Assembly (NCBI GenBank): GCA_963770385.1
Contig: CAVYPJ010000001.1
Coordinates: 1,168,750-1,232,749, forward strand
Direction of reading: 5' to 3'
Origin: an uncultured Alphaproteobacteria bacterium
GTDB taxonomy: Bacteria > Pseudomonadota > Alphaproteobacteria > Rhizobiales > Xanthobacteraceae
Length of the DNA: 64,000 nucleotides
Below, piece after piece: positions 1-64,000 of this stretch. The position numbers and the translations under genes are program-made. The notes below the pieces were generated by a model. The model did no database searches. It was not told the origin of the DNA and saw only the letters and a program-made list of their open reading frames with translations. Every line of letters begins with the position of its first letter. The first letter of the stretch is position 1.

Positions 1-1
1 C

Positions 2-52
2 GATCAGGTCGCGGAGCATCTCGGCTTCATCCAGTATCGCAAGATACTGTAG
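2..52 (+). CDS. 3' end of a gene cut by the window edge (DQVAEHLGFIQYRKIL*), possibly a GNAT acetyltransferase
   Basis: Open frame from nt 2 to TAG at 50-52; resembles C-termini of small GNATs; only 16 codons visible. Confidence 0.35.
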   Translation, partial: DQVAEHLGFIQYRKIL

Positions 53-60
53 CTGACGCT

Positions 61-100
61 GTCATTCCGGGGCGGCTCGCAGAGCCGAACCCGGAATGAC
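61..100. repeat. REP-like palindrome (GTCATTCCGGGGC...CCCGGAATGAC)
   Basis: Inverted-repeat arms GTCATTCCGG/CCGGAATGAC; the same motif recurs at 7151-7245. Confidence 0.8.
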
Positions 101-134
101 GAAAAAGAATGAAGAACAAGAAAGGGAGTGGACG

Positions 135-854
135 ATGTCAGATATTTCCGCCGTGAAGGCCCTGGTGTTCGATGTGTTCGGCACGGTGGTTGACTGGCGC
201 ACCAGCCTGATCAACGACTTCACCAAATGGTCGGAGACGCGCGACATCAAGGCCGACTGGACCGCCCTCGTCGACGGCTGGCGTGCTGTCTATACCGCGT
301 CCATGGACGAGGTGCGCAAGCATCCGGAGCGCGGCTATGTCATGCTCGACGTGCTGCATCGCCGCTCGCTGGAGAAGCTGGTCGAGCAGCTCTCGATCAA
401 GGGCCTGACCGACGCCGATCTAGATCACCTCACCTTGGGATGGCATCGGCTGCATCCGTGGCCGGATAGCGTCGCCGGACTAGCGCGGCTGAAGACGAAA
501 TACATCATCTCGCCGCTCTCCAACGGCAACGTCGCGCTGCTCACCAACATGGCGAAGTTTGGCGGCCTGCCATGGGACCTGATCATGTCGGCGGAATTGT
601 TCGAGCACTACAAGCCCGACCCCGAGACCTATCTCGGCGCGGCGAAACTGCTCTGCCTGCCGCCGGAGCAGGTGATGATGGTGGCCGCCCACAACGGCGA
701 TCTGAAGGCCGCGCAAACGCACGGTTTGAAGACGGCCTTCGTGGCCCGTCCGACGGAGTATGGTCCGCTGCAGAAACGCGATTTCGAAGCCACCGGCGAT
801 TGGGATATCGTTGCCAAGGATTTCGGCGGCATTGCCGATCGGATGGGATGCTAG
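135..854 (+). CDS. Haloacid dehalogenase type II (HAD superfamily)
   Basis: Motif I FDVFGTVVDW, LSNGN, YKPDP, MMVAAHNGDL; ATG at 135 follows an AGGGAG RBS. Confidence 0.9.
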   Translation: MSDISAVKALVFDVFGTVVDWRTSLINDFTKWSETRDIKADWTALVDGWRAVYTASMDEVRKHPERGYVMLDVLHRRSLEKLVEQLSIKGLTDADLDHLTLGWHRLHPWPDSVAGLARLKTKYIISPLSNGNVALLTNMAKFGGLPWDLIMSAELFEHYKPDPETYLGAAKLLCLPPEQVMMVAAHNGDLKAAQTHGLKTAFVARPTEYGPLQKRDFEATGDWDIVAKDFGGIADRMGC

Positions 855-882
855 AGCAAAACCCTCGTCGCTCTCTGATTGT

Positions 883-954
883 GCATGATCTCCGCGCAAA
901 CGCGTTCCGCGTTTGTCGCGAGTGAAAACCGCCACAGACTTTTCCGGATCATGC
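883..954. repeat. Intergenic mosaic palindromic element (GCATGATC...GATCATGC)
   Basis: Terminal inverted repeats and an internal CGCAAACGCGTTCCGCGTTTG hairpin; near-identical inverted copy at about 40078-40150. Confidence 0.8.
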
Positions 955-1097
955 CCTTTGCCTAGCGCGCGCGGCAATTTATTTGCGCGAGGCTGGTTTC
1001 CGGACATTACAACTGTAACCTCGACGCTCAATTTTGAAATGTTCCGCAAACAGAACATAGCCAGCGTTAACAGCTTAACGTAGCGCGCGGACACAAG

Positions 1098-1706
1098 ATG
1101 CAAGTTCAGTTCATTCTCGACTACCGAAGCCCGTATGCGTATCTGGCGAATACGCAAATCACATCACTGGGTGTTCAGATCAAATATGAACCAGTCGAGA
1201 TTGTTTCCGTCATGAAGAGGGTAAACAATCAGCCCTCGCCGATGTGTCCGCCGAAGGCGAAGTACGCCGGGCTCGACGCGATGCGGTGGGCGAAGCACTA
1301 CGGCGTGCCCTATTCACCCAATAGGCCATTGCTTGAGGCGTTACGAACAGGACAACTTAAGAGCGACCTACTGTCGCGCGCAGGAATTGCGGCTGAGAAG
1401 CTGGGTGTTTTCCAACAAGTGAACGATGCGCTTTTCGGCGCGGTTTGGGCCAGCTCGGCCGAATTAACGAGTGCAGACGATCGATTGAACTTCCTCACGA
1501 GCCGCGCTCTTCCGCAGGAATTGTGGGACATAGCAGAATCCGCGGAGATACAAGAGCTGCTCGCTGCCAATGGTGAGCGAGCCATGGCGCTCGGCGTGTT
1601 TGGCGTGCCAACCTTCTTCCTCGATGATGAAATGTTTTTCGGCAATGACCGGCTGAGTTTCGTCAGGGCTAAGCTGGATGTGGCAAGAGCGAAGATCAAG
1701 CAATGA
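1098..1706 (+). CDS. 2-hydroxychromene-2-carboxylate isomerase / DsbA-like (GST-kappa) protein
   Basis: DYRSPYAYLA N-terminal motif and GVFGVPTFF...FFGNDRL C-terminal motif. Confidence 0.85.
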   Translation: MQVQFILDYRSPYAYLANTQITSLGVQIKYEPVEIVSVMKRVNNQPSPMCPPKAKYAGLDAMRWAKHYGVPYSPNRPLLEALRTGQLKSDLLSRAGIAAEKLGVFQQVNDALFGAVWASSAELTSADDRLNFLTSRALPQELWDIAESAEIQELLAANGERAMALGVFGVPTFFLDDEMFFGNDRLSFVRAKLDVARAKIKQ

Positions 1707-2404
1707 GCAGGAAGCGGGCGCTTGTTACGGGCGTGGGACCCGGGACCGGCACGTCGATCGTACGGCGGTTCGTCGAAGGCGGATACGATGTCGCCATGAT
1801 CGCGAGGAACGAGGAGCGGCTCCGCGAACTCGGAGCGAAGATCGGTCATACCCAGGCCTTCCCCGTCGATGTGACGGATACAGCTCGCTTTGACGAAACG
1901 CTCGATCGCATTCTTGCCGATTTCGGCCCGCCGGAGATCGTGATCCACAATGCCGTCGGCGGCGTGTTCGGCAATTTCATGCAGATCGACCCAGCCGCGC
2001 TGCTGCGCAATTTCCAGGTCAATGTGATGGCCCTACTGCATCTGGCCCGGCGTCTGGCTCCTGCCATGATCGAGGCCGGTTCGGGCGCGATCATCGCGTC
2101 GGGCAACACGTCGGCGCTGAGAGGAAAGAGCAATTTTTCCGGTTTCGCTCCAACCAAAGCGGGGCAACGGATCCTTGCGGAGTCGATTGCCCGGGAGCTT
2201 GGTCCAAAGGGTATCCATGTCGCTTACGTTCTTATCGATGCGGTGATCGACCTCGAATGGACGCGCGCCTTGCGCCCCGATGCGCCGGACGACTTCTTCA
2301 TCCGGCCATCCGACATTGCCGACGAGATCTGGCACGTGGTGCATCAACCAAGGAGCGCCTGGTCCTTCAACGTGGAGATCCGCCCATTCAAAGAAAGCTG
2401 GTGA
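1703..2404 (+). CDS. Short-chain dehydrogenase/reductase (atypical SDR)
   Basis: VTGVGPGTG Rossmann motif, HNAVGG, FAPTKAGQR; ATGA overlap with the upstream gene. Confidence 0.85.
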   Translation: MSRKRALVTGVGPGTGTSIVRRFVEGGYDVAMIARNEERLRELGAKIGHTQAFPVDVTDTARFDETLDRILADFGPPEIVIHNAVGGVFGNFMQIDPAALLRNFQVNVMALLHLARRLAPAMIEAGSGAIIASGNTSALRGKSNFSGFAPTKAGQRILAESIARELGPKGIHVAYVLIDAVIDLEWTRALRPDAPDDFFIRPSDIADEIWHVVHQPRSAWSFNVEIRPFKESW

Positions 2405-2471
2405 GCGAACAACAAGTTCTGGACAGGCGTGAGCTGGTCGCACAACAACTCTCGAACAGGGAACTGTACAT

Positions 2472-2933
2472 ATGTCAATTACAGGTCGTGACGGCTCGTT
2501 CTGGGATATGATTGAAGGCCGCGCCGCTCTTCCGCGTATTTCGGAGTTGCTGGGATTCAAGCTTATTGCAGTGGATCCAATAGCAGGAACATTAAATGCA
2601 GAGTTTCAGGGCGCACCGCAGTTTGTGAATGCGGGAGGCACTATTCAGGGCGGAATTATTACGGCGATGCTCGATGACGTCATGTCCTATGCAGGGACGG
2701 CCTTTCTCAATGGGACCCACATGTTACCCACGCTGGAGATTAAGACGACTTTTATTCGGCCTGCTCGGGTAGGGCCGTTGTTCGGCGCGGGAAGACTCGT
2801 TCATCGCGGACGAGATTTTACTTTCCTCGAGGGAGTATTGAAAAGAGATGACGACAGATTGCTTGCTAGCGCCACGGCTACAGCACGCATTCTTCCGATA
2901 CCATCTCAAAAGGAACAGGCAATTGTCACTTAA
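2472..2933 (+). CDS. PaaI family thioesterase (hotdog fold)
   Basis: NAGGTIQGGIITAMLDD and TLEIKTTFIRPA motifs. Confidence 0.85.
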   Translation: MSITGRDGSFWDMIEGRAALPRISELLGFKLIAVDPIAGTLNAEFQGAPQFVNAGGTIQGGIITAMLDDVMSYAGTAFLNGTHMLPTLEIKTTFIRPARVGPLFGAGRLVHRGRDFTFLEGVLKRDDDRLLASATATARILPIPSQKEQAIVT

Positions 2934-3111
2934 GTGGTCCCGGCCACGCCGATCAAAAACATCTCTCACGGGAACGAAGCCATCCCGCGCTCCGTGGATT
3001 CTATCTCACGGCGGTCGGCCTCTTGGCTGCGCTTTGCGAGTATTTGATGCGACAACCTGCATAGCATCCGCGGCGCTCTAATCATCCACCCTCAGAAGCG
3101 AGGAATTAGTC

Positions 3112-3939
3112 ATGCGAACAAGGGACTTGCCGATGCCGACGGACAAGAATGTTCATGTGAAGCGGGCGGATGCGGACCTTGAAAGTTTGCTTGACAGACC
3201 TGTTTTGACAGATGTTCAGAAGGTCGCGCTGTCGGCACGCATCCTGGCCGGCGAAGGCCACTTCGGGAGCCTCGCCGGTCAATTGACAGCGCGGATCGCT
3301 CAGGACCGGTTTTTGACGCTTGCGTTGGGTACCGCATTCGACGAAGCGAACCCCTCCGATTTCATAGTTGTAGATGACGATCTCAACGTGATCGACGGCA
3401 AGGGGATTCCTAATCCGGCGACGCGCTTCCATCTATGGATCTACAAGCACAAACCGTTGGTTCGCTCCGTCGTACATACACATCCGCCGGCCACGTCGGC
3501 CTTATCGATGATTGGCCAGCCACTGATTGTCGCACATATGGACATGTGCATGTTTCAGGATCAGTGCGCCTATCTGCCCGATTGGCCGGGCCTACCCATC
3601 GGCGACGAGGAGGGGATGATCATCTCGGAAGCCTTGGGCGACAAAAAGACCATTCTGCTCGCGAACCATGGGCTGATCTCGGCCGGCGAGACCATCGAGG
3701 AGGCGACATACCTGGCAGTCTTCTTCGAGCGCGCAGCCGCTCTTCAGCTTGCGGCGTCGGCGGCTGGCACGGTGCATCCCGTAGATCCTGACAAGGCGAG
3801 GGAAGCCCGCGATTTTCTTCTGAAACCGAAGATCGTTAAGATGACGTTTGAATACCTGTCACGCCAGGCGCTGAGAGGCAAGGATGCGCAGGGGCTGATC
3901 GGGAATCGTGCGGACGGGACCATCTCGCCGCAGCCGTGA
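3112..3939 (+). CDS. Class II aldolase/adducin family protein
   Basis: PNPATRFHLWIY, VVHTHPP and LLANHG metal-binding motifs; start may be a later Met. Confidence 0.85.
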   Translation: MRTRDLPMPTDKNVHVKRADADLESLLDRPVLTDVQKVALSARILAGEGHFGSLAGQLTARIAQDRFLTLALGTAFDEANPSDFIVVDDDLNVIDGKGIPNPATRFHLWIYKHKPLVRSVVHTHPPATSALSMIGQPLIVAHMDMCMFQDQCAYLPDWPGLPIGDEEGMIISEALGDKKTILLANHGLISAGETIEEATYLAVFFERAAALQLAASAAGTVHPVDPDKAREARDFLLKPKIVKMTFEYLSRQALRGKDAQGLIGNRADGTISPQP

Positions 3940-3966
3940 CAAACTCCCGATGAATTTCAACAGACC

Positions 3967-5061
3967 CTAAGCCGCGCACTGGATCACGCCGAACCAGCCG
4001 AGGCCCTTATAGGTCTCGTAGCCGGGTGTGGCGTGATACGCGATGAGCCCGGAGCGGTCTTCATAGAAGCCGCTTGGGCCTGCACTCTGCTGCGCCAGCT
4101 GAATGCGCTCGGTCAACAGGCCCTGGCCGTCTGATGCCGCGATCACCCTGAAATTGGAATCGACGAGCAGCACGCGCGCCTTGTCGTTCTCACCGACACG
4201 CACGCCCTGCACGATGGCGCGGGCCTGCGGCTCCCAATCGAAATGGATCGCGAGAACGCCGATCGGCTTGCCGTCGGCCTTGCCGTCTTCCCGCACGCTC
4301 GCGCAATAGGTCGCGACCTGCGCATTGCCGAGCAGTGGCTGACTTTCGACGTCGCTGGCAACATAGTCATCGCCCGAGCGCAGCTTGCGCGCGTCGCAAA
4401 ACCAATTGGTGTCGCCGACGTTCTGGCCTGCGACATTGAACCGGTCCGCGCGCCCATTGGCGAGGATCTTGCCGTTGAGGTCGCAGAGCCAGAGGTCGAG
4501 ATAGACCGTATAGGCGGACAGGATCACGGCAAGACGCTCCGATGCGTGCGCGGCTGCTGCAGCTGCCGGCGTGGCTGCGCAATCGACAACCGCGGAATCG
4601 GTCGCCCACCAGCGCACGTCGCAGGTGCGCTCATAGAGATTGCGGTCGATCAGCTCGATTGCATTCAACGACAGATCGACCATGCGCTCGCCGCGCGAAC
4701 GTTGCGCCATCCGCTCCATCGAGCTCACGAGATTGCCGGTGCGCTTGGTGAGCTGGCTTTCGAGATCGCGCGCGATGGCCTCGACCTGCTGGCCGACGCT
4801 GCGCACCTCCTGCGCGACGACGGCGAAACCCGCGCCTTGCGCGCCCGCCCGGGAGCTTTCGATCAGCGCGTTCAATGCCAGCATCTTCATCTGGTTGGTG
4901 ATCTGCTGGATCGATTTGGTCTTCTCGCACGCGATCTGGTTGACCTCGGCGGTGAGTCGGGCGATCAGCGCGGAAATGTCGGATTCCTGATCGGCTTCGT
5001 CGGAGACGGGGGCCTTCTTCGCGATTATGTCCGTCCGGCTTCGATCAAGCGCGGTGAGCAT
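3967..5061 (-). CDS. Soluble chemoreceptor-like protein: N-terminal MCP signalling hairpin plus C-terminal Cache-like domain
   Basis: LALNALIESSRAGAQGAGFAVVAQEVR hairpin tip near the N-terminus; C-terminal region resembles dCache; no hydrophobic TM segment. Confidence 0.75.
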   Translation of the reverse strand: MLTALDRSRTDIIAKKAPVSDEADQESDISALIARLTAEVNQIACEKTKSIQQITNQMKMLALNALIESSRAGAQGAGFAVVAQEVRSVGQQVEAIARDLESQLTKRTGNLVSSMERMAQRSRGERMVDLSLNAIELIDRNLYERTCDVRWWATDSAVVDCAATPAAAAAAHASERLAVILSAYTVYLDLWLCDLNGKILANGRADRFNVAGQNVGDTNWFCDARKLRSGDDYVASDVESQPLLGNAQVATYCASVREDGKADGKPIGVLAIHFDWEPQARAIVQGVRVGENDKARVLLVDSNFRVIAASDGQGLLTERIQLAQQSAGPSGFYEDRSGLIAYHATPGYETYKGLGWFGVIQCAA

Positions 5062-5137
5062 TGACGGAATTCCTCTGCGTAATGTTCCAGTGCCGTAAAA
5101 TAACGGGGATAATAATTCTTACTTTTTCAGATTCCGC

Positions 5138-5153
5138 CTAACGCGGGTTTAAC
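5138..5153. promoter_or_regulatory. Near-consensus CtrA box (CTAA-N7-TTAAC)
   Basis: CTAACGCGGGTTTAAC upstream of the MCP-like gene; one mismatch to TTAA-N7-TTAAC. Confidence 0.5.
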
Positions 5154-5290
5154 CTCCTCCTGTTGGAGGATATCTCCGACTGCATCTTGTTTTGGCAGTC
5201 AGCCGCTTTTTTCAGCGACTTCCGGCCAGAGGCGCCTAATGCTCCCGTGATTGGCGTTCCGGCGATTCGCGGGTATTCCTCGAAGGCATC

Positions 5291-7132
5291 ATGACGCTTG
5301 CCGCTACAGCACTGCCTGCCGAAGTGCCCGCCGCCTTCCTCGGCGTGACACGATCGCTGACCGGTAAGCTGTGGCGAGACCGGCTCGATGCCCGGGGGGC
5401 GGCGCGGGCGCTCGCCATCGTGCAGCGCCATCGGCTTCCCGAAATGCTGGCGCGGGTGTTGGCGAGCCGCAATGTCGAGATCGATGCGGTTCCGGATTTC
5501 CTCGATCCGACCATCCGCAAGCTGATGCCCGATCCGTTCACGCTGACGGACATGGAGGTTGCGGCAAGGCGCATCGCCGATGCAGCCGTGCGCGGCGAAA
5601 AGGTCGCGATCTTCGGCGACTACGATGTCGATGGTGCGACCTCGGCAGCGCTGCTTGCCTGGCATCTGCGGCATTGCGGGCTCGATCCGCTGATTCATAT
5701 TCCCGACCGCCTGTTCGAGGGCTACGGCCCCAACACCGAGGCGGTGCGCGGGCTGGCCGCGAAGGGTGCCACGCTGCTCGTCACAGTCGATTGCGGCACC
5801 ACAAGTCTCGAACCGCTGGCGGAAGCGAAGCGGCTCGGCATGTCGGTCGTCGTCATCGACCATCACCAGGCGGGCGAGCAATTGCCCGAGGTCGATGCGC
5901 TGGTGAATCCGAATCGGGCGGATGATCTCTCCGGTCTCGGCTATCTCGCCGCGGTCGGTCTCGTCCTGGTCACGCTGGTCGCAGTGAATCGCGAGCTGCG
6001 TGCGCGCGGCTTCTGGACCGGTGAGATGCCCGAACCGGATCTGTTGGGCATGCTGCATCACGTCGCGCTCGGCACGGTGGCCGATGTCGCACCGCTGATT
6101 GGTCTGAACCGCGCCTTCGTCGCCAAGGGCCTGATCGCGATGCGCCGGCGCGACCATGTCGGCCACACTGCGCTGATGGACGTGTCACGGCTCAACGGTC
6201 CGCCCGAGGCCTGGCATCTCGGCTTCATGCTCGGTCCGCGCATCAATGCCGGCGGCAGAATTGGGCGCGCCGATCTCGGCGTGCGGCTGCTGCTCGAAGG
6301 CGATGTCTCCGAGGCCGCGCGCATCGCGGCCGAACTCGACCGGCTGAACGGCGAGCGTCGCGTCATCGAGCAGGCGGCGGAAGCGCAGGCCGAGGCCGAA
6401 GCGCTGGCCGCGCTCGGGCTGGAAGACAAGGGCAGCGTGATCGTGACCGCGTCCGAGGGCTGGCACCCCGGCGTGGTCGGACTTGTGGCGGCGCGGCTGA
6501 AGGAAAAGTTCGCGCGGCCTTCGTTTGCCATCGCGCTCGAGCCCGGCGGCATCGGCACGGGTTCGGGCCGTTCGATCGGCGGCGTCGATCTTGGCAAGGC
6601 GGTGCGGCAGGCGGTCACGGACGGCCTCCTGTTGAAGGGCGGCGGCCACGCGATGGCTGCGGGCGTCACGTTGCGCAAGGAGAAGCTCGCGGAGTTTCGC
6701 GCCTATCTGGAACATGCGCTGGCCCATGACGTCGCGCAGTCGCGCCATGTCAACGAGCTCTTCATCGATGGCGCGATCACCGCGCGCGGTGCGACGCCGG
6801 AATTGGTCGCGACGCTCAATCGCGCCGGCCCGTTCGGCAGCGGCAATCCCGAGCCAGTGCTGGCGCTGCCGTCGCATCAGTTGGTATTCGCCGACGAGGT
6901 TGGGCAAGCACACTTGCGCGTGCGCTTCAAGGCCGGCGACGGCGCGGTCGTCAACGGCGTCGCATTCCGCTCGATCGGCCAGAAGCTCGGCAATGCGCTT
7001 CTCGCTCAGCGCGGGCAAGTGCTGCATGTCGCTGGATCGCTCGTGGTCGATCGCTATCAGGGGACCGAGCGCGTGCAATTGCGCGTACTTGATGTGGCCG
7101 TGCCGGATCAGGGGCCGATGGTGATCCGCTGA
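5291..7132 (+). CDS. recJ: Single-stranded-DNA-specific exonuclease RecJ
   Basis: GDYDVDGATS, VTVDCG, IDHH (DHH motif), GPRINAGGRIG, GSGRS, GGGHAMAAG. Confidence 0.97.
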   Translation: MTLAATALPAEVPAAFLGVTRSLTGKLWRDRLDARGAARALAIVQRHRLPEMLARVLASRNVEIDAVPDFLDPTIRKLMPDPFTLTDMEVAARRIADAAVRGEKVAIFGDYDVDGATSAALLAWHLRHCGLDPLIHIPDRLFEGYGPNTEAVRGLAAKGATLLVTVDCGTTSLEPLAEAKRLGMSVVVIDHHQAGEQLPEVDALVNPNRADDLSGLGYLAAVGLVLVTLVAVNRELRARGFWTGEMPEPDLLGMLHHVALGTVADVAPLIGLNRAFVAKGLIAMRRRDHVGHTALMDVSRLNGPPEAWHLGFMLGPRINAGGRIGRADLGVRLLLEGDVSEAARIAAELDRLNGERRVIEQAAEAQAEAEALAALGLEDKGSVIVTASEGWHPGVVGLVAARLKEKFARPSFAIALEPGGIGTGSGRSIGGVDLGKAVRQAVTDGLLLKGGGHAMAAGVTLRKEKLAEFRAYLEHALAHDVAQSRHVNELFIDGAITARGATPELVATLNRAGPFGSGNPEPVLALPSHQLVFADEVGQAHLRVRFKAGDGAVVNGVAFRSIGQKLGNALLAQRGQVLHVAGSLVVDRYQGTERVQLRVLDVAVPDQGPMVIR

Positions 7133-7150
7133 GACTGTTAGTAGAGGTTC

Positions 7151-7245
7151 GTCATTCCGGGGCAGCCCGACGGGCTGAACCCGGAATCTCGCGCGGCAAT
7201 CTCTGGATTCCGGGTTCGCTCGCTTCGCGAGCGCCCCGGAATGAC
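7151..7245. repeat. Pair of inverted REP-like palindromes between convergent genes
   Basis: GTCATTCCGGGGC...CCCGGAATC, a linker, then GATTCCGGG...CCCCGGAATGAC; same family as 61-100. Confidence 0.85.
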
Positions 7246-7265
7246 GGCAAGCGGAGAGAAGCTCG

Positions 7266-8498
7266 CTACGACCCCTGCCTCAACTTCGCCAGCACCTTCA
7301 GCCCACCATAACCGTCCGCCGGCGTGAGACCCGCCTTCACCTGAAAATCGCGGATCGCTTTCATCGTGTCGTTGCCGACGCGGCCATCGGTGCCGCCGGT
7401 GTCGAAGCCGGCTTTGGTGAGGCGAGTCTGCATTTCCTGCACCTCGGCGAGCGTCAGCGCACGCTCGGAGCCGGGGAAGGGCTGGATGAAGGGCGGCCCG
7501 CCGAGAATGCGGTCGCCAAGATGGCAGATCGCGAGCGCGTAGTTCATCGACGGGTTGTAGCTCTTCACCGAATAGAAGTTCGGTCCGAGCAGGAACGTTG
7601 GGCCGCCCGGCCCGGGAATCCACATCTGCGCGCTGGCGTTCGGCTGCGTGAACGCCTGACCGTCGGCGCGGGTGACGCCGGCACTGGCCCAGGCTGCATA
7701 GGTCCGGTTGCCGCTCGCTTGACCGCCCGGCGCGTGCACCTCGCAACCCCAATGCTCGCCGCGATGATATTTGCCGCGATTGACCAGATATTTCGCCGTG
7801 GAGCCGAGCGCGTCGTCGGGCCTGCCGAACGGCGAGATCTTGCCGTCGTGGTCATAGTCGATGCCGACATTGAGCCAGACTTCGGGCATCCACTGCGTAT
7901 GCCCCATCGCGCCCGCCCATGAGCCGTTCATCTCGTCCGGCGTGCTCCAGCCCCGATCGACAATGCGCAGCGCGTTGGTCAGTTCGGCTTCCCAATAGGC
8001 CTTGCGGCGGGGCTCGTTCCAGGCCAGCGCCGCGAGCGACGGGAAAACCGGGCGCATATGGTTCTGCTGCACCAGGGGATCGCCGAAGGCGGATTCCACG
8101 CCCCACAGCGCGAGCAGCGTGCCGCGCTCGACGCCGAAATCCTTTTCGATGCGCGCAAACAGCGCCTCGTTCTTCTTCAGCGCTTCCTTGCCGTTGATGA
8201 TGCGCCAATCGGACACACGGCGGTTGATGTATTGCCAGGTCTGCTCGTTGAATTCGGGCTGGTTGCGGATCTCCTTGAACACGGTCATGTCGGGCTCGAC
8301 CCGGCCCATCGCGCGATTCCAGGTCGCCTCCGAAATGCCCTTGGCAAGCGCGCGGGCGCGGAAACCATCACGCCATTGATCGAAGCCGGGCGGTGCGGCG
8401 CGCACGGCGAGCGGCTGCACGGTCAGCGCGGCGGCGCCAAGGCTCGCCCGCAGCAGCGCGCGGCGTGTGAGCGAAGTCAAGGAATCGGCTTGTTTCAT
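7266..8498 (-). CDS. Lytic murein transglycosylase (MltB/SLT_2 type) with C-terminal peptidoglycan-binding domain
   Basis: Tat-like TRRALL signal; LWGVESAFG, GSWAGAMGHTQWMP, YNPSMNYAL; DGRVGNDTMKAI PG-binding motif. Confidence 0.92.
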   Translation of the reverse strand: MKQADSLTSLTRRALLRASLGAAALTVQPLAVRAAPPGFDQWRDGFRARALAKGISEATWNRAMGRVEPDMTVFKEIRNQPEFNEQTWQYINRRVSDWRIINGKEALKKNEALFARIEKDFGVERGTLLALWGVESAFGDPLVQQNHMRPVFPSLAALAWNEPRRKAYWEAELTNALRIVDRGWSTPDEMNGSWAGAMGHTQWMPEVWLNVGIDYDHDGKISPFGRPDDALGSTAKYLVNRGKYHRGEHWGCEVHAPGGQASGNRTYAAWASAGVTRADGQAFTQPNASAQMWIPGPGGPTFLLGPNFYSVKSYNPSMNYALAICHLGDRILGGPPFIQPFPGSERALTLAEVQEMQTRLTKAGFDTGGTDGRVGNDTMKAIRDFQVKAGLTPADGYGGLKVLAKLRQGS

Positions 8499-8558
8499 GG
8501 GGCGCAGTTTACCCGCGAGGCCCGGGGCCGAGCAAAGTTTCTTACGCTGCCGGAACCC

Positions 8559-8925
8559 TCAATTTTCCTGCAAATCCGCGGCAATTTTGGACAGCCAGCG
8601 GCGGATGGTCGCAATCTCGCCGGCGTTCATGCCGGCCCCGAGCCGCCGTTCCAGCGCCATGGCGTGGCGGCGGCATTGTTCCAGCAGCCCATCAGCCCGC
8701 GCGGGGTCAGCGCCCATTGCAGGATGCGGCCATGCACGGGATGCGGCGTCCTCCGGATCGCTCCATCGCGTTCGAGGTTGCGGATGATGACGACGCCGAC
8801 GGTCTGCGGGGTGAGCAGGGCGACCCGGGTAAGATCGGCGCCCGACAGGCCCGGATAGGCCTTCAGCATGGTCAGCACGATGAACTGCGGCGGGGTCGCG
8901 CCGAGTTCCGCCAGCGCGCGTTCGC
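8559..8925 (-). pseudogene. MarR family regulator, 5'-truncated and frameshifted
   Basis: ERALAELGATPPQF..LSGADL..LLTPQTVGV..RNLERDG in one frame and LLEQCRRHAMALERRL...WLSKIAADLQEN in another; the first helix is missing. Confidence 0.75.
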
Positions 8926-8974
8926 TTCATTTCCGTGCTAGCGAATGGTCCGCAACATCCGCCAAGAGGTCTTC

Positions 8975-9361
8975 ATGATCGACAGATATTCTGATCATGC
9001 CGCCAACGAACGTACGTTCCTCGCATGGATACGCACCGGCATCGCCACGATCGCCTTCGGCTTCGTGGTCGAAAAGTTCAATCTGTTCATCTTGGCGATG
9101 GCGGAAGCGAGCGATTCCGCCAAGCGTCTGCGCCTGGAGCGGTTCTCGGGCTCCATCAGCCACTATGACGGCTTGGCGCTCATCCTGGTCGGCATGGCCA
9201 TCATCGTCGTCTCCGTGATCCGCTTTGCCCGGACCAGCCGTATGATCGACGACCAGACCGCGCATTCGGCAAGCAGCGTCAGGGCCGAGCTGGTCCTGTC
9301 GATCGCTTTGGCGCTGATTGTCGCGGTGCTGAGTGCCCACCTCGTCTATGTCGAGTTTTGA
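8975..9361 (+). CDS. DUF202 (YidH-like) inner membrane protein
   Basis: DHAANERTFLAWIRT signature and three TM segments. Confidence 0.88.
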   Translation: MIDRYSDHAANERTFLAWIRTGIATIAFGFVVEKFNLFILAMAEASDSAKRLRLERFSGSISHYDGLALILVGMAIIVVSVIRFARTSRMIDDQTAHSASSVRAELVLSIALALIVAVLSAHLVYVEF

Positions 9362-9423
9362 TCGCGCGCGAAGGGAGACTGTTCGCCGGTCAAGCGCGTT
9401 ATTCGAGAGACACCGGGGGAGCG

Positions 9424-10143
9424 TTAGCGCGTGAAGCTCACTGGCGCGATGTAGGTGTCCTGCGCGCCCGGCTTGGCGGCCGGGAAGGACGGGAACGGAC
9501 TGGCGCGGTGCAGGATGTCGAGCGCCTCGTGGTCCAGCACATCGTTACCGGAGGATTTCGTCACCGCGCTGTCGGTCACCTCGCCGGTGCGATTCAAGAC
9601 GAAGCGCACGATGACGGTGCCGGATTTGCCGTGTGCGGCTAGGGGATAGCGCTTGAAGCGCTGCAGATGGCCGAACACCAGCGCGTTATAGGCCTTCGCG
9701 CCGGCTTCGGTGAACTGGCCGATATGGTCGTTCTTGGGCGGGGCGCGGGTCTCGGGGGCGGGCGGCTCGACAGGCTTCGGCTTTTCGACCTCCTTTGGTT
9801 CCTCTTTCGGGAGCGCGATGTCGGCCTGTTGCGGTGGCGATGGCGGTTGCGCCGGTTGCTCGACCGGCTTGTCCTCGGTCTTTGGCGGCTCCTTCGGCGC
9901 GGCTTCGGCTTGCTGCATGGTGGGGCCGACCGCGATGTCCTGGTCCTGGACTTCGGGCGAACTGCTCTGCACGGGCGCGAGAGTTACGACAATGGCGGGA
10001 GGAATTTCCGGCGTAGCCGGCTCGCGGGCGCGCCATAGCAATGCTGCCGCGATCGCCGCATGCATCGCCACGATCACGGCCGCGGCGAAGAGCCACCTCG
10101 CGAAGCCATGTCGTTCGGGCAAATGCAGGGCCAGGGCCGTCAT
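9424..10143 (-). CDS. tonB: TonB family energy transducer
   Basis: N-terminal TM helix, Pro/Lys/Glu-rich spacer, TonB-C domain (RFKRYP...SSGNDVLDHEAL); downstream of exbBD. Confidence 0.9.
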   Translation of the reverse strand: MTALALHLPERHGFARWLFAAAVIVAMHAAIAAALLWRAREPATPEIPPAIVVTLAPVQSSSPEVQDQDIAVGPTMQQAEAAPKEPPKTEDKPVEQPAQPPSPPQQADIALPKEEPKEVEKPKPVEPPAPETRAPPKNDHIGQFTEAGAKAYNALVFGHLQRFKRYPLAAHGKSGTVIVRFVLNRTGEVTDSAVTKSSGNDVLDHEALDILHRASPFPSFPAAKPGAQDTYIAPVSFTR

Positions 10144-10574
10144 GGCTTTGCAGGTGCCTGTTCCAGTCCGACCAGTGCCATCTTGAGATAGCCGGCGTCA
10201 CGCAGCGTGTTCATGATCTCCATCAGGTCGCCATAGTGAAGAAATTTGTCACCGCGGACGAAAATCGTTTCGTCCTTACGGTTGTTGGTGGCGGCATCGA
10301 GCGCACTTGCGAGCTGCTCGCGCGGCACGGTCGTCTCGCCGACGGCGATGGTCTCGTCGGCCTTGATGGTGACGAAGATCGGCTTGTCCGGCCGCGGCTG
10401 TTCGGGCGCCGTGCTGGCCGGGAGATTGACACCGATATCGACGGTTGCGAGCGGTGCTGCCACCATGAAGATGATCAGCAGCACGAGAATGACGTCGATG
10501 AAGGGCGTGACGTTGATCTCGTGCTGGACATCGAGATCGTCGCCGCTAGAGCGTTGTCCAAGTCGTACGGCCAT
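10140..10574 (-). CDS. exbD: Biopolymer transport protein ExbD
   Basis: EINVTPFIDVILVLLIIFMV and IFVRGDK motifs. Confidence 0.95.
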   Translation of the reverse strand: MAVRLGQRSSGDDLDVQHEINVTPFIDVILVLLIIFMVAAPLATVDIGVNLPASTAPEQPRPDKPIFVTIKADETIAVGETTVPREQLASALDAATNNRKDETIFVRGDKFLHYGDLMEIMNTLRDAGYLKMALVGLEQAPAKP

Positions 10575-10578
10575 GGCG

Positions 10579-11412
10579 TCACTCCGCGGCGTGCGGCAGC
10601 GCCGCGACACGACCGCGCTGACCGCGGCTGATCATCAGCAGAAGCTGCGCCGCGGCGTCATCCAGGACGGCGCGGTAGCCGCCGATGACGCGGACGAGAT
10701 GATTGTAGATCACGACCGCGGGGATTGCGGCGACAAGCCCCATCGCGGTCGCGAGCAGCGCCTCGGCAATGCCGGGTGCCACGACCGCGAGATTGGTGGT
10801 GTGGGATTCGGAAATCCCGATGAAGGCGTTCATGATGCCCCACACCGTGCCGAACAGGCCGACGAACGGCGCGGTCGCGCCGATCGTCGCCAGCAGCCCG
10901 GTGCCGCGCGAAATTTGCCGCGCCATCGCGGCCTGTACGCGCTCCAGCCGCAACGCGACGCGCTCCTTGAAAGCGTCGTCGACGATGCCCTCTGACAGTT
11001 CTGCCTCGCGCGCGGCGGACAGGACGAGCTGGGCCACGGCATCCCTCTTGTTCCGGCATGCAAGGGCAGCCTCAACGAGGCTGCCTCCCTTCTCCAACAG
11101 CCGGATGCGGCGGCGAGCGAGGCGGCTTGCGCCGCCGAGCTCGATGGTCTTCGCAAGCCACACCGTCCAGGTGATGAGCGAGGCGATGGCGAGCCCGATC
11201 ATCACCGCTTTCACCACGATGTCGGCGTTGAGGAACATTCCCCACGGCGACAAATTGTGCGGCAGCAGCGGGTTTTGGGTCTGCGCAAGCGCGGGCTGGG
11301 TAAGCACGCCCATGCATGAGCAGAGCCCGACCAGCCCGAGCCATGCCTGGCCACAGCTGCGCGTGCACCGTTTGCGTCGATGTTTCCGTGCGGTTTGGCT
11401 ACGATGGATCAT
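10579..11412 (-). CDS. exbB: Biopolymer transport protein ExbB
   Basis: LATIGATAPFVGLFGTVWGIM and VVAPGIAEALLATAMGL; start position uncertain. Confidence 0.93.
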   Translation of the reverse strand: MIHRSQTARKHRRKRCTRSCGQAWLGLVGLCSCMGVLTQPALAQTQNPLLPHNLSPWGMFLNADIVVKAVMIGLAIASLITWTVWLAKTIELGGASRLARRRIRLLEKGGSLVEAALACRNKRDAVAQLVLSAAREAELSEGIVDDAFKERVALRLERVQAAMARQISRGTGLLATIGATAPFVGLFGTVWGIMNAFIGISESHTTNLAVVAPGIAEALLATAMGLVAAIPAVVIYNHLVRVIGGYRAVLDDAAAQLLLMISRGQRGRVAALPHAAE

Positions 11413-11430
11413 GCGTCGCGTCCTTCCTGC

Positions 11431-13789
11431 TCAGAGTTTCTGCGAGATGCCGACGAAAAATCCGCGGCGCGGTCCGTATTGCGGGGCGAACACGCCGATG
11501 CCCGATCCGTCCCGGATCTGGTAGATCGTGTCGAAGGCGTTGACGACGTCGAAGCGCAGGGTCGTCGGCTTGGTGCCGTCGGTCCATTTGAACTCGTGCG
11601 ACACGCCCAGATTGACCTGCGAGTACCAGGGCAGCGAGTTCGGTATTGGCAAAGCCGCTGCGCAGGCCGCTGCCGTAGATCAGGTCGGCAGAAAACCGCG
11701 TGCCGTTCCAGAGATAGGACGCTCCCGCCGATCCTGAGACAAGCTGGGCGTGGTCGGTGTAGATGTAGTGGTTGGCGATGAAGGCAAGCTCGTCGGCCGC
11801 GAACAGGAACTGGTTCGACACCACATTGGTCGCGAGCTGGCGTGCGACCGCGATGTTGCTGTAGGCGTTGAAATTGCCGTTCTTGTATTTGGCCGTGAGT
11901 TCGATGCCGGCGTTTTCCGCGTGATCATAGTTGAAGGCGGTGAGCACGTAAGCCGCCCCGAACTGGCCGTCGTCGAGCAGGTCGCGGGCGATCTTGTAGT
12001 AGGCGTCGACGCCAACCTCCAGGCCCGGCAGCACACGCTGGGTCACGCCGACATCGAAATAATGCGAGCGTTCCGGCAGCACCGGATCGGCGCGGTTGAC
12101 CTCGGGCTGCTGCGTCGTGTTCTGCACCAGCGCGAGGTTGGTCGGCGCCGCCAGCACCTGCTGCGGCGGCGTGAAATAGCGCGCATAGCCGGCGTGGAAC
12201 GTCGTTCCATCGAACGGCTGATAGGTCAGGCTGATGCGCGGACTGAGCTGGTTGGCGCTGACATATTGCACCATCTGGTCGAAGCGCAGGCCCGCGTTCA
12301 GCGTGAGCTGGTTGTTGATCTTCCATTCGTCCGAGACGTACGTGCCGAACAGGAAGCCGGTCTTGGCGCTCGAATCGAAGATGCTGACCGGCACGTCGGA
12401 CGCCTGACCAGTCGTTGGATTGCCGGGAAACACGGAAGAAAAGTTATTCACGAGCGTCTGCTCGGCGCTGACGGTGAACCCGGCGCGCAGCGTATGCGCG
12501 TCGGCAATCCGATAGGAGGCGTCGGTCTGGATGCCATTGACGACGCTCTGCCGATAGACGTCGGAGGCGACGCCGTTGAAGATGAGATCGCCGATCGGAT
12601 CGGGCGTGAAATGCACGATGCTGGTGCGGTTGAAATAGGCAGTCTGCAGGTCGAGCCCTTCGGCCGAGTGCTGCAGCGCCAGCACATTGAACTGGTTGAA
12701 CTCGTTCTGGTTCTGGTTGAGATTGGCCGAATTGAAATTGGAGACGCCAAACGCGTTGAACGCGGGCGTCTGCCCGGGATTGTTGGGGATCTGGTAGTTG
12801 CTCTCGGCGACACCGCTCATGAAGGTGAGCCGGGTCGAGGGATCGATCACGGTCGAAACATAGGCGAAGCCCTTGCCTTGGTCGGTGTGGTCGTGGATTG
12901 CGGTATTGGCCGAGGTCGGGTTTTCCAGGCCGATGTCGCTGGCAAAGAAGCGGCCCGAGACGAAATACTGCGTCTGGCCGACAGTGCCGCCATATTCGAT
13001 GCTCGGCGTGATGGTTCCGCGGCTGCCGCCATAGACACTGACGGTCCCGGTATTGTCGAACGCGCTCTGCTTGGTCTGGATGTCGACGACGCCGGCGGTG
13101 CGCAGGCCGAACTGTGCCGGCATCGCGCCCGTGATCAGCGCAAGGCTGCCGACGATGCCACTGTCGACGATCTGGCCGAACGAGCCGACGCCGTCGGGCA
13201 GTGCGATGCCGTTGATGCGGTATTGCACATTGGCATGCTCATTGCGCACATGGAGCTCGCCGCTTGATGCAGAGTCCTGGGTGACGCCGGGGGCCTGCAG
13301 CAGGATCTTGTCGAGCGGGGCGTTGGCCCCCTGCGGACTCGCCTCGATGTTTTGCTGGGTGATCTCGTAGGGGCTCGTGCCGGTAGGTGCGTACAGGCTT
13401 TTGCGGGCTGCGTCGAAGGTTTCGGTCTGCTTGGCCAGCACCTGAGCTTCGGTTGGCGCGGGAGGCCGATTGGTCACGACCTGCGGCGGTTTGGCGCGCG
13501 GCCGGGACCGCTGGACCGGCGCCGCCACGCGCGTTTCCGGCAGGACGTTGCCGCCGCTCCGCTCGGCCTGCGGCGCCGGGCTCTGCTCTGGAGCCGGTGT
13601 GGCGTTGGGCTGAGGCGCTGATGTGGGAGGCGTTTCGGGAGCGGAGGGAGAAGCCGATGGCTGTGGCGCTGCCGCAGGTGGAGTCTCGGTTTGCGCAAGC
13701 GCGATCGGGCCGGATAGGGCCACGAATACGAGCGACGATACGGATAGCAGAAGTTTGCGCCTGACGCGCGCGAAAGGACGGGGGTTCAT
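11431..13789 (-). pseudogene. TonB-dependent receptor with a +1 frameshift near nt 11640 (possibly an assembly error)
   Basis: Signal peptide, Pro-rich extension, plug and barrel; the terminal strands (SLPWYSQVNLG...FFVGISQKL) continue in another frame; removing one A from ACCGAACTCG restores ANTDSLP. Confidence 0.85.
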
Positions 13790-13922
13790 TTAACGGGATT
13801 CCTGACGGGATGATCACGCGCCGGAGGACGTAGAGCGTCACGGCCAACGCGATGAGCGAATTCTTCGGTACATCGCGAGGTCGCACGGCGGCGCACCTCG
13901 TTACGTAACCGAAGCAGCGATG

Positions 13923-14294
13923 TCAGGAGATCGGTGGTCCGCGTGATTGAAACGCCGCGCACGGCGGTTGGAGCAGCACGCGCGTCTGTTCGAACGCGCG
14001 ATCGATCACGGCCTCGGCAAATTGAACCGGCACGCCCGGTGGCGTGGACGTCAGCGCATGGGCGACCCCGGCGACGGCCATGCAGATTGGGCAAAGAGCG
14101 TCGGCCTGGCCGTCGGCGGGATGGTTCTGCTTCTGGCCGTCGTGCGTTGCGGCGATCGCGACCGAAACCAGGCCACGCCCGGCTTTCGTCCCGTCAAGCG
14201 CGTGAACGTGTCCGAAAGCCAATGCAAAATTGATGGTCAGCGCGACGAGCGCGAGCCATGAACCCTGCCTGATATGATCCCGGAACCAGCGCAT
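13923..14294 (-). CDS. DUF2946 family small protein (CxxC, C-terminal RGPP)
   Basis: N-terminal TM segment with GHVH, CPIC motif, SRGPP terminus; directly upstream of the receptor. Confidence 0.8.
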   Translation of the reverse strand: MRWFRDHIRQGSWLALVALTINFALAFGHVHALDGTKAGRGLVSVAIAATHDGQKQNHPADGQADALCPICMAVAGVAHALTSTPPGVPVQFAEAVIDRAFEQTRVLLQPPCAAFQSRGPPIS

Positions 14295-14436
14295 TCGGAG
14301 AGAGCCGTCGCCTTCCTAACTCGTCAACCGCACTGCAATCTTAACCGGTTCCCCGAGCCGGTCAATCCGCTGTTCGCGAGCCCGGCGCGCGGGCGGTCGA
14401 TTATCGCGAGCAAAATGCCGTCAATGAAGCTGCGCT

Positions 14437-16050
14437 TCAATTCACGCCGTGCTCGCTCCCTTCCTGCAGGTCTGGATGGATGGTCTCTCCCGGCGCGGGA
14501 CCACGACTGACGTCCGGAGATCCGGCGATCTCTGGCCCAATCTCGTGTCCGCGGCCGCGGATCAGCCGCTCATAGGCGGAGATCAGCGTCACATACGGAC
14601 TGACCCAGATCCAGCCGTCGTGGGTGAAGACCTGCACATCGAAATGCAGGTGCCGCGTGGTGCCGTTCGGATGATCGAGAAAGTTCGAGACCACGCCGAT
14701 CTTGTCGCCCTCGGCAACTTGCCGGCCGTTGAGCAGCCCGTCGCCATCCATGGCCGACGGGTTCATATGCATGTAACGGAAACGGATGTGCTCGCTCCGT
14801 GTGTTGATCTGCAGCGTCGCCGCCTGCTGCTTCGGCGAACGGATCACCGCGCCATCGCGGACAGCAATTACGGATTGCTGTTTGGGATCGCAGCCATTGC
14901 CGGCCTCCTTCGATGGACAAGTGCCGGGCCGGATGTCCTCGCCCTGATGGCCGAAGCCGCTTGCGCATTGGCCGACGCCGAAACTGCGCGCCTCGCAGAA
15001 ATTGTCGCGCCAGGGATAGGCGCCGCGGGGAGAATCCGACTTGTCGCTCGTTCGTCGTCGGAAAGATTGCGAATGAATGAAGGCTGGCGCGTCGAGAGGA
15101 AATCGGATCTGCGAATAGGCGATCAAGTCGGGGCGGCCGCCCTGCCGTCGCGCGCCGCTATTGGCGATGATGTCGCCGGTCGAACGATAGGCGAAGTCGG
15201 TTGAAACGGAGCGCGGCCGTTCCACAGTCGTCGGTGCGATGTCCATCTGCGGGCGAGCGGGCGAGCCGCCGGCGATATGCAGCGCTTTCAGAAAACGCTC
15301 CGCAACCGGATAGGCCTCGCGGCAGGCGAGCCGGCGTGCACGGGGTGCGCTGTCGAGACACTGGATCGAAACCACATAGGGCACGCCGAAGCGGGTAAAG
15401 GCATAGCGCACATAGCCTTCGCGGATGAACCGGCGCAAATCCGGATATTGCGCAGCCAGCGCCTTGACCGGGTCGCCCTTGCCGCCGGCGGGATCGGCAA
15501 CGTCATAGATCAACAGCGAGCCGGTGATCTGGACCTCGACGGGTCTGGCGTAGGTTCGCGACGGCATGCCGGCCCCGGCATCAGGCGGCAGCGAGAACAC
15601 CGCGTCATAGCCCGCCGGGCCCGCGTCGAAAAAATCCACCGGGCGGAAGTCCGCCTGATAGCGCGACAGCGACGGATCGTCGGCCGGTGCGCCATTCAGG
15701 CGGGCGCCGAAATAGCTTGCGGCGTCGAAGGGCAGCAGCACCGGCACAGGGCTTTGGCCGATGCCGGTGAAGATCGGCGAGGTGATTGCGTTCAACTGCA
15801 CCACCGCGGGTGTTGACCGCGGATCGAACCAAGACACGTTGCGCCGGCGTGCAAAGGAGAGATTGGCGGCAGCCGCCGGCACGGCGCCGATCTCGGCGCG
15901 AAGCTGGTCGAGCGCGGCGCGCCAGTCGACGCGGACGATGGAGATCGCGGGTGTCCGGAATTCCTCGGCGGACGAGGAAGCGAGACCAGAAAGGAGAAAA
16001 ATGAGAAGTGCCAGCGTCTGACCGACGAACCGGACAGCCTTCTCACCCAA
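14437..16050 (-). CDS. Secreted protein with C-terminal M23 peptidase domain
   Basis: Signal peptide; HQGED (HxxxD) and HLHF (HxH) zinc motifs; TTG start. Confidence 0.8.
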   Translation of the reverse strand: MGEKAVRFVGQTLALLIFLLSGLASSSAEEFRTPAISIVRVDWRAALDQLRAEIGAVPAAAANLSFARRRNVSWFDPRSTPAVVQLNAITSPIFTGIGQSPVPVLLPFDAASYFGARLNGAPADDPSLSRYQADFRPVDFFDAGPAGYDAVFSLPPDAGAGMPSRTYARPVEVQITGSLLIYDVADPAGGKGDPVKALAAQYPDLRRFIREGYVRYAFTRFGVPYVVSIQCLDSAPRARRLACREAYPVAERFLKALHIAGGSPARPQMDIAPTTVERPRSVSTDFAYRSTGDIIANSGARRQGGRPDLIAYSQIRFPLDAPAFIHSQSFRRRTSDKSDSPRGAYPWRDNFCEARSFGVGQCASGFGHQGEDIRPGTCPSKEAGNGCDPKQQSVIAVRDGAVIRSPKQQAATLQINTRSEHIRFRYMHMNPSAMDGDGLLNGRQVAEGDKIGVVSNFLDHPNGTTRHLHFDVQVFTHDGWIWVSPYVTLISAYERLIRGRGHEIGPEIAGSPDVSRGPAPGETIHPDLQEGSEHGVN

Positions 16051-16087
16051 TGCGTAGTCCCCCTGCGTCTGAGCCTGCTCTCGTCCT

Positions 16088-16187
16088 TAGATCATGATGC
16101 GATTCGATGGAATCGCATCATGATCTCATCTCTTTTTTGAGCATGATCTTTTCGGAAAAACGGTTTCCACTTTTCCGGATCATGCTC
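16088..16187. repeat. Intergenic mosaic palindromic element
   Basis: ATCATGATGCGATT..AATCGCATCATGAT hairpin followed by a GCATGATC...GGATCATGC module as at 883-954. Confidence 0.8.
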
Positions 16188-16188
16188 C

Positions 16189-16755
16189 TCAGTCCTTGGC
16201 GCGCTCGCAGTAAGAACCGTCTTCGGTCATGACAACGATCCGTGTGCCGACCGCGATGTGGGGCGGCACGCTGGTGCGGACGCCGTTGGACAACATGGCG
16301 GGCTTGTAGGACGAGGAGGCGGTCTGGCCCTTGGTGACCGGCTCGGTCTCCACGACTTCCAGCGTCGCGCGCTGCGGCAGCGCGATGGAGACCGGGTTCA
16401 TTTCGTGAAGCGACAGCTTCACGACCATGTTCTCCTGGAGATATGGTGCGGCGTCTCCGACGATGTCCTTCGACACCTGGACCTGGTCATAGTTCTCGGC
16501 GTTCATGAAGTGAAAGCCATCTCCATCCTCATAGAGATATGTGAAATTGCGTTCCTCGATGGTCGCCTTCTCGACCTGATCGGTGGTCTTGTAGCGCTCG
16601 GAGATCTTTACCCCGTCGCTGATTCGACGCATTTCGATCTGGCTGACCGGGGTGCCCTTGCCGGGATGGATGTTTTCGGCGCTGATGACAACGTAAAGCT
16701 TGCCATCTTGCTCGATGACGTTCCCCTTGCGAATAGAACTGGCGATGACTTTCAA
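16189..16755 (-). CDS. efp: Translation elongation factor P
   Basis: [10 protein letters not shown] start (TTG), HPGKG loop with the modifiable Lys, YLYEDG, SSSYKPA. Confidence 0.97.
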
Positions 16756-16893
16756 AGCTGCTTTTCCTGATAATCTGGCTTGGAATCGGACAGGACGGGG
16801 CCGCCCTTCCGCATGCGAAGCGGTTTCGGGGCGCAACATACTGGTTTTGGCCGTGTACGCCAGCTTTTTGCGCCCATTCGGGATTGCCGGTTA

Positions 16894-17946
16894 ATGACCC
16901 AAAACAGCCCCATTTCCCCCTGGTGGTCGGCCGCGCGCCATGGCGACAGACGGCCGTTTTTGACCGCAAGAGCCGCGATCACCCGTGTGATCCGGACATG
17001 GTTCGAGGCACAGGGCTTTGCCGAGGTCGAAACCGGAATTCTGCAGGTTTCGCCGGGCAACGAGACCCACCTGCATGCACCGCGCACCGAGCTGGCCGGC
17101 CCTGACGGTAGCTGTACCGCGCGCTATCTGCGGACGTCACCGGAATTCGCCTGCAAGAAATTATTGGCCGCAGGCGAGAGCCGGATTTTCGAATTCGCAC
17201 GGGTGTTTCGCGACCGCGAGCGTGGCGCTCTGCATCTGCCGGAATTCACGATGCTGGAGTGGTACCGTGCCGGCGCGCCCTACGATGTCATCATGGCCGA
17301 TACCGCGGCCGTCATTGCGCAGGCGGCCGAGGCCACCAGGATCGGGCGGTTTTCACACCGCGGCCGGACCGCTGATCCCTTCGCCGAGCCGGAACGCCTT
17401 ACCGTCGCATCTGCCTTCGAACGCTTCGCCGGAATCGGTTTGCTTGCAACCGTCGTGGACGGCGAGGGCGATCGCGCCGCACTGGCGGCAGCCGCACAAA
17501 CCAAAGTGCGGATCGCCGCTGACGACACCTGGTCGGATATTTTCAGCAAGATCCTGGTCGAGCACATCGAACCGAATCTGGGACAGGGGCGTTTGACAAT
17601 TCTGTGCGAATATCCGGCTCCGGAGGCGGCGCTGGCGCGGGTCAAGACATCGGATGCACGTGTGGCCGAGCGTTTCGAGATCTATGCCTGCGGGGTTGAA
17701 CTCGCCAACGGCTTTGGCGAGTTGACCGATGCCGGCGAGCAGCGCCGCCGTTTTGATCTCGCGATGGACGAGAAGGCGCGGCGCTACGGCGAACGCTATC
17801 CGCTGGATGAGGATTTCCTCGCCGCCGTCGCACACATGCCTGAGGCGAGCGGAGTTGCGCTCGGCTTCGACCGGCTGGTGATGCTGGCGAGTGGCGCAAC
17901 GAGGATCGATCAGGTGGTCTGGACGCCGCCTTCGGGTGAGCCATGA
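16894..17946 (+). CDS. epmA: EF-P lysine aminoacylase (GenX/PoxA)
   Basis: YLRTSPEFACKKLL, HLPEFTMLEWY, VELANGF, SGVALGFDRL; divergent from efp. Confidence 0.95.
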   Translation: MTQNSPISPWWSAARHGDRRPFLTARAAITRVIRTWFEAQGFAEVETGILQVSPGNETHLHAPRTELAGPDGSCTARYLRTSPEFACKKLLAAGESRIFEFARVFRDRERGALHLPEFTMLEWYRAGAPYDVIMADTAAVIAQAAEATRIGRFSHRGRTADPFAEPERLTVASAFERFAGIGLLATVVDGEGDRAALAAAAQTKVRIAADDTWSDIFSKILVEHIEPNLGQGRLTILCEYPAPEAALARVKTSDARVAERFEIYACGVELANGFGELTDAGEQRRRFDLAMDEKARRYGERYPLDEDFLAAVAHMPEASGVALGFDRLVMLASGATRIDQVVWTPPSGEP

Positions 17947-19052
17947 GCAAAAAGGCATTCGCAACGACGTTGCGCGAACCGGCGGAGCTGGTCGCTCACG
18001 GCCTCGCGCGCGCCTCCGATCACGCCGATCTGGACAAGGTCGCGGCGCGCTACGCGATTGCGGTCACGCCGGACATCGCCGCCTTGATCGATGTCAACGA
18101 CGCAGACGATCCGATCGCGCGACAATTCATTCCGACAGCGGCGGAGCTCGCGAACCAGCCCGGCGAGCACGCCGATCCGATCGGCGATCATGCGTACTCA
18201 CCGGTCGCCGGCATTGTGCACCGCTATCCGGACCGGGTGCTGTTCAAGCTGGTCCATGTCTGCGCGGTGTATTGCCGGTTTTGTTTCCGGCGCGAAATGG
18301 TTGGTCCCGGCAAGGATACCGCGCTGTCCGACGCGGCCTATACGCGTGCGCTCGCCTACATTCGGGAACACGGTGAGATCTGGGAGGTCATTCTGACCGG
18401 CGGCGATCCGCTGATGCTGTCGCCGCGGCGGCTGGCCGACATCATGGCGGATCTCGCCGCGATCGATCACGTCAAGATCGTCCGCATTCACACGCGGGTG
18501 CCGGTCGCCGATCCCCGGCGCGTGACCGAGGAGATGGTCTCGGCGTTGAAAGTGCGCGGTGCAACATGCTGGGTCGCCTTGCATGCCAACCATGCACGGG
18601 AGCTGACTGGCGAAGCACGCGCCGCCTGCGCGCGCCTGGTCGATGCGGGCATTCCAATGGTCAGCCAGTCGGTGCTGCTGCGCGGCGTGAACGATGATGC
18701 GGCCACGCTGGAAGATTTGATGCGGGCCTTCGTTGAATGCCGGATCAAACCTTATTATCTCCATCATGGCGATCTCGCGCCTGGCACGGCGCATTTGCGC
18801 ACCACATTGGCGCATGGCCAGGAACTGATGCGGGTGTTGCGGGGCAGGGTGTCTGGACTGTGTCAGCCGGACTACGTCCTCGATATTCCGGGCGGCGCCG
18901 GCAAGTCGCCGGTCGGACCGAACTATCTGCTGCCACAAAATTCTGTTGCTGGTGGCGGGAGCGCTCCGGATGGACGTGAAGCGCGTCAAGATGCGCGCTA
19001 TCGTGTGATCGACTATTGCGGTGAAGTGCACCAGTACCCGCCGCAGCCATAA
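17943..19052 (+). CDS. epmB: Lysine 2,3-aminomutase (KamA/EpmB family radical SAM)
   Basis: HRYPDRVL, CAVYCRFCFR (CxxxCxxC), SQSVLLRGVND; ATGA overlap with epmA. Confidence 0.93.
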   Translation: MSKKAFATTLREPAELVAHGLARASDHADLDKVAARYAIAVTPDIAALIDVNDADDPIARQFIPTAAELANQPGEHADPIGDHAYSPVAGIVHRYPDRVLFKLVHVCAVYCRFCFRREMVGPGKDTALSDAAYTRALAYIREHGEIWEVILTGGDPLMLSPRRLADIMADLAAIDHVKIVRIHTRVPVADPRRVTEEMVSALKVRGATCWVALHANHARELTGEARAACARLVDAGIPMVSQSVLLRGVNDDAATLEDLMRAFVECRIKPYYLHHGDLAPGTAHLRTTLAHGQELMRVLRGRVSGLCQPDYVLDIPGGAGKSPVGPNYLLPQNSVAGGGSAPDGREARQDARYRVIDYCGEVHQYPPQP

Positions 19053-19103
19053 TCGATGGATGGGAGCGACGACAATGCGTTCTCTGACAAGGGAGAAGCA
19101 GAC

Positions 19104-19370
19104 ATGAAAACAATCATCTTGGCGTCGGCCCTGGTTCTCGCCGCCGGCGCAGCCGCGATGGCGCAGGGTGGTGCCGGCTCGTCGAATTATCCGAAAAATT
19201 CGCCGGGAAGTTCATCGGAGCGGCCCGTGATCCAAGCCCCGGTCGGCCACCGCCAGCCGCGGGCCGGTGATGTCCCGTCGGAGCAGAACCTCAGCGATCC
19301 GAACAATCCTGTAAACCGGGAAGATGCGGCGCTCGATCGTAAGATCAAGAGCATCTGCCGGGGATGCTAG
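19104..19370 (+). CDS. Small secreted protein ending in SICRGC
   Basis: GGGAG RBS, signal peptide MKTIILASALVLAAGAAAMA, PVGHRQPR, C-terminal ICRGC. Confidence 0.75.
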   Translation: MKTIILASALVLAAGAAAMAQGGAGSSNYPKNSPGSSSERPVIQAPVGHRQPRAGDVPSEQNLSDPNNPVNREDAALDRKIKSICRGC

Positions 19371-19465
19371 AGCATGATCCGTTCCGATTGAATCGGAACG
19401 GAAGCTCTGGTCTTTTGTTCTGACGTATTTTCGTTACGCGAACCGGTACCCACTTCGCTCGAAAA
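19371..19465. repeat. Intergenic mosaic palindromic element starting at the TAG stop
   Basis: AGCATGATCCGTTCCGATT/AATCGGAACGGA hairpin ... ATGCTCT; shares the AGCAT termini of the other copies. Confidence 0.7.
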
Positions 19466-19521
19466 TGCTCTGGCCTATGCCTGTGAGGGCAACCCGTCGG
19501 GTTGCCCTCATCTGACGGCGT

Positions 19522-20607
19522 TCAGGCCGATCGCTCCTGCAGCCTGCGACCAAGAATGTCCCGTCTCGCAGTGACCGCGTCGGCCAACAGTTGCAGCGTT
19601 CTTGCGGTGGTGTCCCAATCGATGCAGCCGTCCGTGATGCTCTGGCCATAAGCCAGGGGGGTGCCTGATAGCACGTCCTGCCGGCCCGCGACGAGGTTGC
19701 TCTCGATCATCACGCCCATGATACGCGCGTCGCCGTCGGAAAGTTGGCGCGCAATATCGGCCGCAACCGCAGGCTGGTTCTCCGGCTTCTTGCCGCTGTT
19801 GGCGTGGCTGGTGTCGATCATGATTCGCGGGGCGACGCCGTTGCGCGCGAGTTCCGTGGCGGCGGCTTCGACGCTGGCAGCGTCGTAGTTCGGCTTGGCG
19901 CCCCCGCGCAGGATGATGTGACAGTCCTCATTGCCCGAGGTCGCCGCGATCGCCGAGCGCCCGCCCTTGGTGACCGCCATGAAATGATGGGGATGGGAGG
20001 CCGACTTCACTGCGTCGGCAGCGATGCGGACATTGCCGTCGGTGCCGTTCTTGAATCCGACCGGGCAGGAGAGGCCCGAGGCGAGTTCGCGATGAATCTG
20101 GCTCTCGGTCGTGCGCGCGCCGATCGCCGCCCAGGCAACCAGATCGGCAATGTATTGCGGCGTTGTCAGGTCGAGGAATTCCGCGCCGGCCGGCAGGCCG
20201 ACATTGTTCACCGCCAACAGCACGTTGCGCGCAAGTCGCAGCCCCTTGTTGATGTTGAAGCTGCCGTCGAGATCGGGATCGTTGATCAACCCTTTCCAGC
20301 CGACGATCGTGCGCGGCTTCTCGAAATAGACGCGCATGACGATTTCGAGCCGGTCGGCCAATTGCTCGCGCAGGGTCGCGAGACGTTGAGCATAATCCAC
20401 CGCGGCCTCGGGATCATGGACCGAGCAGGGGCCGACAATGACAAGAAGGCGGTCATCGGTCCCGTGCAGGATGGCATGTATGGCGTTCCGCGCGGCCATC
20501 ACGACACGCGTCGCAGTGAGGCTGCGCGGGACCTCGCGCATCACCTCGTCGGGCGTACTCAGTTCTTTCAGCTCCGTTATTCGTAGATCGTCAGTGGTGC
20601 TCAACAC
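19522..20607 (-). CDS. aroG: Class I 3-deoxy-7-phosphoheptulonate (DAHP) synthase, AroF/G/H type
   Basis: VGPCSVHD, RVYFEKPRT..GWKG, IGARTTESQ, PVGFKNGT, MIDTSHANS, SITDGC; paralogue assignment within aroF/G/H is uncertain. Confidence 0.93.
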   Translation of the reverse strand: MLSTTDDLRITELKELSTPDEVMREVPRSLTATRVVMAARNAIHAILHGTDDRLLVIVGPCSVHDPEAAVDYAQRLATLREQLADRLEIVMRVYFEKPRTIVGWKGLINDPDLDGSFNINKGLRLARNVLLAVNNVGLPAGAEFLDLTTPQYIADLVAWAAIGARTTESQIHRELASGLSCPVGFKNGTDGNVRIAADAVKSASHPHHFMAVTKGGRSAIAATSGNEDCHIILRGGAKPNYDAASVEAAATELARNGVAPRIMIDTSHANSGKKPENQPAVAADIARQLSDGDARIMGVMIESNLVAGRQDVLSGTPLAYGQSITDGCIDWDTTARTLQLLADAVTARRDILGRRLQERSA

Positions 20608-20645
20608 GGCGGGCTCCTGAGGGTTGTTGAGGACCTGCCGGCAAT

Positions 20646-20670
20646 AAAAAAGCCGCCAGGTCTGGCGGCT
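20646..20670 (-). terminator. Attenuator terminator upstream of the DAHP synthase gene
   Basis: Minus strand AGCCGCCAG-AC-CTGGCGGCT followed by a T run. Confidence 0.85.
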
Positions 20671-20694
20671 CTTCGGATGTCTTGCTGCAATTCT

Positions 20695-20775
20695 TCAGAT
20701 TGAGCGCGATCCTCCTGCCGCCAGCGAGCTGTCGTAGCTAAAGTACCAAAAATAGCTGGTGGCGACGGTGATCAT
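20695..20775 (-). CDS. Leader peptide MITVATSYFWYFSYDSSLAAGGSRSI (aromatic amino acid attenuator)
   Basis: Y-F-W-Y-F-S-Y cluster; the downstream CTGGCGGC is complementary to the 5' arm of the terminator. Confidence 0.8.
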   Translation of the reverse strand: MITVATSYFWYFSYDSSLAAGGSRSI

Positions 20776-20843
20776 GGGCGCTGTATAGCGCAGGCTCTTC
20801 GGTTTGTCATCCCCAAATCGGCCTCGCATGCAATCCAGAGGGA

Positions 20844-21428
20844 TCAAGCATTGCGCGCGGCCAGCGCCATGCCGATCAGCGTCGCGCCGCCGAACAGCAG
20901 GTTGATGCCGACGAGCAGGCCGATCGCCCAGAGCGCGGAGCCCGGCAAGCCCGAAATGATGATCCCGGCAATCGCGATGTCCATGAGACCGGCGACCAGG
21001 AGCCACGACCAGCGGCCCGTCAATTCGCGGCGATGCTCCAGTGCGTACATCACGGTGGCGACGCCTTCGGCGAGGAAATAGACCCCGACCACGATGGTCA
21101 GCGTCAGCGTGCCCTGGACCGGTTGGACCAACAGGATGATGCCTGCCCCGATCGCCAGCACCGCCGACAACAGCGACCACCAAAAGCCCGGCATGCCACG
21201 CGCCCAGAACGTCAGCGCTAACCCCGCGATGCCGCTGATCAGAAACATCCAGCCAAGAAAGATCGTGACCGCAAGGCTTGCGAGCGGCGGCACGATCATT
21301 GCGGCCAGGCCCAGGATCGCAAGCAAGATGCCCTCGATCAGGAACGCCTTCCAATGCGCACGCACCGTGGCGCCCACTTCGGATTGCAATTTGCTGATGT
21401 TCGGATCGGTGTCTTGGGGAAGGGTCAT
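20844..21428 (-). CDS. HdeD/DUF308 family membrane protein
   Basis: Repeated TM pairs, FLGWMFLISG, LLVGINLLFGG. Confidence 0.85.
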   Translation of the reverse strand: MTLPQDTDPNISKLQSEVGATVRAHWKAFLIEGILLAILGLAAMIVPPLASLAVTIFLGWMFLISGIAGLALTFWARGMPGFWWSLLSAVLAIGAGIILLVQPVQGTLTLTIVVGVYFLAEGVATVMYALEHRRELTGRWSWLLVAGLMDIAIAGIIISGLPGSALWAIGLLVGINLLFGGATLIGMALAARNA

Positions 21429-21479
21429 TGGAGATCTCCCGATACTGGCTACGCCGGCTGATGTCTCAACCGGTCTATC

Positions 21480-22526
21480 CTATCCGTGCCCTGCCGCCGA
21501 CGAAAAGCCTTCGCCCGCAGTTCGCATCCGGTTGCGGCCAAAGAAATAAACCCCTGTTGTGACAAGAAGAAGCGCGCAGCCGAGCAGGATCGCGATCAAG
21601 CCGATGGGAACGAGCACCCGTGCCACATGGCGGTCGGGATTGAGCAGCCAGTTATGGATCGAGGTCAACACGAAGGCGAGCCCGATGAAGCCGGCGCCGC
21701 CACCCGCGACCACGAGCGCCCACATCCGTCTGAGCTGGCTCAGCCGTTCACGGGCGAGATCGGTGCGAGGGGCATGGTGACGGGCGACCCGATGCACCAG
21801 TCGCGCAGCAAAGGCGATAGAGGCGAAGCCGATCACGACGCTGCTCGCGCCGAGCCACAGGCGGGTCGATGGGTCGAGATCCCCGCCACGCTGCAGCATC
21901 AGCAGCGGGAAATCGAAGCCGGCGTGCAGGCCGACAGGTCCCATCAGGATCAGGATCCGAGTCGAGATACGCGCCCAATCGCGGTTATGCCGGTTGGCGC
22001 CAAGCGCGGTGCTTGACCGGGCGATGGCGAGATAGGCGCCCGCGATGACGCCGAGTGCGCCGTGGAACGGCACGGTCAGGACGCTGCGCAGCGCAGCCAG
22101 CGCGCGCCACATATCACTGTGCTGTTCGAGATAGGCAAGGTTCTCGTAGGCGGCGAAGCCGAGCCCCACGGCCGCGCCATAGACCACCGTGTCCATGGGA
22201 TCGCCGAGCGGGCGGCGCGCCGCCGACAACGCCGACACCGCGATGATCGCGAGGACCTTGACCGTCTCCTCCGGCAGCGCGATCCCAAAAACCGCGTGCA
22301 CCAACTGCTCGAGCCAGGGATTCCCGGGCATGGCGAGCAGGCGATTGAATGGCGCGCGGACCAAGCCCAACAGCGAAATGCTGGCGGCGCCCAGCAGGAA
22401 AGCTGTCCAGACCTTGACGGGCGGACCGGATCGGTCGCCGGCCGCGACCACCAGCCACAAAATGAGCAAAGCGGGCGCGATCGCCGCGGTTCCGATCACC
22501 GTCGGGAGGGATGCAAGCAGGTTCAT
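21480..22526 (-). CDS. PrsW family intramembrane glutamic protease
   Basis: LPEETVK, GLGFAAYEN, PFHG and GLHAGFD motifs. Confidence 0.88.
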   Translation of the reverse strand: MNLLASLPTVIGTAAIAPALLILWLVVAAGDRSGPPVKVWTAFLLGAASISLLGLVRAPFNRLLAMPGNPWLEQLVHAVFGIALPEETVKVLAIIAVSALSAARRPLGDPMDTVVYGAAVGLGFAAYENLAYLEQHSDMWRALAALRSVLTVPFHGALGVIAGAYLAIARSSTALGANRHNRDWARISTRILILMGPVGLHAGFDFPLLMLQRGGDLDPSTRLWLGASSVVIGFASIAFAARLVHRVARHHAPRTDLARERLSQLRRMWALVVAGGGAGFIGLAFVLTSIHNWLLNPDRHVARVLVPIGLIAILLGCALLLVTTGVYFFGRNRMRTAGEGFSSAAGHG

Positions 22527-22789
22527 CGCAAGGGCAGATATGCCAGTTCCCAAGTTTTTCTACTGTAGCGTGGCGGATGCACATGCAAGAAACGCGACGC
22601 ACGAATGGCGACGCGTCGCCGCACGCGATGCACCAAAATCGCGTTGCCTGGGCGAGATGCCAAAACGGGAATCACCATCGCGCTTCTTGGTTCATTGAGA
22701 ACCTGCGCGCAACGCATTCCGCCTTTGTCGTCATGGAAAAATCGCCGCGCATCCATCGGGCCGTAGCTCGAGGGCCGCGCTTTTACGGA

Positions 22790-23089
22790 CTAGCAGCCGC
22801 GGCAGATACCGTTCATCCTCGCGAGCATTGCCGTATCGTCGCTGCTGGATGAACCCGTGCTGCTCATTTCACTGCTTTGTGGCGTGGAAAGAGGCCGTGC
22901 CGTCGGTTTGGGCAACGGGATCGGATAGGTCGCAATCGGCGGGTTGATCTTGTCGTAGCAAGTGAGCCGGGTGGCGGGGTCTGTGATCGTCTTGCAGTCC
23001 GGCGTCTGGGCGAACGAAACTCGGCAACCCAGAACTTGGCAGCCCAGACTCAGCGCGCAGGCGGTGACGAGCGGCAGGAACGATCTCAT
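22790..23089 (-). CDS. Small secreted protein (C-x9-C N-terminal pair, C-terminal GICRGC)
   Basis: Signal peptide, CKTITDPATRLTCYD, terminal ICRGC. Confidence 0.7.
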   Translation of the reverse strand: MRSFLPLVTACALSLGCQVLGCRVSFAQTPDCKTITDPATRLTCYDKINPPIATYPIPLPKPTARPLSTPQSSEMSSTGSSSSDDTAMLARMNGICRGC

Positions 23090-23285
23090 TTCAGCCCCCA
23101 GTTTGTCATATCAACGTTTCGCAATGGCAAGGGGGCGTACCAGAATTACGAGTTGGATCAAAGCGTTCTTGAACGTTCTGAAAGCGGATCGCTTGCCTTG
23201 GTGGTCCGGTTTCATACAGCGGGGCGGGGAACAAAATGCGTCGATGTCGGCTATTCGGTGATCGCCAAAGTAGGAGGCAGCCCGC

Positions 23286-23516
23286 TTGATCCCAAGATTG
23301 CTCGGAGCAGAAACGCACACGCGATCAGTCCTTAAGGCGGTCAGTTGGCGGACGCTTGGAACTGTCGACACTTTCTTTATCAGTTGGTTCATGACGGGGA
23401 AGATGCATATCGCCGGGTCGATCGCCCTTCTCGAGGTCGTCACCAAGATCGCCTGGTACTACCTGCACGAGCGGGTCTGGGCCGCCATCCGCTGGGGCCG
23501 GCGTCACCACCACTGA
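23286..23516 (+). CDS. DUF2061 domain membrane protein
   Basis: RSVLKAVSWRTLGT and YYLHERVW..IRWG signatures. Confidence 0.88.
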   Translation: MIPRLLGAETHTRSVLKAVSWRTLGTVDTFFISWFMTGKMHIAGSIALLEVVTKIAWYYLHERVWAAIRWGRRHHH

Positions 23517-23541
23517 TCGTGACTGCCGGCAAACACCGGCG

Positions 23542-23841
23542 TCAATTGGGAGATGCGGCCTTTGCGGAGGCCGATCCGGCCTTGGCCTTTGTCTTTGCGG
23601 CCGGCGCGCGTGCGGTGGGGGCTTTCGGCGCGTCGTTGCTGCGAACGGTGCCCCAGGGATCGCTCGACCCTTTGTCTGGAATGCTGCCCAGCGAACGCTG
23701 ATAGGCACGCTGGGCGGCCGTATCGGCATCCTTCTGGACTTGCGTCTTCTCCTTGTCCTCCTCGCCATATTGGGGAACGTTCTGGGCGTGGGCAAGGCTG
23801 ACGAGAGACACTGTTATCGCCGCAGCAAGGAAAACGCGCAT
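23542..23841 (-). CDS. Small secreted hypothetical protein
   Basis: Signal peptide MRVFLAAAITVSLVSLAHA; DPWGTVR; Ala/Lys-rich tail. Confidence 0.7.
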   Translation of the reverse strand: MRVFLAAAITVSLVSLAHAQNVPQYGEEDKEKTQVQKDADTAAQRAYQRSLGSIPDKGSSDPWGTVRSNDAPKAPTARAPAAKTKAKAGSASAKAASPN

Positions 23842-23973
23842 CTGTTTGCTCCGTTGGTGATCCGGAAAATAACCCAAGAGCGCCCTGCAACCAAAGGGTA
23901 AAGTGCTCTTAGGACAAGGATCTCAGACAGCCAAAGCCGAACCAGATTTGCAAGCTCAGCCCGTCGCGTTACG

Positions 23974-24321
23974 ATGCCGCGCATGCGTTCCAAGAAAACT
24001 GAATTGATCCATTGCCATGACTGTGGCGGCGCGGTCTCGTTTCGCGCGGCAAACTGTCCGCATTGCGGTTCCCTGGAGCCGGGTGGCCCCTATGTCTTCA
24101 ACCGGAAGGAAGCGCGACGCCACAGGATCGAGGAGCGTAATGACCGCAACCTCGTGATCGTCTCCCTGTCATGCGGTCTCATCGGCGCGCTTTATGGCGC
24201 GTCTGGCAGTGCGACCATGTTTGCGGCCGTCGTTGCCGGGCTGGTCTATGGGCTCATCGGCGTGGTGGTCGGCGTTCCCATCGCCTTTGCGATCAACATC
24301 ACGCGCCGTCTGACGGGATAG
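23974..24321 (+). CDS. Zinc-ribbon membrane protein
   Basis: CHDC...CPHC followed by two TM helices. Confidence 0.65.
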   Translation: MPRMRSKKTELIHCHDCGGAVSFRAANCPHCGSLEPGGPYVFNRKEARRHRIEERNDRNLVIVSLSCGLIGALYGASGSATMFAAVVAGLVYGLIGVVVGVPIAFAINITRRLTG

Positions 24322-24345
24322 TTTGCGCTGACGACAGCGCCGAGG

Positions 24346-25584
24346 TTACTTGGCCAGCAGGCGCCGGCAGGCTTCGACATAGACCTCCGCGCCCGTGACA
24401 ATGTCCGCATCAGCGGTGTTCTCGCTCCAATGATGGCTGATGCCGCGGATCGACGGCACGAACAGCATGCCGGCTGGCATGATGGTGGCGAGGATCTGCG
24501 CATCATGACCGGCACCGCTTGGCATGCGCACCGATTTTCCATTGGCGAAGGTCGCGCTCGCGCCTTCGATCGCATCCTGGAACGACTTGTCCATCATTGC
24601 CGGCGCCCCGGTGCGAATGCACTCCACTGCGACGCCGCAGGGGCCTCGCGCAGTCACCTCGTCGGCCGTGCTTTGCAGGAGTTTCTCCAAGCGAGCGATC
24701 ACCGCCGGGTGGTCGTCCCGCATCTGGAACAACATCTCCGCGCGGCCGGGAATGATGCTCGGCGCGCCGGGATCGAGGGTGATGCGGCCGGTGGTCCAGA
24801 CGGTGCGCGGCCCGCAGGCTTTCGGGAAGCGTTCGTCGATCGATACGCAGAATTTCGCCAGCGCCAGGCCCGCGTCCTTGCGGATGTCCATCCGCGTGGT
24901 GCCGGCATGGTTCTGCTCACCGGTGAAGCTGATCTTATATTGCCATATGCCGACGATCGAGGTGACGACACCGATCTTCAGATCATCGCGTTCGAGCGTT
25001 TCGCCTTGCTCGATATGCGCCTCGAGATAGCCGATGTGCCGGCCGCGCTCGGCCTGCAGGCGCGGCCGGCCGGCAAGTCCGACGTTGCTCAACGCGTCGC
25101 GCATCATTCGGCCACTGTTGCTATTGCGGTCGTGTGCGGCGTCGATCTCGGCCTCGGTGACGGCGCCGACATAAGACCTGCTGCCGAGGAAGCTGCCGAA
25201 ATGCCCTTCCTCGTCGCACCAGGCCGCGACTTCAACCGCGCCGTCGATCGACGGGGAGGCATTGAGGACGCGCGCGGCTTCCAGCGCATAGATGACGCCC
25301 AGCGGCCCGTCGAGCCAGCCCGCGTAGTTCTGGCTTTCCAGATGCGAGCCGGCGAGCAGTTTCGGGCCGGGCTTGGCGCTCGAGCCAAGCACATTGCCGA
25401 TGCCGTCAATCGTTGCCGCAAGCTGTGCGTCCGGAAGCTGCTCGGCCAGCCATGTCAGCGACTGCATATGAGGTTCGGAGAAGGTCGGCTTGTGAACGCC
25501 GGTCTTGTAGGTGCCGTAGCCGCGGAGCGTGTTCAGATCGGCGAGGACGCGGGCGCCGTCGGCGCGAAGGTGGCGGTCGGGCAT
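24346..25584 (-). CDS. Zn-dependent hydrolase (allantoate amidohydrolase / N-carbamoyl-L-amino acid hydrolase, M20 family)
   Basis: GSHLES, GWLDGPLG, DEEG, EAHIEQG, NHAGTT, SGAGHDA, GISH; start could be 25614. Confidence 0.9.
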   Translation of the reverse strand: MPDRHLRADGARVLADLNTLRGYGTYKTGVHKPTFSEPHMQSLTWLAEQLPDAQLAATIDGIGNVLGSSAKPGPKLLAGSHLESQNYAGWLDGPLGVIYALEAARVLNASPSIDGAVEVAAWCDEEGHFGSFLGSRSYVGAVTEAEIDAAHDRNSNSGRMMRDALSNVGLAGRPRLQAERGRHIGYLEAHIEQGETLERDDLKIGVVTSIVGIWQYKISFTGEQNHAGTTRMDIRKDAGLALAKFCVSIDERFPKACGPRTVWTTGRITLDPGAPSIIPGRAEMLFQMRDDHPAVIARLEKLLQSTADEVTARGPCGVAVECIRTGAPAMMDKSFQDAIEGASATFANGKSVRMPSGAGHDAQILATIMPAGMLFVPSIRGISHHWSENTADADIVTGAEVYVEACRRLLAK

Positions 25585-25701
25585 GAACGAAGGCTCCGCT
25601 GAGAGTTCGTCCATGGTTGAACCGAAGAGCCCTCGCTCCGGCAAGGCTTTTTTGTGTGCACGCGGGCGACGCCTTGTGTGGCTGGATCCTGTCCACGCGC
25701 C

Positions 25702-26913
25702 TCAAAGAAATGCGATTTCGAGTTTCTTATCCGATTTCGAGATCAGGCGGCAGGCGCGCGAAAGTCCTTCGCTGGCGATGGCGAGCTTGAACTTCAGCGG
25801 AATGTCCGCGGTCGAAAGAACTTCCAGGGTTGCGGATTTGTCGGAAAGCTTGCGGACCGTGCAGTCGAACGACGAGCGTCCGGCGTTGAAGGTGATCTGC
25901 CCCGACTTGAAGACGCGCCGTGTTGCCGGAGATAGCGGTGGCGCGGCGTCGACCCACGCGATCACCTTGTTGCGGCCGGCGTCCTTCGCTGAATACATCG
26001 CGAGGTCCGCACAGCGTAACGTGTCCTCGAAGGGCTGGCCGGAAAAGGCGGCGCCGCCGACGCTGCACGTCACCTGAAGCGGTCCGCACGGTGTCTCCAC
26101 CAGGCTTGCCTGGATCGTGCGGCGTGTCTTTTCGAGCACGGCTATGCCGTCCGCAAGATCCGTGTGAGGCAGCAGGATGCCAAATTCCTCGCCGCCCAGA
26201 CGACCGATGACATCCGAGGCTCTCAGGCTGCTCCGGCAGGCCTGCGCAACGGCTACAAGCGCCGCGTCTCCGATCGCATGGCCGAACCGGTCGTTGATCG
26301 ACTTGAAGTGGTCGATGTCGAAGACGGCGCAAGTCAGCTTGTGACCGTGCCGTTTGGCGAGCGAGGCCAGACGCTCGCCTTCGGACCGAAACCCTCGCCG
26401 CGACAATGTGCCGGTGAGGCTGTCCTGCAGAGTGAGGTTCCGCAGCGTCAGTTCATCGACCGCGATAGCCGCCAGATCCATCAACATTGCGACGGATTCG
26501 TCATTGAATTCACGCGGATTGGTATCCATCGCGCAAAGCGTCCCGACATTCACGCCGGAAATCTTGAGCTGCGCGCCGGCATAGAAGCGGATGAAGGGCC
26601 TGCCGCGGACAAAGACATTGTCAGCAAAACGCGGATCACGATGCGTGTCCGGAACGATCAGAGGTTCGTTCTGGCCGATGGCGAAGTTGCATAATGCAGG
26701 CCGCCGCTCGCGCTCGCGATCTTCAAGGCCGTCGGCGGATTTGAACCACTGCCGGTGACCGTCGATGAAGGTCAGTGTCGACATCGGTACGCGGAAGAGT
26801 TTTCGCGTGAGTGCCGTGATGCGGTCGAAGGCGATCTCGCGCGGCGTATCGAGAATATCGAGCTCCGCAAGCGTCTCGAGGCGACGCTCGTCGTTGTCGT
26901 GATCTGCTAGCAT
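25702..26913 (-). CDS. Diguanylate cyclase with GAF-GGDEF-PilZ-like architecture
   Basis: FDRIT..FCxxAI..IRFYAGA GAF region; DIDHFKSINDRFGH and GRLGGEEF; C-terminal RRVFK..DCTVRKLS PilZ-like region. Confidence 0.88.
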   Translation of the reverse strand: MLADHDNDERRLETLAELDILDTPREIAFDRITALTRKLFRVPMSTLTFIDGHRQWFKSADGLEDRERERRPALCNFAIGQNEPLIVPDTHRDPRFADNVFVRGRPFIRFYAGAQLKISGVNVGTLCAMDTNPREFNDESVAMLMDLAAIAVDELTLRNLTLQDSLTGTLSRRGFRSEGERLASLAKRHGHKLTCAVFDIDHFKSINDRFGHAIGDAALVAVAQACRSSLRASDVIGRLGGEEFGILLPHTDLADGIAVLEKTRRTIQASLVETPCGPLQVTCSVGGAAFSGQPFEDTLRCADLAMYSAKDAGRNKVIAWVDAAPPLSPATRRVFKSGQITFNAGRSSFDCTVRKLSDKSATLEVLSTADIPLKFKLAIASEGLSRACRLISKSDKKLEIAFL

Positions 26914-27308
26914 GGCACAGCTCCGGGGACGGTAGATTCAACCACGGAGGACTTAACGTCGCATTTAAAGCAGCTGCACCGGGAGAGAACGTATGTCGTT
27001 CTCTGTTCGGCGGACGTGCGAGGTATTTCGCTACGGCGGGCAGGTTTACGCAAGTTGCCATGGGCAGCGACGATGGGGCGCGCGGTGAAGGCGATCTGGA
27101 TGGACTCATGAAAGCATTTCAACAGCGCCAAATCCCGCGCAAACCACCTCTCCGTTCGCAGCAAACATGACGGCGCTCGACCAGGATATCGACTTAATCG
27201 GCTGTTCACACTGCGTTGTGGATGCTCGCCGCCGTAAGGCTGGTGTAAGCGGGCTGTTGCAGTATGCGACCGCGTCGTTCTCAGCGGCGTAGACCAAGAC
27301 TTGGAGTA

Positions 27309-27348
27309 CCCCGTCTTTCGTCTGACCCCCGAGAGACGGGGCTTTTTT
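27309..27348 (+). terminator. Rho-independent terminator with no clear upstream CDS
   Basis: CCCCGTCT...AGACGGGG stem followed by CTTTTTT. Confidence 0.6.
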
Positions 27349-27711
27349 GTTCGGGCACATCGGACGGCGTTGCCAAGACAGGCGATCTTCGCTGCTGTTC
27401 GTTTTTAGCATTCGCAGGCAGGCCGACTTTGATCGAAGCGCTTGCGGCCTATCCACTGATCGCGCACGGCAAGTCGGACATTTCGTCGCCATTTTGCGGA
27501 CACAAGCGGCCAGCGCCGGTCCAGCCTGATTAAAACTGTTGGCGCACCAAGTGTGACCGGAGAGCATTGTAGGGTATTGAAAAGCCATATCTTTTCGGAG
27601 CGGCGACGCGAGCGCCGCAAGAGAAATAAAAGTTGATTGTATAACTCCAAAATTTGGCTTGATTTCTGCCGTTCTCTTTAGCGTGAGGCGTTTTTCAAGG
27701 GTGGATGAGCA

Positions 27712-27888
27712 ATGACTGATCAACAGTTGGCGCTTCAGGCCGTTAGTGAAGCGCAGCGCATACTTGAGGAATACCTTCAGCCCCGACCCAATAACAACGA
27801 ACGCATTCTCGACAAGTTAGTGGAAGTTCTCGAGCGGCCCGATTTGCTGGTCGCTGTCAATCGATTGCAGCAACGGAACAGTATGTGA
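27712..27888 (+). CDS. Small hypothetical protein, 58 aa (MTDQQLALQAVSEAQRILEEYL...), below the ORF-track cutoff
   Basis: Read manually; amphipathic helical pattern; the stop overlaps the next start (ATGTGA). Confidence 0.6.
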   Translation: MTDQQLALQAVSEAQRILEEYLQPRPNNNERILDKLVEVLERPDLLVAVNRLQQRNSM

Positions 27889-28316
27889 GTACTCAGATGA
27901 CGAAGCAACTTCGTCCAATCGCTTTGGTCGCTTGCATTGCTACGCTCTCATCAATATCGACGCCGTCCGCGCAGGCTAAGCAACAATGCCGTGCGGCGAT
28001 GCCGTCAGATCCACACGGGGAGTGGTGGTCCTACCGTCTCATTGATGGCCGAAAATGCTGGTACGAAGGCAAGCCCATGCTTTCGAAATCACTGTTGGAA
28101 TGGCCCGGGCAGACATCGGCCAAGCCGGATTCCAGTGTAGCACTTGCAAGCGTGCGCACTGACAAGCCGAGCAATCCGATGAATGCACAAGCGCGGGCGC
28201 CGGCTGACGTCGATAGTTTCAACGCGCGATGGCGCGCCAGGGTCGAACAGGCAATCTTGGAAGAGTTGAACGCGAGCGCGGACAGGCCGCGTCGTCCTGC
28301 AGATCGGCGTCTTTGA
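27885..28316 (+). CDS. Secreted hypothetical protein (C...WWSYRLIDGRKCWY)
   Basis: Signal-like N-terminus and a Cys pair around WSYRLIDG. Confidence 0.6.
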   Translation: MSTQMTKQLRPIALVACIATLSSISTPSAQAKQQCRAAMPSDPHGEWWSYRLIDGRKCWYEGKPMLSKSLLEWPGQTSAKPDSSVALASVRTDKPSNPMNAQARAPADVDSFNARWRARVEQAILEELNASADRPRRPADRRL

Positions 28317-28723
28317 ACAAGACAACCGCCGCCAATGATCCGGGACTAAGATCGACGCCGCACCTCAGAGCGAGCGGCAGAGGCGCTACGCCAGCGAAGC
28401 AAAAACGCAAGCGCCATGGCGACCAGCATGATCCAGGTGCCAGCGGCAAGCACTCGGGAGACCATGCTCCTTCTTCGCATCGCACCGTCCCAATGCACAT
28501 CGACAGCAGAGCGTAGGCCAGCACCCTTTGATCTCGCAGGAGAGTGGTGACACCGCGGCACGGCCGTGACGAGCCTATTTTGCGCTTGAGCGCGCGGCAA
28601 CGAACTTCCGCTGTTAAGCTTGATACGGCCCAGGCAGGTTAATCCTGGAACTGCCGCGCAGCCAAATAACCTCAATGCCAGCAACGTGTTGCTCATCGCG
28701 CAAATTGCTCGCATGACACTTCC

Positions 28724-28807
28724 ATGCTTGCAGAACATTTTTCTTTTATCGCGGCAGCGGCGGCGGTGATCTGTCTCTTGGCGTTCGCTGCCGACGCAAG
28801 TGGCTAG
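28724..28807 (+). CDS. Possible 27-aa hydrophobic peptide MLAEHFSFIAAAAAVICLLAFAADASG
   Basis: Read manually; single hydrophobic helix; no strong RBS. Confidence 0.3.
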   Translation: MLAEHFSFIAAAAAVICLLAFAADASG

Positions 28808-29202
28808 AGGCCGTTCAAGCGTCCGCTCATTGTCTCCGAAGTAGCAAAGTTCAATTGCAGATTAGTCTTGAAATGATCAGCTTATCCGTTTCGCGAGCAA
28901 CTCCACTCTTCATTGCGAGCCTCGTTGTCATTGGTCTGCTGGAGCCTTTTCGTTGTGAACGAGATCTACGTCGGTGCCGAACGGGACACTCACATCACCA
29001 CTGCCATCGCGGCAGCCGCAGCGGGCGCACGCGTTACGGCTACCGAGCCCAGATTGTAGAACTCTCGCCAGGCATGGTGAGCGTAACCATTGCGATCGGC
29101 GACATCGGTGCGCGGATCAACGGACTTGTCCCCGCATCAAACGCAACCAGCGCGAGCGGCGCTGGGTTGGTTTCCAGGAGCCGGCCAGAGACGCGAGACC
29201 GG

Positions 29203-29628
29203 CTAAAAATCCGGTCGACTGTTTTGCGGCGGATCGACAAGGAATGCGTCGTCAACGGCCACGCCCAGTGCAGTGACGAGCCGATTTGTCTCCGCGGCCA
29301 TGCCGACGGTGGCGATCATCTCGGCATATTCCTCTTCGGTCATGCCCTTCGCGCGTGCGTTGGCTGTGTGCGAATGAATGCAATAGGTGCAGCCATGGGC
29401 AATCGAAACTGCGACGTAGAGCATTTCCTTGACCTTGGGCTCAAGCGCGCCCGGCGCCATCACCTGCTTGACACTCTCCCAGGTCCGGCGAAGGGTCTTC
29501 GGGTCGTGCGCGAGCGCTCGCCAGAAGTTGTTGACGAAATCGGACTGCCGTGTCCTGCGAATGTCGTCGAAGACGGCGCGCGCCTCGGGCGAGAGTTCAT
29601 CGTCGGAAAGCAGCTTCACTGTCGCCAT
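29203..29628 (-). CDS. Carboxymuconolactone decarboxylase / AhpD-like protein
   Basis: KEMLYVAVSIAHGCTYCIHSH (CxxCxxxH). Confidence 0.88.
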   Translation of the reverse strand: MATVKLLSDDELSPEARAVFDDIRRTRQSDFVNNFWRALAHDPKTLRRTWESVKQVMAPGALEPKVKEMLYVAVSIAHGCTYCIHSHTANARAKGMTEEEYAEMIATVGMAAETNRLVTALGVAVDDAFLVDPPQNSRPDF

Positions 29629-30090
29629 GGCTTATCTCGCTGGTTTGTTACAACGCGCCGGCAGCGGTTGCATTTTGCCTCACGCCGATCAAGTCCCCGT
29701 TGATGGCCTTGCCGATCTTCGGATCGCCTTGCAGTTCGCGAGGCGCCGGTCGCGCTGGGCCGCGGGTCCAAATGATGGCATTCCGTGCCTCGCTGTCAGC
29801 CGATCGGCCTCGCGGATCTTTCCGCCGCGGCGCTGCGGATCAGGACAGACCGTTCGAAGTGGCGTCGCTAAGGCCATGCGTCCGTCGAATTCCTCCTTTG
29901 CCCGCGTCTTGCGGTCGCTTCTGGACAAAAGGCATCTGGACGATGCGCGGGGGACACTGCGCGCTCTATGGCATACGAACACGACGTGAACAAACAGACC
30001 TTCGGCGCGTCTAACAAACCGTCCAACACGAATTTGAACGCTTACGTAAGTGATTAATCAGGTTCATAAAATTTGAGGGAATTTGCGCGC

Positions 30091-30165
30091 TGGCGCTCCC
30101 TAGCGGAATCGAACCGCTCTCTCCACCGTGAAAGGGTGGCGTCCTAACCGATAGACGAAGGGAGC
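30091..30165 (-). tRNA. tRNA-Glu (anticodon TTC)
   Basis: GCTCCCT acceptor stem, CCACC-CTTTCAC-GGTGG anticodon arm, GGTTCGATTCC T-loop, encoded CCA. Confidence 0.97.
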
Positions 30166-30467
30166 AAAACACGCTTTGCCACGAAAACGCGATCCGTGGC
30201 TTTGCGGTCCCGCAACGTTACTACCAAAAAACGTCAGAAAATCAATGCCTTGAAGTCTGGCTTTGAAGCATTTCCTGCCGTGCCGCGCCGGAATCGTCGT
30301 GATCTATCCGGCCTGCGGCGGGGCGAACGTATAGTGGCGTTTGCGCGGGCGGGCAAGCCGCGGCGTAGGTAGTTTTCCTGAGGCGCAGGGGCCGGATTCT
30401 ACAAACCGATCAACCGAATCTAAACGCGCTGAGGGCGATAGGGATAAGGGCTCAGGATTGGGAAGAG

Positions 30468-30722
30468 ATGGCACCGATCAAAAAGCGGGAACCCCGGAAG
30501 CAGTTGGGGAAGCCGGCATGGATTACGCTCGAAGGCGGCTTCGCGGCTCGCCAGTGCGTCGTCCAGGATATTTCCTCCACGGGTGCCAAGATCGTGATCG
30601 ACGGCGCGCACACCTTGCCCGCCACATTGCGGTTGGGGTTCGCGCGCGACGCGCGCACCGGTCACAATTGTCAGGTGGTCTGGCGCCGCGGCAATCGGGC
30701 CGGCGTCAAGTTTGTCAGGTAG
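30468..30722 (+). CDS. Stand-alone PilZ domain protein
   Basis: KREPR (RxxxR-like) and DISSTG (DxSxxG) motifs; GVKF terminus. Confidence 0.88.
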   Translation: MAPIKKREPRKQLGKPAWITLEGGFAARQCVVQDISSTGAKIVIDGAHTLPATLRLGFARDARTGHNCQVVWRRGNRAGVKFVR

Positions 30723-30756
30723 CGCAGTCGCGCCGCGCGCGATAGAAGACGGCGTC

Positions 30757-31008
30757 ATGCGAAGCTGTCTCCTCATTATCGCCGTCTCGTTGGTCGGATT
30801 GCCGGCAATGGCTGAATCGTCGAGCCCGCCGAAGCTCCCCAAGCCCACGCAGTCGAGCAAGACGTTGCCGATGAAGGGCGCGCCGTCCGCCAATTCCTGC
30901 GCGGCCTATGGCCAGGGCTTCGTCAAGCTCGATGGCACTGATACCTGCGTGCAGATCGGCGGATCGATCAGTATCGGTACCGGCGGCGCGATCGGCGGTC
31001 GACACTAG
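30757..31008 (+). CDS. Small secreted protein containing the alphaproteobacterial porin N-terminal motif
   Basis: Signal peptide; CAAYGQGFVKLDGTDTCVQIGG. Confidence 0.7.
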   Translation: MRSCLLIIAVSLVGLPAMAESSSPPKLPKPTQSSKTLPMKGAPSANSCAAYGQGFVKLDGTDTCVQIGGSISIGTGGAIGGRH

Positions 31009-31024
31009 TCGACCGAATGATTTC

Positions 31025-31666
31025 CTAAGACATTGGCACGGCAATGAACCGGTCGAATCCCGGCCGGCCCGCAAGTTGCGCGAACCAGCGGTTGAGATGC
31101 GGCAGGCTGGGCTTGGTGACGCCTTCGATGCCGAGCCAGCGCCGCGCAAATGCGCCGATCGCGATATCGGCAAGCGTGAAATCGTCGCCCTCGAAGAAGC
31201 GGTTCGTGGAAAGATGCCGGTTAGCGATCTGCCAGACCAGCGCCTCCGCATCGACGTCTTTTTGAATGGCAAACATGTCGCGCTGTTCGGGTGGCGTGCG
31301 GATCATGGCCCAGAACACCGGACGGTCGACCGGCTGCACGGTAGACAGTGTCCAGTCGAGCCAGCGATCGACCGCGGCGCGCCGCCGGGGCGTCTCGGGA
31401 TAGATCGGCGATCCCTTGCCATGGGCCATGCCGAGATAGCGCATGATCGAATTGGATTCCCAGAGCACGAAGTCGCCCTCGACCAGCGTCGGCACGCGGC
31501 CATTGGGATTCATCGCCAGATAGTCGCCTTCGGTGTTGCGGCCGAATTGCATGCCGGCATCGATGCGATGATAGGCGACGTCAAGCTCGGTCAGGCACCA
31601 CAGCACTTTCTGGACATTGACCGAATTTGCTCGGCCCCAGATCGTCAGTTCACTCTTATTCGACAC
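31025..31666 (-). CDS. Glutathione S-transferase family protein
   Basis: WGRANSVNVQKVLW, MNPNGRVP, LWESNSIMRYL, FTLADI. Confidence 0.93.
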   Translation of the reverse strand: MSNKSELTIWGRANSVNVQKVLWCLTELDVAYHRIDAGMQFGRNTEGDYLAMNPNGRVPTLVEGDFVLWESNSIMRYLGMAHGKGSPIYPETPRRRAAVDRWLDWTLSTVQPVDRPVFWAMIRTPPEQRDMFAIQKDVDAEALVWQIANRHLSTNRFFEGDDFTLADIAIGAFARRWLGIEGVTKPSLPHLNRWFAQLAGRPGFDRFIAVPMS

Positions 31667-31722
31667 GCGCTGCTCCCGATCGCTTGCACCGGCTCTGTCT
31701 AATCCGGCCGCCGACGAAACGC

Positions 31723-31753
31723 AAAAAAGGCCCCGCGCGAGGCGGAGCCTTTT
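31723..31753. terminator. Bidirectional terminator-like hairpin
   Basis: AAAAAAGGCCCCGC...GCGGAGCCTTTT. Confidence 0.6.
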
Positions 31754-31775
31754 GTGCCAGCCAGGATCTGTGCGC

Positions 31776-31856
31776 TCAGCGGCCGAAAAACAGCCACAGC
31801 AGTATGATCACCGGGATCGGCACGCCAAGTAACCAGAGCAGAAGTCCTCTTCCCAT
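31776..31856 (-). CDS. 26-aa membrane peptide MGRGLLLWLLGVPIPVIILLWLFFGR
   Basis: GAGGAGG RBS region, hydrophobic helix, perfect EcfG-type promoter upstream and a terminator downstream. Confidence 0.75.
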   Translation of the reverse strand: MGRGLLLWLLGVPIPVIILLWLFFGR

Positions 31857-31890
31857 CCTCAAGCCTCCTCGATTTCTCTTTCGCGGAGAC

Positions 31891-31915
31891 AACGCCGGAG
31901 GCGAGGGCAGGTTCC
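31891..31915 (-). promoter_or_regulatory. Sigma-EcfG (general stress) type promoter GGAAC-N16-CGTT
   Basis: Exact consensus match on the minus strand upstream of the 26-aa ORF. Confidence 0.7.
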
Positions 31916-31989
31916 TGAGTTCGGAGCCGCCCTTACCACAAGGCAAGAGGCGAGGTAGTGGACCCGGCACGAAGAATTCGGACGACGTG

Positions 31990-32442
31990 TTACCAGTGGC
32001 CGGTGTTCGGCATCGACGACCAGGGTTCGGCCGGCGGCTTCGGCTCGCCCTTCTGCAACAACTCGATCGAATGCAGGTCGGGCGAACGCACGAAGGCCAT
32101 GCTGCCGTCGCGCGGCGGACGGTTGATGGTAACGCCGAGCTTCATCAGCCGGTCGCACGTTGCGTAGATGTCGTCGACTTCATAGGCGAGGTGGCCGAAA
32201 TGGCGATCTTCACCATATTTTTCCTCGTCCCAATTGTAGGTGAGCTCGACCAGCGGCGCGCCGCGCGTCTGCGGAAGGCTCTTGAGCAGGTGCTCGTCCT
32301 CGGGCGCACACAGAAACACCAGCGTGAAGCGCCCCTTGTCGTTCTCGATGCGGCGGACTTCCTTCAGCCCCAGCGCATCCTGATAGAACTTCAGCGCGGT
32401 ATCGAGATTGCGCACGCGCAGCATGGTGTGGAGATAACGCAT
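31990..32442 (-). CDS. gloA: Lactoylglutathione lyase (glyoxalase I, VOC family)
   Basis: MRYLHTMLRV, FTLVFL, VELTYNW, FGHLAYEVDD, FVRSPD..IEL. Confidence 0.9.
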   Translation of the reverse strand: MRYLHTMLRVRNLDTALKFYQDALGLKEVRRIENDKGRFTLVFLCAPEDEHLLKSLPQTRGAPLVELTYNWDEEKYGEDRHFGHLAYEVDDIYATCDRLMKLGVTINRPPRDGSMAFVRSPDLHSIELLQKGEPKPPAEPWSSMPNTGHW

Positions 32443-32786
32443 GTGTCTTGCTCCCTTGAGAACTCTGGAGATTGCGGTTCGGATTTGGCGATGGGCCACA
32501 CTCAATAGCAGCAAATGCAGGGAGAGGGCAGGGGTTTGCGTGCCGGCTATTGCCACGGAGATGTTGCGGCGACGTCGTTTTACGTGGGGGCTCCAAAACG
32601 ATAGAAGCGGCTATCCGGCGAAACCAAAAGGATTGAAGCCCTTCGTCTCATTTGAACGCAAAAGCGATCCACGGCTCCGTCCAATGACGCCGAACTATTG
32701 CATAAGGAGAAAACTTAGGCTCGGTCAGGTTGGCGCAGCCCTTGGCGTTGGGCGCGCGGGATGAACTAAAAATCGCGTGAGCAACA

Positions 32787-32945
32787 GAAAACCCCGCGAG
32801 GGGGGAGTTCGCGGGGTTCTCTCGCCGAGGAAGATGGGGTCAACCGTCGGCACTACCAGCCTCCACCGGAAGGGGGCCGCTTCGATAATTCCCTTCAAGC
32901 GGATTAGTTCCTTGGCCCGCCCGGTCGCGGCTGGGATATCCACAG
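32787..32945 (-). ncRNA. Candidate structured sRNA
   Basis: Long CCAGCC...GGCTGG hairpin with an internal CCGCTT/AAGCGG stem; C-rich loops; ends in the AACCCCGCGA..TCGCGGGGTTTT terminator; no credible ORF. Confidence 0.4.
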
Positions 32946-33131
32946 GTGGTCGCTTTGCGCTTTTCGGCAGAGGACGGTGTCAGACCCGCGCAATATCGGC
33001 GGAAGCCGATCGTATGCAATTGAGCTGCAGACAGGGCGCAATAGCTGCCGCTGCGTTTGCCGCCTTCGCCTCCCGGAGGGAACGCGGTGTGTCGCCGAGC
33101 GCTAGCGTTGCGCCGCGAGTTGAGGAGGATG

Positions 33132-33371
33132 ATGGATATCTGCGAACGCATGGAGGTCGTCGATGCGAACGATCAGCATGTCGGCATTGTCGAGAAAGTC
33201 GAAGGCGACCGTATCAAGCTCGTCAAGAGCAATGCTCTCGATCCCCGGCATCCTTTCATCGAGAAGAGCCAGATAGCCGACCACAACAAGGTCGGGCTCT
33301 CGCAGAAAATCTCTGCGATCACGACCCGAGCCTTTGTCTCTCCGGAGCGGTTCGAAGAGATCGTCGCCTAA
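33132..33371 (+). CDS. DUF2171 family protein (possibly degenerate)
   Basis: GAGGAGG RBS; MEVVDANDQHVGIVEKVEGDRIKL. Confidence 0.7.
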   Translation: MDICERMEVVDANDQHVGIVEKVEGDRIKLVKSNALDPRHPFIEKSQIADHNKVGLSQKISAITTRAFVSPERFEEIVA

Positions 33372-33586
33372 AAGATAAAGTCATATCCTGGCAGGGGCGT
33401 GGCCGTTGAGGGGCCGAAAATCGGCAAAACGGGATGTCGTGGTACATATTGACCGGCTCACTGCGCCGGTAAGATTTCGTGAACCATCCTCACGCGAATC
33501 TTTTGAATCAATTGTCGTCAAGATTTGACTGAATCACCTGACGGTGCATGCTGCTCGGATGTTCAGGCATTGTCGACTGGCTCGGA

Positions 33587-33783
33587 TGAGCGATGGTCAC
33601 TTCTGTTTCGTGAAAGACTTGGGCCCGGTTAAGGGCGGCAAGGGCATGAAACATCACGAGGTCATTGTGGACCTCACGATTCGTGGTGTCTTCAAGCTGC
33701 TCAAGGCGGTGTTCGTCCGGCCTCCATCGTCCGAGCTCCACGAGACGCCCCGCTTTAGCCTCGGTACGCGCGAGCCGAACTGA
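33587..33783 (+). CDS. Small hypothetical protein (MSDGHFCFVKDLGPVKGGKG...)
   Basis: Protein-like composition; no family recognised. Confidence 0.45.
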
Positions 33784-34073
33784 CGCGATCGGGAAGGCAC
33801 GATCAAGCATAGTGAGATTCGTAGGGCCGGCGAATCGTACGGCGATGTTTCCACTATCCCGAATCGCCGGACGCAGTTGGGCTTTTTGAGGCACTGCAAC
33901 CCCCGGTCGGTCGAAAGCGACGGTAAGTCGCGCGATTCGAGTAACATTGGCCGAAACCTGTGCCTCGCAAAGCACAGCCGGTAGGTGATATTCAACCGAT
34001 TGTGACCGAGTAATTGCAAGTTCGGCAACGAATCAACTACGCCGCTAGTGGGGCTGGGGAAGCGGAGGGTAAA

Positions 34074-34172
34074 ATGAGGGTCGCTTCCCTGGAGAACTTG
34101 TTAGTGCTGGCCACACTGGTGTCGGCCATCGTTGTCGTACTGTGGGGGATCAAAATCTATTGCGGCGTATGA
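34074..34172 (+). CDS. 32-aa single-TM peptide MRVASLENLLVLATLVSAIVVVLWGIKIYCGV
   Basis: Read manually; GGAGGG RBS just upstream; clean TM helix. Confidence 0.5.
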   Translation: MRVASLENLLVLATLVSAIVVVLWGIKIYCGV

Positions 34173-34760
34173 ACCGATAGCGGCTCGCGTTCATACGACA
34201 TGGCCTCCGGTCGGGGTACGGAGGTTCGCAAGCGGACAAACAAAACCAAATCCAACCAAAACCAAGCGAACAGTCTTGATGGCGAGCATGGCGCCGGCGC
34301 ATTCATGCGATTGATCGTGGAGTCACCGCGGCCGAATAGATGCGTGCGCATTCGTCCGCGATGAAGTCGTCATCTCTGGAGACAGGCCGCGCGGATGCGC
34401 GAAAGCGCACAGGATGTTCTGCTTTCAGCAAGGCGGGAATATCGGCCGCGGAATTGCCAATTCATCATCACATCTCGTGTGCGGAGCGAATGACGTTCCT
34501 CGCATCGGGAACAATTTGTCTCGGCAATGTGTACGAGACCGTCCGAGCCGCGTCTTGAAATGTTCAAAGTCTCGCCGGTCAACGCGTGAAGCGTGTCGAA
34601 AAGAAAATCTGACAAATGTTATTGACGCAGACTCCGACGCAGATCAGAAGAGAGACTCAGCAAAGCGTCCTCCTCCTCCTCCAGTAACTCATGAGTTTGG
34701 TATCGGTCCCCGCGTCGTTGCGCGATGGCCGCAGGAAAACTTTTGGGCAACATCTTGGCA

Positions 34761-34856
34761 ATGCATTTTGGCTTTTATCTGATGATCGCAGCGCTCGTCA
34801 TTATGGGCGCTGAGGTGGTTTACGCGCTCTATCAGTTGGCCAATTTCTTCCTTTGA
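34761..34856 (+). CDS. 31-aa hydrophobic peptide MHFGFYLMIAALVIMGAEVVYALYQLANFFL
   Basis: Read manually; TM-like helix; RBS weak. Confidence 0.4.
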   Translation: MHFGFYLMIAALVIMGAEVVYALYQLANFFL

Positions 34857-34884
34857 ACCGGCGCTGACACCCACACGCTTGCGC

Positions 34885-35000
34885 AGGCAAAAAAGGAAAA
34901 CCCCGCGAAGCGTTTCGCGGGGTTTTTCAGCCGGCGGCGTGAGGGGATTTAAGGGCACCTGAGCCGCCAGCGTCTGTAAACTACAGGTTGAACCCGGAAA
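34885..35000 (-). ncRNA. Candidate sRNA with a C-rich loop and terminator
   Basis: GGCGGC...GCCGCC stem enclosing GCCCTTAAATCCCCTC, then AAAACCCCGCGA..TCGCGGGGTTTT-CCTTTTTT. Confidence 0.45.
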
Positions 35001-35341
35001 AAGCAACAGCGCCACCTCGGCGGAATATGTTCGCGAGGCAGCGCTGCGCTAATTACTGGGCCCTTAAATCCCCAGCCTCAATAGGTCGACGCTGAGGTGA
35101 AAAGGTTCAAGGCGGCTGGGAGGAAAATTCGGCCTCTCGGCCTCTTCGAAGGGTGGTCATTCCATGTGGACGAGCGTGGGCGTCGGCTGGCGTCCGTCAT
35201 GATCGACAGTGATTTTAGTAAATTCGACGGCGCTTTCACCGCATCCTATAATCCTGTTTGCTTACGTTAAAACGGGATCTGCGTTGCCTGGAACTCAGGG
35301 TGCGTTAGGGCTCAGGACGAGAGAGTCCTGGTGTCCCTGTC

Positions 35342-35629
35342 ATGGTTCCTTCGTTTCACACGGCCGACCGCCAAACCTTCCGACGCGTTGTGATCGTGGG
35401 GCTGATGTTTTGCGCGGCCTTCGTGGCCGTCAGCTTCTTTCTGCGGCCGCAGCCCGTGGAGAGCCGCGCCCTCGTGAAAGCCGACCGGCTGATCCGCACC
35501 GCAGGGACGGCGAAATCGGCCAATTGGAGCCTTTCGAGCGAAGTGGGGACCGGTTCGCGCCAAGACGACGCGTCAGAAAAAGAGATCAGAGCCTCCGTTC
35601 CGATTCAATCGGAGCGGAAAAGGCTCTGA
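35342..35629 (+). CDS. Small membrane hypothetical protein
   Basis: GGAG-containing RBS region; TM segment VVIVGLMFCAAFVAVSFFL. Confidence 0.55.
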   Translation: MVPSFHTADRQTFRRVVIVGLMFCAAFVAVSFFLRPQPVESRALVKADRLIRTAGTAKSANWSLSSEVGTGSRQDDASEKEIRASVPIQSERKRL

Positions 35630-35715
35630 GGCCAAATGGGGCATTGGCAGCGCTTCCCGCGGCTCCGCGGCCGGGTATAATCCCGCAGAAGACGAAGGGG
35701 GCGTCGGCATCCTTC

Positions 35716-36066
35716 ATGAGAAACGGGCTCTATTCCATCCACATTCACATGCTCGACGGTGTCAGGGGCCGCGATAGTGGCGTGATCGTTTTACGCGACG
35801 GGCAACTAATCAGCGGCGGCCCGTATTTTTGGTCGATCGGATCTTACACCGTGGGCAATGGGACTTGGAAAGGGCAGCTTGCCACTAACCAGCATACCGA
35901 TTTCCCGGATCCTCTGGTCCGTCCACTGTTCGGCAAGCAGGAAGTGACGAGCGGATTTTCGGGCACGTTTACCGACGACGAGTCCGAGGTGTTTGGTACG
36001 ACGCTTGTCGGCGGCAACCGCAGCCTGAGTTTTCGAGCGACCCTGAAGAGGCTGGCGGACCTCTGA
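35716..36066 (+). CDS. GrlR-like beta-barrel protein
   Basis: MRNGLYSIHI..G..SGVIVLRDGQLISG resembles GrlR family N-termini; GAAGGGG RBS; the upstream part of the 35209 ORF is probably non-coding. Confidence 0.6.
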   Translation: MRNGLYSIHIHMLDGVRGRDSGVIVLRDGQLISGGPYFWSIGSYTVGNGTWKGQLATNQHTDFPDPLVRPLFGKQEVTSGFSGTFTDDESEVFGTTLVGGNRSLSFRATLKRLADL

Positions 36067-36104
36067 GCGGCAGACATGCCCCGTGAAGCGCACCGCTGTG
36101 GGCG

Positions 36105-36172
36105 AAAACAAAACCCCCGCCGGCGTCCGAAGATACCGACGAGGGTTTCATGCTCTTGCCTCTCCAACGGAG
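36105..36172 (-). ncRNA. Candidate roughly 70-nt EcfG-dependent sRNA
   Basis: Lies between a perfect GGAAC-N16-CGTT promoter and a cUUCGg-capped terminator with a T run. Confidence 0.55.
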
Positions 36173-36176
36173 GCGT

Positions 36177-36201
36177 AACGTTGGCCTCACATCTTCGTTC
36201 C
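36177..36201 (-). promoter_or_regulatory. Sigma-EcfG type promoter GGAAC-N16-CGTT
   Basis: Exact consensus match on the minus strand. Confidence 0.65.
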
Positions 36202-36276
36202 GGCGGTTCGCGAATTTTTTCGGCTGATTGAAATCGGTTCCCCTTCGGGGACGCCGGACGGACGGCGGTTCCGCGC

Positions 36277-36301
36277 GCAACCATCGACGGCGTGCCGCGT
36301 T
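36277..36301 (+). promoter_or_regulatory. EcfG-like promoter variant GCAAC-N16-CGTT
   Basis: One mismatch; 34 nt upstream of the Gly/Tyr-rich gene. Confidence 0.45.
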
Positions 36302-36335
36302 ATTCCAGCAGCCTGAGTGAAGGAGGAGTTTGCGC

Positions 36336-36611
36336 ATGAAGAAGACTTTAGCAGTTCTGGGCACGGTCGCGGCGCTTGCAGCGACAACCGCTGCTGCGCC
36401 GGCACAGGCGCGCGGCATTGGACCGGGCCTCGCATTCGGTCTCGCCGCCGGCGCGTTGACCGCCGGCGCGATCGCCGCCAGCCACCCCTATTACGGGCCG
36501 GGCTACGGATATTACGGATACGGACCGCGATATTACGATGGCGGCCCGGGCTACGCCTATTACGGCGGCGGTCCGTACTATCGGCACCACTACTATCGCC
36601 ATTACTGGTGA
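36336..36611 (+). CDS. Small secreted Gly/Tyr-rich protein
   Basis: AGGAGG RBS, signal peptide, GPGYGYYGYG repeats. Confidence 0.8.
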   Translation: MKKTLAVLGTVAALAATTAAAPAQARGIGPGLAFGLAAGALTAGAIAASHPYYGPGYGYYGYGPRYYDGGPGYAYYGGGPYYRHHYYRHYW

Positions 36612-36635
36612 GGCAAAGACTTTCACCGGATGAGC

Positions 36636-36666
36636 AAAAGCCCGGAGCGCAAGCTCCGGGCTTTTT
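36636..36666. terminator. Bidirectional terminator between convergent small genes
   Basis: AAAAGCCCGGAGC-GCAA-GCTCCGGGCTTTTT. Confidence 0.85.
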
Positions 36667-36695
36667 GTTGGACACTCGTGTTTCGCCGCGAGGTT

Positions 36696-36866
36696 TTAAG
36701 ACCAGACCGATCGTGGTTGCGCCTGACCGACATTTCGCCAGGTGCGCCGGAAAAACTCGTCGCGCTCGCGCTGGAATTTTTCCTGCGTGGCTTTGAAACT
36801 TGCAACGCGCGCGGCGATTTCTTCGCGCTCCTTTGCAAGGCGTTCCTGTCGTTCCGTCAGGGCCAT
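36696..36866 (-). CDS. Small helical hypothetical protein (MALTERQERLAKEREEI...)
   Basis: GGAGG RBS; coiled-coil-like EREEIAARVASFKATQEKFQRER. Confidence 0.7.
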   Translation of the reverse strand: MALTERQERLAKEREEIAARVASFKATQEKFQRERDEFFRRTWRNVGQAQPRSVWS

Positions 36867-37118
36867 AACTAGCCTCCATTTGATTCGCGTCCCGCCTGCA
36901 TATGAGGTTCGCGATTGAGGCACGATTTAGGAGAACGCCGCGCGAGGTTGTCGATTTGCCGCCGACAGCCGAGCAGGGCGAAAACTCCAAGGAGATTTCC
37001 CAGGCTGCCTGAGCGCCGACCAGGAACCCTCGATCTTTGCGGTTTCCGTGTCATCCGGACGAAATCCCGACTGGCCGTGCTATAGTCCCGCGGCCATTTT
37101 TGTTTTGGATCGTCGTTC

Positions 37119-37880
37119 ATGATTGCAGCAGATTTGCACAGCGGCGTGGAATTGCTCGGCGAGATGATCGCCGAATCTTCCAGCATCGTTCCCTTCACGG
37201 GTGCCGGCATATCGACCGAGTGTGGAATTCCGGATTTTCGGTCTCCCGGCGGACTGTGGACCCGCAATCGTCCCATTCCCTTCGACGAATTCGTCGCCAG
37301 CCAGGACGCCCGTGACGAGTCATGGCGGCGGCGCTTCGCGATGGAGCCGACCTTTGCGGCGGCGAAACCGGGGCGAGGTCATCGCGCGCTTGCCTCGCTC
37401 TATCGTGCCGGCAAGGTGCCCGCGATCATCACGCAGAACATCGACAATCTGCATCAGGCATCGGGTTTCGCGTCCGACCACGTCGTCGAACTTCACGGCA
37501 ACACGACCTATGCCCGCTGCATCGGATGCGGGCAGACCTATGATCTTTCATGGGTCAAGCAACGCTTCGATGAGAAGGGCGCGGCGCCTGATTGCACGGT
37601 GTGCGACGAGCCGGTGAAGACCGCTACGATATCATTCGGGCAGGCGATGCCGGAAGATGCCATGCAGCGTGCGACCGAACTCACGCAGCACTGCGATTTG
37701 TTTCTCGCGATCGGATCGTCGCTGGTGGTATGGCCGGCGGCAGGATTTCCGATGATGGCCAAGAATTGCGGCGCGCGTCTTGTGATCATCAATCGCGAGC
37801 CGACCGAGCAGGATGATCTCGCAGATCTCGTGATGCGGTACGATATTGGGGAAACGCTCGGCCCATTCGTCGGGAATTGA
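37119..37880 (+). CDS. cobB: Sir2 family NAD-dependent deacylase
   Basis: TGAGISTECGIPDFR, TQNIDNLH, ELHG, CxxC pairs, GSSLVVWPAA. Confidence 0.93.
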   Translation: MIAADLHSGVELLGEMIAESSSIVPFTGAGISTECGIPDFRSPGGLWTRNRPIPFDEFVASQDARDESWRRRFAMEPTFAAAKPGRGHRALASLYRAGKVPAIITQNIDNLHQASGFASDHVVELHGNTTYARCIGCGQTYDLSWVKQRFDEKGAAPDCTVCDEPVKTATISFGQAMPEDAMQRATELTQHCDLFLAIGSSLVVWPAAGFPMMAKNCGARLVIINREPTEQDDLADLVMRYDIGETLGPFVGN

Positions 37881-38085
37881 CATGCACAACTGATTCGCGC
37901 ATGTGCAAGCTGTTCATGATTCCGGCAATTTTGTTTTTTTTTGTATGCGAATGGGGCGGGAGTGTTATCTTTTGATTCGAGAGATTCGCTTTCGCTCCAT
38001 CTTAAGTAGTCAGTGTTGTGCGAATGCGTTTGGGCACCGTCACAGGGATGGGTGGGCCACAAATTGATGTGTGAGGTCCGTGATT

Positions 38086-38748
38086 ATGGGGTCGGACGGG
38101 TTTGAGTCCAAAAAGCTAGGGGGACCGGCACCAATCGGGACCTCGCCGAGCCGAATAGGCACAAGCGATTATACGGTCAGCGCGCCGCGCGATCCGGTTA
38201 TCGACGCGATTTCGGGTCTTGGGGACACCGCCAATCTCGTCGAGATTTCCGGGGTCATCAAATGGTTCGACGCATCGAAAGGCTACGGCTTCATCGTGCC
38301 GGACAATGGATGGCCGGACGTGCTTCTGCACGTTACCGTGCTTAGGCGCGATGGCTACCAGACTGCGTATGAAGGCGCACGGCTCGTCTGCGAATGCGTG
38401 CAGCGCGCCAAAGGCTATCAGGCCTTCCGCATCCTCTCGATGGATGAATCCACAGCGATCCATCCGGCGCAGATGTTGCCGCCGCGTACGCATGTCACGG
38501 TTACGCCGACCAGCGGGCTGGAGCGAGCACAGGTCAAATGGTTCAACCGGCTGCGCGGCTTCGGCTTCCTGACCTGCGGTGAGGGGACGCCTGATATCTT
38601 CGTGCACATGGAGACCTTGCGCCGCTTCGGCATGACCGAGCTGCGTCCGGGCCAATATGTGCTCGTGAGATTTGGGCCAGGCTCCAAGGGCATGATGGCG
38701 GCCGAGATCCATCCGGAAACCGGTTCGCCTGGGCTCTCCTCGCACTAA
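38086..38748 (+). CDS. Cold-shock protein with two CSD domains
   Basis: IKWFDASKGYGFI..DVLLH and VKWFNRLRGFGFL..DIFVH. Confidence 0.92.
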   Translation: MGSDGFESKKLGGPAPIGTSPSRIGTSDYTVSAPRDPVIDAISGLGDTANLVEISGVIKWFDASKGYGFIVPDNGWPDVLLHVTVLRRDGYQTAYEGARLVCECVQRAKGYQAFRILSMDESTAIHPAQMLPPRTHVTVTPTSGLERAQVKWFNRLRGFGFLTCGEGTPDIFVHMETLRRFGMTELRPGQYVLVRFGPGSKGMMAAEIHPETGSPGLSSH

Positions 38749-38893
38749 GCCGGTGCCGCGCCACCTGGGGCCCAGTTGATCGGCTTCACGATGTCCTCGC
38801 CGCTTGGCGAGGGCCGAAAGGCGGGTTTTGCCTCGCCACCGCGCCTTGCTGCGGGCGCCCTGAGCGTGTATCGACATCACCATCCTGGGATAT

Positions 38894-38970
38894 CGGGGTA
38901 TAGCGCAGCCTGGTAGCGCGGCAGTTTTGGGTACTGCAGGTCGTTGGTTCGAATCCAGCTGCCCCGACCA
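38894..38970 (+). tRNA. tRNA-Pro (anticodon TGG)
   Basis: CGGGGTA acceptor stem, GCAGT-TTTGGGT-ACTGC anticodon arm, GGTTCGAATCC, encoded CCA. Confidence 0.97.
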
Positions 38971-40072
38971 TTGAAATCAATAACTTAGCTCGAAAATTCG
39001 TCTTCCAATCTTCCCGGTTTTCCGATTGGGAAGACCGTGGGAAGACGAAAAACTTTCTGATGCGCCCGGCAATGACTGACGATGATATCGCACGCCGCAA
39101 AAAATCTGGCGTTCGAGCAAGCGGAAGGGATTCATCCACTTCCATCGCAATTGCAGCGCCGAAGTAACTCCTGAGCTACGTGCGTTGCTATGGCGAGACA
39201 TCCGCAGCCCACTCATCGCCAATCGTCGAATGATCCTGGGCTATCGCCATGCCATCCCGAATGCAAAGCACATGACCAAAGCAATGGGATTTGAGGTCAT
39301 TTGCCGCCCATCTCGGTCGTGACGGACGAAAGTTGCGCGCATCACTCAGTACGCACAACCCCATTCGTGGAGCGGTCAGCGTATCACCGCTGCCGGTTAG
39401 GGTCGCTGGTGCTTCAGTGGAGAAAAATGAGGCAGGCAAACTGTTAGTTTATATTTTGTCATATTTTAAGTCTAAAGTAATTGGCGTGGGTTTGGGGCGT
39501 GATCCTTGGCGGGTGACGCCATGCGTGCTCGTAACGGAAGAGACCGGAGAGCCTGGAAAGGGCGTTACTTTCTACGCGACCTGGCCGGCTTTGCCGCCAT
39601 TGAACGCTTGCTCGCCAACGATGTCGGTGGCGAGCGGCTCCCCCCTGACGTTGTCGATCCAGATCCGCCCCCCGACGTCATTGCGCCAGACGAAGACGAG
39701 GCCGAGTGAGCGCGACCATGCCGGAGAATAAGCCGTCTGCTGGCTTCGGCATCGAAAAGAAAATCCCGCGCGCCCCAAGGGAAAGAGATCGGGCGGGGCT
39801 TGAGGCGTTGAACAGGGCGGTTGCGCCACGTCTCGAGAAGATCAGCCAGGACGTGCTGCGGGGTGATCTCGGTCATCCGCGAGTTGGTCGAGATCGGGGG
39901 CTGAAGGCTGCGAAGCAGCGATGTTCGGCGATATCGGCGCCTTGGCAAAATGTACCGCTGTTGGCAGGTGCACTCTGCTTTCCGGTCATAGAACAAATCC
40001 AGCGCTTGGGGACCGCTTGTATGGAGAAGCGCGGGACCGGAGCCCCGCGCCAATTCGCCAATTCAACGAAGA

Positions 40073-40203
40073 CTAAAGCATGATCCGGAAAAGTGTATAG
40101 CAGTTTTCCCTCGCGACAAACGCGAAACGCGTTTGCGCGGAGACCATGCTCAATCAAAGAGCTAAAGCGCGATGATGTTCAACCTGATCTCACCACGCTT
40201 TAG
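40073..40203. repeat. Intergenic mosaic palindromic element (inverted copy of 883-954 with extension)
   Basis: GCATGATCCGGAAAAG...CGCGACAAACGCGAAACGCGTTTGCGCGGAGACCATGC. Confidence 0.8.
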
Positions 40204-40382
40204 TGAGAGCTGAACTCTCGCCTGGGTGCTTTAGCGTGCTTTCCAGCCTCATCGGAAATGGTGGTTGCCTCCTGTGGAGCGATCGTGCCCGCAGTGACTT
40301 GACGGACCACGTCTGCCTCCAGCGCTGCCAATTCCGACAAAGACATTTTTTCAATGTCCGCTACCGGATCATCCTTCCCCAT
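40200..40382 (-). CDS. Possible small hypothetical protein (MGKDDPVADIEKMSLSEL...)
   Basis: Helical composition; overlaps the end of the upstream ORF; its 3' end runs into the repeat. Confidence 0.35.
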   Translation of the reverse strand: MGKDDPVADIEKMSLSELAALEADVVRQVTAGTIAPQEATTISDEAGKHAKAPRREFSSH

Positions 40383-40551
40383 TTGGTGGTTCCTTTTGCG
40401 TTTCCACACCTGTTCGGCCGATCTCAATGCCGGCATCAATCAGGCGTTGAAGGACGATCTCAGCCACTTCAGGCGGATTTGTGATCGTCGCCGGAAAGTC
40501 CTCGCTGTCGAAGCGATCAGCGAGGACGTGCTGCGCTGCGAGTTCGCTCAT
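40369..40551 (-). CDS. Small hypothetical protein (MSELAAQHVLADRFD...)
   Basis: Protein-like composition; shares QHVLAD with a degraded ORF starting at 39876. Confidence 0.45.
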   Translation of the reverse strand: MSELAAQHVLADRFDSEDFPATITNPPEVAEIVLQRLIDAGIEIGRTGVETQKEPPNGEG

Positions 40552-40945
40552 GGCTTGCTCTCGGCCAATTGCAAAGCATCGCGGAAACGACCTCGCACCG
40601 CGGCCGGCGCGGAACCTGCCGACCGTCGATCTCTTCGACAGCCGCGTTAGCGGCGATCATTGCCGAAAATGAAAATGATCCACCGCCAGTAGACAGGCAC
40701 GGGCGGCGCAGCAGAAAAATCCCCGCCCTATCGATCGGAATCATAGGGCAGGGTTATCTGGAGTCGTTAGAGAGAGGTGGTAAGCGCCCGTCGTGACGGG
40801 CCCATCAACGCTGCACCGCCAAGCTTACACAGACCTTACAACGCAATCGATTCCATCAGGAATCCTGCTCGTGTGATCCAATTCACGTATGATACCCTCT
40901 GCCGAAGATACAACATGTCACCAGCGCTCGACATGGAGGGTTGCG

Positions 40946-41104
40946 ATGACTGCGATCGCCCGGGCATTTCTCCGCGCATCGAAGATCCTAAGTCAAACGG
41001 ATACAGAAACACTGAAGACCATCGCGATCTTTTGTGGCGTTGGTCTTCTTCTGTCTCTCCTTCTCGTCCTCCGCGGCGTTGATCTCAGTCCTGGATTTTT
41101 TTGA
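40946..41104 (+). CDS. Small single-TM protein (…LKTIAIFCGVGLLLSLL…DLSPGFF)
   Basis: GGAGG RBS; pattern typical of small rhizobial membrane proteins. Confidence 0.7.
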   Translation: MTAIARAFLRASKILSQTDTETLKTIAIFCGVGLLLSLLLVLRGVDLSPGFF

Positions 41105-41183
41105 TCGACGCTCGCAGATGGAAACCGACGCTCCAAAGCGCGATGGCATTCGGTTGAATAGTCATCGCGCTTTAATGTGCGAG

Positions 41184-41528
41184 CTACGCCTTCACATAGA
41201 CCCAGGCGCTCTTTCCTGACTTCAGCGCGACCTCGATCCGCTTGTAGTCCGACACTTCGTATTTGTCGGCCGCCGCGAGTTCGGCCTCGGTGATCGCGAA
41301 AAGCGTGCCCGCAACCTCATCAGCCGGGTCGCCGGTCTCAACGACGATCGGATGGAATTTCAGGCCGCTCGTCGCCACGACATCGGGATCGGTGATTTCG
41401 AGCATGACGATTTTATAGCCGGGCAAGGTGTCTGGTTGGCCCGCGAGAAGCCGGCCGAACGATGCCATCTGTACCTCGGCCTGACGAAGCGTTCCGTAAG
41501 AGAAGAGCGAAACTGTCGCGTGATCCAT
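41184..41528 (-). CDS. Gamma-glutamylcyclotransferase (AIG2-like) protein
   Basis: LFSYGTL, LAAADKYE..YKR, AWVY. Confidence 0.88.
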   Translation of the reverse strand: MDHATVSLFSYGTLRQAEVQMASFGRLLAGQPDTLPGYKIVMLEITDPDVVATSGLKFHPIVVETGDPADEVAGTLFAITEAELAAADKYEVSDYKRIEVALKSGKSAWVYVKA

Positions 41529-41783
41529 CGTCCGTCACCGTCCTTGCAGCGTCTTGTCGTCGAGATGCGTCGACCCATTGCGTCGCATCTCGCACGCGCG
41601 GTCAAGCGCGGGCGGATCGAGCCGCCGCATCAACGAATCGCTTCCGCGCTTCCGAATGTGCTTGAGATCGCCTGCTCCTTCGCTCTGCTCGCACGGATCT
41701 AGCGGTATTCGCTTCTCGCGTGGCGCCGGCGTCCGCGTCGTTCACAGGATTTCAGGAGCGATATGAGGAGCACCCGGCAGCAA

Positions 41784-41799
41784 TTAACCGAACATTAAC
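41784..41799 (+). promoter_or_regulatory. Perfect CtrA box TTAA-N7-TTAAC
   Basis: TTAACCGAACATTAAC upstream of a hypothetical gene. Confidence 0.65.
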
Positions 41800-41868
41800 C
41801 ATGACTGAATCAGGGTGACATCGGGCACTGGGGGCGCGTTAGCCGGCTTATTTTGCCGGCCCAAAGCG

Positions 41869-42306
41869 ATGGTGTTCATTATGGCTTTAGATCCCAACGA
41901 AGTGGTGACCCTGACCAACCATGGCACGATGCCGCTGCACTTGGCTGTCGAGAGGGCGATGATGCTGCCTTCCCCGCAGCGCGGCAATGCTTCGATTCTC
42001 AGGGGCAGCGAGCCTTCACTCCTCGATTTTCAGCTCATCAGGCACCTTGCGACGCGATGGGACGGCACGCCGCGTCCGCTCGACGATGCGGAAATGGCCA
42101 CCGGCGCGTTCTATCTGAAACAAGCGGGGATGATGATCTCGCTTCCGACTGAGGACCGATCCACGGCCTCTGCTGACTTCGGAAGCGAGGATCCATCTCC
42201 GCATGTGGTGGGACCACACAGCGGCGAGATCGCGGGCGGCGTACCGCGCTTTCGCCAGTTTTCGACGTGGACCACCTTGGGCGACGTCTTCTGCTGTTCG
42301 CCATGA
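41869..42306 (+). CDS. Hypothetical protein
   Basis: Open frame with protein-like N-terminal half; start could be 41815 or 41881. Confidence 0.5.
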   Translation: MVFIMALDPNEVVTLTNHGTMPLHLAVERAMMLPSPQRGNASILRGSEPSLLDFQLIRHLATRWDGTPRPLDDAEMATGAFYLKQAGMMISLPTEDRSTASADFGSEDPSPHVVGPHSGEIAGGVPRFRQFSTWTTLGDVFCCSP

Positions 42307-42357
42307 CAAGTGGTCAAGGCGACCGGTCGATCGTGAAAGCGCGGACGATCGCGCCTT

Positions 42358-43780
42358 TCACACGAACGAAATCGCCTCGGCGCTTTCCAGGATGCGCTTG
42401 AGTTCGGACAGTGCGTTGTCGAGGATGTCGTCGCTTGCGGGATGACCGAGGCACAGGCGGATGCCGAGCGTGCCCCGGTCGACCTGCTGCAATGCGCCGG
42501 GCGGCGCGATTGTGATGCCGGCTTGCGCGGCCTGCGTCACCAAAGCGATCAGCGTGCGGCCGGCCGGAATCGGCAGCCAGCGGTGAAATCCCGCCGTGCC
42601 CGGCATTGGCGTCAACCAGGTGCCGAGCAGGCGATCGGCGATTGCATTGCGCCGCGCGGCGGCGGCGCGCTTCAGATGCACTTGGCGCATCAAGTCGCCG
42701 CTGTGCAGCAGTCGCGCGACCACTTCGGCCATGATCGGTGAGGCCATCCAGCCGGTCGCGCGTACCGCGTTGATGGAGCGGTCGCGGAATTGCTCCGGCA
42801 CGATCATCGCACCGATCCGCAATCCCGGTGCGAGGCATTTCGCGAAGCTCGTGACGTAGAAGCTGCGATCCGGAATAAGCGCCGATACCGGCGTGGGCGG
42901 CGTGGCGAACAGAAAGGCGTAGACGTCGTCTTCGAGCAGATAAGCGTCGTGCCTGGCGACGACGTCTGCGATCTCCTGTCGCCGTTCTGGCGTCATCACC
43001 GTACCTGTCGGCGTCTGCAGGCTCGGGGTCGCGAACAGCACGCGCGCGCCGGTATCGGAGAATGCGCGGTCGAGCGCGTCGGGGAGAAGACCATCCGTGT
43101 CGCCGTCGACACCGTGGAGCCGGTATCCGTTCTGCGCCGACAGCGCGATCATACCGGAATAGGTGAAGCGCTCGGTGAGCACCATCGCCTTCGGCTGCCG
43201 CCACCATGTTCAGCGCGATCGACAGCGCGTGCTGGCCGCCATGGGTAATGAAGAGGTTGGCGACGTCGACCTTGATCCCGAAGGCGCGGAGCCAGTCCGC
43301 CACGATCTCGCGATGCGAGGGCAGGCCCTGATGCGGCAGATAGCCGAGCAGGGGGCTCAAGGCGCCGTCGGCCAATATCTCCGACAGAACCGACGCGATC
43401 AACTCGTCCTCGTCCGTCGCGGGCGGGACGTTGAGCGCGAGATTGATTGTTGATTGCGCGCTGCCTGTCGTGTTGGCGGGCGGCCGCGGGCGCTGCACGA
43501 AGGTGCCGCGGCCGACTTCGCCGGAGATCAGGCCGCGTGCCTCGGCTTCCGCATAGGCGCGCGATACCGTGCCGACGCTCAGGCCCAGCTGATTGGCCAT
43601 GTCGCGCTGAGGCAGCAGCCGCGTGCCGGGCTTCAGCACGCCGGTCCGCACATCATTCTCCAGCGCCTGGACGAAGGCGAGGTAGCGCGGCCCCTCGGTG
43701 TCGGCCAGGACAGGAAACCAATCATCGGAAGCGGTGATTTGCGACACGGGACGCGGGCTCTTCGGTTGTTCCGGCGTCAA
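42358..43780 (-). pseudogene. MocR/GabR family regulator (GntR wHTH plus PLP aminotransferase domain), frameshift near 43190
   Basis: PQRDMANQLGLSVGTVSRAY..GEVGRGTFV; the second frame has TPSLQTPTG, EDDVY and SFAKCLAPGLRIG (PLP Lys). Confidence 0.88.
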
Positions 43781-43997
43781 TTAGTACAATTTGAGAATTG
43801 ATGCAATATGTGACAGATGAATCCGTCCCTCGCTTCGACTGATTTCGCAGGTGGGAAGCAAAAATGATCGTGATTTCGTGTGTTTTAGCCCGCGAGCGAC
43901 CGATTGTTACAGTTCATTCAGGCAATCAAGATCGATTGAACTATTATAAGTTTGACATTTGTCATCCCTTGCTTTTTATCGTCCGAGCAAGGGAGCG

Positions 43998-44327
43998 ATG
44001 CGCGTGATCTACGAAATCCGAATTTACGAAGCCGTCGATGGCAAGGCCGACGCCATGAAGGCGCGGTTCAAGAACGAAGTCGTCAAACGATTTCCGGCTC
44101 ATGGCATCGAGTTGCTGGGCGTCTTTGAATCGGAAGCCGAGCAATCGCGGTTGACCTATCTCACGCGATTCAAATCCGAGGACGATCGCGGCAAGGCTTG
44201 GGCCGCCTTCGGTGCCGATCCGGACTGGCGCGCGGTGAAGGCCGCGACCGAAGTGGACGGGCCGCTGCTGAAGAGCCAGACGGTATCGGTGCTGTCGCCG
44301 GCGGTCGCCGGTCTGCTGCTCGGATAG
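43998..44327 (+). CDS. NIPSNAP family protein
   Basis: IYEIRIYEA, KAWAAFGADPDW. Confidence 0.85.
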   Translation: MRVIYEIRIYEAVDGKADAMKARFKNEVVKRFPAHGIELLGVFESEAEQSRLTYLTRFKSEDDRGKAWAAFGADPDWRAVKAATEVDGPLLKSQTVSVLSPAVAGLLLG

Positions 44328-44346
44328 CGGCCTCGAGAGATCGTAT

Positions 44347-45227
44347 ATGAAGCCCGCGCCCTTCGACTATGTCAGGCCCGCCTCGCTCGCTGAAGCCTGC
44401 GAGGTACTGGCGGGTGACGAAGATGCGCGCATCATTGCGGGCGGCCAGACTCTCATTCCGATGCTGGCGATGCGACTGGCCCGTCCCGCCGGCTTGTCGA
44501 CATTCTGCGCCTCAATGAATTGCGTGGCATCCGTTCGGATGACGACGCCATCGTCATCGGCGCGGTGACGCGTCAAGTCGAGGTCGAGCGCAGCGAGATC
44601 GTTCGGCGGGGGCTACCGCTGTTGCTCAAGGCGTTGCCCTGGGTGGGGCATCCGCCGACGCGCAACCGTGGCACGGTCGGCGGCTCGATTGCCAATGCCG
44701 ATCCGTCGGCGGAAATTCCGCTGGTCGCGGTGACGCTGGGCGCCGAGATCGAAATCGCCAATCCCTCCGGTCGCATGGGCATGCCGGCCGACGAGTTCTT
44801 CATCGGGCCGATGCTGACATCGGTGATGCCCGGTGATTGCGTCACCGCGATCCGCTTTCCTGTCTGGGCGCATCCGCGCGTCGGAACCGGCTTTCACGAG
44901 GTCAGCGCGAGGCAATCGGATTTCGCGTTCGTGGCAGCCGCCGCGCAGGTTGCGATCGATGATGCAGGGCGATGCATCGACGCAACGCTCGGGATCGGCG
45001 GCGTCGGCGACCGCGCGCTGCGGATCGACGTCACGGCTTTGGTCGGCAAGGAGGTTGCCCAGGTCTCCATTTCGGATGTCGTCCGTGCCGGGACTGCGGA
45101 TCTCGAAGCGAGCTCCGACCTGCATGCGACGGCGGATTATCGCCGCCGCGTCGCGGCTGTGCTGGGAGCACGTGCGCTGGAGGATGCCTTCGCGGACGCG
45201 CGAAGCGGCAACGGGGCCGTCCAATGA
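44347..45227 (+). pseudogene. FAD-binding medium subunit of a molybdenum hydroxylase (CoxM/CutM-like), frameshift near 44490
   Basis: MKPAPFDYVRP, IAGGQTLIP; continues in another frame with TRNRGTVGGSIANADPSAE; adding one C in CCCGCCGGCTT restores RPARLVD. Confidence 0.88.
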
Positions 45228-45808
45228 AGGTGAAACTCAACGTCAACGGGCGCGTGCGGGAGGCCGATGTCGAGCCGCGCAAGACGCTGCTCGATACGCT
45301 GCGCGAGGATCTCATGCTGGTCGGTAGCCATGCCGGCTGCGAGCACGGCGTGTGCGGCGCCTGTACCGTACTGATCGACGGCGAGCCGTCCCGGGCCTGC
45401 CTGATGTTCGCCGTGCAGGCCGACGGCTACGAGATCACGACCATCGAGGGTCTCGCGGCGGCGCCGGGCGAATTGAGCATCGTGCAGGATGCGTTTTGCG
45501 AGACCCATGGCTTGCAGTGCGGCTATTGCACGCCGGGAATGATCCTGACCGCGCATGCTTTGCTGACGCGAAACGATGCGCCGTCACGCGACGATATCGT
45601 AGAGGCGATCTCGGGCAATATCTGCCGTTGCACCGGCTATGGGCAGATCGTCGAGGCGGTCGAATTCGCCGCCGATCGGCTGCGCAAGACCAACGCGCCG
45701 CGCGAACCGCAGCGAGCGCCGGCCGACGAGGTCGGGAACGCCGATGCATCTGAAAAGGGTGTCCTGGAAGGTGCTCCCATCCATGGACCAGGTGGAGGCC
45801 GCTCGTGA
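45224..45808 (+). CDS. (2Fe-2S) small subunit of a molybdenum hydroxylase (CoxS-like)
   Basis: GCEHGVCGAC, QCGYCTPG, NICRCTGY. Confidence 0.93.
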   Translation: MKVKLNVNGRVREADVEPRKTLLDTLREDLMLVGSHAGCEHGVCGACTVLIDGEPSRACLMFAVQADGYEITTIEGLAAAPGELSIVQDAFCETHGLQCGYCTPGMILTAHALLTRNDAPSRDDIVEAISGNICRCTGYGQIVEAVEFAADRLRKTNAPREPQRAPADEVGNADASEKGVLEGAPIHGPGGGRS

Positions 45809-48209
45809 GCCCGACGACGCCTCTGAAATTCGTCTCCTCCAATCGCAGGGTGCGCGAAGATCGTCGCTTCGTCGCGGGTCACGGCCGTTTTGTCGCGGAT
45901 ATCGCGTTGGAAGACCTGCTGCATGTCGCGCTGGTGCCCTCGCAGCATCCGGCGGCGCGGATTGTTTCGATCAATGCGATCGAGGCGATGAAGATGCCAG
46001 GCGTCCATTACGTGCTGACCGGCGAGGAACTCGTCAACGCGACCGAACCGCTGATGAACGGGCTGGATACGCCGCATGTGCGGCGGTTTCCGCTCGCCGT
46101 CGGGCAGGTGCGCTATGCCGGCGAATGGGTGGTCGCGGTCGCAGCCGAGACCCGCGCGCAGGCCGAGGACGCGGCGGAGAAGGTGCGGATCGAATACGAG
46201 CCGCTGCCTTACGTGATCGATTCCGAGGAGGCGCTCGACCCGTCAAGCCCGCCGGTCCACGCCGCGCACGGCAGCAACCTGCTGCTCGACAAGACCTTCG
46301 TCTGGGGTGAGGTCGAGAAGCACTTTGCCGAAAGCCCGCGGCATTTGTCGTTCCGCGTGGTCTGGGGCCGCAGCTCGACGGTGCCGATCGAGACCTTCGG
46401 CGTCGCCGCCAAGTGGGATCCGTGGCGGGAGATGCTCGACGTCTGGGCCTCGATCCAGATGCCGAAATATTCCGACCAGATCGCGCGCTCGCTGCGCATC
46501 CCCCTGAATTGTGTGCGGGTGCATCAGGACGTCGATGTCGGCGGCAGCTATGGCGTCAAGCGCGGCATCAAGCAGACCGTGATCGTCGCGCATCTGGCGC
46601 GCCTGCTTGGCCGGCCGGTCCGCCTGATCGAGGATCGCCTCGACAACATGCGGGCAGGCGACGCGCATGGGCCGGACCGGATTTTCGACGTCGAGGTCGC
46701 CTTCAACGACGACGGCATCGTCAAGTCGATGAAGATGCGCGCGCTCGACAATGTCGGCGCCTATGCCGGCCGTTCGCCGTTCCAGCTCGGCAAGCCGATC
46801 GGCGCCATCGTCGGCCCCTACAAGATCGAGAGCGTGCAATATCGCGCCGTCGCGGTGACCTCGAACAAGGCGGCGCAGGAAGCGGTGCGCGGCTTCGGCC
46901 AGGCGCCGACCAATTATGCAATCGAGACCGCGATCGACAAGGTCGCCGCCGCGGTCGGGCTCGATCGCATCGAAGTGCGCCGCCGCAACTTCATCCGCAG
47001 CGACGAGTTTCCCTATCTCATTCCGAGCGGCACCCGCTACGACAGCGGCGACTACCACACGGTTGTCGCGAAGGTGCTCAAGCATGCCGACTATGAAGCG
47101 CTGGTGCGGGAGCGCGACGCGTTGCGCGCGGCCGGCCAATGCGCCGGCATCGGCATCGCGGCCTGCCTCGAACCGAGCGGCGGCAACTCCTCGTTCGAAC
47201 CGCTGCTCAACGAGAAGAACACCACCACGACCTGGATGGACTCCTGCCGTATCAATGTCGACGGCCTCGGCTTTGTGACCGCGACCATCCACACGACGTC
47301 GTCGGGGCAGGGCCATGAGACGCTCGCCGCGACCGTGATCGGCGAGGTACTCGAAATTGATCCGGATCATGATCCGGATCGTGCGCCCGGACACGCTGAG
47401 CAGCCTGCCGTCGAACTCGCCGGTCGGAAGCCGCATGGCGATCATGCTGGGTGGCGCCGCCTTCCATGCCGCGCAGAAGCTGAAAGCCAAGATCGTGCGG
47501 CTCGCCGCGCATCAGTTCGGATGCGCCGAGAACGACGTCAGCTATGAGAGCGGCACCGTCTCGCATGCCGCCTCGAAGAAGAAGCTGACCTGGGTCGAGC
47601 ACGTCACCATCGCGCACCGCAATTTCCATCTCTTGCCCGAAGGCATGGAGCCCGGGCTCGAGGTCACGCATGTGATGCAGGTGCCGACCGGCACCAAACT
47701 GCCGGAGAACGGCCGGGTGCAGATGTATCCGTGCCATTCCTTCGAGTTTCACCTGGTGCTGATCAGCGTTCGATCCCGAGATCGGCAAGCCGCATATCCG
47801 CCGCTACGTGATCGGCCATGATTGCGGGACCGTCATCAACCCGCACATCGTCAAGGGCATGACGCTCGGCGGCATCGCGCACGGCATCGGCGCCGCGCTT
47901 TTGGAAGAGTTCGTCTATGACAGCGAAGGCCAGATGCTGACGCAGAGCTTCATGGACTATCTGTTGCCGTCGTCGCACGAAGTGCCGCATGTCGAGATCG
48001 TGCATCATTGCACGCCGTCGCCGTTCACGGTGTTCGGCCAGAAAGGATCGGGCGAGAGCGGCTATCTGGGATCGCCAGCAGCGATCTCCGGCGCCATCAA
48101 CGACGCGGTCTCGTCGCTCGGAATTTCCTTTGCCAAGCTTCCGATCCGGATTGCGGCGATCAGCGATGCCATCGCGGCCGCCAAGGAAGCGAAGAAGCAA
48201 GCAAAGTAG
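45805..48209 (+). pseudogene. Molybdopterin-binding large subunit (xanthine oxidase family), two +1 frameshifts near 47360 and 47770
   Basis: VGGSYGVK, AVRGFG, SSGQGHET, QTLGG-like MTLGGIAHGIG, KGSGESG; three consecutive frames. Confidence 0.88.
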
Positions 48210-48235
48210 GAAGCGAAGGAAGAAAGGGTCTTAAA

Positions 48236-49213
48236 ATGATCATCGACTGTCACGCCCATCTCGTTCCCCCCTCGCTTCTTGACGCCATCCGGGCCGCTAA
48301 AGCGAATTTTCCGTCCGTGAAACTGATCGAGGAGGGCGGCAGCCTCGGCTTTGCCTTCGCCGGCAACAAGCCGACCCGGCCGGTGTCGAAGCCGCTGAGC
48401 GACATCACGGCGCGCCTGCAATGGCTCGACACCAACAAGATCGAGCGCCAGGTGGTCGGCGGCTGGCTCGATATGTTCGCCTACGAGATTCCGGCCGAGG
48501 AAGGCATTCGCTGGTCACGACTGATCAACACGCATCTCGGCAAGATCGCCAAGGAGCAGCCGCGCTTCATTCCGCTGGCGACCGTGCCGCTGCAGGATGG
48601 CGCGCGCGCCGCCGAAGTGCTGAAGGAAGCCCATGCGGACGGCTTCAAGGGCGCGATGATCGGCACCCAGCCGAAGGGCAAGGGCGGCGTGCTGGATGAT
48701 CCGTCGCTGCTGCCGTTCTGGGAAGCGGCCAACAGCCTCGGCTCGATCATCTTCATCCATCCGGTGTTCGAGAGCGGCGACGACCGCGTGCACGACTACG
48801 GCATGGCCAATGCGGTCGGGCGGATCACCGATACGCTGATCGCGATGTCGCGTCTGATCTATGCCGGCCATGTCACGCGCTACAGCAACATGAAGATCGT
48901 CGCCGGTATCGGCGGCGCGGCGCTGCCTTACGTGATCGGCCGGCTGCGGCGCAATTATTCGCTCGACAAGGACAAGCTCGGCGATCCCGACGCTGCGCTG
49001 GCCGCGATGTACTACGACACGATCGTGCAGGACACGCGCGCACTGCGCTATCTCGCCGACGTCGTCGGCGCCGACCGCATCATGATGGGATCGGACATGC
49101 CGTTCCCGATCGGCGATCTGGCACCCCTCAAGATCGTGCAGGAGACGTCGTTCACCGACGCCGAGCGCGCCAGCATCAATGGCGGGCTCGTCCAGAAGCT
49201 GTTCGAACTGTGA
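48236..49213 (+). CDS. Amidohydrolase_2 family protein (ACMSD/aromatic-acid decarboxylase-like)
   Basis: IDCHAH, FIHP, YYDT, GSDMPF. Confidence 0.88.
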   Translation: MIIDCHAHLVPPSLLDAIRAAKANFPSVKLIEEGGSLGFAFAGNKPTRPVSKPLSDITARLQWLDTNKIERQVVGGWLDMFAYEIPAEEGIRWSRLINTHLGKIAKEQPRFIPLATVPLQDGARAAEVLKEAHADGFKGAMIGTQPKGKGGVLDDPSLLPFWEAANSLGSIIFIHPVFESGDDRVHDYGMANAVGRITDTLIAMSRLIYAGHVTRYSNMKIVAGIGGAALPYVIGRLRRNYSLDKDKLGDPDAALAAMYYDTIVQDTRALRYLADVVGADRIMMGSDMPFPIGDLAPLKIVQETSFTDAERASINGGLVQKLFEL

Positions 49214-49689
49214 GGCGACACGTGAAGCTCGATATCGGCGGCAATGAAGCGATCCCGGCCTCGGTCGAGGCGCTCTGGGTCGCGCTCAACGATCCCAAGG
49301 TGCTGACGCGCTGCGTTCCCGGCTGCAAGACCATGACCGAGATCGCGCCGGACGCATACAAGGTCGACATGCAGCTGCGGGTTGCGGCTGTCGGCGGCTC
49401 GTTCGAAGGCGAGATATCGCTGTCGGACAAGCAGGCGCCGAAGACCTGCAACATAAAGGTTTCGGGCGCAGGCACGCTTGGCCACGGCAACGGCACGGCG
49501 CGGTTCGAGATCGAGCCGGATGGAGAAAATGGTGCGAAGCTTGTCTACAAGGGGACGGGCGAGATCGGCGGCCTTGTGGCTGGCGTCGGCCAGCGAATTC
49601 TGGCCAGCGTCTCCAAACATCTGATCGGGCGCTTCTTCGTCGCGCTGCGCAAGGAATTCGAACAACCGATAAGCGGTGCGGCGGGATGA
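49210..49689 (+). CDS. CoxG / SRPBCC family protein
   Basis: LWVALNDPKVLTRCVPGC, GGLVAGVGQR. Confidence 0.88.
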   Translation: MRRHVKLDIGGNEAIPASVEALWVALNDPKVLTRCVPGCKTMTEIAPDAYKVDMQLRVAAVGGSFEGEISLSDKQAPKTCNIKVSGAGTLGHGNGTARFEIEPDGENGAKLVYKGTGEIGGLVAGVGQRILASVSKHLIGRFFVALRKEFEQPISGAAG

Positions 49690-49771
49690 AATGACGCATC
49701 GCGTTGTTAAGTGCTGCGGGGAATAAGGCAGGCACGACGGGCGCGATGATGATTGTACGGGAGGACGTATA

Positions 49772-50743
49772 GTGAAAAGAGTATCGATCGGTTTGGGCGT
49801 GTTGATGGCGGCGACGATGCTCTCGCCGGCGTCCGCGCAAGACCTGAAGAAATTGTCGATCGTGGTTTTCGGCGCGCCCTCGCTCGGCGCCTTCCTGCCG
49901 CCCGTTATCAAGGCGCAGAAGCTTGATGAGAAGAACGGCCTGTCGATCACCTTCGAGGAGCGCACGCCGGACGCCTACACCGCGCAGTTCAATTCCGGTG
50001 AATTCCAGCTTGGCGGCAGCGCAGCGCTCCTGACCGTCGGTCTCGCCGATGTCCGCGGCGTCAAGGTCACCTATCTGTTCAATCTGTTCGACTTCTGGGG
50101 CACGGTCGTCACCTCGCGTCCCGAGGTCACCTCGATCAAGGACATCGAAGGCAAGGATCTCGCCGCGGCCAAGGGCACCACCAACTACGTGATGTTCGAC
50201 TGGTTCGCGCGCCAACTCGGCGCGGACACGGCCAAGTTCTCCGTGGTCAATACTGCGACACCGGGTCTCGTCGGCTACGCGCTGGCCGACCGCGCCACCG
50301 CGGTTCAGCTCTGGGAGCCGGCCTACACGACGCTCCGCACCAAGAAGCCCGGCATCAAGATGCTCGACCTCAAGATCGAGGAGAGCTGGCAGAAGGCGAC
50401 CGGCAGCAAGAACATTCCCTATCTCGGCGTCGCTGCGCATATCGATTGGGCCGAGAAGAACAAAGACCTGATCCCCAAGCTCTACGCCGCCTACAAGGAA
50501 GCGGGCGAATGGACCGCGGCGCATCCGGACGAAGCCGCCAAATTGATCATGACCAAGGGCAACGACGAAGATCGCAAGGCCGTTGCCGAACTGATCCGCG
50601 CCAACGACCGGTTGGGCATGAACATCCGCAGCGCGGCCGAGATCAGCAAGGAGATCAAGTCGGTCTATGACGCCGGAAAGTCGATCGCGTTCCTGCCGTC
50701 GCTTCCAGCCGACGCGACCATTTACAGCGGACCGATGAAGTGA
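49772..50743 (+). CDS. ABC transporter substrate-binding protein (SsuA/NMT1-like)
   Basis: Signal peptide, periplasmic binding fold, operon with a permease and an ATPase. Confidence 0.85.
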   Translation: MKRVSIGLGVLMAATMLSPASAQDLKKLSIVVFGAPSLGAFLPPVIKAQKLDEKNGLSITFEERTPDAYTAQFNSGEFQLGGSAALLTVGLADVRGVKVTYLFNLFDFWGTVVTSRPEVTSIKDIEGKDLAAAKGTTNYVMFDWFARQLGADTAKFSVVNTATPGLVGYALADRATAVQLWEPAYTTLRTKKPGIKMLDLKIEESWQKATGSKNIPYLGVAAHIDWAEKNKDLIPKLYAAYKEAGEWTAAHPDEAAKLIMTKGNDEDRKAVAELIRANDRLGMNIRSAAEISKEIKSVYDAGKSIAFLPSLPADATIYSGPMK

Positions 50744-51555
50744 CGATACCGCAGGCCGAGACGTCATTGGGTGCAGCGACCTGGAGCGTAGGCGGCCTCG
50801 GCCGGCGCGTGCTCTCTTACGTGTTGCCGTTCGCAGTGGTGGCCGGCTGCTGGCAGATCGCCGCGCAATTCTTCCCGCCATTCCTGTTTCCATCACTGGT
50901 CGACGTGTTCAAGCGCTGCGTCGACATTTTCTTCAGCTGGAGCCAGTTCAGCGACGTGCTCGCAACCGTCGGGCGCATTCTGGCGGGCCTTGCGGGCGCT
51001 TTCATCATCGGCGCGGCGTTTGCGGTGATGATGGCGCGCTCGCGGGCGGTGAACGATTTCCTCTCGCCGATCCTGACGCTGTTTCAGGGCATTCCCGCGC
51101 TATCCTGGGTCGTGTTCGCGATCATCTGGTTTCATGGCATCGAGCCGCGCATCTTCTTCATCATGGTCATGACGACGCTGCCGGCCTTCACGTTCCAGGT
51201 CCTGAGCGCGCTGCAGGCGATGTCGCGCGATCTCATGGAGATGGTGATGAGCTTTCGCCCGACCCGCGCGAAGCTATTCCGCACCATGATCATCCCGGCG
51301 ATCCTGCCGGACATCCTGACCGCGTGGAAGGTCAATCTGGGCAATGCGTCGCGCGTCGTCGTGGTCGCCGAACTGGTCGGCGCGACCGGTGGCGTCGGCT
51401 ATGAACTGCTGCAGCAGCAGCAGGTGTTCGACATGGCCGGCGCGCTGGCCTGGACGCTGCAACTCGTGTTCTTCGTGCTGATCGCGCAAGCCGTTCTGAC
51501 CCTGATCGAGAGCGTCGCGTTCCGCTATCGCGCGGTCTCGGAGCGCACGCTATGA
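50740..51555 (+). CDS. ABC transporter permease (SsuC/TauC-like)
   Basis: TM helices, GIPALSW, VVVAELVG. Confidence 0.9.
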   Translation: MTIPQAETSLGAATWSVGGLGRRVLSYVLPFAVVAGCWQIAAQFFPPFLFPSLVDVFKRCVDIFFSWSQFSDVLATVGRILAGLAGAFIIGAAFAVMMARSRAVNDFLSPILTLFQGIPALSWVVFAIIWFHGIEPRIFFIMVMTTLPAFTFQVLSALQAMSRDLMEMVMSFRPTRAKLFRTMIIPAILPDILTAWKVNLGNASRVVVVAELVGATGGVGYELLQQQQVFDMAGALAWTLQLVFFVLIAQAVLTLIESVAFRYRAVSERTL

Positions 51556-52310
51556 CCGCGACAGCCCCGATCATCAGCCTCGAGCAGGTCTCGAAGTCCT
51601 TCACCAAGAACCGCGCGGCGCCGGCCTATGTCGCGGTGGACCGCCTGGACCTTCAGGTCGGGCAGGGGCAGTTGCTTGCGCTGCTCGGCAAGACCGGCTG
51701 CGGCAAGTCGACGATCTTCAACATGATCGCGGGCCTGACCGAGCCGACGTCAGGCACGGTTATGGTCGACGGACGCAATCCCTTCAGCGACTTCAATTCC
51801 TTCCGCGGCAAGATCGCGATCGTGTTCCAGAACGATCGCCTGCTGCCCTGGCGCACTGCCGTGCAGAATGTCGAGCTTGGGCTTGAAATGCTCGACGTGC
51901 CCGTGAAGCAGCGGAAGGACACCGCGATGCACTGGCTCGGTCGGCTCGGCCTGCGCGGCCATGAGAACGACTATCCGCACGCGCTGTCCGGCGGCATGCG
52001 TCAGCGCGTGTCGATCGCGCGGGCCTTTGCGACCGACGCCAACATCCTGCTCTGCGACGAGCCGTTCTCCGCGCTCGACGAGATGACCGCGCGGACGCTG
52101 CGGGCCGAATTCGTTCGGCTGGTCAAGGAAAACGGCAAGACGGCGGTGTTCGTGACCCATTCGATCAACGAGGCGCTGGAGATCGGCGACCGGATCGTGG
52201 TGCTGAAGCGGCCCGCCAACATTGCGGTCGATCTGCCGCTGACGGCAGCAACGGACAGCGCCGAGAAGGAAGCGATCCGGCATCAAATTCAAAGCGTGCT
52301 GGCGGCATAG
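51552..52310 (+). CDS. ABC transporter ATP-binding protein
   Basis: GKTGCGKS, LSGGMRQR, LLCDEPFSALD. Confidence 0.95.
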   Translation: MTATAPIISLEQVSKSFTKNRAAPAYVAVDRLDLQVGQGQLLALLGKTGCGKSTIFNMIAGLTEPTSGTVMVDGRNPFSDFNSFRGKIAIVFQNDRLLPWRTAVQNVELGLEMLDVPVKQRKDTAMHWLGRLGLRGHENDYPHALSGGMRQRVSIARAFATDANILLCDEPFSALDEMTARTLRAEFVRLVKENGKTAVFVTHSINEALEIGDRIVVLKRPANIAVDLPLTAATDSAEKEAIRHQIQSVLAA

Positions 52311-52338
52311 ACCGCGGCCGTCAATTGGGAGGACTACG

Positions 52339-53313
52339 ATGCGAACCGCACTCGTTGCGGCCGTAGCGGCCTTGTGCGTGCTCGGCGCGAGCCCATCACG
52401 GGCGCAGGACTGGCCGACGCGGGCGCTCACCATGATTAATCCGTTCGCTGCCGGCGGCCCTAACGATGTGCCGGCGCGATTGTTCGCGCAGCGGATGGGA
52501 GAGATCCTGGGGCAATCCGTGATCGTCGAGAATGTCGGCGGCGCCGGGGGCATGAACGGCGCCGACCGCGTCGCGAAGGCCCAGCCCGACGGCTACACCT
52601 TCCTGCTCGGCACGGTCGGGACCCAGGCCCAGAACCAGGCGCTCTATAAGAAACCGGCCTACGACTCGACCAGGGATTTCGCGAGCGTCGGGCTGTTTCT
52701 GGAAGCCCCTCTGGTGCTGGTGGTCCGCAAGGACCTTCCTGTCAACTCGATGCAGGAGTTCGTTGCCTACGCCAAGGCGAACGCCGACAAGATGCAGTTT
52801 GCCTCGGCCGGAACCGGTTCGGCCATCCATCTCGGCTGCGCGCTGATGAACTCGGTGATGGGGCTGACCATCACCCATATTCCCTATCGCGGCTCCAATC
52901 CCGCGATGCAGGACCTCGCCAGCGGCCGGGTCGACTATCTCTGCGACATCGTCACGACGGCCAAGCCGCAGATCGACGGCGGGACGGTGAAGGCGATTGC
53001 GGTGCTCAATGATGTCCGCTCGGCCGCGCTGCCGGACGTTCCGACCGCGATGGAGCAGGGGTTCGATGTGAAGGCCTACACCTGGAACGCCTTCCTGCTG
53101 CCCAAGGGCACGCCGGAACCGATCGTGGCGAAGCTCAACCATGCCATGGTCGAGACGATGAAGACGCCCGCGGTCAGGGAAAAACTCGATGCGGTCGGCC
53201 TCAAGCTGGTGTCCGAGGAGCGAGCGACGCCAGCCTATCTCGATCAATTCATCCGGAGCGAAATCGACAAATGGGCGGTGCTGATCAAGGCAACCGGCAT
53301 CAGCATCGAATGA
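52339..53313 (+). CDS. Tripartite tricarboxylate transporter substrate-binding protein (Bug/TctC)
   Basis: PFAAGGPND, ENVGGAGG, HIPYRGSNPA. Confidence 0.93.
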   Translation: MRTALVAAVAALCVLGASPSRAQDWPTRALTMINPFAAGGPNDVPARLFAQRMGEILGQSVIVENVGGAGGMNGADRVAKAQPDGYTFLLGTVGTQAQNQALYKKPAYDSTRDFASVGLFLEAPLVLVVRKDLPVNSMQEFVAYAKANADKMQFASAGTGSAIHLGCALMNSVMGLTITHIPYRGSNPAMQDLASGRVDYLCDIVTTAKPQIDGGTVKAIAVLNDVRSAALPDVPTAMEQGFDVKAYTWNAFLLPKGTPEPIVAKLNHAMVETMKTPAVREKLDAVGLKLVSEERATPAYLDQFIRSEIDKWAVLIKATGISIE

Positions 53314-53320
53314 GCGCGGC

Positions 53321-53557
53321 TTAAGCGGCAGTCACTTCCTCTGCTTTTGGTACCGCTGAGGGGACCGGCACGGGTTCAGCCGTAGCCTCGCGCACCCGCC
53401 GCTTGACCGACAGGCTGACCACGCGGGAGCGCTGTGCGAGGCGTTCGGTCGAAGCGCAGACTGGACACCGGTAGGTGCCGATTTCGTAGCGGTGTGGCGC
53501 CGGGGTAACCGCCACCAGCTCACGTCGCACCCCGCATTTGAGGCAGTTCGGTGCCAT
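53321..53557 (-). CDS. Small zinc-ribbon hypothetical protein
   Basis: CLKC...YRCPVC. Confidence 0.55.
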   Translation of the reverse strand: MAPNCLKCGVRRELVAVTPAPHRYEIGTYRCPVCASTERLAQRSRVVSLSVKRRVREATAEPVPVPSAVPKAEEVTAA

Positions 53558-53694
53558 CTTCGATCCCCCGCGACTCACATGACTCGTCCAATGATTCGCT
53601 TTTGGAATCTTAAGACGATGACCCATCCAAATGGTTAACGTCGTATCGAAGCCGGAACTGGCTCGTCGTGCCGCGGCCGTTCCCTCGGAGGCGT

Positions 53695-53720
53695 GGAACC
53701 AGTTCAGCCCGGCTTGCGTT
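53695..53720 (+). promoter_or_regulatory. EcfG-type promoter GGAAC-N17-CGTT upstream of glgX
   Basis: Consensus match ending 28 nt before the ATG. Confidence 0.6.
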
Positions 53721-53748
53721 GCAGCAAGCAAAGAGGGGCGGGGTTTTC

Positions 53749-55986
<2,238 letters not shown>

Positions 55987-56004
55987 ACAAGGCGGCCGAC
56001 ACCG

Positions 56005-56208
56005 TCACTTCGGACCTCTCAGCCCGGGCGACGACAGCCACCGGTCGATCTTGGCTGCGGTCTCGTTTTCGAGCGCCTGCTGCGCCAGCCGGTCGCGATC
56101 CGCGCCCGGCGGCATCTGGCTGGCGGCCTCCCGCGCCTGTGCGGCGAATTGCTTCAGCCGATCCTGAAACGACAAAGCCGGTCGTTTTCGGTTACGTGTC
56201 CGCTTCAT
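56005..56208 (-). CDS. Small hypothetical protein (…WLSSPGLRGPK)
   Basis: GGAG RBS region; helical composition. Confidence 0.65.
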   Translation of the reverse strand: MKRTRNRKRPALSFQDRLKQFAAQAREAASQMPPGADRDRLAQQALENETAAKIDRWLSSPGLRGPK

Positions 56209-56267
56209 TGGCAATCTCCAGGCCGGACGCTGGCACCGCTTGGGCCGCGGAGTCCTTAACTTTTGTT

Positions 56268-56292
56268 GGAACTGGTGCGAGTGAAGGAGGTT
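56268..56292 (+). promoter_or_regulatory. EcfG-like promoter GGAAC-N17-GTT upstream of the Crp-family gene
   Basis: Consensus match. Confidence 0.5.
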
Positions 56293-56363
56293 TTTGCCTG
56301 GACACGGCAATTTGAGCCCGAATTCCAGAAAAGACCGGCATGCTAAGCTTTGGGGAAGAGCAG

Positions 56364-57095
56364 ATGATGTCGAATGCGACCCTGGACTCCCTGATACGGC
56401 GGCTGCGGACGACGTCAGCGATTGATGATGAGGATGTCGAGGTGATCGGCACGCTGCCGATGGACCTCAGGACTCTTGGGCCCAACCAGCACGTCGTCCG
56501 GGACGGGGAGAGGTCCACCGCGTGCTGCCTGCTGGCAGAGGGATTCTGCGTCCGCTCGAAGAGCACGTGGGAAGGGCGGCGGCAGATCCTGTCCATCCAC
56601 ATCCCCGGAGAAATCCCGGACCTGCAGAGCCTTTATCTGCATGTGATGGATCATGACCTTGTGACGCTGACGGAATCTCGTGTCGGCTACATCCCGCACA
56701 CGGCGCTACAGGACATGGTTCGCCAGAGGCCCAATGTCGCGGCGGTGCTATGGCGGGACACTCTGATCGACGCGGCAATGTTCCGCGAATGGATCGTCAA
56801 TGTCGGCCAGCGGCCGGCGACCAGCCGGCTCGCGCATATCGTGGTCGAGCTGCGGGCGCGCCTGAAGGTCATTGGCCGCAGCGATGGCAGCCGCATCGAG
56901 ATGCCGCTGACGCAGGAGCAGATCGGCGAAGCGATGGGGATCACTCCGATCCACGCCAATCGGATTATCAAGCAATTGCGCGAGGAGGGCGTGCTCGAAT
57001 TTCACCGCGGTCATGTAACGGTGCTGGACGAGGGCAAGCTGGAGGAACTCGCCCACTTCGACGACCGTTATCTTCATTTGAAACCTTCGCTTTAG
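56364..57095 (+). CDS. Crp/Fnr family transcriptional regulator
   Basis: GRRQILSIHIPGEIPDL, PLTQEQIGEAMGITPIHANR HTH. Confidence 0.92.
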   Translation: MMSNATLDSLIRRLRTTSAIDDEDVEVIGTLPMDLRTLGPNQHVVRDGERSTACCLLAEGFCVRSKSTWEGRRQILSIHIPGEIPDLQSLYLHVMDHDLVTLTESRVGYIPHTALQDMVRQRPNVAAVLWRDTLIDAAMFREWIVNVGQRPATSRLAHIVVELRARLKVIGRSDGSRIEMPLTQEQIGEAMGITPIHANRIIKQLREEGVLEFHRGHVTVLDEGKLEELAHFDDRYLHLKPSL

Positions 57096-57103
57096 GGGGA
57101 CAA

Positions 57104-57331
57104 ATGCCGCGGTATCATTTTCACATCCGGGAAAACGGCCGCCTCATTCGCGACGAGGAGGGACAGGAGTTTCCAGACAAAGACGCTGTCCGAAGAGAGG
57201 CGGTGGAAACGGGCGCTTCCATCGCACGAGATGTCTTCATGAACGGAAGCGCGAGGCTTGTCGTGGTCGATGTGCACGAGGAGAACCGGACCTGCCTGAA
57301 AGTCTCGATCTCCCTCTGTGTTGAAGAATGA
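57104..57331 (+). CDS. DUF6894 family small protein
   Basis: MPRYHFHI..DEEGQEFPD. Confidence 0.75.
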   Translation: MPRYHFHIRENGRLIRDEEGQEFPDKDAVRREAVETGASIARDVFMNGSARLVVVDVHEENRTCLKVSISLCVEE

Positions 57332-57367
57332 TGACGCACGGCGGCGCAAATGCCGCGTGGGACATTA

Positions 57368-57392
57368 GGAACCATCCTCACGAAGCCGTGTT
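57368..57392 (+). promoter_or_regulatory. EcfG-like promoter GGAAC-N16-TGTT upstream of the DUF892 gene
   Basis: Near-consensus match. Confidence 0.6.
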
Positions 57393-57426
57393 GCTTTCCG
57401 CACAACACCAACCAGCGGAGCCACTC

Positions 57427-57916
57427 ATGGCAGAGAAAGACCTCAACGATTTGTTTCTCGATACTCTGAAGGACATCTATTACGCCGAGAAGCAAATCTA
57501 CAAATCATTGCCGAAGATGGCGAAGGCCGCGAATTCAGATCAGCTTCGCCAAGCCTTCGAGAAACATCACCAGGAGACCGAAGGCCAGATCGAACGGCTG
57601 GAGCAGATCTTCGAGCTGATCGACAAGCCCGCGCGCGGCAAGAAGTGCGATGCGATCGAGGGCATTCTGGACGAAGGCAAGGAGATCATGGACGAATACA
57701 AGGGCGCTCCGGCGCTCGATGCGGGTCTGCTCGCCGCGGCCCAGGCGGTCGAGCACTACGAGATTTCCCGCTATGGCACACTCAAGGCGTGGGCAACAAA
57801 GCTCGGCAACAAGGAGGCCGTCAAACTGCTCGACGCGAACTCTGTCCGAGGAGAAGAAGACCGACGAAACGCTGACCAGGATCGCCATGAGCGCCGTCAA
57901 CGCCGAGGCGGCCTGA
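57427..57916 (+). pseudogene. yciF: Ferritin-like DUF892 (YciF-like) stress protein with a +1 frameshift near 57840
   Basis: LKDIYYAEKQ, AQAVEHYEISRYGTL; removing one A in GCGAACTCTG restores TLSEEKKTDETL. Confidence 0.85.
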
Positions 57917-58016
57917 TCGACGCTTGCGGCATCGTTACAAAATGTCGGATGCTCCCGGGGTCATCTCAGGAGCATCCGATAATCGAGCCGGGTGTTATGA
58001 AGGCGCTGAGGCGATA

Positions 58017-59507
58017 TCAGCTGGGAATGCCGGGAGTGGTGCCGCGTCCAAGCGCGAACTGACCGACCGGACCTTCGACGTGAAACTCAAGCCCTGTCAT
58101 CCTGGCGAACAGGTCAATATTGCTCGTCCCGACGGCGCATCCGCCGAGGTCCATGTCCGTGGCAGTCAGATACAGCGTCTGCAGTAGCACGCCGACGTCG
58201 CGAAGGATCAGCGAGTAGGCGATCGCGCTGTATTTCCAGGCGATCCGGTCGAAACGAGCTGCAATCGTGATCAGAATCTGAGGCGGCCCGGGAGCGTCCA
58301 TGGCGAATGCAGCGGCGCCGATCAAGGCCTCCAGCTCCTGCGCGCGTACCTCGATCGGCACGAGTGCATGGCGGTCGGCGTCGTAATGATAGAAGCCCGG
58401 CGTGAGGCCATCGCATCGGGCGACCGCGAGATAAAGCTCGAGCTCATAGGCGCTACCGGCCGAGGGATAGGGCCGAGTCGTGTAGTCGATCTCGGGACCG
58501 AACGTGCCATCGCCGAAGTCGAGCGGGTTGATCCATTTCGATCGTACGCGCGCTGCGCAATCGAGGAATTGCGCAAGCTCGGCTAGCGTGATCGGATTCT
58601 GGTCGTCGAATTCCCGGATCGAGTGGCGCTCGCCCAGCAGCTCCGCAAAAGGTGACATCAGCTCGTTCGTCGCGTCCGTGAACGGCTGCAGATCGATCGT
58701 CGTGCCCGGCCACGCCGGCCGGACAGCCGAGGGCGGCGGGATCAGGTCGACATAGGGGTAACGCCCGCCAATCGGATTGGCCTGCCGCCCCTCGGTACTT
58801 TGGACGTGAAACAGCAGATCATGGAAATCCCATACCACGAGTGGGGCGCCGCCTTCGCTTGGACGCAGACCCTCATCGCCAACGGTTTCGATCTTGAACA
58901 GGATCTGGCAATCCAGCAGCAGCGCAAGCAGTTCCTCGCCCGGACCACCCTGCTGCCGCAGCTTGCCAACCCTGTGCGGAGACGACAGCGTGACGAGCGC
59001 AGATGCGATCTTCGGATCCGCGATGCGAAACAGCGCCGCGGCGCGCGGCGATTCCAGCACCATCTCGTTGCCGCGCCGGCGCATATAGGCGAAGCGCGAC
59101 AAAACGACCGTATCGGTCGCGCGGAGCTTTTGTATCTTCGGCCAATAGTCGGCGGACTGCGGTTCGACGACGACGAGGTCCTGATCGCCGCGTGCACGGG
59201 AGAGGCGATATTCGACGAGGCCTCGTCGCGCGAGTTGCCGCACCACGAGATCAATCTCGCGGTCGACCGAGCTTCCATCCACGGAGAACGAATGGAGCGG
59301 GAGGCCGCTTCGAAGATCACGCGCCCGCTTGATCGCGCCCGTGCTGAATTTACCCAGTTCGACCGCGTAGCCGTCGAAGTCGGCCGCAAGACTGCCGTCC
59401 GGCCGCGCTTGAATAGTGAAGTGCTCGTTCAACCTGACGGAGAGAACGGGCGGGGTCGTCTTTCGCCGTTTCTTGGGCGAAGGTTTCTTGGATTGAAGCG
59501 CGGGCAC
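58017..59507 (-). CDS. SagB/ThcOx-type FMN-dependent azoline oxidase with N-terminal extension
   Basis: RHSIREF, RPYPSAGSAYELELY, WKYSAIAYSL..DVGVLLQTLYL; directly downstream of the YcaO gene. Confidence 0.92.
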   Translation of the reverse strand: MPALQSKKPSPKKRRKTTPPVLSVRLNEHFTIQARPDGSLAADFDGYAVELGKFSTGAIKRARDLRSGLPLHSFSVDGSSVDREIDLVVRQLARRGLVEYRLSRARGDQDLVVVEPQSADYWPKIQKLRATDTVVLSRFAYMRRRGNEMVLESPRAAALFRIADPKIASALVTLSSPHRVGKLRQQGGPGEELLALLLDCQILFKIETVGDEGLRPSEGGAPLVVWDFHDLLFHVQSTEGRQANPIGGRYPYVDLIPPPSAVRPAWPGTTIDLQPFTDATNELMSPFAELLGERHSIREFDDQNPITLAELAQFLDCAARVRSKWINPLDFGDGTFGPEIDYTTRPYPSAGSAYELELYLAVARCDGLTPGFYHYDADRHALVPIEVRAQELEALIGAAAFAMDAPGPPQILITIAARFDRIAWKYSAIAYSLILRDVGVLLQTLYLTATDMDLGGCAVGTSNIDLFARMTGLEFHVEGPVGQFALGRGTTPGIPS

Positions 59508-59522
59508 GCTTGCTTGTCCCGC

Positions 59523-61856
59523 TCAGGTGTGGGGCAGGAACGGCGTCAGCTCTTCCTCCGGCAACGAGCGCTCCAGAAGGCCGAGCTTGACCGGCACGTC
59601 GTAGAGGCGGCCCGGCCCGAAGCGCTTGTAGAAATGCCGCATGCCCGGAACGAGCACCCTGACCACGGGCACCTCGACATCGGGCCGCGTCTGGTCGAGG
59701 ACCAGAAAATCCATGCCGGCGCGACTTGCGATGTCGACACAGGCCTGCACCTGGTCGCGGGTGTTGTCGTGGACCGAGAGACCCACTGCCGGCGGCAGCA
59801 CCGGGTTCGCGGCGGGCAGCAGGAACGGATAGTTATCGAGGTTCAACGGCGTCACGCCATCGAGCGTGGGCTTCTCGCCACTTGCGCCACCCATCATGCC
59901 GATCGCCAGGAATTGGCTGAGCTCCGTCAGCGCGCGCAACAATGCGATCCGCCGGTCGAAATGCGAACCGGAGCCGAACTCGATGTTCTCCTGGCCGTCC
60001 TGCATCCAGTGCATGATTGCCACATAAGTGGGAATGCCGATATCGCTGGTGATGTCGAGTACCCAGATCTTCCGGCCAGCCTCGGCGAATTGCGACTTGA
60101 TATCGCGCACATAGGAATCGTCGAACTGGTCGAGATCGAGCTCGGCGCGCTGCGAGCGATTGTACCACCAGATCGCATAAGCATCGCGTTCGACAAGCTC
60201 AAGGAAGCCTTGAACGATCGCTTCTTCGCGCGTGTTGCCTGCCGCGCAGCCGTTGGAGTCGGTGTGGAAGCCGCGATAGAAGAAGTAGAGCAGCCCGGTC
60301 GGGAAATATTGGAAACGCTTGTCGCGCAGCGACCATGCCGGCGACCACTCGGTCTTCTCGGAAGGGTCGAACGGATGTGGCACCTGGTGCGCGCCATCGG
60401 GCTGTGGAATGTGCCTGGTGTCGTATTGCGACTGGCTGAAGAGCTGGACGTCGTTGGGCAGCATCGCTTCGCCGAGCTCGAAATCCGTGAAGCGTTTTGT
60501 GATCCGGATCTCGTCGCCCTGGAAGATTCCGGAGTAGCGCTCGATTGCCTCCATCAGCGCGCTGGCCTCGGCCTGCTCGGGGGTCGAGCCCTTGCCATAG
60601 CTGCCGCCGCTCAGGCCTGAGCGGAGCTGATCGACGCTGTGCGCCGGCGCGGAGAAATTATGCTGGGCGTAGAAGTTCGTGTTCATCGGCAGATCGGCCT
60701 CAATCCGCTCGAGTTGAGTGACCACACCGGTGAGGGGGCTGACATGCTTGCGGAAGCGCGACACGGTCGTACGTGACGACACCGTGCGATAGCCGCCGCT
60801 GGTCATGATCAGCTTGTTGCCTTCGGCAAGCTCGACCGGCCGTGGCCTGCGGCGCGGATTGTAGAGCTTCTTGCTGCCGCAGGTCGGGCATTGCGGGCGC
60901 CTCGCGACATAATGCTTGGCGATGTTCGCGCCCATCATGTCGAAGCTCGCGATATGATTATTTAGGTCGGTGCGAAAACCCGATGCAATTGCCTTTGCGA
61001 TCTCGACGGCGGCGAACTGGATGCCGCCCTGGCCGAGCATGTTGCGGACGAGCGGGGAGGTGGCGACCCGCTGCGCCGGCCCGCGCTCGAGGAAGCCTTT
61101 GATCTCGCGATTGCGGATCATGCGATCAAACAGGCAGGTCCAGCAAGCGGTCTCGCCCGGCTTGAGCACCGGTCCAACCAGAGGAAAGACGCCCGACGGT
61201 TGCACCAAGAGCCAAGGCGTCTTGTCTGCCACGCGCTGCTGGTTCAATTCGGCCAGACGCCGCTCCAGATAATCATTTGCCAGTGTGATAGTGAGATCCG
61301 GCGAGCGCGGCACGATGCGAACGCCGAGTTCGGCCAGGGCAGCCGTGAGCTCCTTGGCGCCAGCCACGTCGATCGCTTCAACGCGCACCTTGCACTCGCT
61401 GAGATTCTTCTCGGCGATCTCAGGCGGCAATCCGAGGCTTGCCCAGTAGCCTGCAACCGTCCCGTCGGCGCCATAGGAAGCTTGTGTGACGTAGCGCCGT
61501 TCGAGCAACCGTTTCAGCGCCTCCTCGATCTTGTCAGCGGGGAATTGCGGCTGCAGGTCGCGAAGAAGATCCTTTGCACTCTTGCCGCCTTTGGCGATCG
61601 CCGATACCAGCGTGCAATAGAGTTCGCCGTGCAGGAAGAATTTCCGGTCCTCCGAATAGAGGCACACGACATCGGGCGGCAGAACATAAGCGGTAAAATT
61701 CGGCGTGAATTGCAGGGCGTCCTTGCTGGCCGCCCGCTTGGCGACGGTCTTCTTGGAGGTGGTCCGCTTCGAGGCAGTCTCCTTCGAGGCAGCCTTCTTC
61801 GAGGCAGTCTTGCGTTGAGCCGTCTTGCGATGAACCTTCATCGTCTTCGCACGCAC
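59523..61856 (-). CDS. Fused azole cyclodehydratase (RRE / E1-like C domain / YcaO D domain)
   Basis: GETACWTCL and RRPQCPTCG; SALMEAIERYSG; SNGCAAGNTREEAIVQGFLELVERDA; Pro-rich C-terminus LTPFLPHT. Confidence 0.94.
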   Translation of the reverse strand: MRAKTMKVHRKTAQRKTASKKAASKETASKRTTSKKTVAKRAASKDALQFTPNFTAYVLPPDVVCLYSEDRKFFLHGELYCTLVSAIAKGGKSAKDLLRDLQPQFPADKIEEALKRLLERRYVTQASYGADGTVAGYWASLGLPPEIAEKNLSECKVRVEAIDVAGAKELTAALAELGVRIVPRSPDLTITLANDYLERRLAELNQQRVADKTPWLLVQPSGVFPLVGPVLKPGETACWTCLFDRMIRNREIKGFLERGPAQRVATSPLVRNMLGQGGIQFAAVEIAKAIASGFRTDLNNHIASFDMMGANIAKHYVARRPQCPTCGSKKLYNPRRRPRPVELAEGNKLIMTSGGYRTVSSRTTVSRFRKHVSPLTGVVTQLERIEADLPMNTNFYAQHNFSAPAHSVDQLRSGLSGGSYGKGSTPEQAEASALMEAIERYSGIFQGDEIRITKRFTDFELGEAMLPNDVQLFSQSQYDTRHIPQPDGAHQVPHPFDPSEKTEWSPAWSLRDKRFQYFPTGLLYFFYRGFHTDSNGCAAGNTREEAIVQGFLELVERDAYAIWWYNRSQRAELDLDQFDDSYVRDIKSQFAEAGRKIWVLDITSDIGIPTYVAIMHWMQDGQENIEFGSGSHFDRRIALLRALTELSQFLAIGMMGGASGEKPTLDGVTPLNLDNYPFLLPAANPVLPPAVGLSVHDNTRDQVQACVDIASRAGMDFLVLDQTRPDVEVPVVRVLVPGMRHFYKRFGPGRLYDVPVKLGLLERSLPEEELTPFLPHT

Positions 61857-62004
61857 GTTTCACCTATCGTTTTAGCGGGACCTGCGGCGCATGATGTCTC
61901 GGCCGCTGAAGCATCCAGTCCGCGCCCTAGCATTTTCTGCGAATTCTGGAAACCCTATGCCCTTGTCGAGAGAGGCAACGGCGGTGCCACAAAGGGGACA
62001 TGAA

Positions 62005-62036
62005 ATGGCCGGGTCGACTTGGTCGAACCCGGCCAT
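62005..62036 (-). terminator. Strong hairpin between the precursor and enzyme genes
   Basis: ATGGCCGGG-TTCGACCAAGTCGA-CCCGGCCAT followed by TTC; only a short U tract. Confidence 0.6.
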
Positions 62037-62077
62037 GACTTCGCACATTTTGAATGTCGTCAGGATTCGCTCCGCCG

Positions 62078-62473
62078 TCAGCAGACGCGGCAGGGTCCGC
62101 CCCACGAGATGCAGCAACCACCGCAACCACCGCAACCGACGCCACAACGGCAGGCGCGGCATCCGCGGCATCCACCGCAGCCCCGGCAGCCGCGGCAACC
62201 GCCACAGCCACGCCATGCAACCTGCACACCGTTGCCAGCATTTTCCTTGTCGAACAAATGGAATGTCGCCAAGCTCACATCGGCGATTTCTTCTTCACCG
62301 AGCGTCACCGCCTGAGACGGCGAAAAGTTCAATTTCTGCGGAGTGTCCACGGCCGGTACGGCCGAAGCTGAAGCGCCGCCCGCCAGCGAAAAAGTCAGAC
62401 CTGCGGCACCTAAGGCCGGCATTGTGGCTTTCGCCACGCTCTTCCGCTTCGAAGCCTGCTTCACCCGTGACAT
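62078..62473 (-). CDS. RiPP precursor peptide, 131 aa, with a Cys/Gly/Arg-rich core
   Basis: AAGGAGGAG RBS; signal-like N-terminus; acidic LGEEEIADVSL leader; core with 14 Cys; first gene of the YcaO/SagB operon. Confidence 0.88.
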   Translation of the reverse strand: MSRVKQASKRKSVAKATMPALGAAGLTFSLAGGASASAVPAVDTPQKLNFSPSQAVTLGEEEIADVSLATFHLFDKENAGNGVQVAWRGCGGCRGCRGCGGCRGCRACRCGVGCGGCGGCCISWGGPCRVC

Positions 62474-62520
62474 TGTAGCTCCTCCTTACCTGTGGGAACG
62501 TTTCGATTCCAGCCGCTGCA

Positions 62521-62549
62521 ATATTACGCTTGGCGACCGTGCCGCGCAA
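62521..62549 (-). promoter_or_regulatory. Sigma70-like promoter TTGCGC-N17-TAATAT for the RiPP operon
   Basis: Correct 17-nt spacing, about 48 nt upstream of the precursor ATG. Confidence 0.5.
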
Positions 62550-62722
62550 GCAACTAACGCGTTGTTTCGTATTCAGTTTCTATTCATCTTGATGAATGAC
62601 ATTGATGTCATTTATGCGATGCTTCCGCAGGCGGATTTGCGTGTTGCGACTTCATCGCGCAAACAACTCGGCAGGTGCAATGCATCTGCGGCAGTGCAGT
62701 GCAAACGGATAGCGTAGTCGGC

Positions 62723-63631
62723 ATGGTCGATCGTCAGGGCTGCTTTGTCTGGTATGAGCTGTTGACCACTGACGTGGCGGCGGCGAAGGCGTTCTATCGC
62801 GACGTCATCGGTTGGGAGTCGCAAGATGCGACGACACCAGCGTTTACTTACAGTCTTTTTATGTCGTCGAGCGGTGCGGTCGCCGGATTGATGGATCTGC
62901 CCGAGGAAGGTCGGCGAATGGGAGCGACGCCGAGGTGGGTCGGCTATGTCGCTGTCGACGACATCGACGCGACCGCCGATCAGGTCAGAAAGCTTGGCGG
63001 TAGGATCTACGTTCCGCCGACGGACAGCAATATCGGTCGGCTTTCGATCGTTGCCGACGCGCAAGCCGCGGACTTCGCGCTCGTTGATGGATTGAAGCCG
63101 GAGCGCCGGGCCACCGCTCCGGATGCGCCGGGGCATGTTGGCTGGCACGAATTGCTGGCAGCGGATGGCGCAAGCGCGTTCGCGTTTTACGCCGAACTGT
63201 TCGGCTGGAAAAAAGCTGAAGCGGTGGGACCGAAGAGTGCAGTCGAGTCCTACCAACTGTTCGCCGCTGACGGTGTCACGATGGGAGGCATCTTCACCAA
63301 GTTCGCCCGCGAGCGGGTTCCGTTCTGGCTATACTACTTCAATGTCGCCGATGTCGCGCAAGCGGTTGCGCGGGTGAGGGCGGGCGGCGGCAAGGTCGTG
63401 CAAGGGCCGACGGAATTGCCGGACGGAAGTTGGATCGTCCGCTGTATCGATCCTCAGGATACGATGTTCGCGCTACAGGGCAAATCGAGCCAGCGTGGCG
63501 CCGAGCAGCCCGCGGCCGAGATCGGCTGGTCCACAAAGTGGGGGGACTTCGCCTCACGCGGCAGAATGATTGTCCGGCCGGAGGCCAAGCCGAACACAAG
63601 CCCGAACACAAAGCCGAAGCCGCAGCGCTGA
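62723..63631 (+). CDS. Two-domain VOC (glyoxalase/bleomycin-resistance-like) protein
   Basis: FVWYEL..AKAFYRDVIGW and VGWHEL..AFAFYAELFGW repeats; divergent from the precursor. Confidence 0.88.
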   Translation: MVDRQGCFVWYELLTTDVAAAKAFYRDVIGWESQDATTPAFTYSLFMSSSGAVAGLMDLPEEGRRMGATPRWVGYVAVDDIDATADQVRKLGGRIYVPPTDSNIGRLSIVADAQAADFALVDGLKPERRATAPDAPGHVGWHELLAADGASAFAFYAELFGWKKAEAVGPKSAVESYQLFAADGVTMGGIFTKFARERVPFWLYYFNVADVAQAVARVRAGGGKVVQGPTELPDGSWIVRCIDPQDTMFALQGKSSQRGAEQPAAEIGWSTKWGDFASRGRMIVRPEAKPNTSPNTKPKPQR

Positions 63632-63638
63632 GACGCGT

Positions 63639-64000
63639 TTACTCGGCCGGGACCGGCTTGGGCGGCGCCTTCGATGCCGGTTTGTCCTGTCGTTTCGACC
63701 AGGAAATATAGTAGGCCACCGTCGTCATGATCGCGAGACCCGCGACGCTGACTAGGATCTGCGCCAGCAGCGAGCCGGAGCTCAGCAGTAGCGTGAAATG
63801 CGCGACGAAGGACAGGAAGACGCCGACGCAGAACACGGCGAGCGATTGCTGGCCGCAGACGATTGCGGGATCAAACACCTTCCATTCCAGCCCGGGCCAG
63901 GTCTTCGGCACGAACCTCACGACCAGCATCGCGATGACGACGAAGTGCAGGAAGCGATAGGGCGCCAGGAAGGTTTTGTCGTTCGGATTGAAGGTCGAAT
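63639..64000 (-). CDS. opgC: OpgC family protein, 3' part (gene starts beyond the window)
   Basis: DKTFLAPYRFLHF, CGQQSLAVFCVGVFLS. Confidence 0.8.
   Translation of the reverse strand, partial: STFNPNDKTFLAPYRFLHFVVIAMLVVRFVPKTWPGLEWKVFDPAIVCGQQSLAVFCVGVFLSFVAHFTLLLSSGSLLAQILVSVAGLAIMTTVAYYISWSKRQDKPASKAPPKPVPAE

What the first reader, a model, noticed from the sequence alone, without database searches (positions are those of the whole stretch)
58017..62549. Minimal three-gene azole RiPP cluster with a distinctive Cys-periodic precursor
Seen in sequence: one minus-strand operon of a precursor (62078-62473), a 777-aa fused E1-like/YcaO cyclodehydratase and a 496-aa SagB/ThcOx oxidase, with its own promoter and RBS. 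Established: fused YcaO plus an FMN oxidase converts Cys/Ser/Thr to thiazoles/oxazoles. The SNGCAAGNTxEEAI-GF-ELVERD motif, the Pro-rich tail and the long oxidase resemble the cyanobactin heterocyclase/ThcOx pair more than the separate B/C/D enzymes of the rhizobial LAP phazolicin. Inference: an uncharacterised polythiazole product class. I recognise no known compound with this core.
Basis: partly seen in the sequence, partly recalled or inferred. Interest (0 to 1): 0.92.

Follow-up and report, generated by a model that had tools for sequence, protein, structure and literature searches.

The report
Exported polythiazole peptide cluster in Bradyrhizobium
This is a real gene cluster, with four conserved genes rather than three, that most likely turns the cysteines of a Gly/Cys/Arg-rich peptide into thiazole rings and sends it out of the cytoplasm through the general secretion pathway; it is common in Bradyrhizobium and its relatives, and its product has never been studied.

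Summary
On the minus strand lie:
- a 131-aa precursor (62078-62473) with a strong RBS;
- a 777-aa fused heterocyclase, a full-length homologue of cyanobactin LynD/TruD;
- a 496-aa ThcOx-type oxidase.

The interpretation needs three corrections.

1. The unit is not a minimal three-gene cluster. A two-domain VOC (glyoxalase-fold, Rv0577/AbxF-like) gene at 62723-63631 is gained and lost with the enzymes. It is present in 79 of 82 genomes with the heterocyclase and 0 of 69 without. It stays adjacent even where its position changes. The genome also holds two orphan precursor paralogues.
2. The precursor starts with a conserved Sec-type signal peptide (basic n-region, h-region, A-S-A). No protease, exporter or other gene is conserved nearby. 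Sec export is therefore the likely route, which is unusual for a YcaO peptide.
3. The family is not unseen. Cox et al. 2015 listed a truncated member under "cyanobactin" in a supplement. I found no characterisation.

The precursor family is large (924 clusters at 50% identity). In my samples it is confined to one alphaproteobacterial family: about 55% of Bradyrhizobium species and 14 of 62 genera.

Verdict: a new variant of a known kind (linear azole peptide). Its role is unknown.

The parts
62723..63631 (+). Two-domain VOC (glyoxalase/bleomycin-resistance fold) gene, divergent from the precursor. It is the fourth conserved gene of the module. The conserved start is M17 of the 62675 ORF.
   Evidence: Pfam Glyoxalase x2 and Ble-like_N. 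PDB Rv0577 by sequence, E 1e-30. AF2 model pLDDT 83.5; the best folds are Rv0577 and then AbxF. Adjacent in 78/80 loci and in 14/16 cluster loci of other genera, in two different positions. Present in 79/82 YcaO-positive and 0/69 other genomes.
62582..62597 (.). Palindrome ATTCATCAAGATGAAT (TTCAT-N4-ATGAA) midway between the VOC and precursor genes. Candidate site for an unknown regulator; the 5-4-5 layout resembles Crp/FNR-family sites.
   Evidence: Conserved in the Bradyrhizobium upstream regions printed, with some variants, and in one sister genus (L098). The same motif lies about 115 bp upstream of the orphan precursor on C3. Only 3 of 12 genomic copies are intergenic. It is not conserved in distant genera.
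62521..62550 (-). Sigma-70-type promoter of the precursor operon: -35 CTTGCG (62545-62550), 18-nt spacer, -10 TAATAT (62521-62526).
   Evidence: Phylogenetic footprint across 79 upstream regions. The same layout occurs before the orphan precursor. The generic consensus scan did not find it.
62481..62487 (-). Ribosome-binding site AAGGAGG, 7 nt upstream of the ATG. It fixes Met1, not Met18, as the start.
   Evidence: Sequence. GGAGG is conserved at the same distance in orthologues.
62078..62473 (-). Precursor peptide gene, 131 aa.
   Evidence: ORF. About 5,980 homologues with E<=0.01. 924 clusters at 50% identity found with the leader alone. The AF2 model has no confident fold (pLDDT 43), as expected for a peptide substrate.
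62360..62473 (-). Residues 1-38: Sec-type signal peptide. n-region net charge +6, h-region TMPALGAAGLTFSLAGG, then A34-S35-A36-S37-A38.
   Evidence: Family profile of 152 intact members: A34 0.95, S35 0.90, A36 0.97, with a basic n-region and conservative hydrophobic changes in the h-region. Hydropathy. One source names a homologue 'conserved exported hypothetical protein'. SignalP was not available.
62240..62302 (-). Residues 58-78, LGEEEIADVSLATFHLFDKEN: the most conserved stretch of the family. Inferred recognition sequence for the RRE/winged-helix domain of the heterocyclase.
   Evidence: E62, D65, L68, T70 and F71 are invariant in 152 members. The heterocyclase aligns with LynD from its residue 5, including the leader-binding domain 1. 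Binding is an inference.
62081..62212 (-). Residues 88-131: core RGCGGCRGCRGCGGCRGCRACRCGVGCGGCGGCCISWGGPCRVC. It has 14 Cys, 7 Arg and no acidic residue.
   Evidence: Family cores are G 35%, C 30%, R 14%. Cys is preceded by Gly in about two thirds of cases. C-x-x-C spacing dominates. 138/152 members end in CCxxWGxCxxC. The DNA is a 9-bp tandem repeat.
62005..62036 (-). GC-rich hairpin about 40 nt after the precursor stop codon. Inferred partial terminator or mRNA-stabilising stem that sets the precursor-to-enzyme ratio.
   Evidence: Fold. A hairpin is present at the same place in 74/76 distinct orthologous sequences. 5 of 11 pairs show compensatory changes. The U-tract in this genome is weak.
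59523..61856 (-). Fused winged-helix/E1-like/YcaO heterocyclase (PatD/LynD type) with an extra Lys-rich N-terminal tail of about 45 residues.
   Evidence: The alignment to LynD shows conservation of the CEAxERYSG motif, the DSNGxAAGNTxEEAIxQGFxELVERD motif, the CWxC...CPxCG cysteines and the C-terminal VPGMRHF...GRLYDVPVKLG block.
58017..59507 (-). ThcOx/SagB-type FMN azoline oxidase. Its start lies 16 nt after the YcaO stop.
   Evidence: It aligns with CyaGox/ThcOx over residues 116-489, including the WKY (Lys-Tyr) motif.

Best explanation
This is a four-gene module for a ribosomally made, azole-modified peptide. The four genes are VOC, precursor, heterocyclase and oxidase.

Proposed sequence of events:
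1. The precursor operon is transcribed from its own promoter. A hairpin after the precursor gene probably gives more precursor message than enzyme message.
2. In the cytoplasm, the LynD-type heterocyclase docks on the conserved LGEEEIADVSLATFHLFDKEN segment through its N-terminal winged-helix (RRE) domain.
3. Using ATP, it cyclodehydrates Cys residues of the Gly/Cys/Arg core to thiazolines.
4. The ThcOx-type FMN oxidase aromatises them to thiazoles. The limit is 14 rings, a loss of about 280 Da.
5. The N-terminal 36-38 residues are a moderately hydrophobic Sec signal peptide, and no protease or transporter belongs to the module. The modified peptide is therefore most likely exported after translation through SecYEG and cut by signal peptidase I. 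That releases a cationic polythiazole peptide of about 9.4-9.6 kDa, still carrying the acidic leader remainder, into the periplasm.
6. Two orphan precursor genes in the same genome share the leader and are probably substrates of the same enzymes. One also shares the promoter and the palindrome.
7. The cytoplasmic VOC protein is an obligatory partner of unknown role: a tailoring enzyme, or a binder or protector of the peptide.

Shown: gene content, homology, conservation, co-occurrence and the signal-peptide features.
Inferred: the chemistry, the order of steps, Sec export and the processing.

Physiological role: undetermined. Sec alone delivers only to the periplasm of a diderm cell. On that basis I weakly favour a role in the producer's own periplasm or envelope (about 0.4) over an extracellular antibiotic (about 0.3).
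For: Enzyme identity:
-. The heterocyclase is a full-length LynD/TruD homologue with the catalytic motifs. The oxidase is a ThcOx homologue with the Lys-Tyr motif.

Substrate assignment:
- Precursor, heterocyclase and oxidase were all found, in that order, in 78/80 loci.
- The leader and the orthologous YcaO co-occur in 82/84 leader-positive genomes. No orthologous YcaO lacks a leader.
- The leader is highly conserved, and the core is Cys-rich with Gly before Cys.
- No confident fold is predicted.

Sec route:
- Conserved n/h/AxA architecture.
- RBS at Met1.
- Clustering of all flanking ORFs in 18 loci from 14 genera finds no conserved family other than the four genes.
- No PatA/PatG protease anywhere in the genome.

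VOC linkage.

Orphan precursors and the shared promoter and palindrome.

Hairpin.
Against: - No expression or chemical data.
- The signal peptide was judged by rules and conservation, not by a trained predictor. Its G22, G25 and P19 are far more conserved than is usual for signal peptides, so it may have another or an additional role.
- A peptide with many thiazoles passing SecYEG has no precedent for YcaO products. The only precedent I found is the MNIO-modified bufferins (PMC12452194).
- No metal-, stress- or envelope-related gene is conserved next to the module, so a periplasmic role has no support from context.
- How many of the Cys residues are modified is unknown.
- The Fisher tests ignore shared ancestry.
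Confidence: 0.6

Rival explanations
1. The product is an extracellular antibacterial peptide of the microcin B17 or phazolicin kind, used against competing soil bacteria. The VOC protein would then be the producer's immunity factor and sequester the peptide in the cytoplasm. Release from the periplasm would use a general route encoded elsewhere, such as vesicles, TolC systems or lysis.
For: - Patchy presence: 54 of 103 high-quality genomes of the genus. Clusters have decayed repeatedly (G039, G057, G067, G144).
- Up to seven precursor paralogues per genome, with variable core length driven by 9-bp repeats.
- A duplicated VOC+precursor pair without enzymes in G107 looks like a toxin-immunity pair.
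- The core is cationic, Gly-rich and azole-rich, like known azole antibiotics (my own knowledge).
- Pfam Ble-like_N hit on the VOC.
Against: - No exporter, outer-membrane component or uptake-related gene is conserved.
- The cores are compositionally uniform, with a near-invariant C-terminal motif across genera, not hypervariable.
- The best structural neighbours of the VOC are Rv0577 and the enzyme AbxF, not bleomycin-binding proteins.
- Most orphan precursors have no VOC of their own.
Confidence: 0.25
2. The N-terminal hydrophobic segment is not a cleaved Sec signal. It would be part of a long leader or a membrane anchor that holds the precursor at the membrane for the two enzymes, both of which carry basic N-termini. 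The mature peptide would be released by a protease and transporter encoded elsewhere.
For: - Unusually strong sequence conservation of the h-region (G22 0.99, G25 1.00, P19 0.95).
- Lys-rich N-terminal tails on the heterocyclase and the oxidase.
- Cox et al. 2015 annotated the precursor without this segment.
Against: - The A-S-A motif is conserved at 0.95/0.90/0.97, directly after the h-region.
- No partner protease or transporter co-varies with the module in 18 loci from 14 genera.
- The RBS places the start at Met1.
Confidence: 0.12
3. The Cys-rich ORF is an independent secreted metallothionein-like protein, and the heterocyclase and oxidase act on another substrate.
For: The C-x-x-C periodicity and the signal peptide would suit a periplasmic metal-binding protein.
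Against: - Near-perfect co-occurrence and fixed adjacency with the enzymes.
- A conserved acidic leader segment of the kind bound by LynD-type RRE domains.
- No other candidate precursor is conserved in the loci.
- Gly before Cys is the context favoured for cyclodehydration (my own knowledge).
Confidence: 0.03

Closest known systems
Cyanobactin heterocyclase/oxidase pair (PatD/TruD/LynD with ThcOx/CyaGox)
   Same: Both enzymes share architecture and are homologous over their full length: LynD E 3e-147 and CyaGox E 9e-54. The leader has an acidic recognition segment. The inferred chemistry is Cys to thiazoline to thiazole.
   Different: There are no PatA/PatG proteases in the cluster or the genome and no PatE-type precursor model hit. 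The core is 44 aa with 14 Cys rather than 6-8-residue cassettes. There are no macrocyclisation signals. The precursor has a signal peptide. A VOC partner is present.
Microcin B17 and other linear azol(in)e-containing peptides (LAP/TOMM), including rhizobial phazolicin
   Same: A linear Gly/Cys-rich core with a YcaO, an E1-like domain and an FMN dehydrogenase. Among defined classes this is the one it fits.
   Different: Microcin B17 uses separate McbB, McbC and McbD proteins, an ABC exporter McbEF and the immunity protein McbG (my own knowledge). Here the heterocyclase is fused and of cyanobactin type, no exporter is present, the leader is a Sec-type signal, there is almost no Ser/Thr, and the core is rich in Arg.
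Bufferins and oxazolins (MNIO-modified, Cys-derived heterocycles; copper-binding periplasmic RiPPs)
   Same: The precursors carry Sec signal peptides, which that literature describes as highly unusual for RiPPs. Cys residues are turned into heterocycles. The clusters are small, without protease or exporter. Several copies can occur per genome (PMC12452194).
   Different: The enzyme family is entirely different: MNIO plus a DUF2063 partner versus YcaO plus a flavin oxidase. Neither an MNIO nor a DUF2063 domain is present here. No link to copper was found.
Heterocycloanthracin/sonorensin precursors (TIGR03601)
   Same: A core of repeated Cys-Xaa-Xaa units processed by a TOMM enzyme set (my own knowledge). 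This is the only model that touches the precursor at all (E 0.14).
   Different: The score of 12.8 bits is far below the cut-off of 35. The leader is different, the family is Gram-positive, and there is no signal peptide.
Rv0577/KbpA and AbxF (two-domain VOC proteins)
   Same: They are the closest relatives of the fourth gene by sequence and by fold.
   Different: One is a kinase-binding protein and the other a polyketide spiroketal-forming enzyme. Neither is known with RiPPs. Here the canonical beta-1 His position is Trp in both halves (FxWYEL, GWHEL), so it is open whether the protein binds a metal.

Membership tests
Linear azol(in)e-containing peptides (LAP/TOMM) | YcaO cyclodehydratase with intact ATP/Mg motifs | tested here: met
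   TIGR03604 227 bits (cut-off 219), PF02624 312 bits. Motifs are conserved in the LynD alignment.
Linear azol(in)e-containing peptides (LAP/TOMM) | E1-like/RRE partner (C protein), separate or fused | tested here: met
   Fused: PF21084 residues 49-124 and TIGR03882 residues 213-379.
Linear azol(in)e-containing peptides (LAP/TOMM) | FMN-dependent SagB-type dehydrogenase | tested here: met
   TIGR03605 178 bits, PF22767, and the WKY motif aligned with CyaGox.
Linear azol(in)e-containing peptides (LAP/TOMM) | Adjacent precursor with a Cys/Ser/Thr-rich core that co-varies with the enzymes | tested here: met
Linear azol(in)e-containing peptides (LAP/TOMM) | Azol(in)e rings in the mature product | not testable with these tools
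   Needs mass spectrometry.
Cyanobactins | PatA/PatG-type subtilisin proteases (N-terminal cleavage and macrocyclisation) | tested here: not met
   TIGR03895 finds nothing in the whole genome. No conserved protease in 18 loci.
Cyanobactins | PatE-type precursor with recognition sequences | tested here: not met
   No NCBIfam or Pfam hit for the precursor. The leader family is found only in one alphaproteobacterial family.
Cyanobactins | PatD-type fused heterocyclase, with or without a ThcOx oxidase | tested here: met
Heterocycloanthracin/sonorensin | Precursor matches TIGR03601 above the cut-off | tested here: not met
   12.8 bits against a cut-off of 35.
Bufferins (MNIO RiPPs) | MNIO (DUF692) enzyme and DUF2063 partner | tested here: not met
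   Neither domain is in any of the four genes.
Bufferins (MNIO RiPPs) | Sec signal peptide on the precursor | tested here: inconclusive
   The n/h/AxA features are conserved. There was no trained predictor and no experiment.

The most novel reading that the evidence does not exclude
This family would be the first YcaO-dependent counterpart of the bufferins. The leader would double as a Sec signal peptide, so the polythiazole peptide is delivered to the producer's own periplasm and acts there, for example in metal or redox buffering or in binding anionic envelope polymers, rather than as an antibiotic. A VOC-fold protein would be a new kind of obligatory RiPP partner.
Probability: 0.3. Interest if true: 0.8.

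Novelty: new variant of a known kind. Interest (0 to 1): 0.6.

Why it matters
Bradyrhizobium is among the most abundant soil genera and is the main soybean symbiont. About half of its sampled species carry this module, yet the product is unknown.

If the Sec route is confirmed, it would extend signal-peptide leaders from MNIO peptides to YcaO peptides. That would change how genome miners look for precursors: the 2015 survey cut the signal peptide off.

The VOC partner and the orphan precursors give direct genetic handles.

The system is small (four genes, no exporter needed), so it is easy to reconstitute.

Tried and rejected
- Generic promoter scan: it found nothing near the precursor. I replaced it with phylogenetic footprinting.
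- Regulator: the TTCAT-N4-ATGAA palindrome could not be assigned to a known regulator.
  - It has only 3 intergenic copies in the genome.
  - It is not conserved in distant genera.
  - The nearby Crp/FNR gene (56340-57095) is kept only in the closest relative.
- yciF/DUF892, Crp, glgX and opgC as cluster members: rejected.
  - yciF, Crp and glgX are each found in at most 2 of 80 loci.
  - opgC is found in only 41 of 80.
- Cyanobactin membership: rejected.
- The second YcaO of the genome is a TfuA-type thioamidation pair and is unrelated.
- A second LynD-like YcaO in G102 (54% identity) lies next to a carbamoyltransferase. It has no oxidase and no recognisable precursor, so it did not help.
- LynD-like enzymes in 6 of 400 other alphaproteobacteria (33-43% identity) showed no similar precursors in the short flanks fetched.
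- AF2 of the precursor gave only a disordered model.
- Fold search of the VOC could not separate an enzyme role from a binder role.
- Literature: ten searches found no characterisation.
- A YcaO tree with PatD/PhzD was not built, because named outgroup sequences could not be fetched with the remaining caps.

Full report
**Observation**

The 777-aa protein carries a winged-helix domain (PF21084, 49-124), the TOMM leader-binding E1-like domain (TIGR03882, 213-379) and a YcaO domain (TIGR03604 and PF02624, 421-772).

The 496-aa protein carries the ThcOx domain (PF22767, 134-242) and a SagB-type nitroreductase domain (TIGR03605, 307-488).

A strong RBS (AAGGAGG, 62481-62487) precedes Met1 of the precursor. 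G+C content is that of the genome, so nothing suggests a recent import.

**Enzymes**

Against solved structures, the large protein aligns from residue 46 to 772 with the cyanobactin heterocyclases:
- LynD, E 3e-147
- TruD, E 4e-143
- MusD, E 9e-137

The next best YcaO proteins score about 60 bits.

The LynD alignment keeps several blocks:
- the CEAxERYSG block;
- the DSNGxAAGNTxEEAIxQGFxELVERD block;
- the CWxC...CPxCG cysteines;
- the C-terminal VPGMRHF...GRLYDVPVKLG block.

The oxidase aligns over residues 116-489 with CyaGox/ThcOx (E 9e-54), including the Lys-Tyr (WKY) motif. McbC of microcin B17 scores only E 3e-4.

**Precursor**

No Pfam or NCBIfam model covers it. The only touch is a compositional, sub-threshold one to heterocycloanthracin (TIGR03601, E 0.14).

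It is nevertheless a large family:
- about 5,980 homologues with E<=0.01 among 90%-identity clusters;
- with the leader alone (residues 1-87), 924 clusters at 50% identity with E<1e-3 and 314 with E<1e-10.

All named members are Bradyrhizobium "hypothetical" proteins. One is named "conserved exported hypothetical protein".

In 152 intact members the peptide has four parts.
1. Residues 1-38 have the three-part form of a Sec signal peptide.
   - The n-region has net charge +6.
   - The h-region has mean Kyte-Doolittle hydropathy of about 1.05.
   - A34-S35-A36 is conserved at 0.95, 0.90 and 0.97.
2. A variable spacer follows.
3. LGEEEIADVSLATFHLFDKEN is the best conserved stretch. E62, D65, L68, T70 and F71 are invariant.
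4. The core is G 35%, C 30% and R 14%, with almost no Ser/Thr and no acidic residues.
   - The median is 14 Cys.
   - C-x-x-C spacing dominates.
   - Gly precedes Cys in about two thirds of cases.
   - 138 of 152 members end in CCxxWGxCxxC.

The core DNA is a 9-bp tandem repeat, which explains the length variation.

AlphaFold gives no confident fold (pLDDT 43), as expected for a peptide substrate.

**Link between precursor and enzymes**

Precursor, heterocyclase and oxidase were all found, in that order, in 78 of 80 loci from other species.

In an even sample of 151 genomes of the genus:
- 84 have the leader;
- 82 have an orthologous heterocyclase;
- the overlap is 82.

The Fisher test gives p about 3e-41, but it does not correct for shared ancestry.

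The window's genome has only this one azole-type YcaO. The other YcaO is a TfuA partner.

The genome has three precursor genes: the clustered one and two orphans.
- The first orphan is a 176-aa protein with a longer core, on contig C3. It shares the promoter layout and an upstream palindrome with the clustered gene.
- The second is a 127-aa divergent form on C1.

Other genomes hold up to seven copies.

**A fourth gene**

The divergent gene at 62723-63631 encodes a two-domain VOC-fold protein. Four observations tie it to the module.
1. It is adjacent in 78 of 80 loci.
2. In other genera it is still adjacent in 14 of 16 cluster loci, but in two arrangements: upstream and divergent in 4, downstream of the oxidase and convergent in 10. 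The flanking genes differ throughout.
3. In the genus sample an orthologue is present in 79 of 82 genomes with the heterocyclase and in none of the other 69.
4. In one genome a second VOC copy sits divergently beside an orphan precursor, with no enzymes nearby.

Clustering all flanking ORFs from 18 loci of 14 genera finds no further conserved family. There is no protease, transporter or regulator.

The unit is therefore four genes, not a minimal three.

The VOC protein models well (pLDDT 83.5). Its closest relatives are Rv0577 and then AbxF, a polyketide-tailoring enzyme. NCBIfam gives a sub-threshold hit to the kinase-binding KbpA.

The usual beta-1 His position is Trp in both halves.

Whether it is an enzyme or a binder cannot be decided here.

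**Transcription signals**

The generic scan missed the promoter.

Seventy-nine aligned upstream regions show a conserved -35 CTTGC and a -10 GCGTAGRAT-like element. In the window these are at 62545-62550 and 62521-62526.

A palindrome TTCAT-N4-ATGAA (62582-62597) lies midway between the VOC and precursor genes.

A GC-rich hairpin (62005-62036) lies about 40 nt after the precursor stop. It is present in 74 of 76 distinct orthologous sequences, and 5 of its 11 pairs show compensatory changes.

A partial terminator after the structural gene is a common RiPP arrangement. That function is an inference here.

**Distribution**

- The module is in about 55% of sampled species of the genus (54 of 103 high-quality genomes).
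- Several copies have decayed, with in-frame stops in the heterocyclase of G039, G057, G067 and G144.
- At family level, 45 of 301 genomes and 14 of 62 genera have the leader.
- None of 400 other alphaproteobacterial genomes (308 genera) has it.
- Six of those 400 carry LynD-like enzymes at 33-43% identity.
- Record titles name Bradyrhizobium species, one Pseudolabrys and soil MAGs.

**Literature**

Cox et al. 2015 (PMC4603692) filed the Bradyrhizobium YcaO proteins under "Cyanobactin" in a supplementary table.

For strain STM 3843 they listed a precursor beginning MPAADAPK... and ending CCISWGACRLC. That is this family, started at an internal Met after the signal peptide.

Genome announcements mention a TOMM cluster found by antiSMASH.

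I found no paper that characterises the product, and none that describes a YcaO peptide with a Sec signal. A 2025 survey of MNIO enzymes calls Sec signal peptides "highly unusual" for RiPP precursors (PMC12452194).

Earlier notes of this scan report signal-like leaders on YcaO precursors in CPR bacteria. These are unchecked leads and I did not test them.

**Mechanism**

The best-supported reading has these steps:
- The heterocyclase recognises the acidic LGEEE...FDKEN segment.
- It cyclodehydrates the core Cys residues.
- The oxidase converts the thiazolines to thiazoles.
- The peptide is exported after translation by Sec and cleaved after A36 or A38.
- A cationic polythiazole peptide ends up in the periplasm.

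The moderate hydrophobicity of the h-region fits post-translational rather than SRP-dependent targeting. This is an inference.

The role is open. Sec alone stops at the periplasm, which weakly favours a function in the producer's own envelope. The patchy distribution, the many paralogues and the VOC+precursor pair fit an antagonistic peptide with an immunity protein.

I give 0.6 to the biosynthesis-plus-Sec model as a whole. The enzyme-substrate assignment alone is about 0.85.

**Classification**

The module meets every testable criterion of a linear azol(in)e peptide cluster.

It works like the cyanobactin heterocyclase/oxidase step but is not a cyanobactin:
- no PatA/PatG protease exists in the genome;
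- the precursor is unrelated to PatE.

It resembles the bufferins in export logic only.

I therefore rate it a new variant of a known kind. It has been catalogued but not characterised.

**Limits**

There are no expression data, no trained signal-peptide predictor, no chemistry and no phylogenetically corrected statistics.

Noticed in passing
L002 1366-1896 (-) = G000 C3:1178290-1178820; L003 1414-1797 (-) = G000 C1, about 936.3 kb: Two orphan precursor paralogues in the same genome. One is 176 aa with a longer Gly/Cys/Phe core, next to a cupin gene. The other is 127 aa with a short GCGCSFGC core followed by a Pro/Lys/His-rich tail, next to a DUF4331 gene.
   Followed up: partly
P0254 (90%-identity cluster of 70 members), P0202, P0250, P0215, P0267; L003: A subfamily shares the signal peptide and leader. 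It has only a short Cys core (for example RLACGCGGGCCLFA) followed by a long basic, Pro/His-rich C-terminal extension. It recurs in several genomes (three copies in G107), so it may be a real variant rather than a decayed gene.
   Followed up: no
window 62582-62597; G000 C3:1178935; G000 C3:3515905: The TTCAT-N4-ATGAA palindrome has only three intergenic copies in the genome. Two lie upstream of precursor genes. The third lies between a galE-like epimerase gene and a sugar-transferase gene.
   Followed up: partly
window 61722-61856 (heterocyclase residues 1-45) and 59430-59507 (oxidase N-terminus): Both enzymes begin with Lys/Arg-rich, low-complexity tails. The heterocyclase tail hits the histone-H1-like Hc2 model (E 4e-5). 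LynD lacks such a tail. Orthologues have shorter versions.
   Followed up: partly
L005 698-2685 (G000 C3, about 2.676 Mb): The only other YcaO in the genome sits next to a TfuA gene, so it is a thioamide-type pair unrelated to this cluster.
   Followed up: yes
L106, about 165 bp upstream of the precursor ATG: In one distant genus the precursor is preceded by a perfect FixK/FNR-type box, TTGATCTAGATCAA, in place of the Bradyrhizobium palindrome. This fits control by a Crp/FNR-family regulator.
   Followed up: no
G039, G057, G067, G144; G066, G067, G039: Several genomes carry decayed clusters, with 2-3 in-frame stops in the heterocyclase and split precursor or VOC genes.
   Followed up: no
L118 6357-8609: A second LynD-like heterocyclase (54% identity) in genome G102 follows a NodU/CmcH-type carbamoyltransferase. 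It lacks an oxidase and has no obvious precursor.
   Followed up: partly
L077 (record CALRXG020000084.1): A MAG labelled Bordetella parapertussis carries a Bradyrhizobium-type cluster with the same flanks (73% identity). The label or the bin is probably wrong.
   Followed up: no
window 57328-58062 (+) and 58017-59507 (-): The DUF892/YciF-like ORF as called overlaps the 3' end of the oxidase gene by 46 bp. Its long N- and C-terminal extensions suggest that the real gene is shorter.
   Followed up: no

What the first reader, a model, noticed from the sequence alone, without database searches (positions are those of the whole stretch)
62081..62212. Precursor core: 14 Cys with an (x-G-C)n period and interspersed Arg
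Seen in sequence: residues 88-131 read RGCGGCRGCRGCGGCRGCRACRCGVGCGGCGGCCISWGGPCRVC. Cys falls every third residue from 90 to 108 and again from 114 to 120, nearly always after Gly. Inference: full processing would give a regularly spaced, cationic polythiazole backbone, suited to nucleic-acid or ribosome binding or to metal chelation. Partial processing would leave a metallothionein-like thiol tail (CC...CxxC end).
Basis: partly seen in the sequence, partly recalled or inferred. Interest (0 to 1): 0.8.

Follow-up and report, generated by a model that had tools for sequence, protein, structure and literature searches.

The report
Cysteine-repeat core of azole peptide
This stretch encodes the cysteine-rich end of a small Bradyrhizobium protein that the two enzymes next door most likely turn into a chain of about a dozen thiazole rings; the family occurs in about half of Bradyrhizobium species, was listed once in a 2015 survey table, and has never been studied.

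Summary
Residues 88-131 of the minus-strand ORF 62078-62473 hold 14 Cys. Nine of the 13 Cys-Cys gaps are exactly 3 residues, which 6 of 200,000 shuffles reach.

The ORF is a real gene. It has a strong ribosome-binding site and pN/pS of 0.17-0.21 in the N-terminus, leader and core. It has thousands of homologues that keep the Gly-Cys period while the repeat number varies.

It is the precursor of a linear azole peptide cluster. Downstream lie a full-length LynD/TruD-type heterocyclase and a CyaGox/ThcOx-type azoline oxidase. A two-domain VOC (glyoxalase/bleomycin-resistance fold) protein is co-inherited, next to the precursor in Bradyrhizobium and after the oxidase in a second genus.

About 55% of sampled Bradyrhizobium species genomes carry 1-8 precursor copies. 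Many copies are orphans that share a TTCAT-N4-ATGAA palindrome upstream.

The precursor has a conserved signal-peptide-like N-terminus. No protease or exporter is linked to the cluster.

The Arg positions are not universal: the second genus uses His or Lys and has a different tail.

Cox et al. 2015 listed a homologous precursor in a supplement under "Cyanobactin". The peptide's function (antibacterial or metal-binding) is unresolved. This is a real, uncharacterised new member of a known class.

The parts
62081..62212 (-). Core region (residues 88-131): (R/G)-G-C repeats with 14 Cys, followed by the conserved tail
   Evidence: Translation and Cys positions; shuffle test; 9-nt tandem repeats; pattern conserved in 128 homologues.
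62081..62116 (-). C-terminal cap CCISWGGPCRVC. The family consensus is CCxSWGxCRxC; the window has one extra residue.
   Evidence: The tail is present in 121 of 128 family members and is more conserved than the repeat count. The second subfamily has GYWCWxNGVRxWC instead.
62078..62473 (-). Precursor gene, 131 aa plus stop
   Evidence: ORF. Strong ribosome-binding site AAGGAGGAG at 62479-62487. Purifying selection. More than 5,900 database relatives; every relative with an organism name is from Bradyrhizobium. No Pfam, NCBIfam or PADLOC family.
62360..62473 (-). Signal-peptide-like N-terminus (residues 1-38): basic n-region with net charge +6, an Ala/Gly/Leu h-region, then ASASA
   Evidence: Charge and hydropathy: the 15-residue Kyte-Doolittle maximum is 1.34 in the window and averages 1.6 in the family. 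pN/pS is 0.21, so the region is translated and constrained. The STM 3843 homologue is annotated 'conserved exported hypothetical protein'. Export and cleavage are not shown.
62213..62302 (-). Acidic leader motif LGEEEIADVSLATFHLFDKE...VQVAW (residues 58-87), the presumed recognition sequence for the heterocyclase
   Evidence: This is the most conserved block of the family. L58, E60-E62, D65-L68, T70, F71 and D75 are invariant in alignment A1, and pN/pS is 0.17. It is shared by orphan copies and by the second genus. Its role as the binding site is inferred from the RRE/TIGR03882 domain in the enzyme.
62005..62036 (-). GC-rich hairpin ATGGCCGGGTTCGACCAAGTCGACCCGGCCAT between the precursor and the enzyme gene. 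Candidate attenuator or transcript-stabilising element.
   Evidence: Fold. A hairpin of this type occurs after cluster-linked precursors in 40 loci, with a mean best 48-nt energy of -25.6 against -17.6 kcal/mol for shuffles. It has a weak U-tail and the consensus terminator scan did not call it.
59523..61856 (-). Fused E1-like/RRE + YcaO cyclodehydratase (777 aa) with a Lys/Ala-rich N-terminal tail
   Evidence: PF02624 at 311.7 bits; TIGR03604 at 227 bits (cut-off 219); TIGR03882 leader-binding domain; PF21084 winged helix. Full-length match to LynD 4v1t (E 3e-147), TruD 4bs9 and MusD 7u58.
58017..59507 (-). Azoline oxidase (496 aa): ThcOx N-domain plus SagB-type FMN dehydrogenase
   Evidence: PF22767, PF00881 and TIGR03605. 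CyaGox 5lq4 and 8pz5 at E 9e-54. It starts 15 nt after the cyclodehydratase stop.
62723..63631 (+). Divergent two-domain VOC (glyoxalase/bleomycin-resistance fold) protein, co-inherited with the cluster. The ORF is open from 62675; the likely start is M17 at 62723.
   Evidence: Pfam Glyoxalase x2 and Ble-like_N. It is adjacent in every one of about 66 Bradyrhizobium loci that carry the enzymes, including loci that lack the OpgC neighbour. It lies after the oxidase in three genomes of a second genus. It is absent from three same-genus genomes that lack the cluster. AF2 model pLDDT 84; best fold matches are Rv0577 (3oxh, TM 0.86) and AbxF.
62583..62596 (-). Palindrome TTCATCAAGATGAA (TTCAT-N4-ATGAA), a candidate operator shared by linked and orphan precursor genes
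   Evidence: It lies 100-160 nt upstream of the ATG in 79 of 94 distinct precursors, including the Bradyrhizobium orphans. The strict form occurs only twice in the 7.9-Mb genome, both times upstream of a full-length precursor. The binding factor is unknown.
62521..62550 (-). Possible promoter: cTTGCG, 18 nt, TAATAT
   Evidence: Read from the sequence. Both hexamer regions are conserved in the 40-locus alignment of the intergenic region. The strict sigma-70 scan did not call it. Inferred only.

Best explanation
Window 62081-62212 encodes the core of a genuine precursor of a linear azole-containing peptide (LAP/TOMM class).

Shown:
- The gene is real and under purifying selection.
- It heads an operon with a full-length LynD/TruD-type ATP-dependent heterocyclase and a CyaGox/ThcOx-type FMN oxidase.
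- The (basic or Gly)-Gly-Cys period is conserved across thousands of relatives while the repeat number drifts.
- One enzyme pair serves several precursor genes per genome.
- A VOC-fold protein is co-inherited with the cluster.

Inferred:
- The enzyme's RRE domain binds the acidic LGEEEIADVSLATF leader.
- The YcaO domain cyclodehydrates most Gly-Cys units and the oxidase aromatises them. The product would be a glycine-spaced, cationic chain of up to 14 thiazoles, including a 4,2-bisthiazole from the CC pair, ending in a Trp/Cys cap.
- The conserved signal-peptide-like N-terminus, together with the lack of any linked exporter or protease, suggests export by the general secretory pathway after modification.

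My best guess for function is a competition peptide that binds a polyanionic target (nucleic acid, ribosome or cell envelope), with the VOC protein acting as a self-protection binder or a tailoring enzyme. I put that at about 45% and treat it as unproven. The confidence given applies to the identity and biosynthetic logic, not to the function.
For: - Gene reality: ribosome-binding site and pN/pS of 0.17-0.21.
- Enzymes: TIGR03604, TIGR03882, PF02624, TIGR03605 and PF22767; LynD/TruD at E about 1e-147 over the full length; CyaGox at E 9e-54.
- Synteny VOC|A-CD-B in about 66 of the 80 best loci, and A-CD-B-VOC in a second genus.
- Pattern conservation and a non-random period.
- The own genome has three precursor paralogues but only one YcaO of this type.
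- 110 of 201 genus genomes carry 1-8 copies.
- Orphan and linked genes share an operator-like palindrome.
- N-terminus features and constraint, plus the 'exported' annotation of a homologue.
- Sec signal peptides on RiPP precursors have a precedent in bufferins (PMC12452194).
- From my own knowledge of microcin B17 and BalhCD work: Gly before the cyclised residue is the preferred substrate context of azole synthetases.
Against: - No product has been observed, so the number of Cys converted is unknown.
- The h-region is only weakly hydrophobic (Kyte-Doolittle 1.3-1.6) and no signal-peptide predictor was available. The N-terminus could instead be part of the recognition sequence or a membrane anchor.
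- After signal cleavage the roughly 50-residue linker and leader would remain attached, and no protease is evident.
- The VOC fold search is ambiguous between a binder (Rv0577) and an enzyme (AbxF).
- His-rich cores in the sister subfamily fit metal binding at least as well as polyanion binding.
Confidence: 0.8

Rival explanations
1. Exported metal- or redox-buffering peptide, following the logic of bufferins but made by a YcaO enzyme. The precursor is modified in the cytoplasm and sent to the periplasm by its Sec signal. There, thiazole nitrogens, His residues and any unconverted Cys in the cap bind Cu, Zn or Ni.
For: - Signal-peptide-like N-terminus with no linked exporter or protease.
- The sister subfamily has GHGHGC and HHHH runs, with His about 10% of the core.
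- A four-Cys cap is conserved in 121 of 128 members.
- Chromosomal, present in about half of the species, and multi-copy.
- Bufferins show that Sec-exported, Cys-modified RiPPs that chelate copper exist (PMC12452194).
Against: - In Bradyrhizobium the variable basic position is Arg, and in some sister-subfamily members Lys. Neither is a metal ligand.
- Full thiazole formation removes the thiolates.
- No metal-responsive element was recognised upstream and no riboswitch was found.
- No metal-homeostasis genes are linked.
Confidence: 0.2
2. A true cyanobactin: the core is cut out and macrocyclised.
For: The heterocyclase and the oxidase are closest to cyanobactin enzymes. Cox et al. 2015 filed the Bradyrhizobium D proteins under 'Cyanobactin'.
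Against: - No PatA or PatG protease lies within 10 kb in any of the loci examined. The flanking genes differ between species.
- The precursor has no repeated cassettes or flanking recognition sites. It has a single 35-100-residue Gly/Cys core that runs to the C-terminus.
Confidence: 0.02
3. The Cys-rich protein functions unmodified, as a secreted disulfide-rich or metallothionein-like protein, and its adjacency to the enzymes is incidental.
For: Two fragmentary genomes of the second genus have a precursor but no YcaO gene at all. Many copies are orphans.
Against: - Both YcaO-less assemblies are highly fragmented (120 and 250 contigs). In one the contig ends about 345 bp after the precursor, and in the other it ends inside the precursor.
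- All three better-assembled genomes of that genus that carry precursors have one YcaO directly next to a precursor.
- Precursor-enzyme adjacency holds in about 66 of 80 loci and across two families of the order.
- Orphans keep the leader motif, and the Bradyrhizobium orphans also keep the shared operator.
Confidence: 0.03
4. Not a gene: an accidental open frame across GC-rich tandem repeats.
For: All six frames are open here, and the DNA is a degenerate 9-nt repeat.
Against: - pN/pS is 0.17-0.21 in this frame.
- There is a strong ribosome-binding site.
- Core lengths vary widely (23-102 residues), yet every homologue stays open in this frame through to the conserved tail.
- The leader and the tail are conserved.
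Confidence: 0.01

Closest known systems
Cyanobactin heterocyclase and oxidase machinery (PatD/TruD/LynD plus ThcOx/CyaGox)
   Same: The enzymes are full-length homologues: LynD at E 3e-147, TruD, and CyaGox at E 9e-54. The cyclodehydratase is a single fused E1-like/RRE/YcaO chain. The leader is acidic and helix-prone.
   Different: There are no PatA or PatG proteases, no cassette architecture and no macrocyclisation signals. The core is one long Gly/Cys repeat and the host is an alphaproteobacterium. It is a linear product class built with cyanobactin-type enzymes.
Heterocycloanthracin/sonorensin precursors (TIGR03601, Bacillus cereus group)
   Same: Both have Cys at a three-residue period (Gly-Cys or Cys-Ser repeats), variable repeat number, a fused cyclodehydratase, and precursors often encoded far from the enzymes (PMC4603692).
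   Different: The precursor does not hit TIGR03601. The heterocycloanthracin cyclodehydratase is N-terminally truncated and needs a separate F protein, whereas this enzyme carries its own leader-binding domain. The leader is different, and this family has a signal-peptide-like N-terminus, basic residues in the repeat and a VOC partner.
Microcin B17
   Same: Both are linear peptides with a Gly-rich core in which Gly-Cys (or Gly-Ser) become azoles. Adjacent Cys or Ser give a 4,2-bis-heterocycle, and the window has one CC pair. (From my own knowledge and PMC6395948.)
   Different: Microcin B17 uses a separate McbBCD complex, a dedicated McbEF exporter and the McbG immunity protein. It has 8 heterocyclised residues rather than up to 14, no basic residues in the repeat and no signal peptide.
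Bufferins and oxazolins (MNIO-modified RiPPs)
   Same: The precursors have an N-terminal Sec-type signal instead of a linked exporter. Cys-derived heterocycles are made in the cytoplasm before export. Genomes often carry several copies (PMC12452194).
   Different: Those use a different enzyme (MNIO/DUF692 plus a DUF2063 partner), different chemistry and unrelated precursor families. Their copper binding is demonstrated, whereas nothing is demonstrated here.
Phazolicin and klebsazolicin
   Same: Both are linear azole peptides from Proteobacteria. Phazolicin comes from a Rhizobium and acts on related rhizobia by blocking the ribosome exit tunnel (PMC6783444, PMC10128002).
   Different: Those have short cores with alternating Ser/Cys azoles, separate BCD enzymes and a dedicated exporter. 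There is no sequence relation to this precursor.

Membership tests
Linear azol(in)e-containing peptide (LAP/TOMM) cluster | YcaO-domain cyclodehydratase next to the precursor | tested here: met
   PF02624 at 311.7 bits and TIGR03604 at 227.2 bits (cut-off 219.25). The gene starts 221 nt after the precursor stop.
Linear azol(in)e-containing peptide (LAP/TOMM) cluster | E1-like partner or RRE leader-binding domain | tested here: met
   TIGR03882 'TOMM precursor leader peptide-binding protein' at 142 bits (cut-off 36.9), and PF21084 winged helix, fused in the same chain.
Linear azol(in)e-containing peptide (LAP/TOMM) cluster | FMN-dependent SagB-type dehydrogenase (for azoles rather than azolines) | tested here: met
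   TIGR03605 at 178.4 bits (cut-off 78.4), PF00881, and CyaGox at E 9e-54.
Linear azol(in)e-containing peptide (LAP/TOMM) cluster | Precursor with a conserved leader and a Cys/Ser/Thr-rich core | tested here: met
   The leader block is invariant across subfamilies. The core is 32% Cys.
Linear azol(in)e-containing peptide (LAP/TOMM) cluster | Azole rings present in the mature product | not testable with these tools
   This needs mass spectrometry. No publication on the product was found.
Cyanobactin | PatA-type and PatG-type proteases or macrocyclase in the cluster | tested here: not met
   The gene tables and tblastn of the flanks show only VOC, OpgC and variable housekeeping neighbours.
Cyanobactin | Core cassettes flanked by protease recognition sequences | tested here: not met
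   There is a single uninterrupted Gly/Cys core that runs to the C-terminus.
Heterocycloanthracin/sonorensin (TIGR03601) | Precursor matches TIGR03601 | tested here: not met
   No NCBIfam hit at E <= 0.01.
Heterocycloanthracin/sonorensin (TIGR03601) | Truncated fused cyclodehydratase that depends on a separate ocin-ThiF-like F protein | tested here: not met
   The enzyme aligns with LynD from residue 46 and carries TIGR03882 itself. No F-protein gene is adjacent.
Bufferin-type (Sec-exported RiPP) | MNIO (DUF692) enzyme with a DUF2063 partner | tested here: not met
   Neither family appears among the Pfam hits of the cluster genes and neighbours.
Bufferin-type (Sec-exported RiPP) | Cleavable Sec signal peptide on the precursor | tested here: inconclusive
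   A tripartite n/h/c layout, a +6 n-region and ASASA are present, but the h-region is weak (Kyte-Doolittle 1.3-1.6). No predictor or experiment was available.
VOC-fold antibiotic-binding self-resistance protein (bleomycin/mitomycin type) | VOC fold gene co-inherited with the biosynthetic genes | tested here: met
VOC-fold antibiotic-binding self-resistance protein (bleomycin/mitomycin type) | Binds the product and confers resistance | not testable with these tools
   The nearest folds are Rv0577 (function unclear) and the enzyme AbxF, not the bleomycin-binding proteins.

The most novel reading that the evidence does not exclude
This would be the first YcaO-made RiPP family that uses the cell's general Sec pathway instead of a dedicated exporter and leader protease. 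The product would be a periplasmic or secreted polythiazole peptide whose basic (Arg) or His-rich repeat acts as a metal or redox buffer, or as an envelope-associated polymer, rather than as a classical antibiotic. One enzyme pair would mature a regulon of up to eight trans-encoded precursors through a shared operator.
Probability: 0.2. Interest if true: 0.8.

Novelty: new member of a known kind. Interest (0 to 1): 0.5.

Why it matters
Bradyrhizobium is one of the most abundant soil and root-nodule genera. About half of its species carry this cluster, yet no product, target or role is known.

A peptide with up to 14 glycine-spaced thiazoles would be among the most heavily heterocyclised linear RiPPs. 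It would be an obvious candidate for strain competition in the rhizosphere, which matters for inoculant success.

If the N-terminus is a working Sec signal, the very unusual signal-peptide route known from bufferins would extend to YcaO chemistry. The co-inherited VOC protein would then offer a handle on self-protection or on a new tailoring step.

The work also corrects a database habit. These clusters sit in the 'cyanobactin' group by enzyme similarity, although they lack everything that makes a cyanobactin.

Tried and rejected
1. Family look-ups for the precursor in Pfam, NCBIfam (including TIGR03601) and PADLOC gave no hit.

2. Precursors without any YcaO. Two genomes of the second genus have a precursor and no YcaO. 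I rejected this as biology. Both assemblies are fragmented and break at or beside the repeat. All three better assemblies have a YcaO next to a precursor.

3. The neighbouring Crp/Fnr regulator (56340-57095) as the factor for the TTCAT-N4-ATGAA box. Likely orthologues (at least 60% identity) occur in 3 of 15 cluster-positive and 3 of 12 cluster-negative genomes. The gene is adjacent only in the closest relative. Not supported.

4. A genome-wide regulon for the box. There are 12 core sites, 9 of them inside long open frames. The only other intergenic site lies between a galE-like gene and a sugar-transferase gene. No wider regulon is evident.

5. Consensus scans. The sigma-70 scan found nothing, and the only terminator call lies inside the coding sequence. 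The whole 234-nt spacer does not fold better than shuffles (z = -0.7), although the local hairpin is strong.

6. Rfam search of 61700-62800 found no riboswitch or known RNA. The only match was isrG at 13 bits against a gathering score of 100.

7. VOC function from the fold is ambiguous between Rv0577 and AbxF.

8. A conserved protease or exporter in the flanks of either genus: none found.

10. Four literature searches found no paper that discusses this family. The only trace is the supplementary table of Cox et al. 2015.

Full report
**The observation**

There are 14 Cys, at 90, 93, 96, 99, 102, 105, 108, 110, 114, 117, 120, 121, 128 and 131. Nine of them follow Gly.

The pattern is not explained by composition. 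Among 200,000 shuffles of the same 44 residues, only 6 reach nine 3-residue gaps and only 20 reach a run of six. The DNA underneath is a degenerate 9-nt tandem repeat, so the period comes from duplication of three-codon units.

**Is it a gene?**

All six frames are open across this GC-rich repeat, so I tested the frame.
- AAGGAGGAG lies 5 nt upstream of the ATG.
- Against about 80 homologous genes, pN/pS is 0.21 for residues 1-38, 0.51 for the linker 39-57, 0.17 for residues 58-87 and 0.21 for the alignable core columns.
- A search of the protein database returned more than 5,900 relatives. Every relative that carries an organism name is from Bradyrhizobium.

The family has a fixed layout:
- a basic and hydrophobic N-terminus (KRKRVTKAAVPALGAAGLTFSLVGGASASA);
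- a variable linker;
- an almost invariant acidic block, LGEEEIADVSLATFHLFDKE;
- a repeat region of variable length;
- a cap, CCxSWGxCRxC.

In 128 members, 63% of Cys-Cys gaps are 3, 64% of Cys follow Gly, the median is 14 Cys, and 121 keep the cap. Among about 80 species loci, core length from the first Cys to the end runs from 23 to 102 residues.

**What surrounds it**

Downstream on the same strand lie two enzyme genes.
- A 777-aa protein carries a winged-helix/RRE domain, the TIGR03882 leader-binding domain and a complete YcaO domain (TIGR03604 above its cut-off).
- A 496-aa protein carries a ThcOx domain and a SagB-type dehydrogenase domain.

By sequence, the first is a full-length homologue of the cyanobactin heterocyclases LynD, TruD and MusD (E 3e-147 to 9e-137). 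The second is a homologue of the cyanobactin oxidase CyaGox (E 9e-54).

A strong GC-rich hairpin (62005-62036) sits between the precursor and the enzyme gene. It recurs after cluster-linked precursors in 40 loci, with a mean energy of -25.6 against -17.6 kcal/mol for shuffles. This fits the usual RiPP arrangement in which the precursor transcript outnumbers the enzyme transcript, but that is an inference.

**A fourth conserved gene**

A two-domain VOC (glyoxalase/bleomycin-resistance fold) protein is divergently transcribed upstream, at 62723-63631.

- Of the 80 best loci from a scan of one genome per species, about 66 have VOC|precursor-heterocyclase-oxidase. This includes ten loci where the otherwise common OpgC neighbour is missing.
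- The VOC gene is absent from three same-genus genomes that lack the cluster.
- In a second genus, in a different family of the same order with 2.3-3.8 Mb genomes, the VOC gene is kept but moved to the other end, giving precursor-heterocyclase-oxidase-VOC.

Retention through a rearrangement argues for a functional link. What the protein does is open. The AF2 model (pLDDT 84) is closest to Rv0577 and next to AbxF, a spiroketal-forming tailoring enzyme. Both a binding or immunity role and a tailoring role remain possible.

No protease or exporter is conserved in the flanks of either genus.

**Distribution and copy number**

In a sample of 201 species genomes of the genus, 110 have the precursor (74 of 139 high-quality genomes), with 1 to 8 copies each.

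The window's own genome has three copies:
- the one in the window;
- a 176-aa orphan with a longer Gly/Phe-rich repeat;
- a 127-aa orphan that keeps the leader but has a short Pro-rich tail.

It has only one YcaO of this type; its second YcaO gene lies 1.5 Mb from the orphan on the same contig. About 12 of the 80 loci are orphans. One enzyme pair therefore probably serves several precursors in trans, as described for heterocycloanthracins (PMC4603692).

**A shared cis element**

A palindrome, TTCAT-N4-ATGAA, lies 100-160 nt upstream of the start codon in 79 of 94 distinct precursors, and this includes the Bradyrhizobium orphans.

In the 7.9-Mb genome the strict form occurs exactly twice, upstream of the two full-length precursors. 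The window copy is at 62583-62596.

The box has the 5-4-5 layout of Crp/Fnr-type sites. However, the Crp/Fnr gene that happens to lie nearby (56340-57095) does not co-occur with the cluster. The second genus lacks the box.

**The N-terminus**

Residues 1-38 have a +6 n-region, an Ala/Gly/Leu h-region of modest hydrophobicity and an ASASA c-region. They are as constrained as the leader block, and one homologue is annotated as exported.

Signal peptides on RiPP precursors are described as highly unusual, and use of the Sec machinery in the native host has been shown experimentally only for bufferins (PMC12452194). Together with the missing exporter and protease, this suggests Sec export after modification. 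I could not run a signal-peptide predictor, and the twin-arginine consensus is not met, so this stays a hypothesis.

**The sister subfamily and what it says about the Arg residues**

In the second genus and in many metagenome sequences, the leader is the same but the core differs.
- The basic position is mostly His, sometimes Lys or Arg, as in GHGHGCGGC and HHHH runs. His makes up about 10% of the core.
- A hydrophobic patch (CVGIGIGC or CVGIWWGGC) follows.
- The cap is GYWCWxNGVRxWC.

The three-residue Cys spacing is still the commonest gap, at 48%. So the Gly-Cys period is the family-wide feature, whereas the Arg and the CC...CxxC cap are subfamily features. His-rich cores keep the metal-binding idea alive. 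The interchange of Arg, Lys and His points more to positive charge.

**An apparent exception that dissolved**

Two genomes of the second genus carry a precursor but no YcaO at all. Both are fragmented assemblies whose contigs end inside or just after the repeat. All three better assemblies have a YcaO directly beside a precursor. I treat the exception as an assembly gap.

**Comparison with what is known**

By its parts this is a linear azole peptide cluster: YcaO, RRE, dehydrogenase, and a precursor with a leader and a Cys-rich core are all present.

- It is not a cyanobactin, despite the enzyme similarity. There are no PatA/PatG proteases and no cassette architecture.
- It is not a heterocycloanthracin. 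The precursor does not hit TIGR03601, and the enzyme has its own leader-binding domain and needs no F protein.
- It works most like heterocycloanthracin and microcin B17 in its Gly-Cys repeat core, and possibly like bufferins in its export logic.

The family is not entirely unseen. Additional file 3 of Cox et al. 2015 lists Bradyrhizobium D proteins (USDA 6, SEMIA 5079 and 5080, STM 3843) under 'Cyanobactin'. For STM 3843 it prints the precursor from an internal Met, which omits the N-terminal 37 residues. The searches I ran found no mention of it in the main text of that paper, and four literature searches found no other paper that discusses it.

**Verdict**

The functional suggestions remain untested, and the cationic feature holds only for the Bradyrhizobium subfamily.

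I rate it a new member of a known kind, with moderate interest. The signal-peptide route, the VOC partner and the multi-precursor regulon are the aspects that could raise it if experiments bear them out.

Noticed in passing
window 62583-62596, and upstream of precursors in loci L006, L017, L043 and others: A TTCAT-N4-ATGAA palindrome lies upstream of 79 of 94 distinct precursor genes, orphans included. The strict form is unique to the two full-length precursor promoters in the 7.9-Mb genome. The binding factor is unknown, and the adjacent Crp/Fnr gene does not co-occur with the cluster.
   Followed up: yes
window 62595-62610: A second inverted repeat, ATGACAT-CA-ATGTCAT, lies immediately upstream of the conserved box and overlaps it. 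It was seen in the window and not checked in other loci.
   Followed up: no
window 61722-61856 (residues 1-45 of the cyclodehydratase): The enzyme has a Lys/Ala/Ser/Thr-rich, histone-H1-like N-terminal tail, with a weak NF038052 hit. Homologues have shorter basic tails of variable length before the conserved LQFAPNFTAYVLPP. It might mediate membrane or polyanion association.
   Followed up: partly
own genome C3:1178425-1178820 (L006) and C1:936407-936682 (L007), both outside the window: Two orphan precursor paralogues. One is 176 aa with a long Gly/Phe/Cys repeat and the canonical cap. The other is 127 aa with the same leader but only 5 Cys after the leader and a Pro/Gln/Lys-rich tail, and it lacks the upstream box.
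   Followed up: partly
window 62081-62212: Gly codons in the core are mixed (GGT 7, GGC 6, GGA 3) in a genome of 62% G+C. This lowers the DNA-level repetitiveness of a highly repetitive peptide.
   Followed up: no
L133, L134, L135 and P0121-P0240 (second genus and metagenomes): A His-rich sister subfamily has a hydrophobic patch and a conserved cap, GYWCWxNGVRxWC(P)Y..Y, with up to five precursor copies per genome.
   Followed up: partly
G092:C44 and G265:C93 (L010, L011, L020): Short-read assemblies break inside or just after the precursor repeat, which makes the cluster appear to be missing from otherwise 99%-complete genomes. This is a caution for presence/absence surveys of this family.
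   Followed up: yes
window 63485-63631 (VOC residues about 255-302): The VOC protein has a low-confidence C-terminal extension with conserved Trp, Ser and Gly positions (W269, W273, S278, G280) and a Lys/Pro-rich end. Its role is unknown.
   Followed up: no
window 56340-58062: A Crp/Fnr-family regulator and a DUF892 (YciF-like) gene flank the oxidase end of the cluster. They are adjacent only in the closest relative (L039). The DUF892 ORF, as listed by the mechanical ORF finder, overlaps the 3' end of the convergent oxidase gene by about 46 nt.
   Followed up: partly

What the first reader, a model, noticed from the sequence alone, without database searches (positions are those of the whole stretch)
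62213..62473. Signal-peptide-like N-terminus on the precursor, with no protease or exporter in the cluster
Seen in sequence: a basic n-region (KQASKRKSVAK), a hydrophobic h-region (MPALGAAGLTFSLAGG) and an ASA cleavage-like site, followed by an acidic LGEEEIADVSLATF segment. That segment loosely recalls the cyanobactin heterocyclase recognition helix LAELSEEAL. The flanking genes (yciF/Crp and VOC/opgC) encode no peptidase or ABC exporter. Inference: the modified peptide may use general secretion and housekeeping proteases, which would be unusual for azole RiPPs. The enzymes may also serve precursor paralogues elsewhere in the genome.
Basis: partly seen in the sequence, partly recalled or inferred. 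Interest (0 to 1): 0.7.

Follow-up and report, generated by a model that had tools for sequence, protein, structure and literature searches.

The report
Signal-peptide-like leader on polythiazole precursor
A small cysteine-rich peptide gene sits in front of thiazole-forming enzymes in a Bradyrhizobium-type genome, and its product starts like a secreted protein; if that start works as an export signal, this would be the first azole-type modified peptide sent out by the cell's general secretion route.

Summary
Residues 1-87 of the 131-aa precursor (62078-62473, minus strand) carry four parts:
- a basic n-region with +6 net charge;
- a 27-residue uncharged Gly/Ala/Leu stretch;
- an ASASA site;
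- after a variable linker, the acidic LGEEEIADVSLATFHLFDKEN block.

This layout is conserved across a large, unnamed family. The family has 913 clusters at 50% identity and 554 genomic loci, all within one alphaproteobacterial family.

No protease or exporter is syntenic in about 70 related loci. The genome has two orphan precursor paralogues but only one enzyme set.

- The enzymes are full-length homologues of the cyanobactin heterocyclase LynD/TruD and the oxidase CyaGox/ThcOx. This strengthens the reading of the acidic block as a recognition sequence.
- The VOC gene is not a mere flank. It is a fourth conserved cluster member.
- Use of housekeeping proteases is not unusual for azole peptides; TldD/E does this for microcin B17.

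The signal is atypical. Its h-region is weakly hydrophobic and almost as conserved as the recognition block, so a second role is likely. Sec export is the best reading at about 0.55, but it is not shown. No SignalP-type predictor was available.

The parts
62078..62473 (-). Precursor gene, 131 aa: signal-like N-terminus, linker, acidic recognition block, Cys/Gly/Arg core
   Evidence: ORF list and sequence. 3192 homologues at E<=0.01. 913 clusters at 50% identity. No Pfam or NCBIfam family.
62474..62490 (-). Ribosome-binding site: AAGGAGGAG, ending 7 nt before the ATG
   Evidence: Read directly. Met1 is conserved in 119 of the 127 representatives.
62429..62473 (-). n-region, residues 1-15 (MSRVKQASKRKSVAK): 6 K/R, no acidic residue
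   Evidence: Family median net charge +6. A twin arginine is present in only 44 of 127 representatives and not in this copy.
62375..62428 (-). h-region, residues 16-33 (ATMPALGAAGLTFSLAGG): uncharged, Gly/Ala-rich, weakly hydrophobic
   Evidence: Maximum KD over 10 residues is 1.55, against a median of 2.45 for 32 TctC periplasmic proteins of the same genome. Mean information 3.18 bits per column; the two Gly are 99-100% conserved.
62360..62374 (-). c-region, residues 34-38 (ASASA): two -3/-1 sites. Predicted signal peptidase I cleavage after A36 or A38.
   Evidence: Read from the sequence. A-S-A is 88/84/94% conserved across the family.
62303..62359 (-). Variable Pro/Thr/Asp-rich linker, residues 39-57
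   Evidence: Least conserved leader segment, 2.06 bits per column.
62240..62302 (-). Acidic recognition block, residues 58-78 (LGEEEIADVSLATFHLFDKEN). Inferred binding site for the RRE domain of the LynD-type heterocyclase.
   Evidence: Most conserved leader segment, 3.45 bits per column. L58, E60, E62, D65, L68, T70, F71 and F74 are invariant in A1/A2. The enzyme is a LynD/TruD homologue. Binding is inferred, not tested.
62081..62206 (-). Core, residues 90-131: Cys every second or third residue among Gly and Arg. The tail CCISWGGPCRVC is conserved as CC[AL][ST]WGxCRxC.
62005..62036 (-). Strong hairpin (GGCCGGGUUCGACC-AAG-UCGACCCGGCC) in the 221-nt gap between the precursor and heterocyclase genes. 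Possibly a partial terminator or a stabiliser of the precursor transcript.
   Evidence: Fold. The whole-region z-score is not significant (-0.51). The terminator scan did not list it.
59523..61856 (-). Fused wHTH(RRE)/E1-like/YcaO heterocyclase, 777 aa, with a Lys-rich N-terminal extension
   Evidence: TIGR03882, TIGR03604, PF02624 and PF21084. LynD 4v1t E 3.1e-147 over residues 46-772; TruD; MusD.
58017..59507 (-). SagB-type FMN azoline oxidase with a ThcOx-type N-terminal domain, 496 aa
   Evidence: TIGR03605, PF22767 and PF00881. CyaGox 5lq4 E 9e-54.
62675..63631 (+). Two-module VOC (glyoxalase/bleomycin-resistance fold) protein, divergent from the precursor. Fourth conserved cluster member; likely true start at M17 (62723).
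   Evidence: Pfam. Adjacent in about 72 of 80 loci. Relocated but still linked in L092 and L095. Present in 3 of 3 precursor-positive and 0 of 9 precursor-negative genomes. Nearest solved structure is Rv0577.
62592..62615 (.). Near-perfect palindrome ATGAATGACAT-TG-ATGTCATTTAT in the divergent promoter region. Candidate operator.
   Evidence: Conserved only in the closest relatives, L009 and L023.

Best explanation
The precursor leader is built from two modules.

Residues 1-38 form a Sec-type, signal-peptidase-I-type export signal of an atypical kind. The n-region is very basic. The h-region is weakly hydrophobic and Gly/Ala-rich. The c-region is a textbook GG-ASASA.

Residues 58-78 form the recognition sequence for the RRE domain of a cytoplasmic, ATP-dependent LynD-type heterocyclase.

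Proposed order of events (inferred):
1. The precursor is made in the cytoplasm.
2. It is held by the heterocyclase through the acidic block.
3. Its core cysteines are converted to thiazolines.
4. The ThcOx-type FMN oxidase converts the thiazolines to thiazoles.
5. The precursor is targeted post-translationally to SecA/SecYEG. A weakly hydrophobic signal favours this slow route.
6. It is cleaved after A36 or A38.

This releases a periplasmic product of about 93-95 residues that still carries the linker and recognition block, unless periplasmic proteases trim it.

The unusually high conservation of the h-region suggests that the signal is also read by a partner. That partner could be the enzyme complex or a chaperone that masks the signal until modification is complete.

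One enzyme set serves the adjacent precursor and the two orphan paralogues in trans. The linked VOC protein is part of the system; its role (sequestration/immunity or chemistry) is open.
For: Shown:
- The n/h/c layout is in the sequence and is far from chance (1.2e-4 per random window).
- It is kept in all divergent members, while the linker drifts.
- The h-region is essentially never charged (11 of 2286 cells). The early mature region is neutral or acidic.
- Gly-Gly at -5/-4 and A-x-A are conserved.
- A crude class-based scoring matrix was trained on 30 periplasmic TctC signal peptides of the same genome. All nine family members tested score at or above about the 95th percentile of random windows: 4.1 for this copy, 7.1 and 8.7 for the two paralogues, and up to 10.2 for others. 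Cytoplasmic controls from the window score -9.3 to -4.6.
- No exporter or protease is recurrently linked in about 70 loci.
- The enzymes carry no signal and are LynD- and CyaGox-type.
- 44 of 44 precursor-bearing genomes have the enzyme, mostly one copy for 1-5 precursors.

Precedent: Sec signal peptides on bufferin and oxazolin precursors, where masking of the signal by the partner protein has been proposed (PMC12452194).
Against: - No dedicated predictor (SignalP, TatP, DeepTMHMM) could be run, and nothing here tests export.
- The h-region hydrophobicity (KD10 1.55) lies near the bottom of the same-genome periplasmic controls (median 2.45).
- This copy scores only 4.1 on my yardstick, against a median of 8.55 for true signals.
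- The h-region is almost as conserved as the recognition block (3.18 against 3.45 bits). That is not expected of a plain signal peptide and fits a binding element.
- AlphaFold2 gives no N-terminal helix. The whole peptide is predicted disordered, mean pLDDT 45.7.
- Sec export reaches only the periplasm, which does not explain how an antibiotic would leave the cell.
- An Arg-rich, rigid polythiazole core is an untested Sec substrate.
Confidence: 0.55

Rival explanations
1. The N-terminal module is not an export signal. It is a second recognition or membrane-association element, read for example by the RRE-like domains of the oxidase, the Lys-rich tail region of the heterocyclase, or a chaperone. 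The modified peptide stays in the cytoplasm, or the unlinked TldD/E pair trims it from its N-terminus up to the first thiazole. An unlinked transporter then releases it.
For: - The h-region is almost as conserved as the recognition block, with two invariant Gly.
- Its hydrophobicity is weak.
- Both enzymes carry RRE-type domains (PF21084, PF22767).
- TldD/E genes are present and unlinked. They trim the leaders of microcin B17 and klebsazolicin without being in the cluster (PMC10885120).
- A linked VOC (bleomycin-resistance-fold) protein would fit cytoplasmic sequestration of a toxic product.
Against: - RRE-bound leader segments are short. Nothing about binding requires a +6 n-region, a strictly uncharged 17-27-residue stretch, a Gly-Gly break and A-x-A all together.
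- That combination is conserved even where the sequence diverges.
- Three divergent copies replace AxA by a lipobox-like G/A-A/G-C. That change is more naturally read as a switch between export-signal types.
- In the LynD/PatE system, only the segment next to the core is needed for recognition (established knowledge, not tested here).
Confidence: 0.28
2. The signal is a Tat signal. The peptide, rigid after modification, is exported by the twin-arginine pathway.
For: The n-region is long and basic and the h-region is weakly hydrophobic and Gly-rich, as in Tat signals. About a third of representatives have RR in the n-region (44 of 127). One member has a basic residue in the c-region (L136).
Against: - This copy has KRK, not RR. 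RR is absent from 65% of representatives.
- Where RR is present, the context is RR-x-K-A/T-V/L, not RR-x-F-L-K.
- No match to the Pfam TAT_signal model at E<=10 for eight N-termini, and none in NCBIfam.
Confidence: 0.07
3. The resemblance is a compositional accident of a GC-rich genome (Ala/Gly/Ser-rich translation) and has no function.
For: The genome is GC-rich and the segment is Ala/Gly/Ser-rich. AlphaFold2 sees no structure.
Against: The chance rate is 1.2e-4 per window in the same genome. The segment is more conserved than the adjacent linker across 127 representatives. The start codon and RBS are conserved.
Confidence: 0.02

Closest known systems
Cyanobactin heterocyclase/oxidase pair (LynD, TruD, PatD, MusD; ThcOx/CyaGox) with PatE-type leaders
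   Same: The heterocyclase aligns over its full length with LynD and TruD (E 3e-147 and 4e-143) and has the same wHTH-RRE/E1-like/YcaO fusion. The oxidase matches CyaGox (E 9e-54) and has the ThcOx N-terminal domain. An acidic L-x-E-E-x-[IL] block just upstream of the core loosely resembles LAELSEEAL.
   Different: There are no PatA/PatG subtilisin proteases. The precursor has no RSII/RSIII or AYDG-type macrocyclisation signals. The core is one long Cys/Gly/Arg repeat rather than short cassettes. The N-terminus is signal-like. The host is an alphaproteobacterium. A VOC protein is linked.
Bufferins and oxazolins (MNIO-modified RiPPs with Sec signal peptides)
   Same: The precursor is Cys-rich and carries an N-terminal Sec-type signal instead of a classical leader only. 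The cluster has no exporter or protease. A periplasmic destination is expected. The same problem arises of keeping the signal from acting before modification (PMC12452194).
   Different: The chemistry and enzymes are entirely different: YcaO/E1 plus an FMN oxidase here, MNIO plus a DUF2063 partner there. This precursor also has an internal recognition block between signal and core. Export is not shown here.
Heterocycloanthracin-type TOMMs (Haft 2009) and the Bradyrhizobium japonicum 'Cys-Arg-Gly repeat' precursor listed by Lee et al. 2008
   Same: Cys-Xaa-Xaa periodic, Gly-rich cores. The enzyme set is minimal. Some precursors are encoded far from the single maturation operon (PMC2674419). The B. 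japonicum precursor mentioned there is very probably a member of this family; that is my inference, because the 2008 paper could not be read.
   Different: The leader does not match TIGR03601 or any other model. The enzymes are closer to cyanobactin enzymes. The papers I could read do not mention a signal-like N-terminus.
Microcin B17, klebsazolicin and phazolicin (Gram-negative linear azole peptides)
   Same: Gly/Cys-rich core, a YcaO plus an FMN dehydrogenase, and leader removal by a protease not encoded in the cluster (TldD/E; PMC10885120).
   Different: Those clusters encode a dedicated ABC exporter and/or immunity gene, and their short leaders have no signal-like architecture. Here there is no exporter, and the leader before the first Cys is 89 residues long.

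Membership tests
Sec-type (signal peptidase I) signal peptide | Positively charged n-region at the extreme N-terminus | tested here: met
   6 K/R and no D/E in residues 1-15. Family median charge +6. This is more basic than the same-genome TctC controls (median 2).
Sec-type (signal peptide I) signal peptide | Uncharged hydrophobic h-region of about 10-20 residues | tested here: inconclusive
   The stretch is strictly uncharged (11 of 2286 cells). It is only weakly hydrophobic: KD10 is 1.55, against a median of 2.45 (range 0.72-3.28) in 32 periplasmic controls.
Sec-type (signal peptidase I) signal peptide | c-region with small residues at -3/-1, a helix breaker at -4 to -6, and no Pro at +1 | tested here: met
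   GG-A-S-A-S-A|V-P. The A-S-A positions are 88/84/94% conserved and the Gly positions 80/66%.
Sec-type (signal peptidase I) signal peptide | Called by a trained predictor (SignalP 6, DeepTMHMM) | not testable with these tools
   No such tool was available. My own class matrix, trained on 30 TctC signals, gives 4.1 for this copy (about the 95th percentile of random windows) and 4.3-10.2 for eight relatives. True signals have a median of 8.55.
Sec-type (signal peptidase I) signal peptide | Export and cleavage demonstrated | not testable with these tools
   Needs reporter fusions or proteomics. The read-laying route was closed and would not have shown export anyway.
Tat signal peptide | Twin-arginine motif (S/T)-R-R-x-F-L-K next to the h-region | tested here: not met
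   This copy has S-K-R-K-S-V-A-K. RR is present in 44 of 127 representatives, in a non-consensus context. No PF10518 or TIGR01409 match.
Lipoprotein (signal peptidase II) signal | Lipobox [LVI][ASTVI][GAS]C at the end of the h-region | tested here: not met
   This copy has no Cys before residue 90, and none of 127 representatives has one in the c-region. Lipobox-like G/A-A/G-C occurs only in three divergent copies: paralogue 3, G484 and G674.
Linear azole peptide / TOMM precursor | Small gene next to a YcaO cyclodehydratase with an E1-like/RRE partner and an FMN (SagB) dehydrogenase; Cys/Ser/Thr-rich C-terminal core | tested here: met
   Same-strand operon with TIGR03882, TIGR03604 and TIGR03605. 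14 Cys in residues 90-131. Synteny holds in about 70 loci.
Cyanobactin | PatD/LynD-type heterocyclase (and optional ThcOx-type oxidase) | tested here: met
Cyanobactin | PatA and PatG subtilisin-type proteases, with protease/macrocyclase recognition sequences flanking each core | tested here: not met
   No protease in this locus or recurrently in about 70 loci. The precursor ends in CRVC and has no AYDG-type signal.
Bufferin/oxazolin | MNIO (DUF692) enzyme with a DUF2063 partner next to the precursor | tested here: not met
   The neighbouring enzymes are YcaO and SagB types.
Heterocycloanthracin/sonorensin family | Leader matching TIGR03601 | tested here: not met
   No NCBIfam match at E<=0.01.

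The most novel reading that the evidence does not exclude
This family may be a new class of 'RiPP proteins'. The product would be a periplasmic polythiazole polypeptide of about 95 residues. It is made by cyanobactin-type enzymes and exported by Sec through a signal peptide that doubles as a recognition or masking element. It then works in the periplasm rather than as a secreted antibiotic. One possible periplasmic role is metal buffering, by analogy with bufferins and with copper binding by cyanobactin heterocycles. In this reading the linked VOC protein is its cytoplasmic partner.
Probability: 0.25. Interest if true: 0.8.

Novelty: new variant of a known kind. Interest (0 to 1): 0.6.

Why it matters
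Nearly all bacterial RiPPs leave the cell through dedicated transporters after a dedicated or housekeeping protease removes the leader. Sec signal peptides on RiPP precursors are described as highly unusual, and Sec export has been shown experimentally only for the MNIO-modified bufferins (PMC12452194).

A YcaO/azole pathway whose precursor carries a genuine Sec signal would extend that logic to the largest RiPP chemistry. It raises a testable question: how is export delayed until an ATP-dependent cytoplasmic enzyme has finished? It would also explain why these widespread soil Bradyrhizobium clusters have no transporter, and why no product has been reported since they were first listed in 2008.

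The family is large and the cluster has only four genes, so it is a practical system for heterologous work.

Tried and rejected
- **Pfam and NCBIfam on the precursor:** no family. Eight N-termini at E<=10 gave no TAT_signal match or any other relevant match.
- **'GAAGL' as a common Tat-signal motif in this genome:** my regex found almost only the precursors themselves and unrelated internal sites. This recollection was dropped.
- **Leader profile against PDB, to retrieve PatE and compare recognition sequences:** PatE was not returned. The only hits (E 1-8) were N-terminal targeting regions of QcrC and PsaN, which are not significant.
- **AlphaFold2 of the precursor with a 45-sequence alignment:** disordered, mean pLDDT 45.7, no helix. 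Uninformative, so no fold search was made.
- **Terminator and promoter scans:** nothing above the shuffled expectation. The intergenic fold z-score is not significant although one hairpin is strong.
- **Literature:** no paper in the held library links Bradyrhizobium, YcaO/cyanobactin enzymes and a signal peptide. Lee et al. 2008 is not held.
- **The look-up of sequencing runs was closed:** no transcript evidence could be obtained.
- **Lipoprotein reading for this copy:** rejected, because there is no Cys in the signal.
- **A dedicated importer/exporter reading of the Opp/Dpp-type ABC genes next to sagB:** rejected as a family feature. They occur in 6 of about 70 loci, are convergent, and are of importer type.

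Full report
**1. What is at the coordinates**

The minus-strand ORF 62078-62473 encodes a 131-residue peptide. A strong ribosome-binding site, AAGGAGGAG, ends 7 nt before the ATG. The finding's span 62213-62473 is residues 1-87.

- a basic n-region, residues 1-15, with six K/R and no acidic residue;
- an uncharged stretch from A16 to V42 containing LGAAGLTFSLAGG;
- two overlapping A-x-A sites, ASA|SA|VP, preceded by Gly-Gly;
- a Pro/Thr/Asp-rich linker;
- the acidic block L58-N78, LGEEEIADVSLATFHLFDKEN;
- a core, residues 90-131, with Cys every second or third residue among Gly and Arg.

Two genes follow on the same strand. The first is a 777-aa fused wHTH/E1-like/YcaO protein. The second is a 496-aa SagB dehydrogenase with a ThcOx-type N-terminal domain. 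The flanks are Crp/Fnr and DUF892 on one side, and a two-module VOC protein and OpgC on the other.

**2. Is the pattern more than chance, and is it conserved?**

I defined a composite of the same kind: at least 4 K/R with no acidic residue in 17 aa, then at least 20 uncharged residues with KD10 >= 1.5 and an AxA. It occurs in 1.2e-4 of random internal 45-aa windows of long ORFs of the same genome.

The peptide belongs to a large family that has no name in Pfam or NCBIfam.
- The leader alone finds 3192 proteins at E<=0.01.
- It finds 913 clusters at 50% identity.
- It finds 554 loci among one genome per species of GTDB. The best 80 are all Bradyrhizobium or uncultured Alphaproteobacteria.
- The family is taxonomically narrow. 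Only the window's own genome matches in a class-wide sample of 401 genomes. Within the bacterial family, 45 of 301 genomes and 14 of 62 genera match.

Over 127 representatives aligned to a leader profile, mean information per column is as follows:

| Segment | Bits per column |
|---|---|
| n-region | 2.72 |
| h-region | 3.18 |
| c-region | 2.73 |
| linker | 2.06 |
| acidic block | 3.45 |

Other family-wide properties:
- Median n-region charge is +6.
- The h-region holds 11 charged residues in 2286 cells.
- The A-S-A positions are 88/84/94% conserved.
- The first 20 residues after the AxA have a median charge of -1.
- The most divergent copies I could fetch keep the same layout.

**3. Is it a signal peptide?**

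I could not run SignalP, TatP or DeepTMHMM, so this rests on indirect tests.

*For:*
- The n/h/c layout is textbook, with the helix breaker and -3/-1 residues in the right places.
- The early mature region is neutral or acidic.
- Both properties are held across the family.
- As a same-genome yardstick I collected 40 TctC periplasmic receptors. I read their N-termini and trained a six-class position matrix on 30 of them.
  - Leave-one-out scores of true signals have a median of 8.55 (range -1.3 to 14.1).
  - Random 70-aa windows reach 4.0 at the 95th percentile and 7.1 at the 99th.
  - The window's precursor scores 4.1. Its two paralogues score 7.1 and 8.7. Six other members score 4.3-10.2.
  - Five cytoplasmic proteins from the window score -9.3 to -4.6.

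*Against, or atypical:*
- The h-region is weakly hydrophobic. KD10 is 1.55, against a median of 2.45 in the controls, with only 3 of 32 controls lower.
- The n-region is much more basic than usual.
- The h-region is nearly as conserved as the recognition block, with two essentially invariant Gly. A plain signal peptide should drift faster than that.
- AlphaFold2 predicts the whole peptide as disordered.

*Tat is unlikely:*
- This copy has KRK, not RR.
- RR occurs in only 44 of 127 representatives, and in a non-consensus context.
- No Tat-signal model matches.

My reading is a real but atypical Sec-type signal. Low hydrophobicity would favour slow, post-translational SecA targeting. High conservation points to a second role, such as being bound or masked until modification is finished. 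The same idea has been proposed for bufferin precursors (PMC12452194). I put this at about 0.55. The main rival is a non-export recognition or membrane-association module, with cytoplasmic TldD/E trimming. I put that at about 0.28.

**4. The acidic block and the enzymes**

- The 777-aa protein aligns over residues 46-772 with LynD (E 3.1e-147), TruD and MusD.
- The oxidase aligns with CyaGox (E 9e-54).

These are cytoplasmic, ATP- and FMN-dependent enzymes without signals.

The acidic block is the best-conserved part of the leader and sits where the LynD-type RRE binds its leader. The letter resemblance to LAELSEEAL is limited, at L-x-E-E-x-[IL]. I could not retrieve PatE for a proper alignment. 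Binding is therefore inferred, not shown.

**5. No protease or exporter, and what is linked instead**

I compared 80 related loci, each with up to 10-kb flanks.
- The order VOC (divergent) - precursor - heterocyclase - oxidase recurs in about 70 of them.
- The upstream side is a housekeeping backbone: OpgC, an NDUFS4-like gene, both methylcrotonyl-CoA carboxylase subunits, HMG-CoA lyase and a TRAP permease.
- The downstream side is variable.
- No peptidase or exporter recurs. Six loci have convergent Opp/Dpp-type importer genes.
- The refutation condition 'a dedicated protease/transporter is syntenic in related genomes' is therefore not met.

The VOC gene is not a neutral flank.
- In two more distant genera it has moved to the other end of the operon but stays adjacent.
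- A homologue is present in 3 of 3 precursor-positive genomes and 0 of 9 precursor-negative genomes of the same genus or family.
- Its nearest solved relative is Rv0577, a two-module glyoxalase-fold protein.
- Its role is open. It could sequester the product, in the manner of bleomycin-resistance proteins, or carry out a chemical step.

The statement that housekeeping proteases would be unusual for azole RiPPs is wrong. TldD/E, encoded outside the clusters, removes the leaders of microcin B17 and klebsazolicin (PMC10885120). This genome has an unlinked TldD/E pair. The unusual part is the combination of a Sec-like signal with no exporter.

**6. Paralogues**

The genome holds two further copies:
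- C3:1178425-1178820 is 67% identical and has a longer Gly/Cys/Phe core.
- C1:936407-936697 is about 50% identical. It has a short degenerate core and a Pro/Lys tail.

Their neighbourhoods hold no RiPP enzyme, protease or exporter. The genome has only one LynD-type enzyme and one SagB.

All 44 precursor-bearing genomes of the family sample carry the heterocyclase. Most have one copy for one to five precursors, and one genome has a tandem triplet. The inference that the enzymes serve remote paralogues is well supported genomically.

**7. What is known and what is new**

[quoted passage not shown] (2008). The cluster type has therefore been listed for years. I could not read the 2008 paper.

None of the papers I could search mentions the signal-like N-terminus, the cyanobactin-type enzymes in this host, the VOC linkage, or any product.

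That is agreement between similar readers, not independent evidence.

I rate the finding as a new variant of a known kind: a linear-azole/cyanobactin-enzyme RiPP with a signal-peptide leader. Interest is 0.6. The anatomy is solid and the question is testable, but export itself remains unproven.

Noticed in passing
window 62675-63631 (+); L092 15247-16008; L095 4724-5626: The VOC/glyoxalase-fold gene behaves as a fourth member of the azole cluster. It is adjacent in about 72 of 80 loci. It has been relocated but stays linked in two other genera. It is present only in genomes that have the precursor (3 of 3, against 0 of 9).
   Followed up: yes
window 61722-61856 (-), residues 1-45 of the heterocyclase: A Lys/Ala/Ser/Thr-rich, histone-H1-like N-terminal extension precedes the LynD-homologous part. 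Relatives align only from about residue 26-47, but their open frames are also 20-60 aa longer than LynD. It might contact the acidic leader block or the membrane.
   Followed up: partly
window 62005-62036 (-): A strong 14-bp hairpin lies in the 221-nt gap between the precursor and heterocyclase genes, followed by AUUUCAUGU. It may be a partial terminator or transcript stabiliser that gives an excess of precursor mRNA.
   Followed up: partly
window 62592-62615: A near-perfect palindrome, ATGAATGACAT-TG-ATGTCATTTAT, lies in the divergent precursor/VOC promoter region. The core ATGACA-N4-TGTCAT is kept only in the closest relatives, L009 and L023.
   Followed up: partly
G000 C1:936407-936697 (L007 8321-8704, -); L096; L097: Three divergent family members have a lipobox-like G/A-A/G-C at the end of the signal region instead of AxA. 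They are the window genome's third paralogue and the G484 and G674 copies. The third paralogue is followed on the same strand by a DUF4331 gene.
   Followed up: partly
L092 9435-11110 (G612 C1): Three precursor genes lie in tandem in front of one heterocyclase. The first has a short, non-repetitive core.
   Followed up: partly
P0128, P0132, P0144, P0184, P0236 and other metagenome proteins: Many predicted family members switch in the GC-rich core into Leu/Arg-rich or Ala-rich alternative frames. This points to frameshifted assemblies or gene calls in the CGG-type repeat, so database lengths and core sequences of this family are unreliable.
   Followed up: no
L031 14205-16346 and five other loci; L019 17627-18514: In six loci a fused double-ATPase ABC protein and an OppC-type permease (peptide-importer type) lie convergent to sagB. 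This is not a family-wide feature.
   Followed up: no
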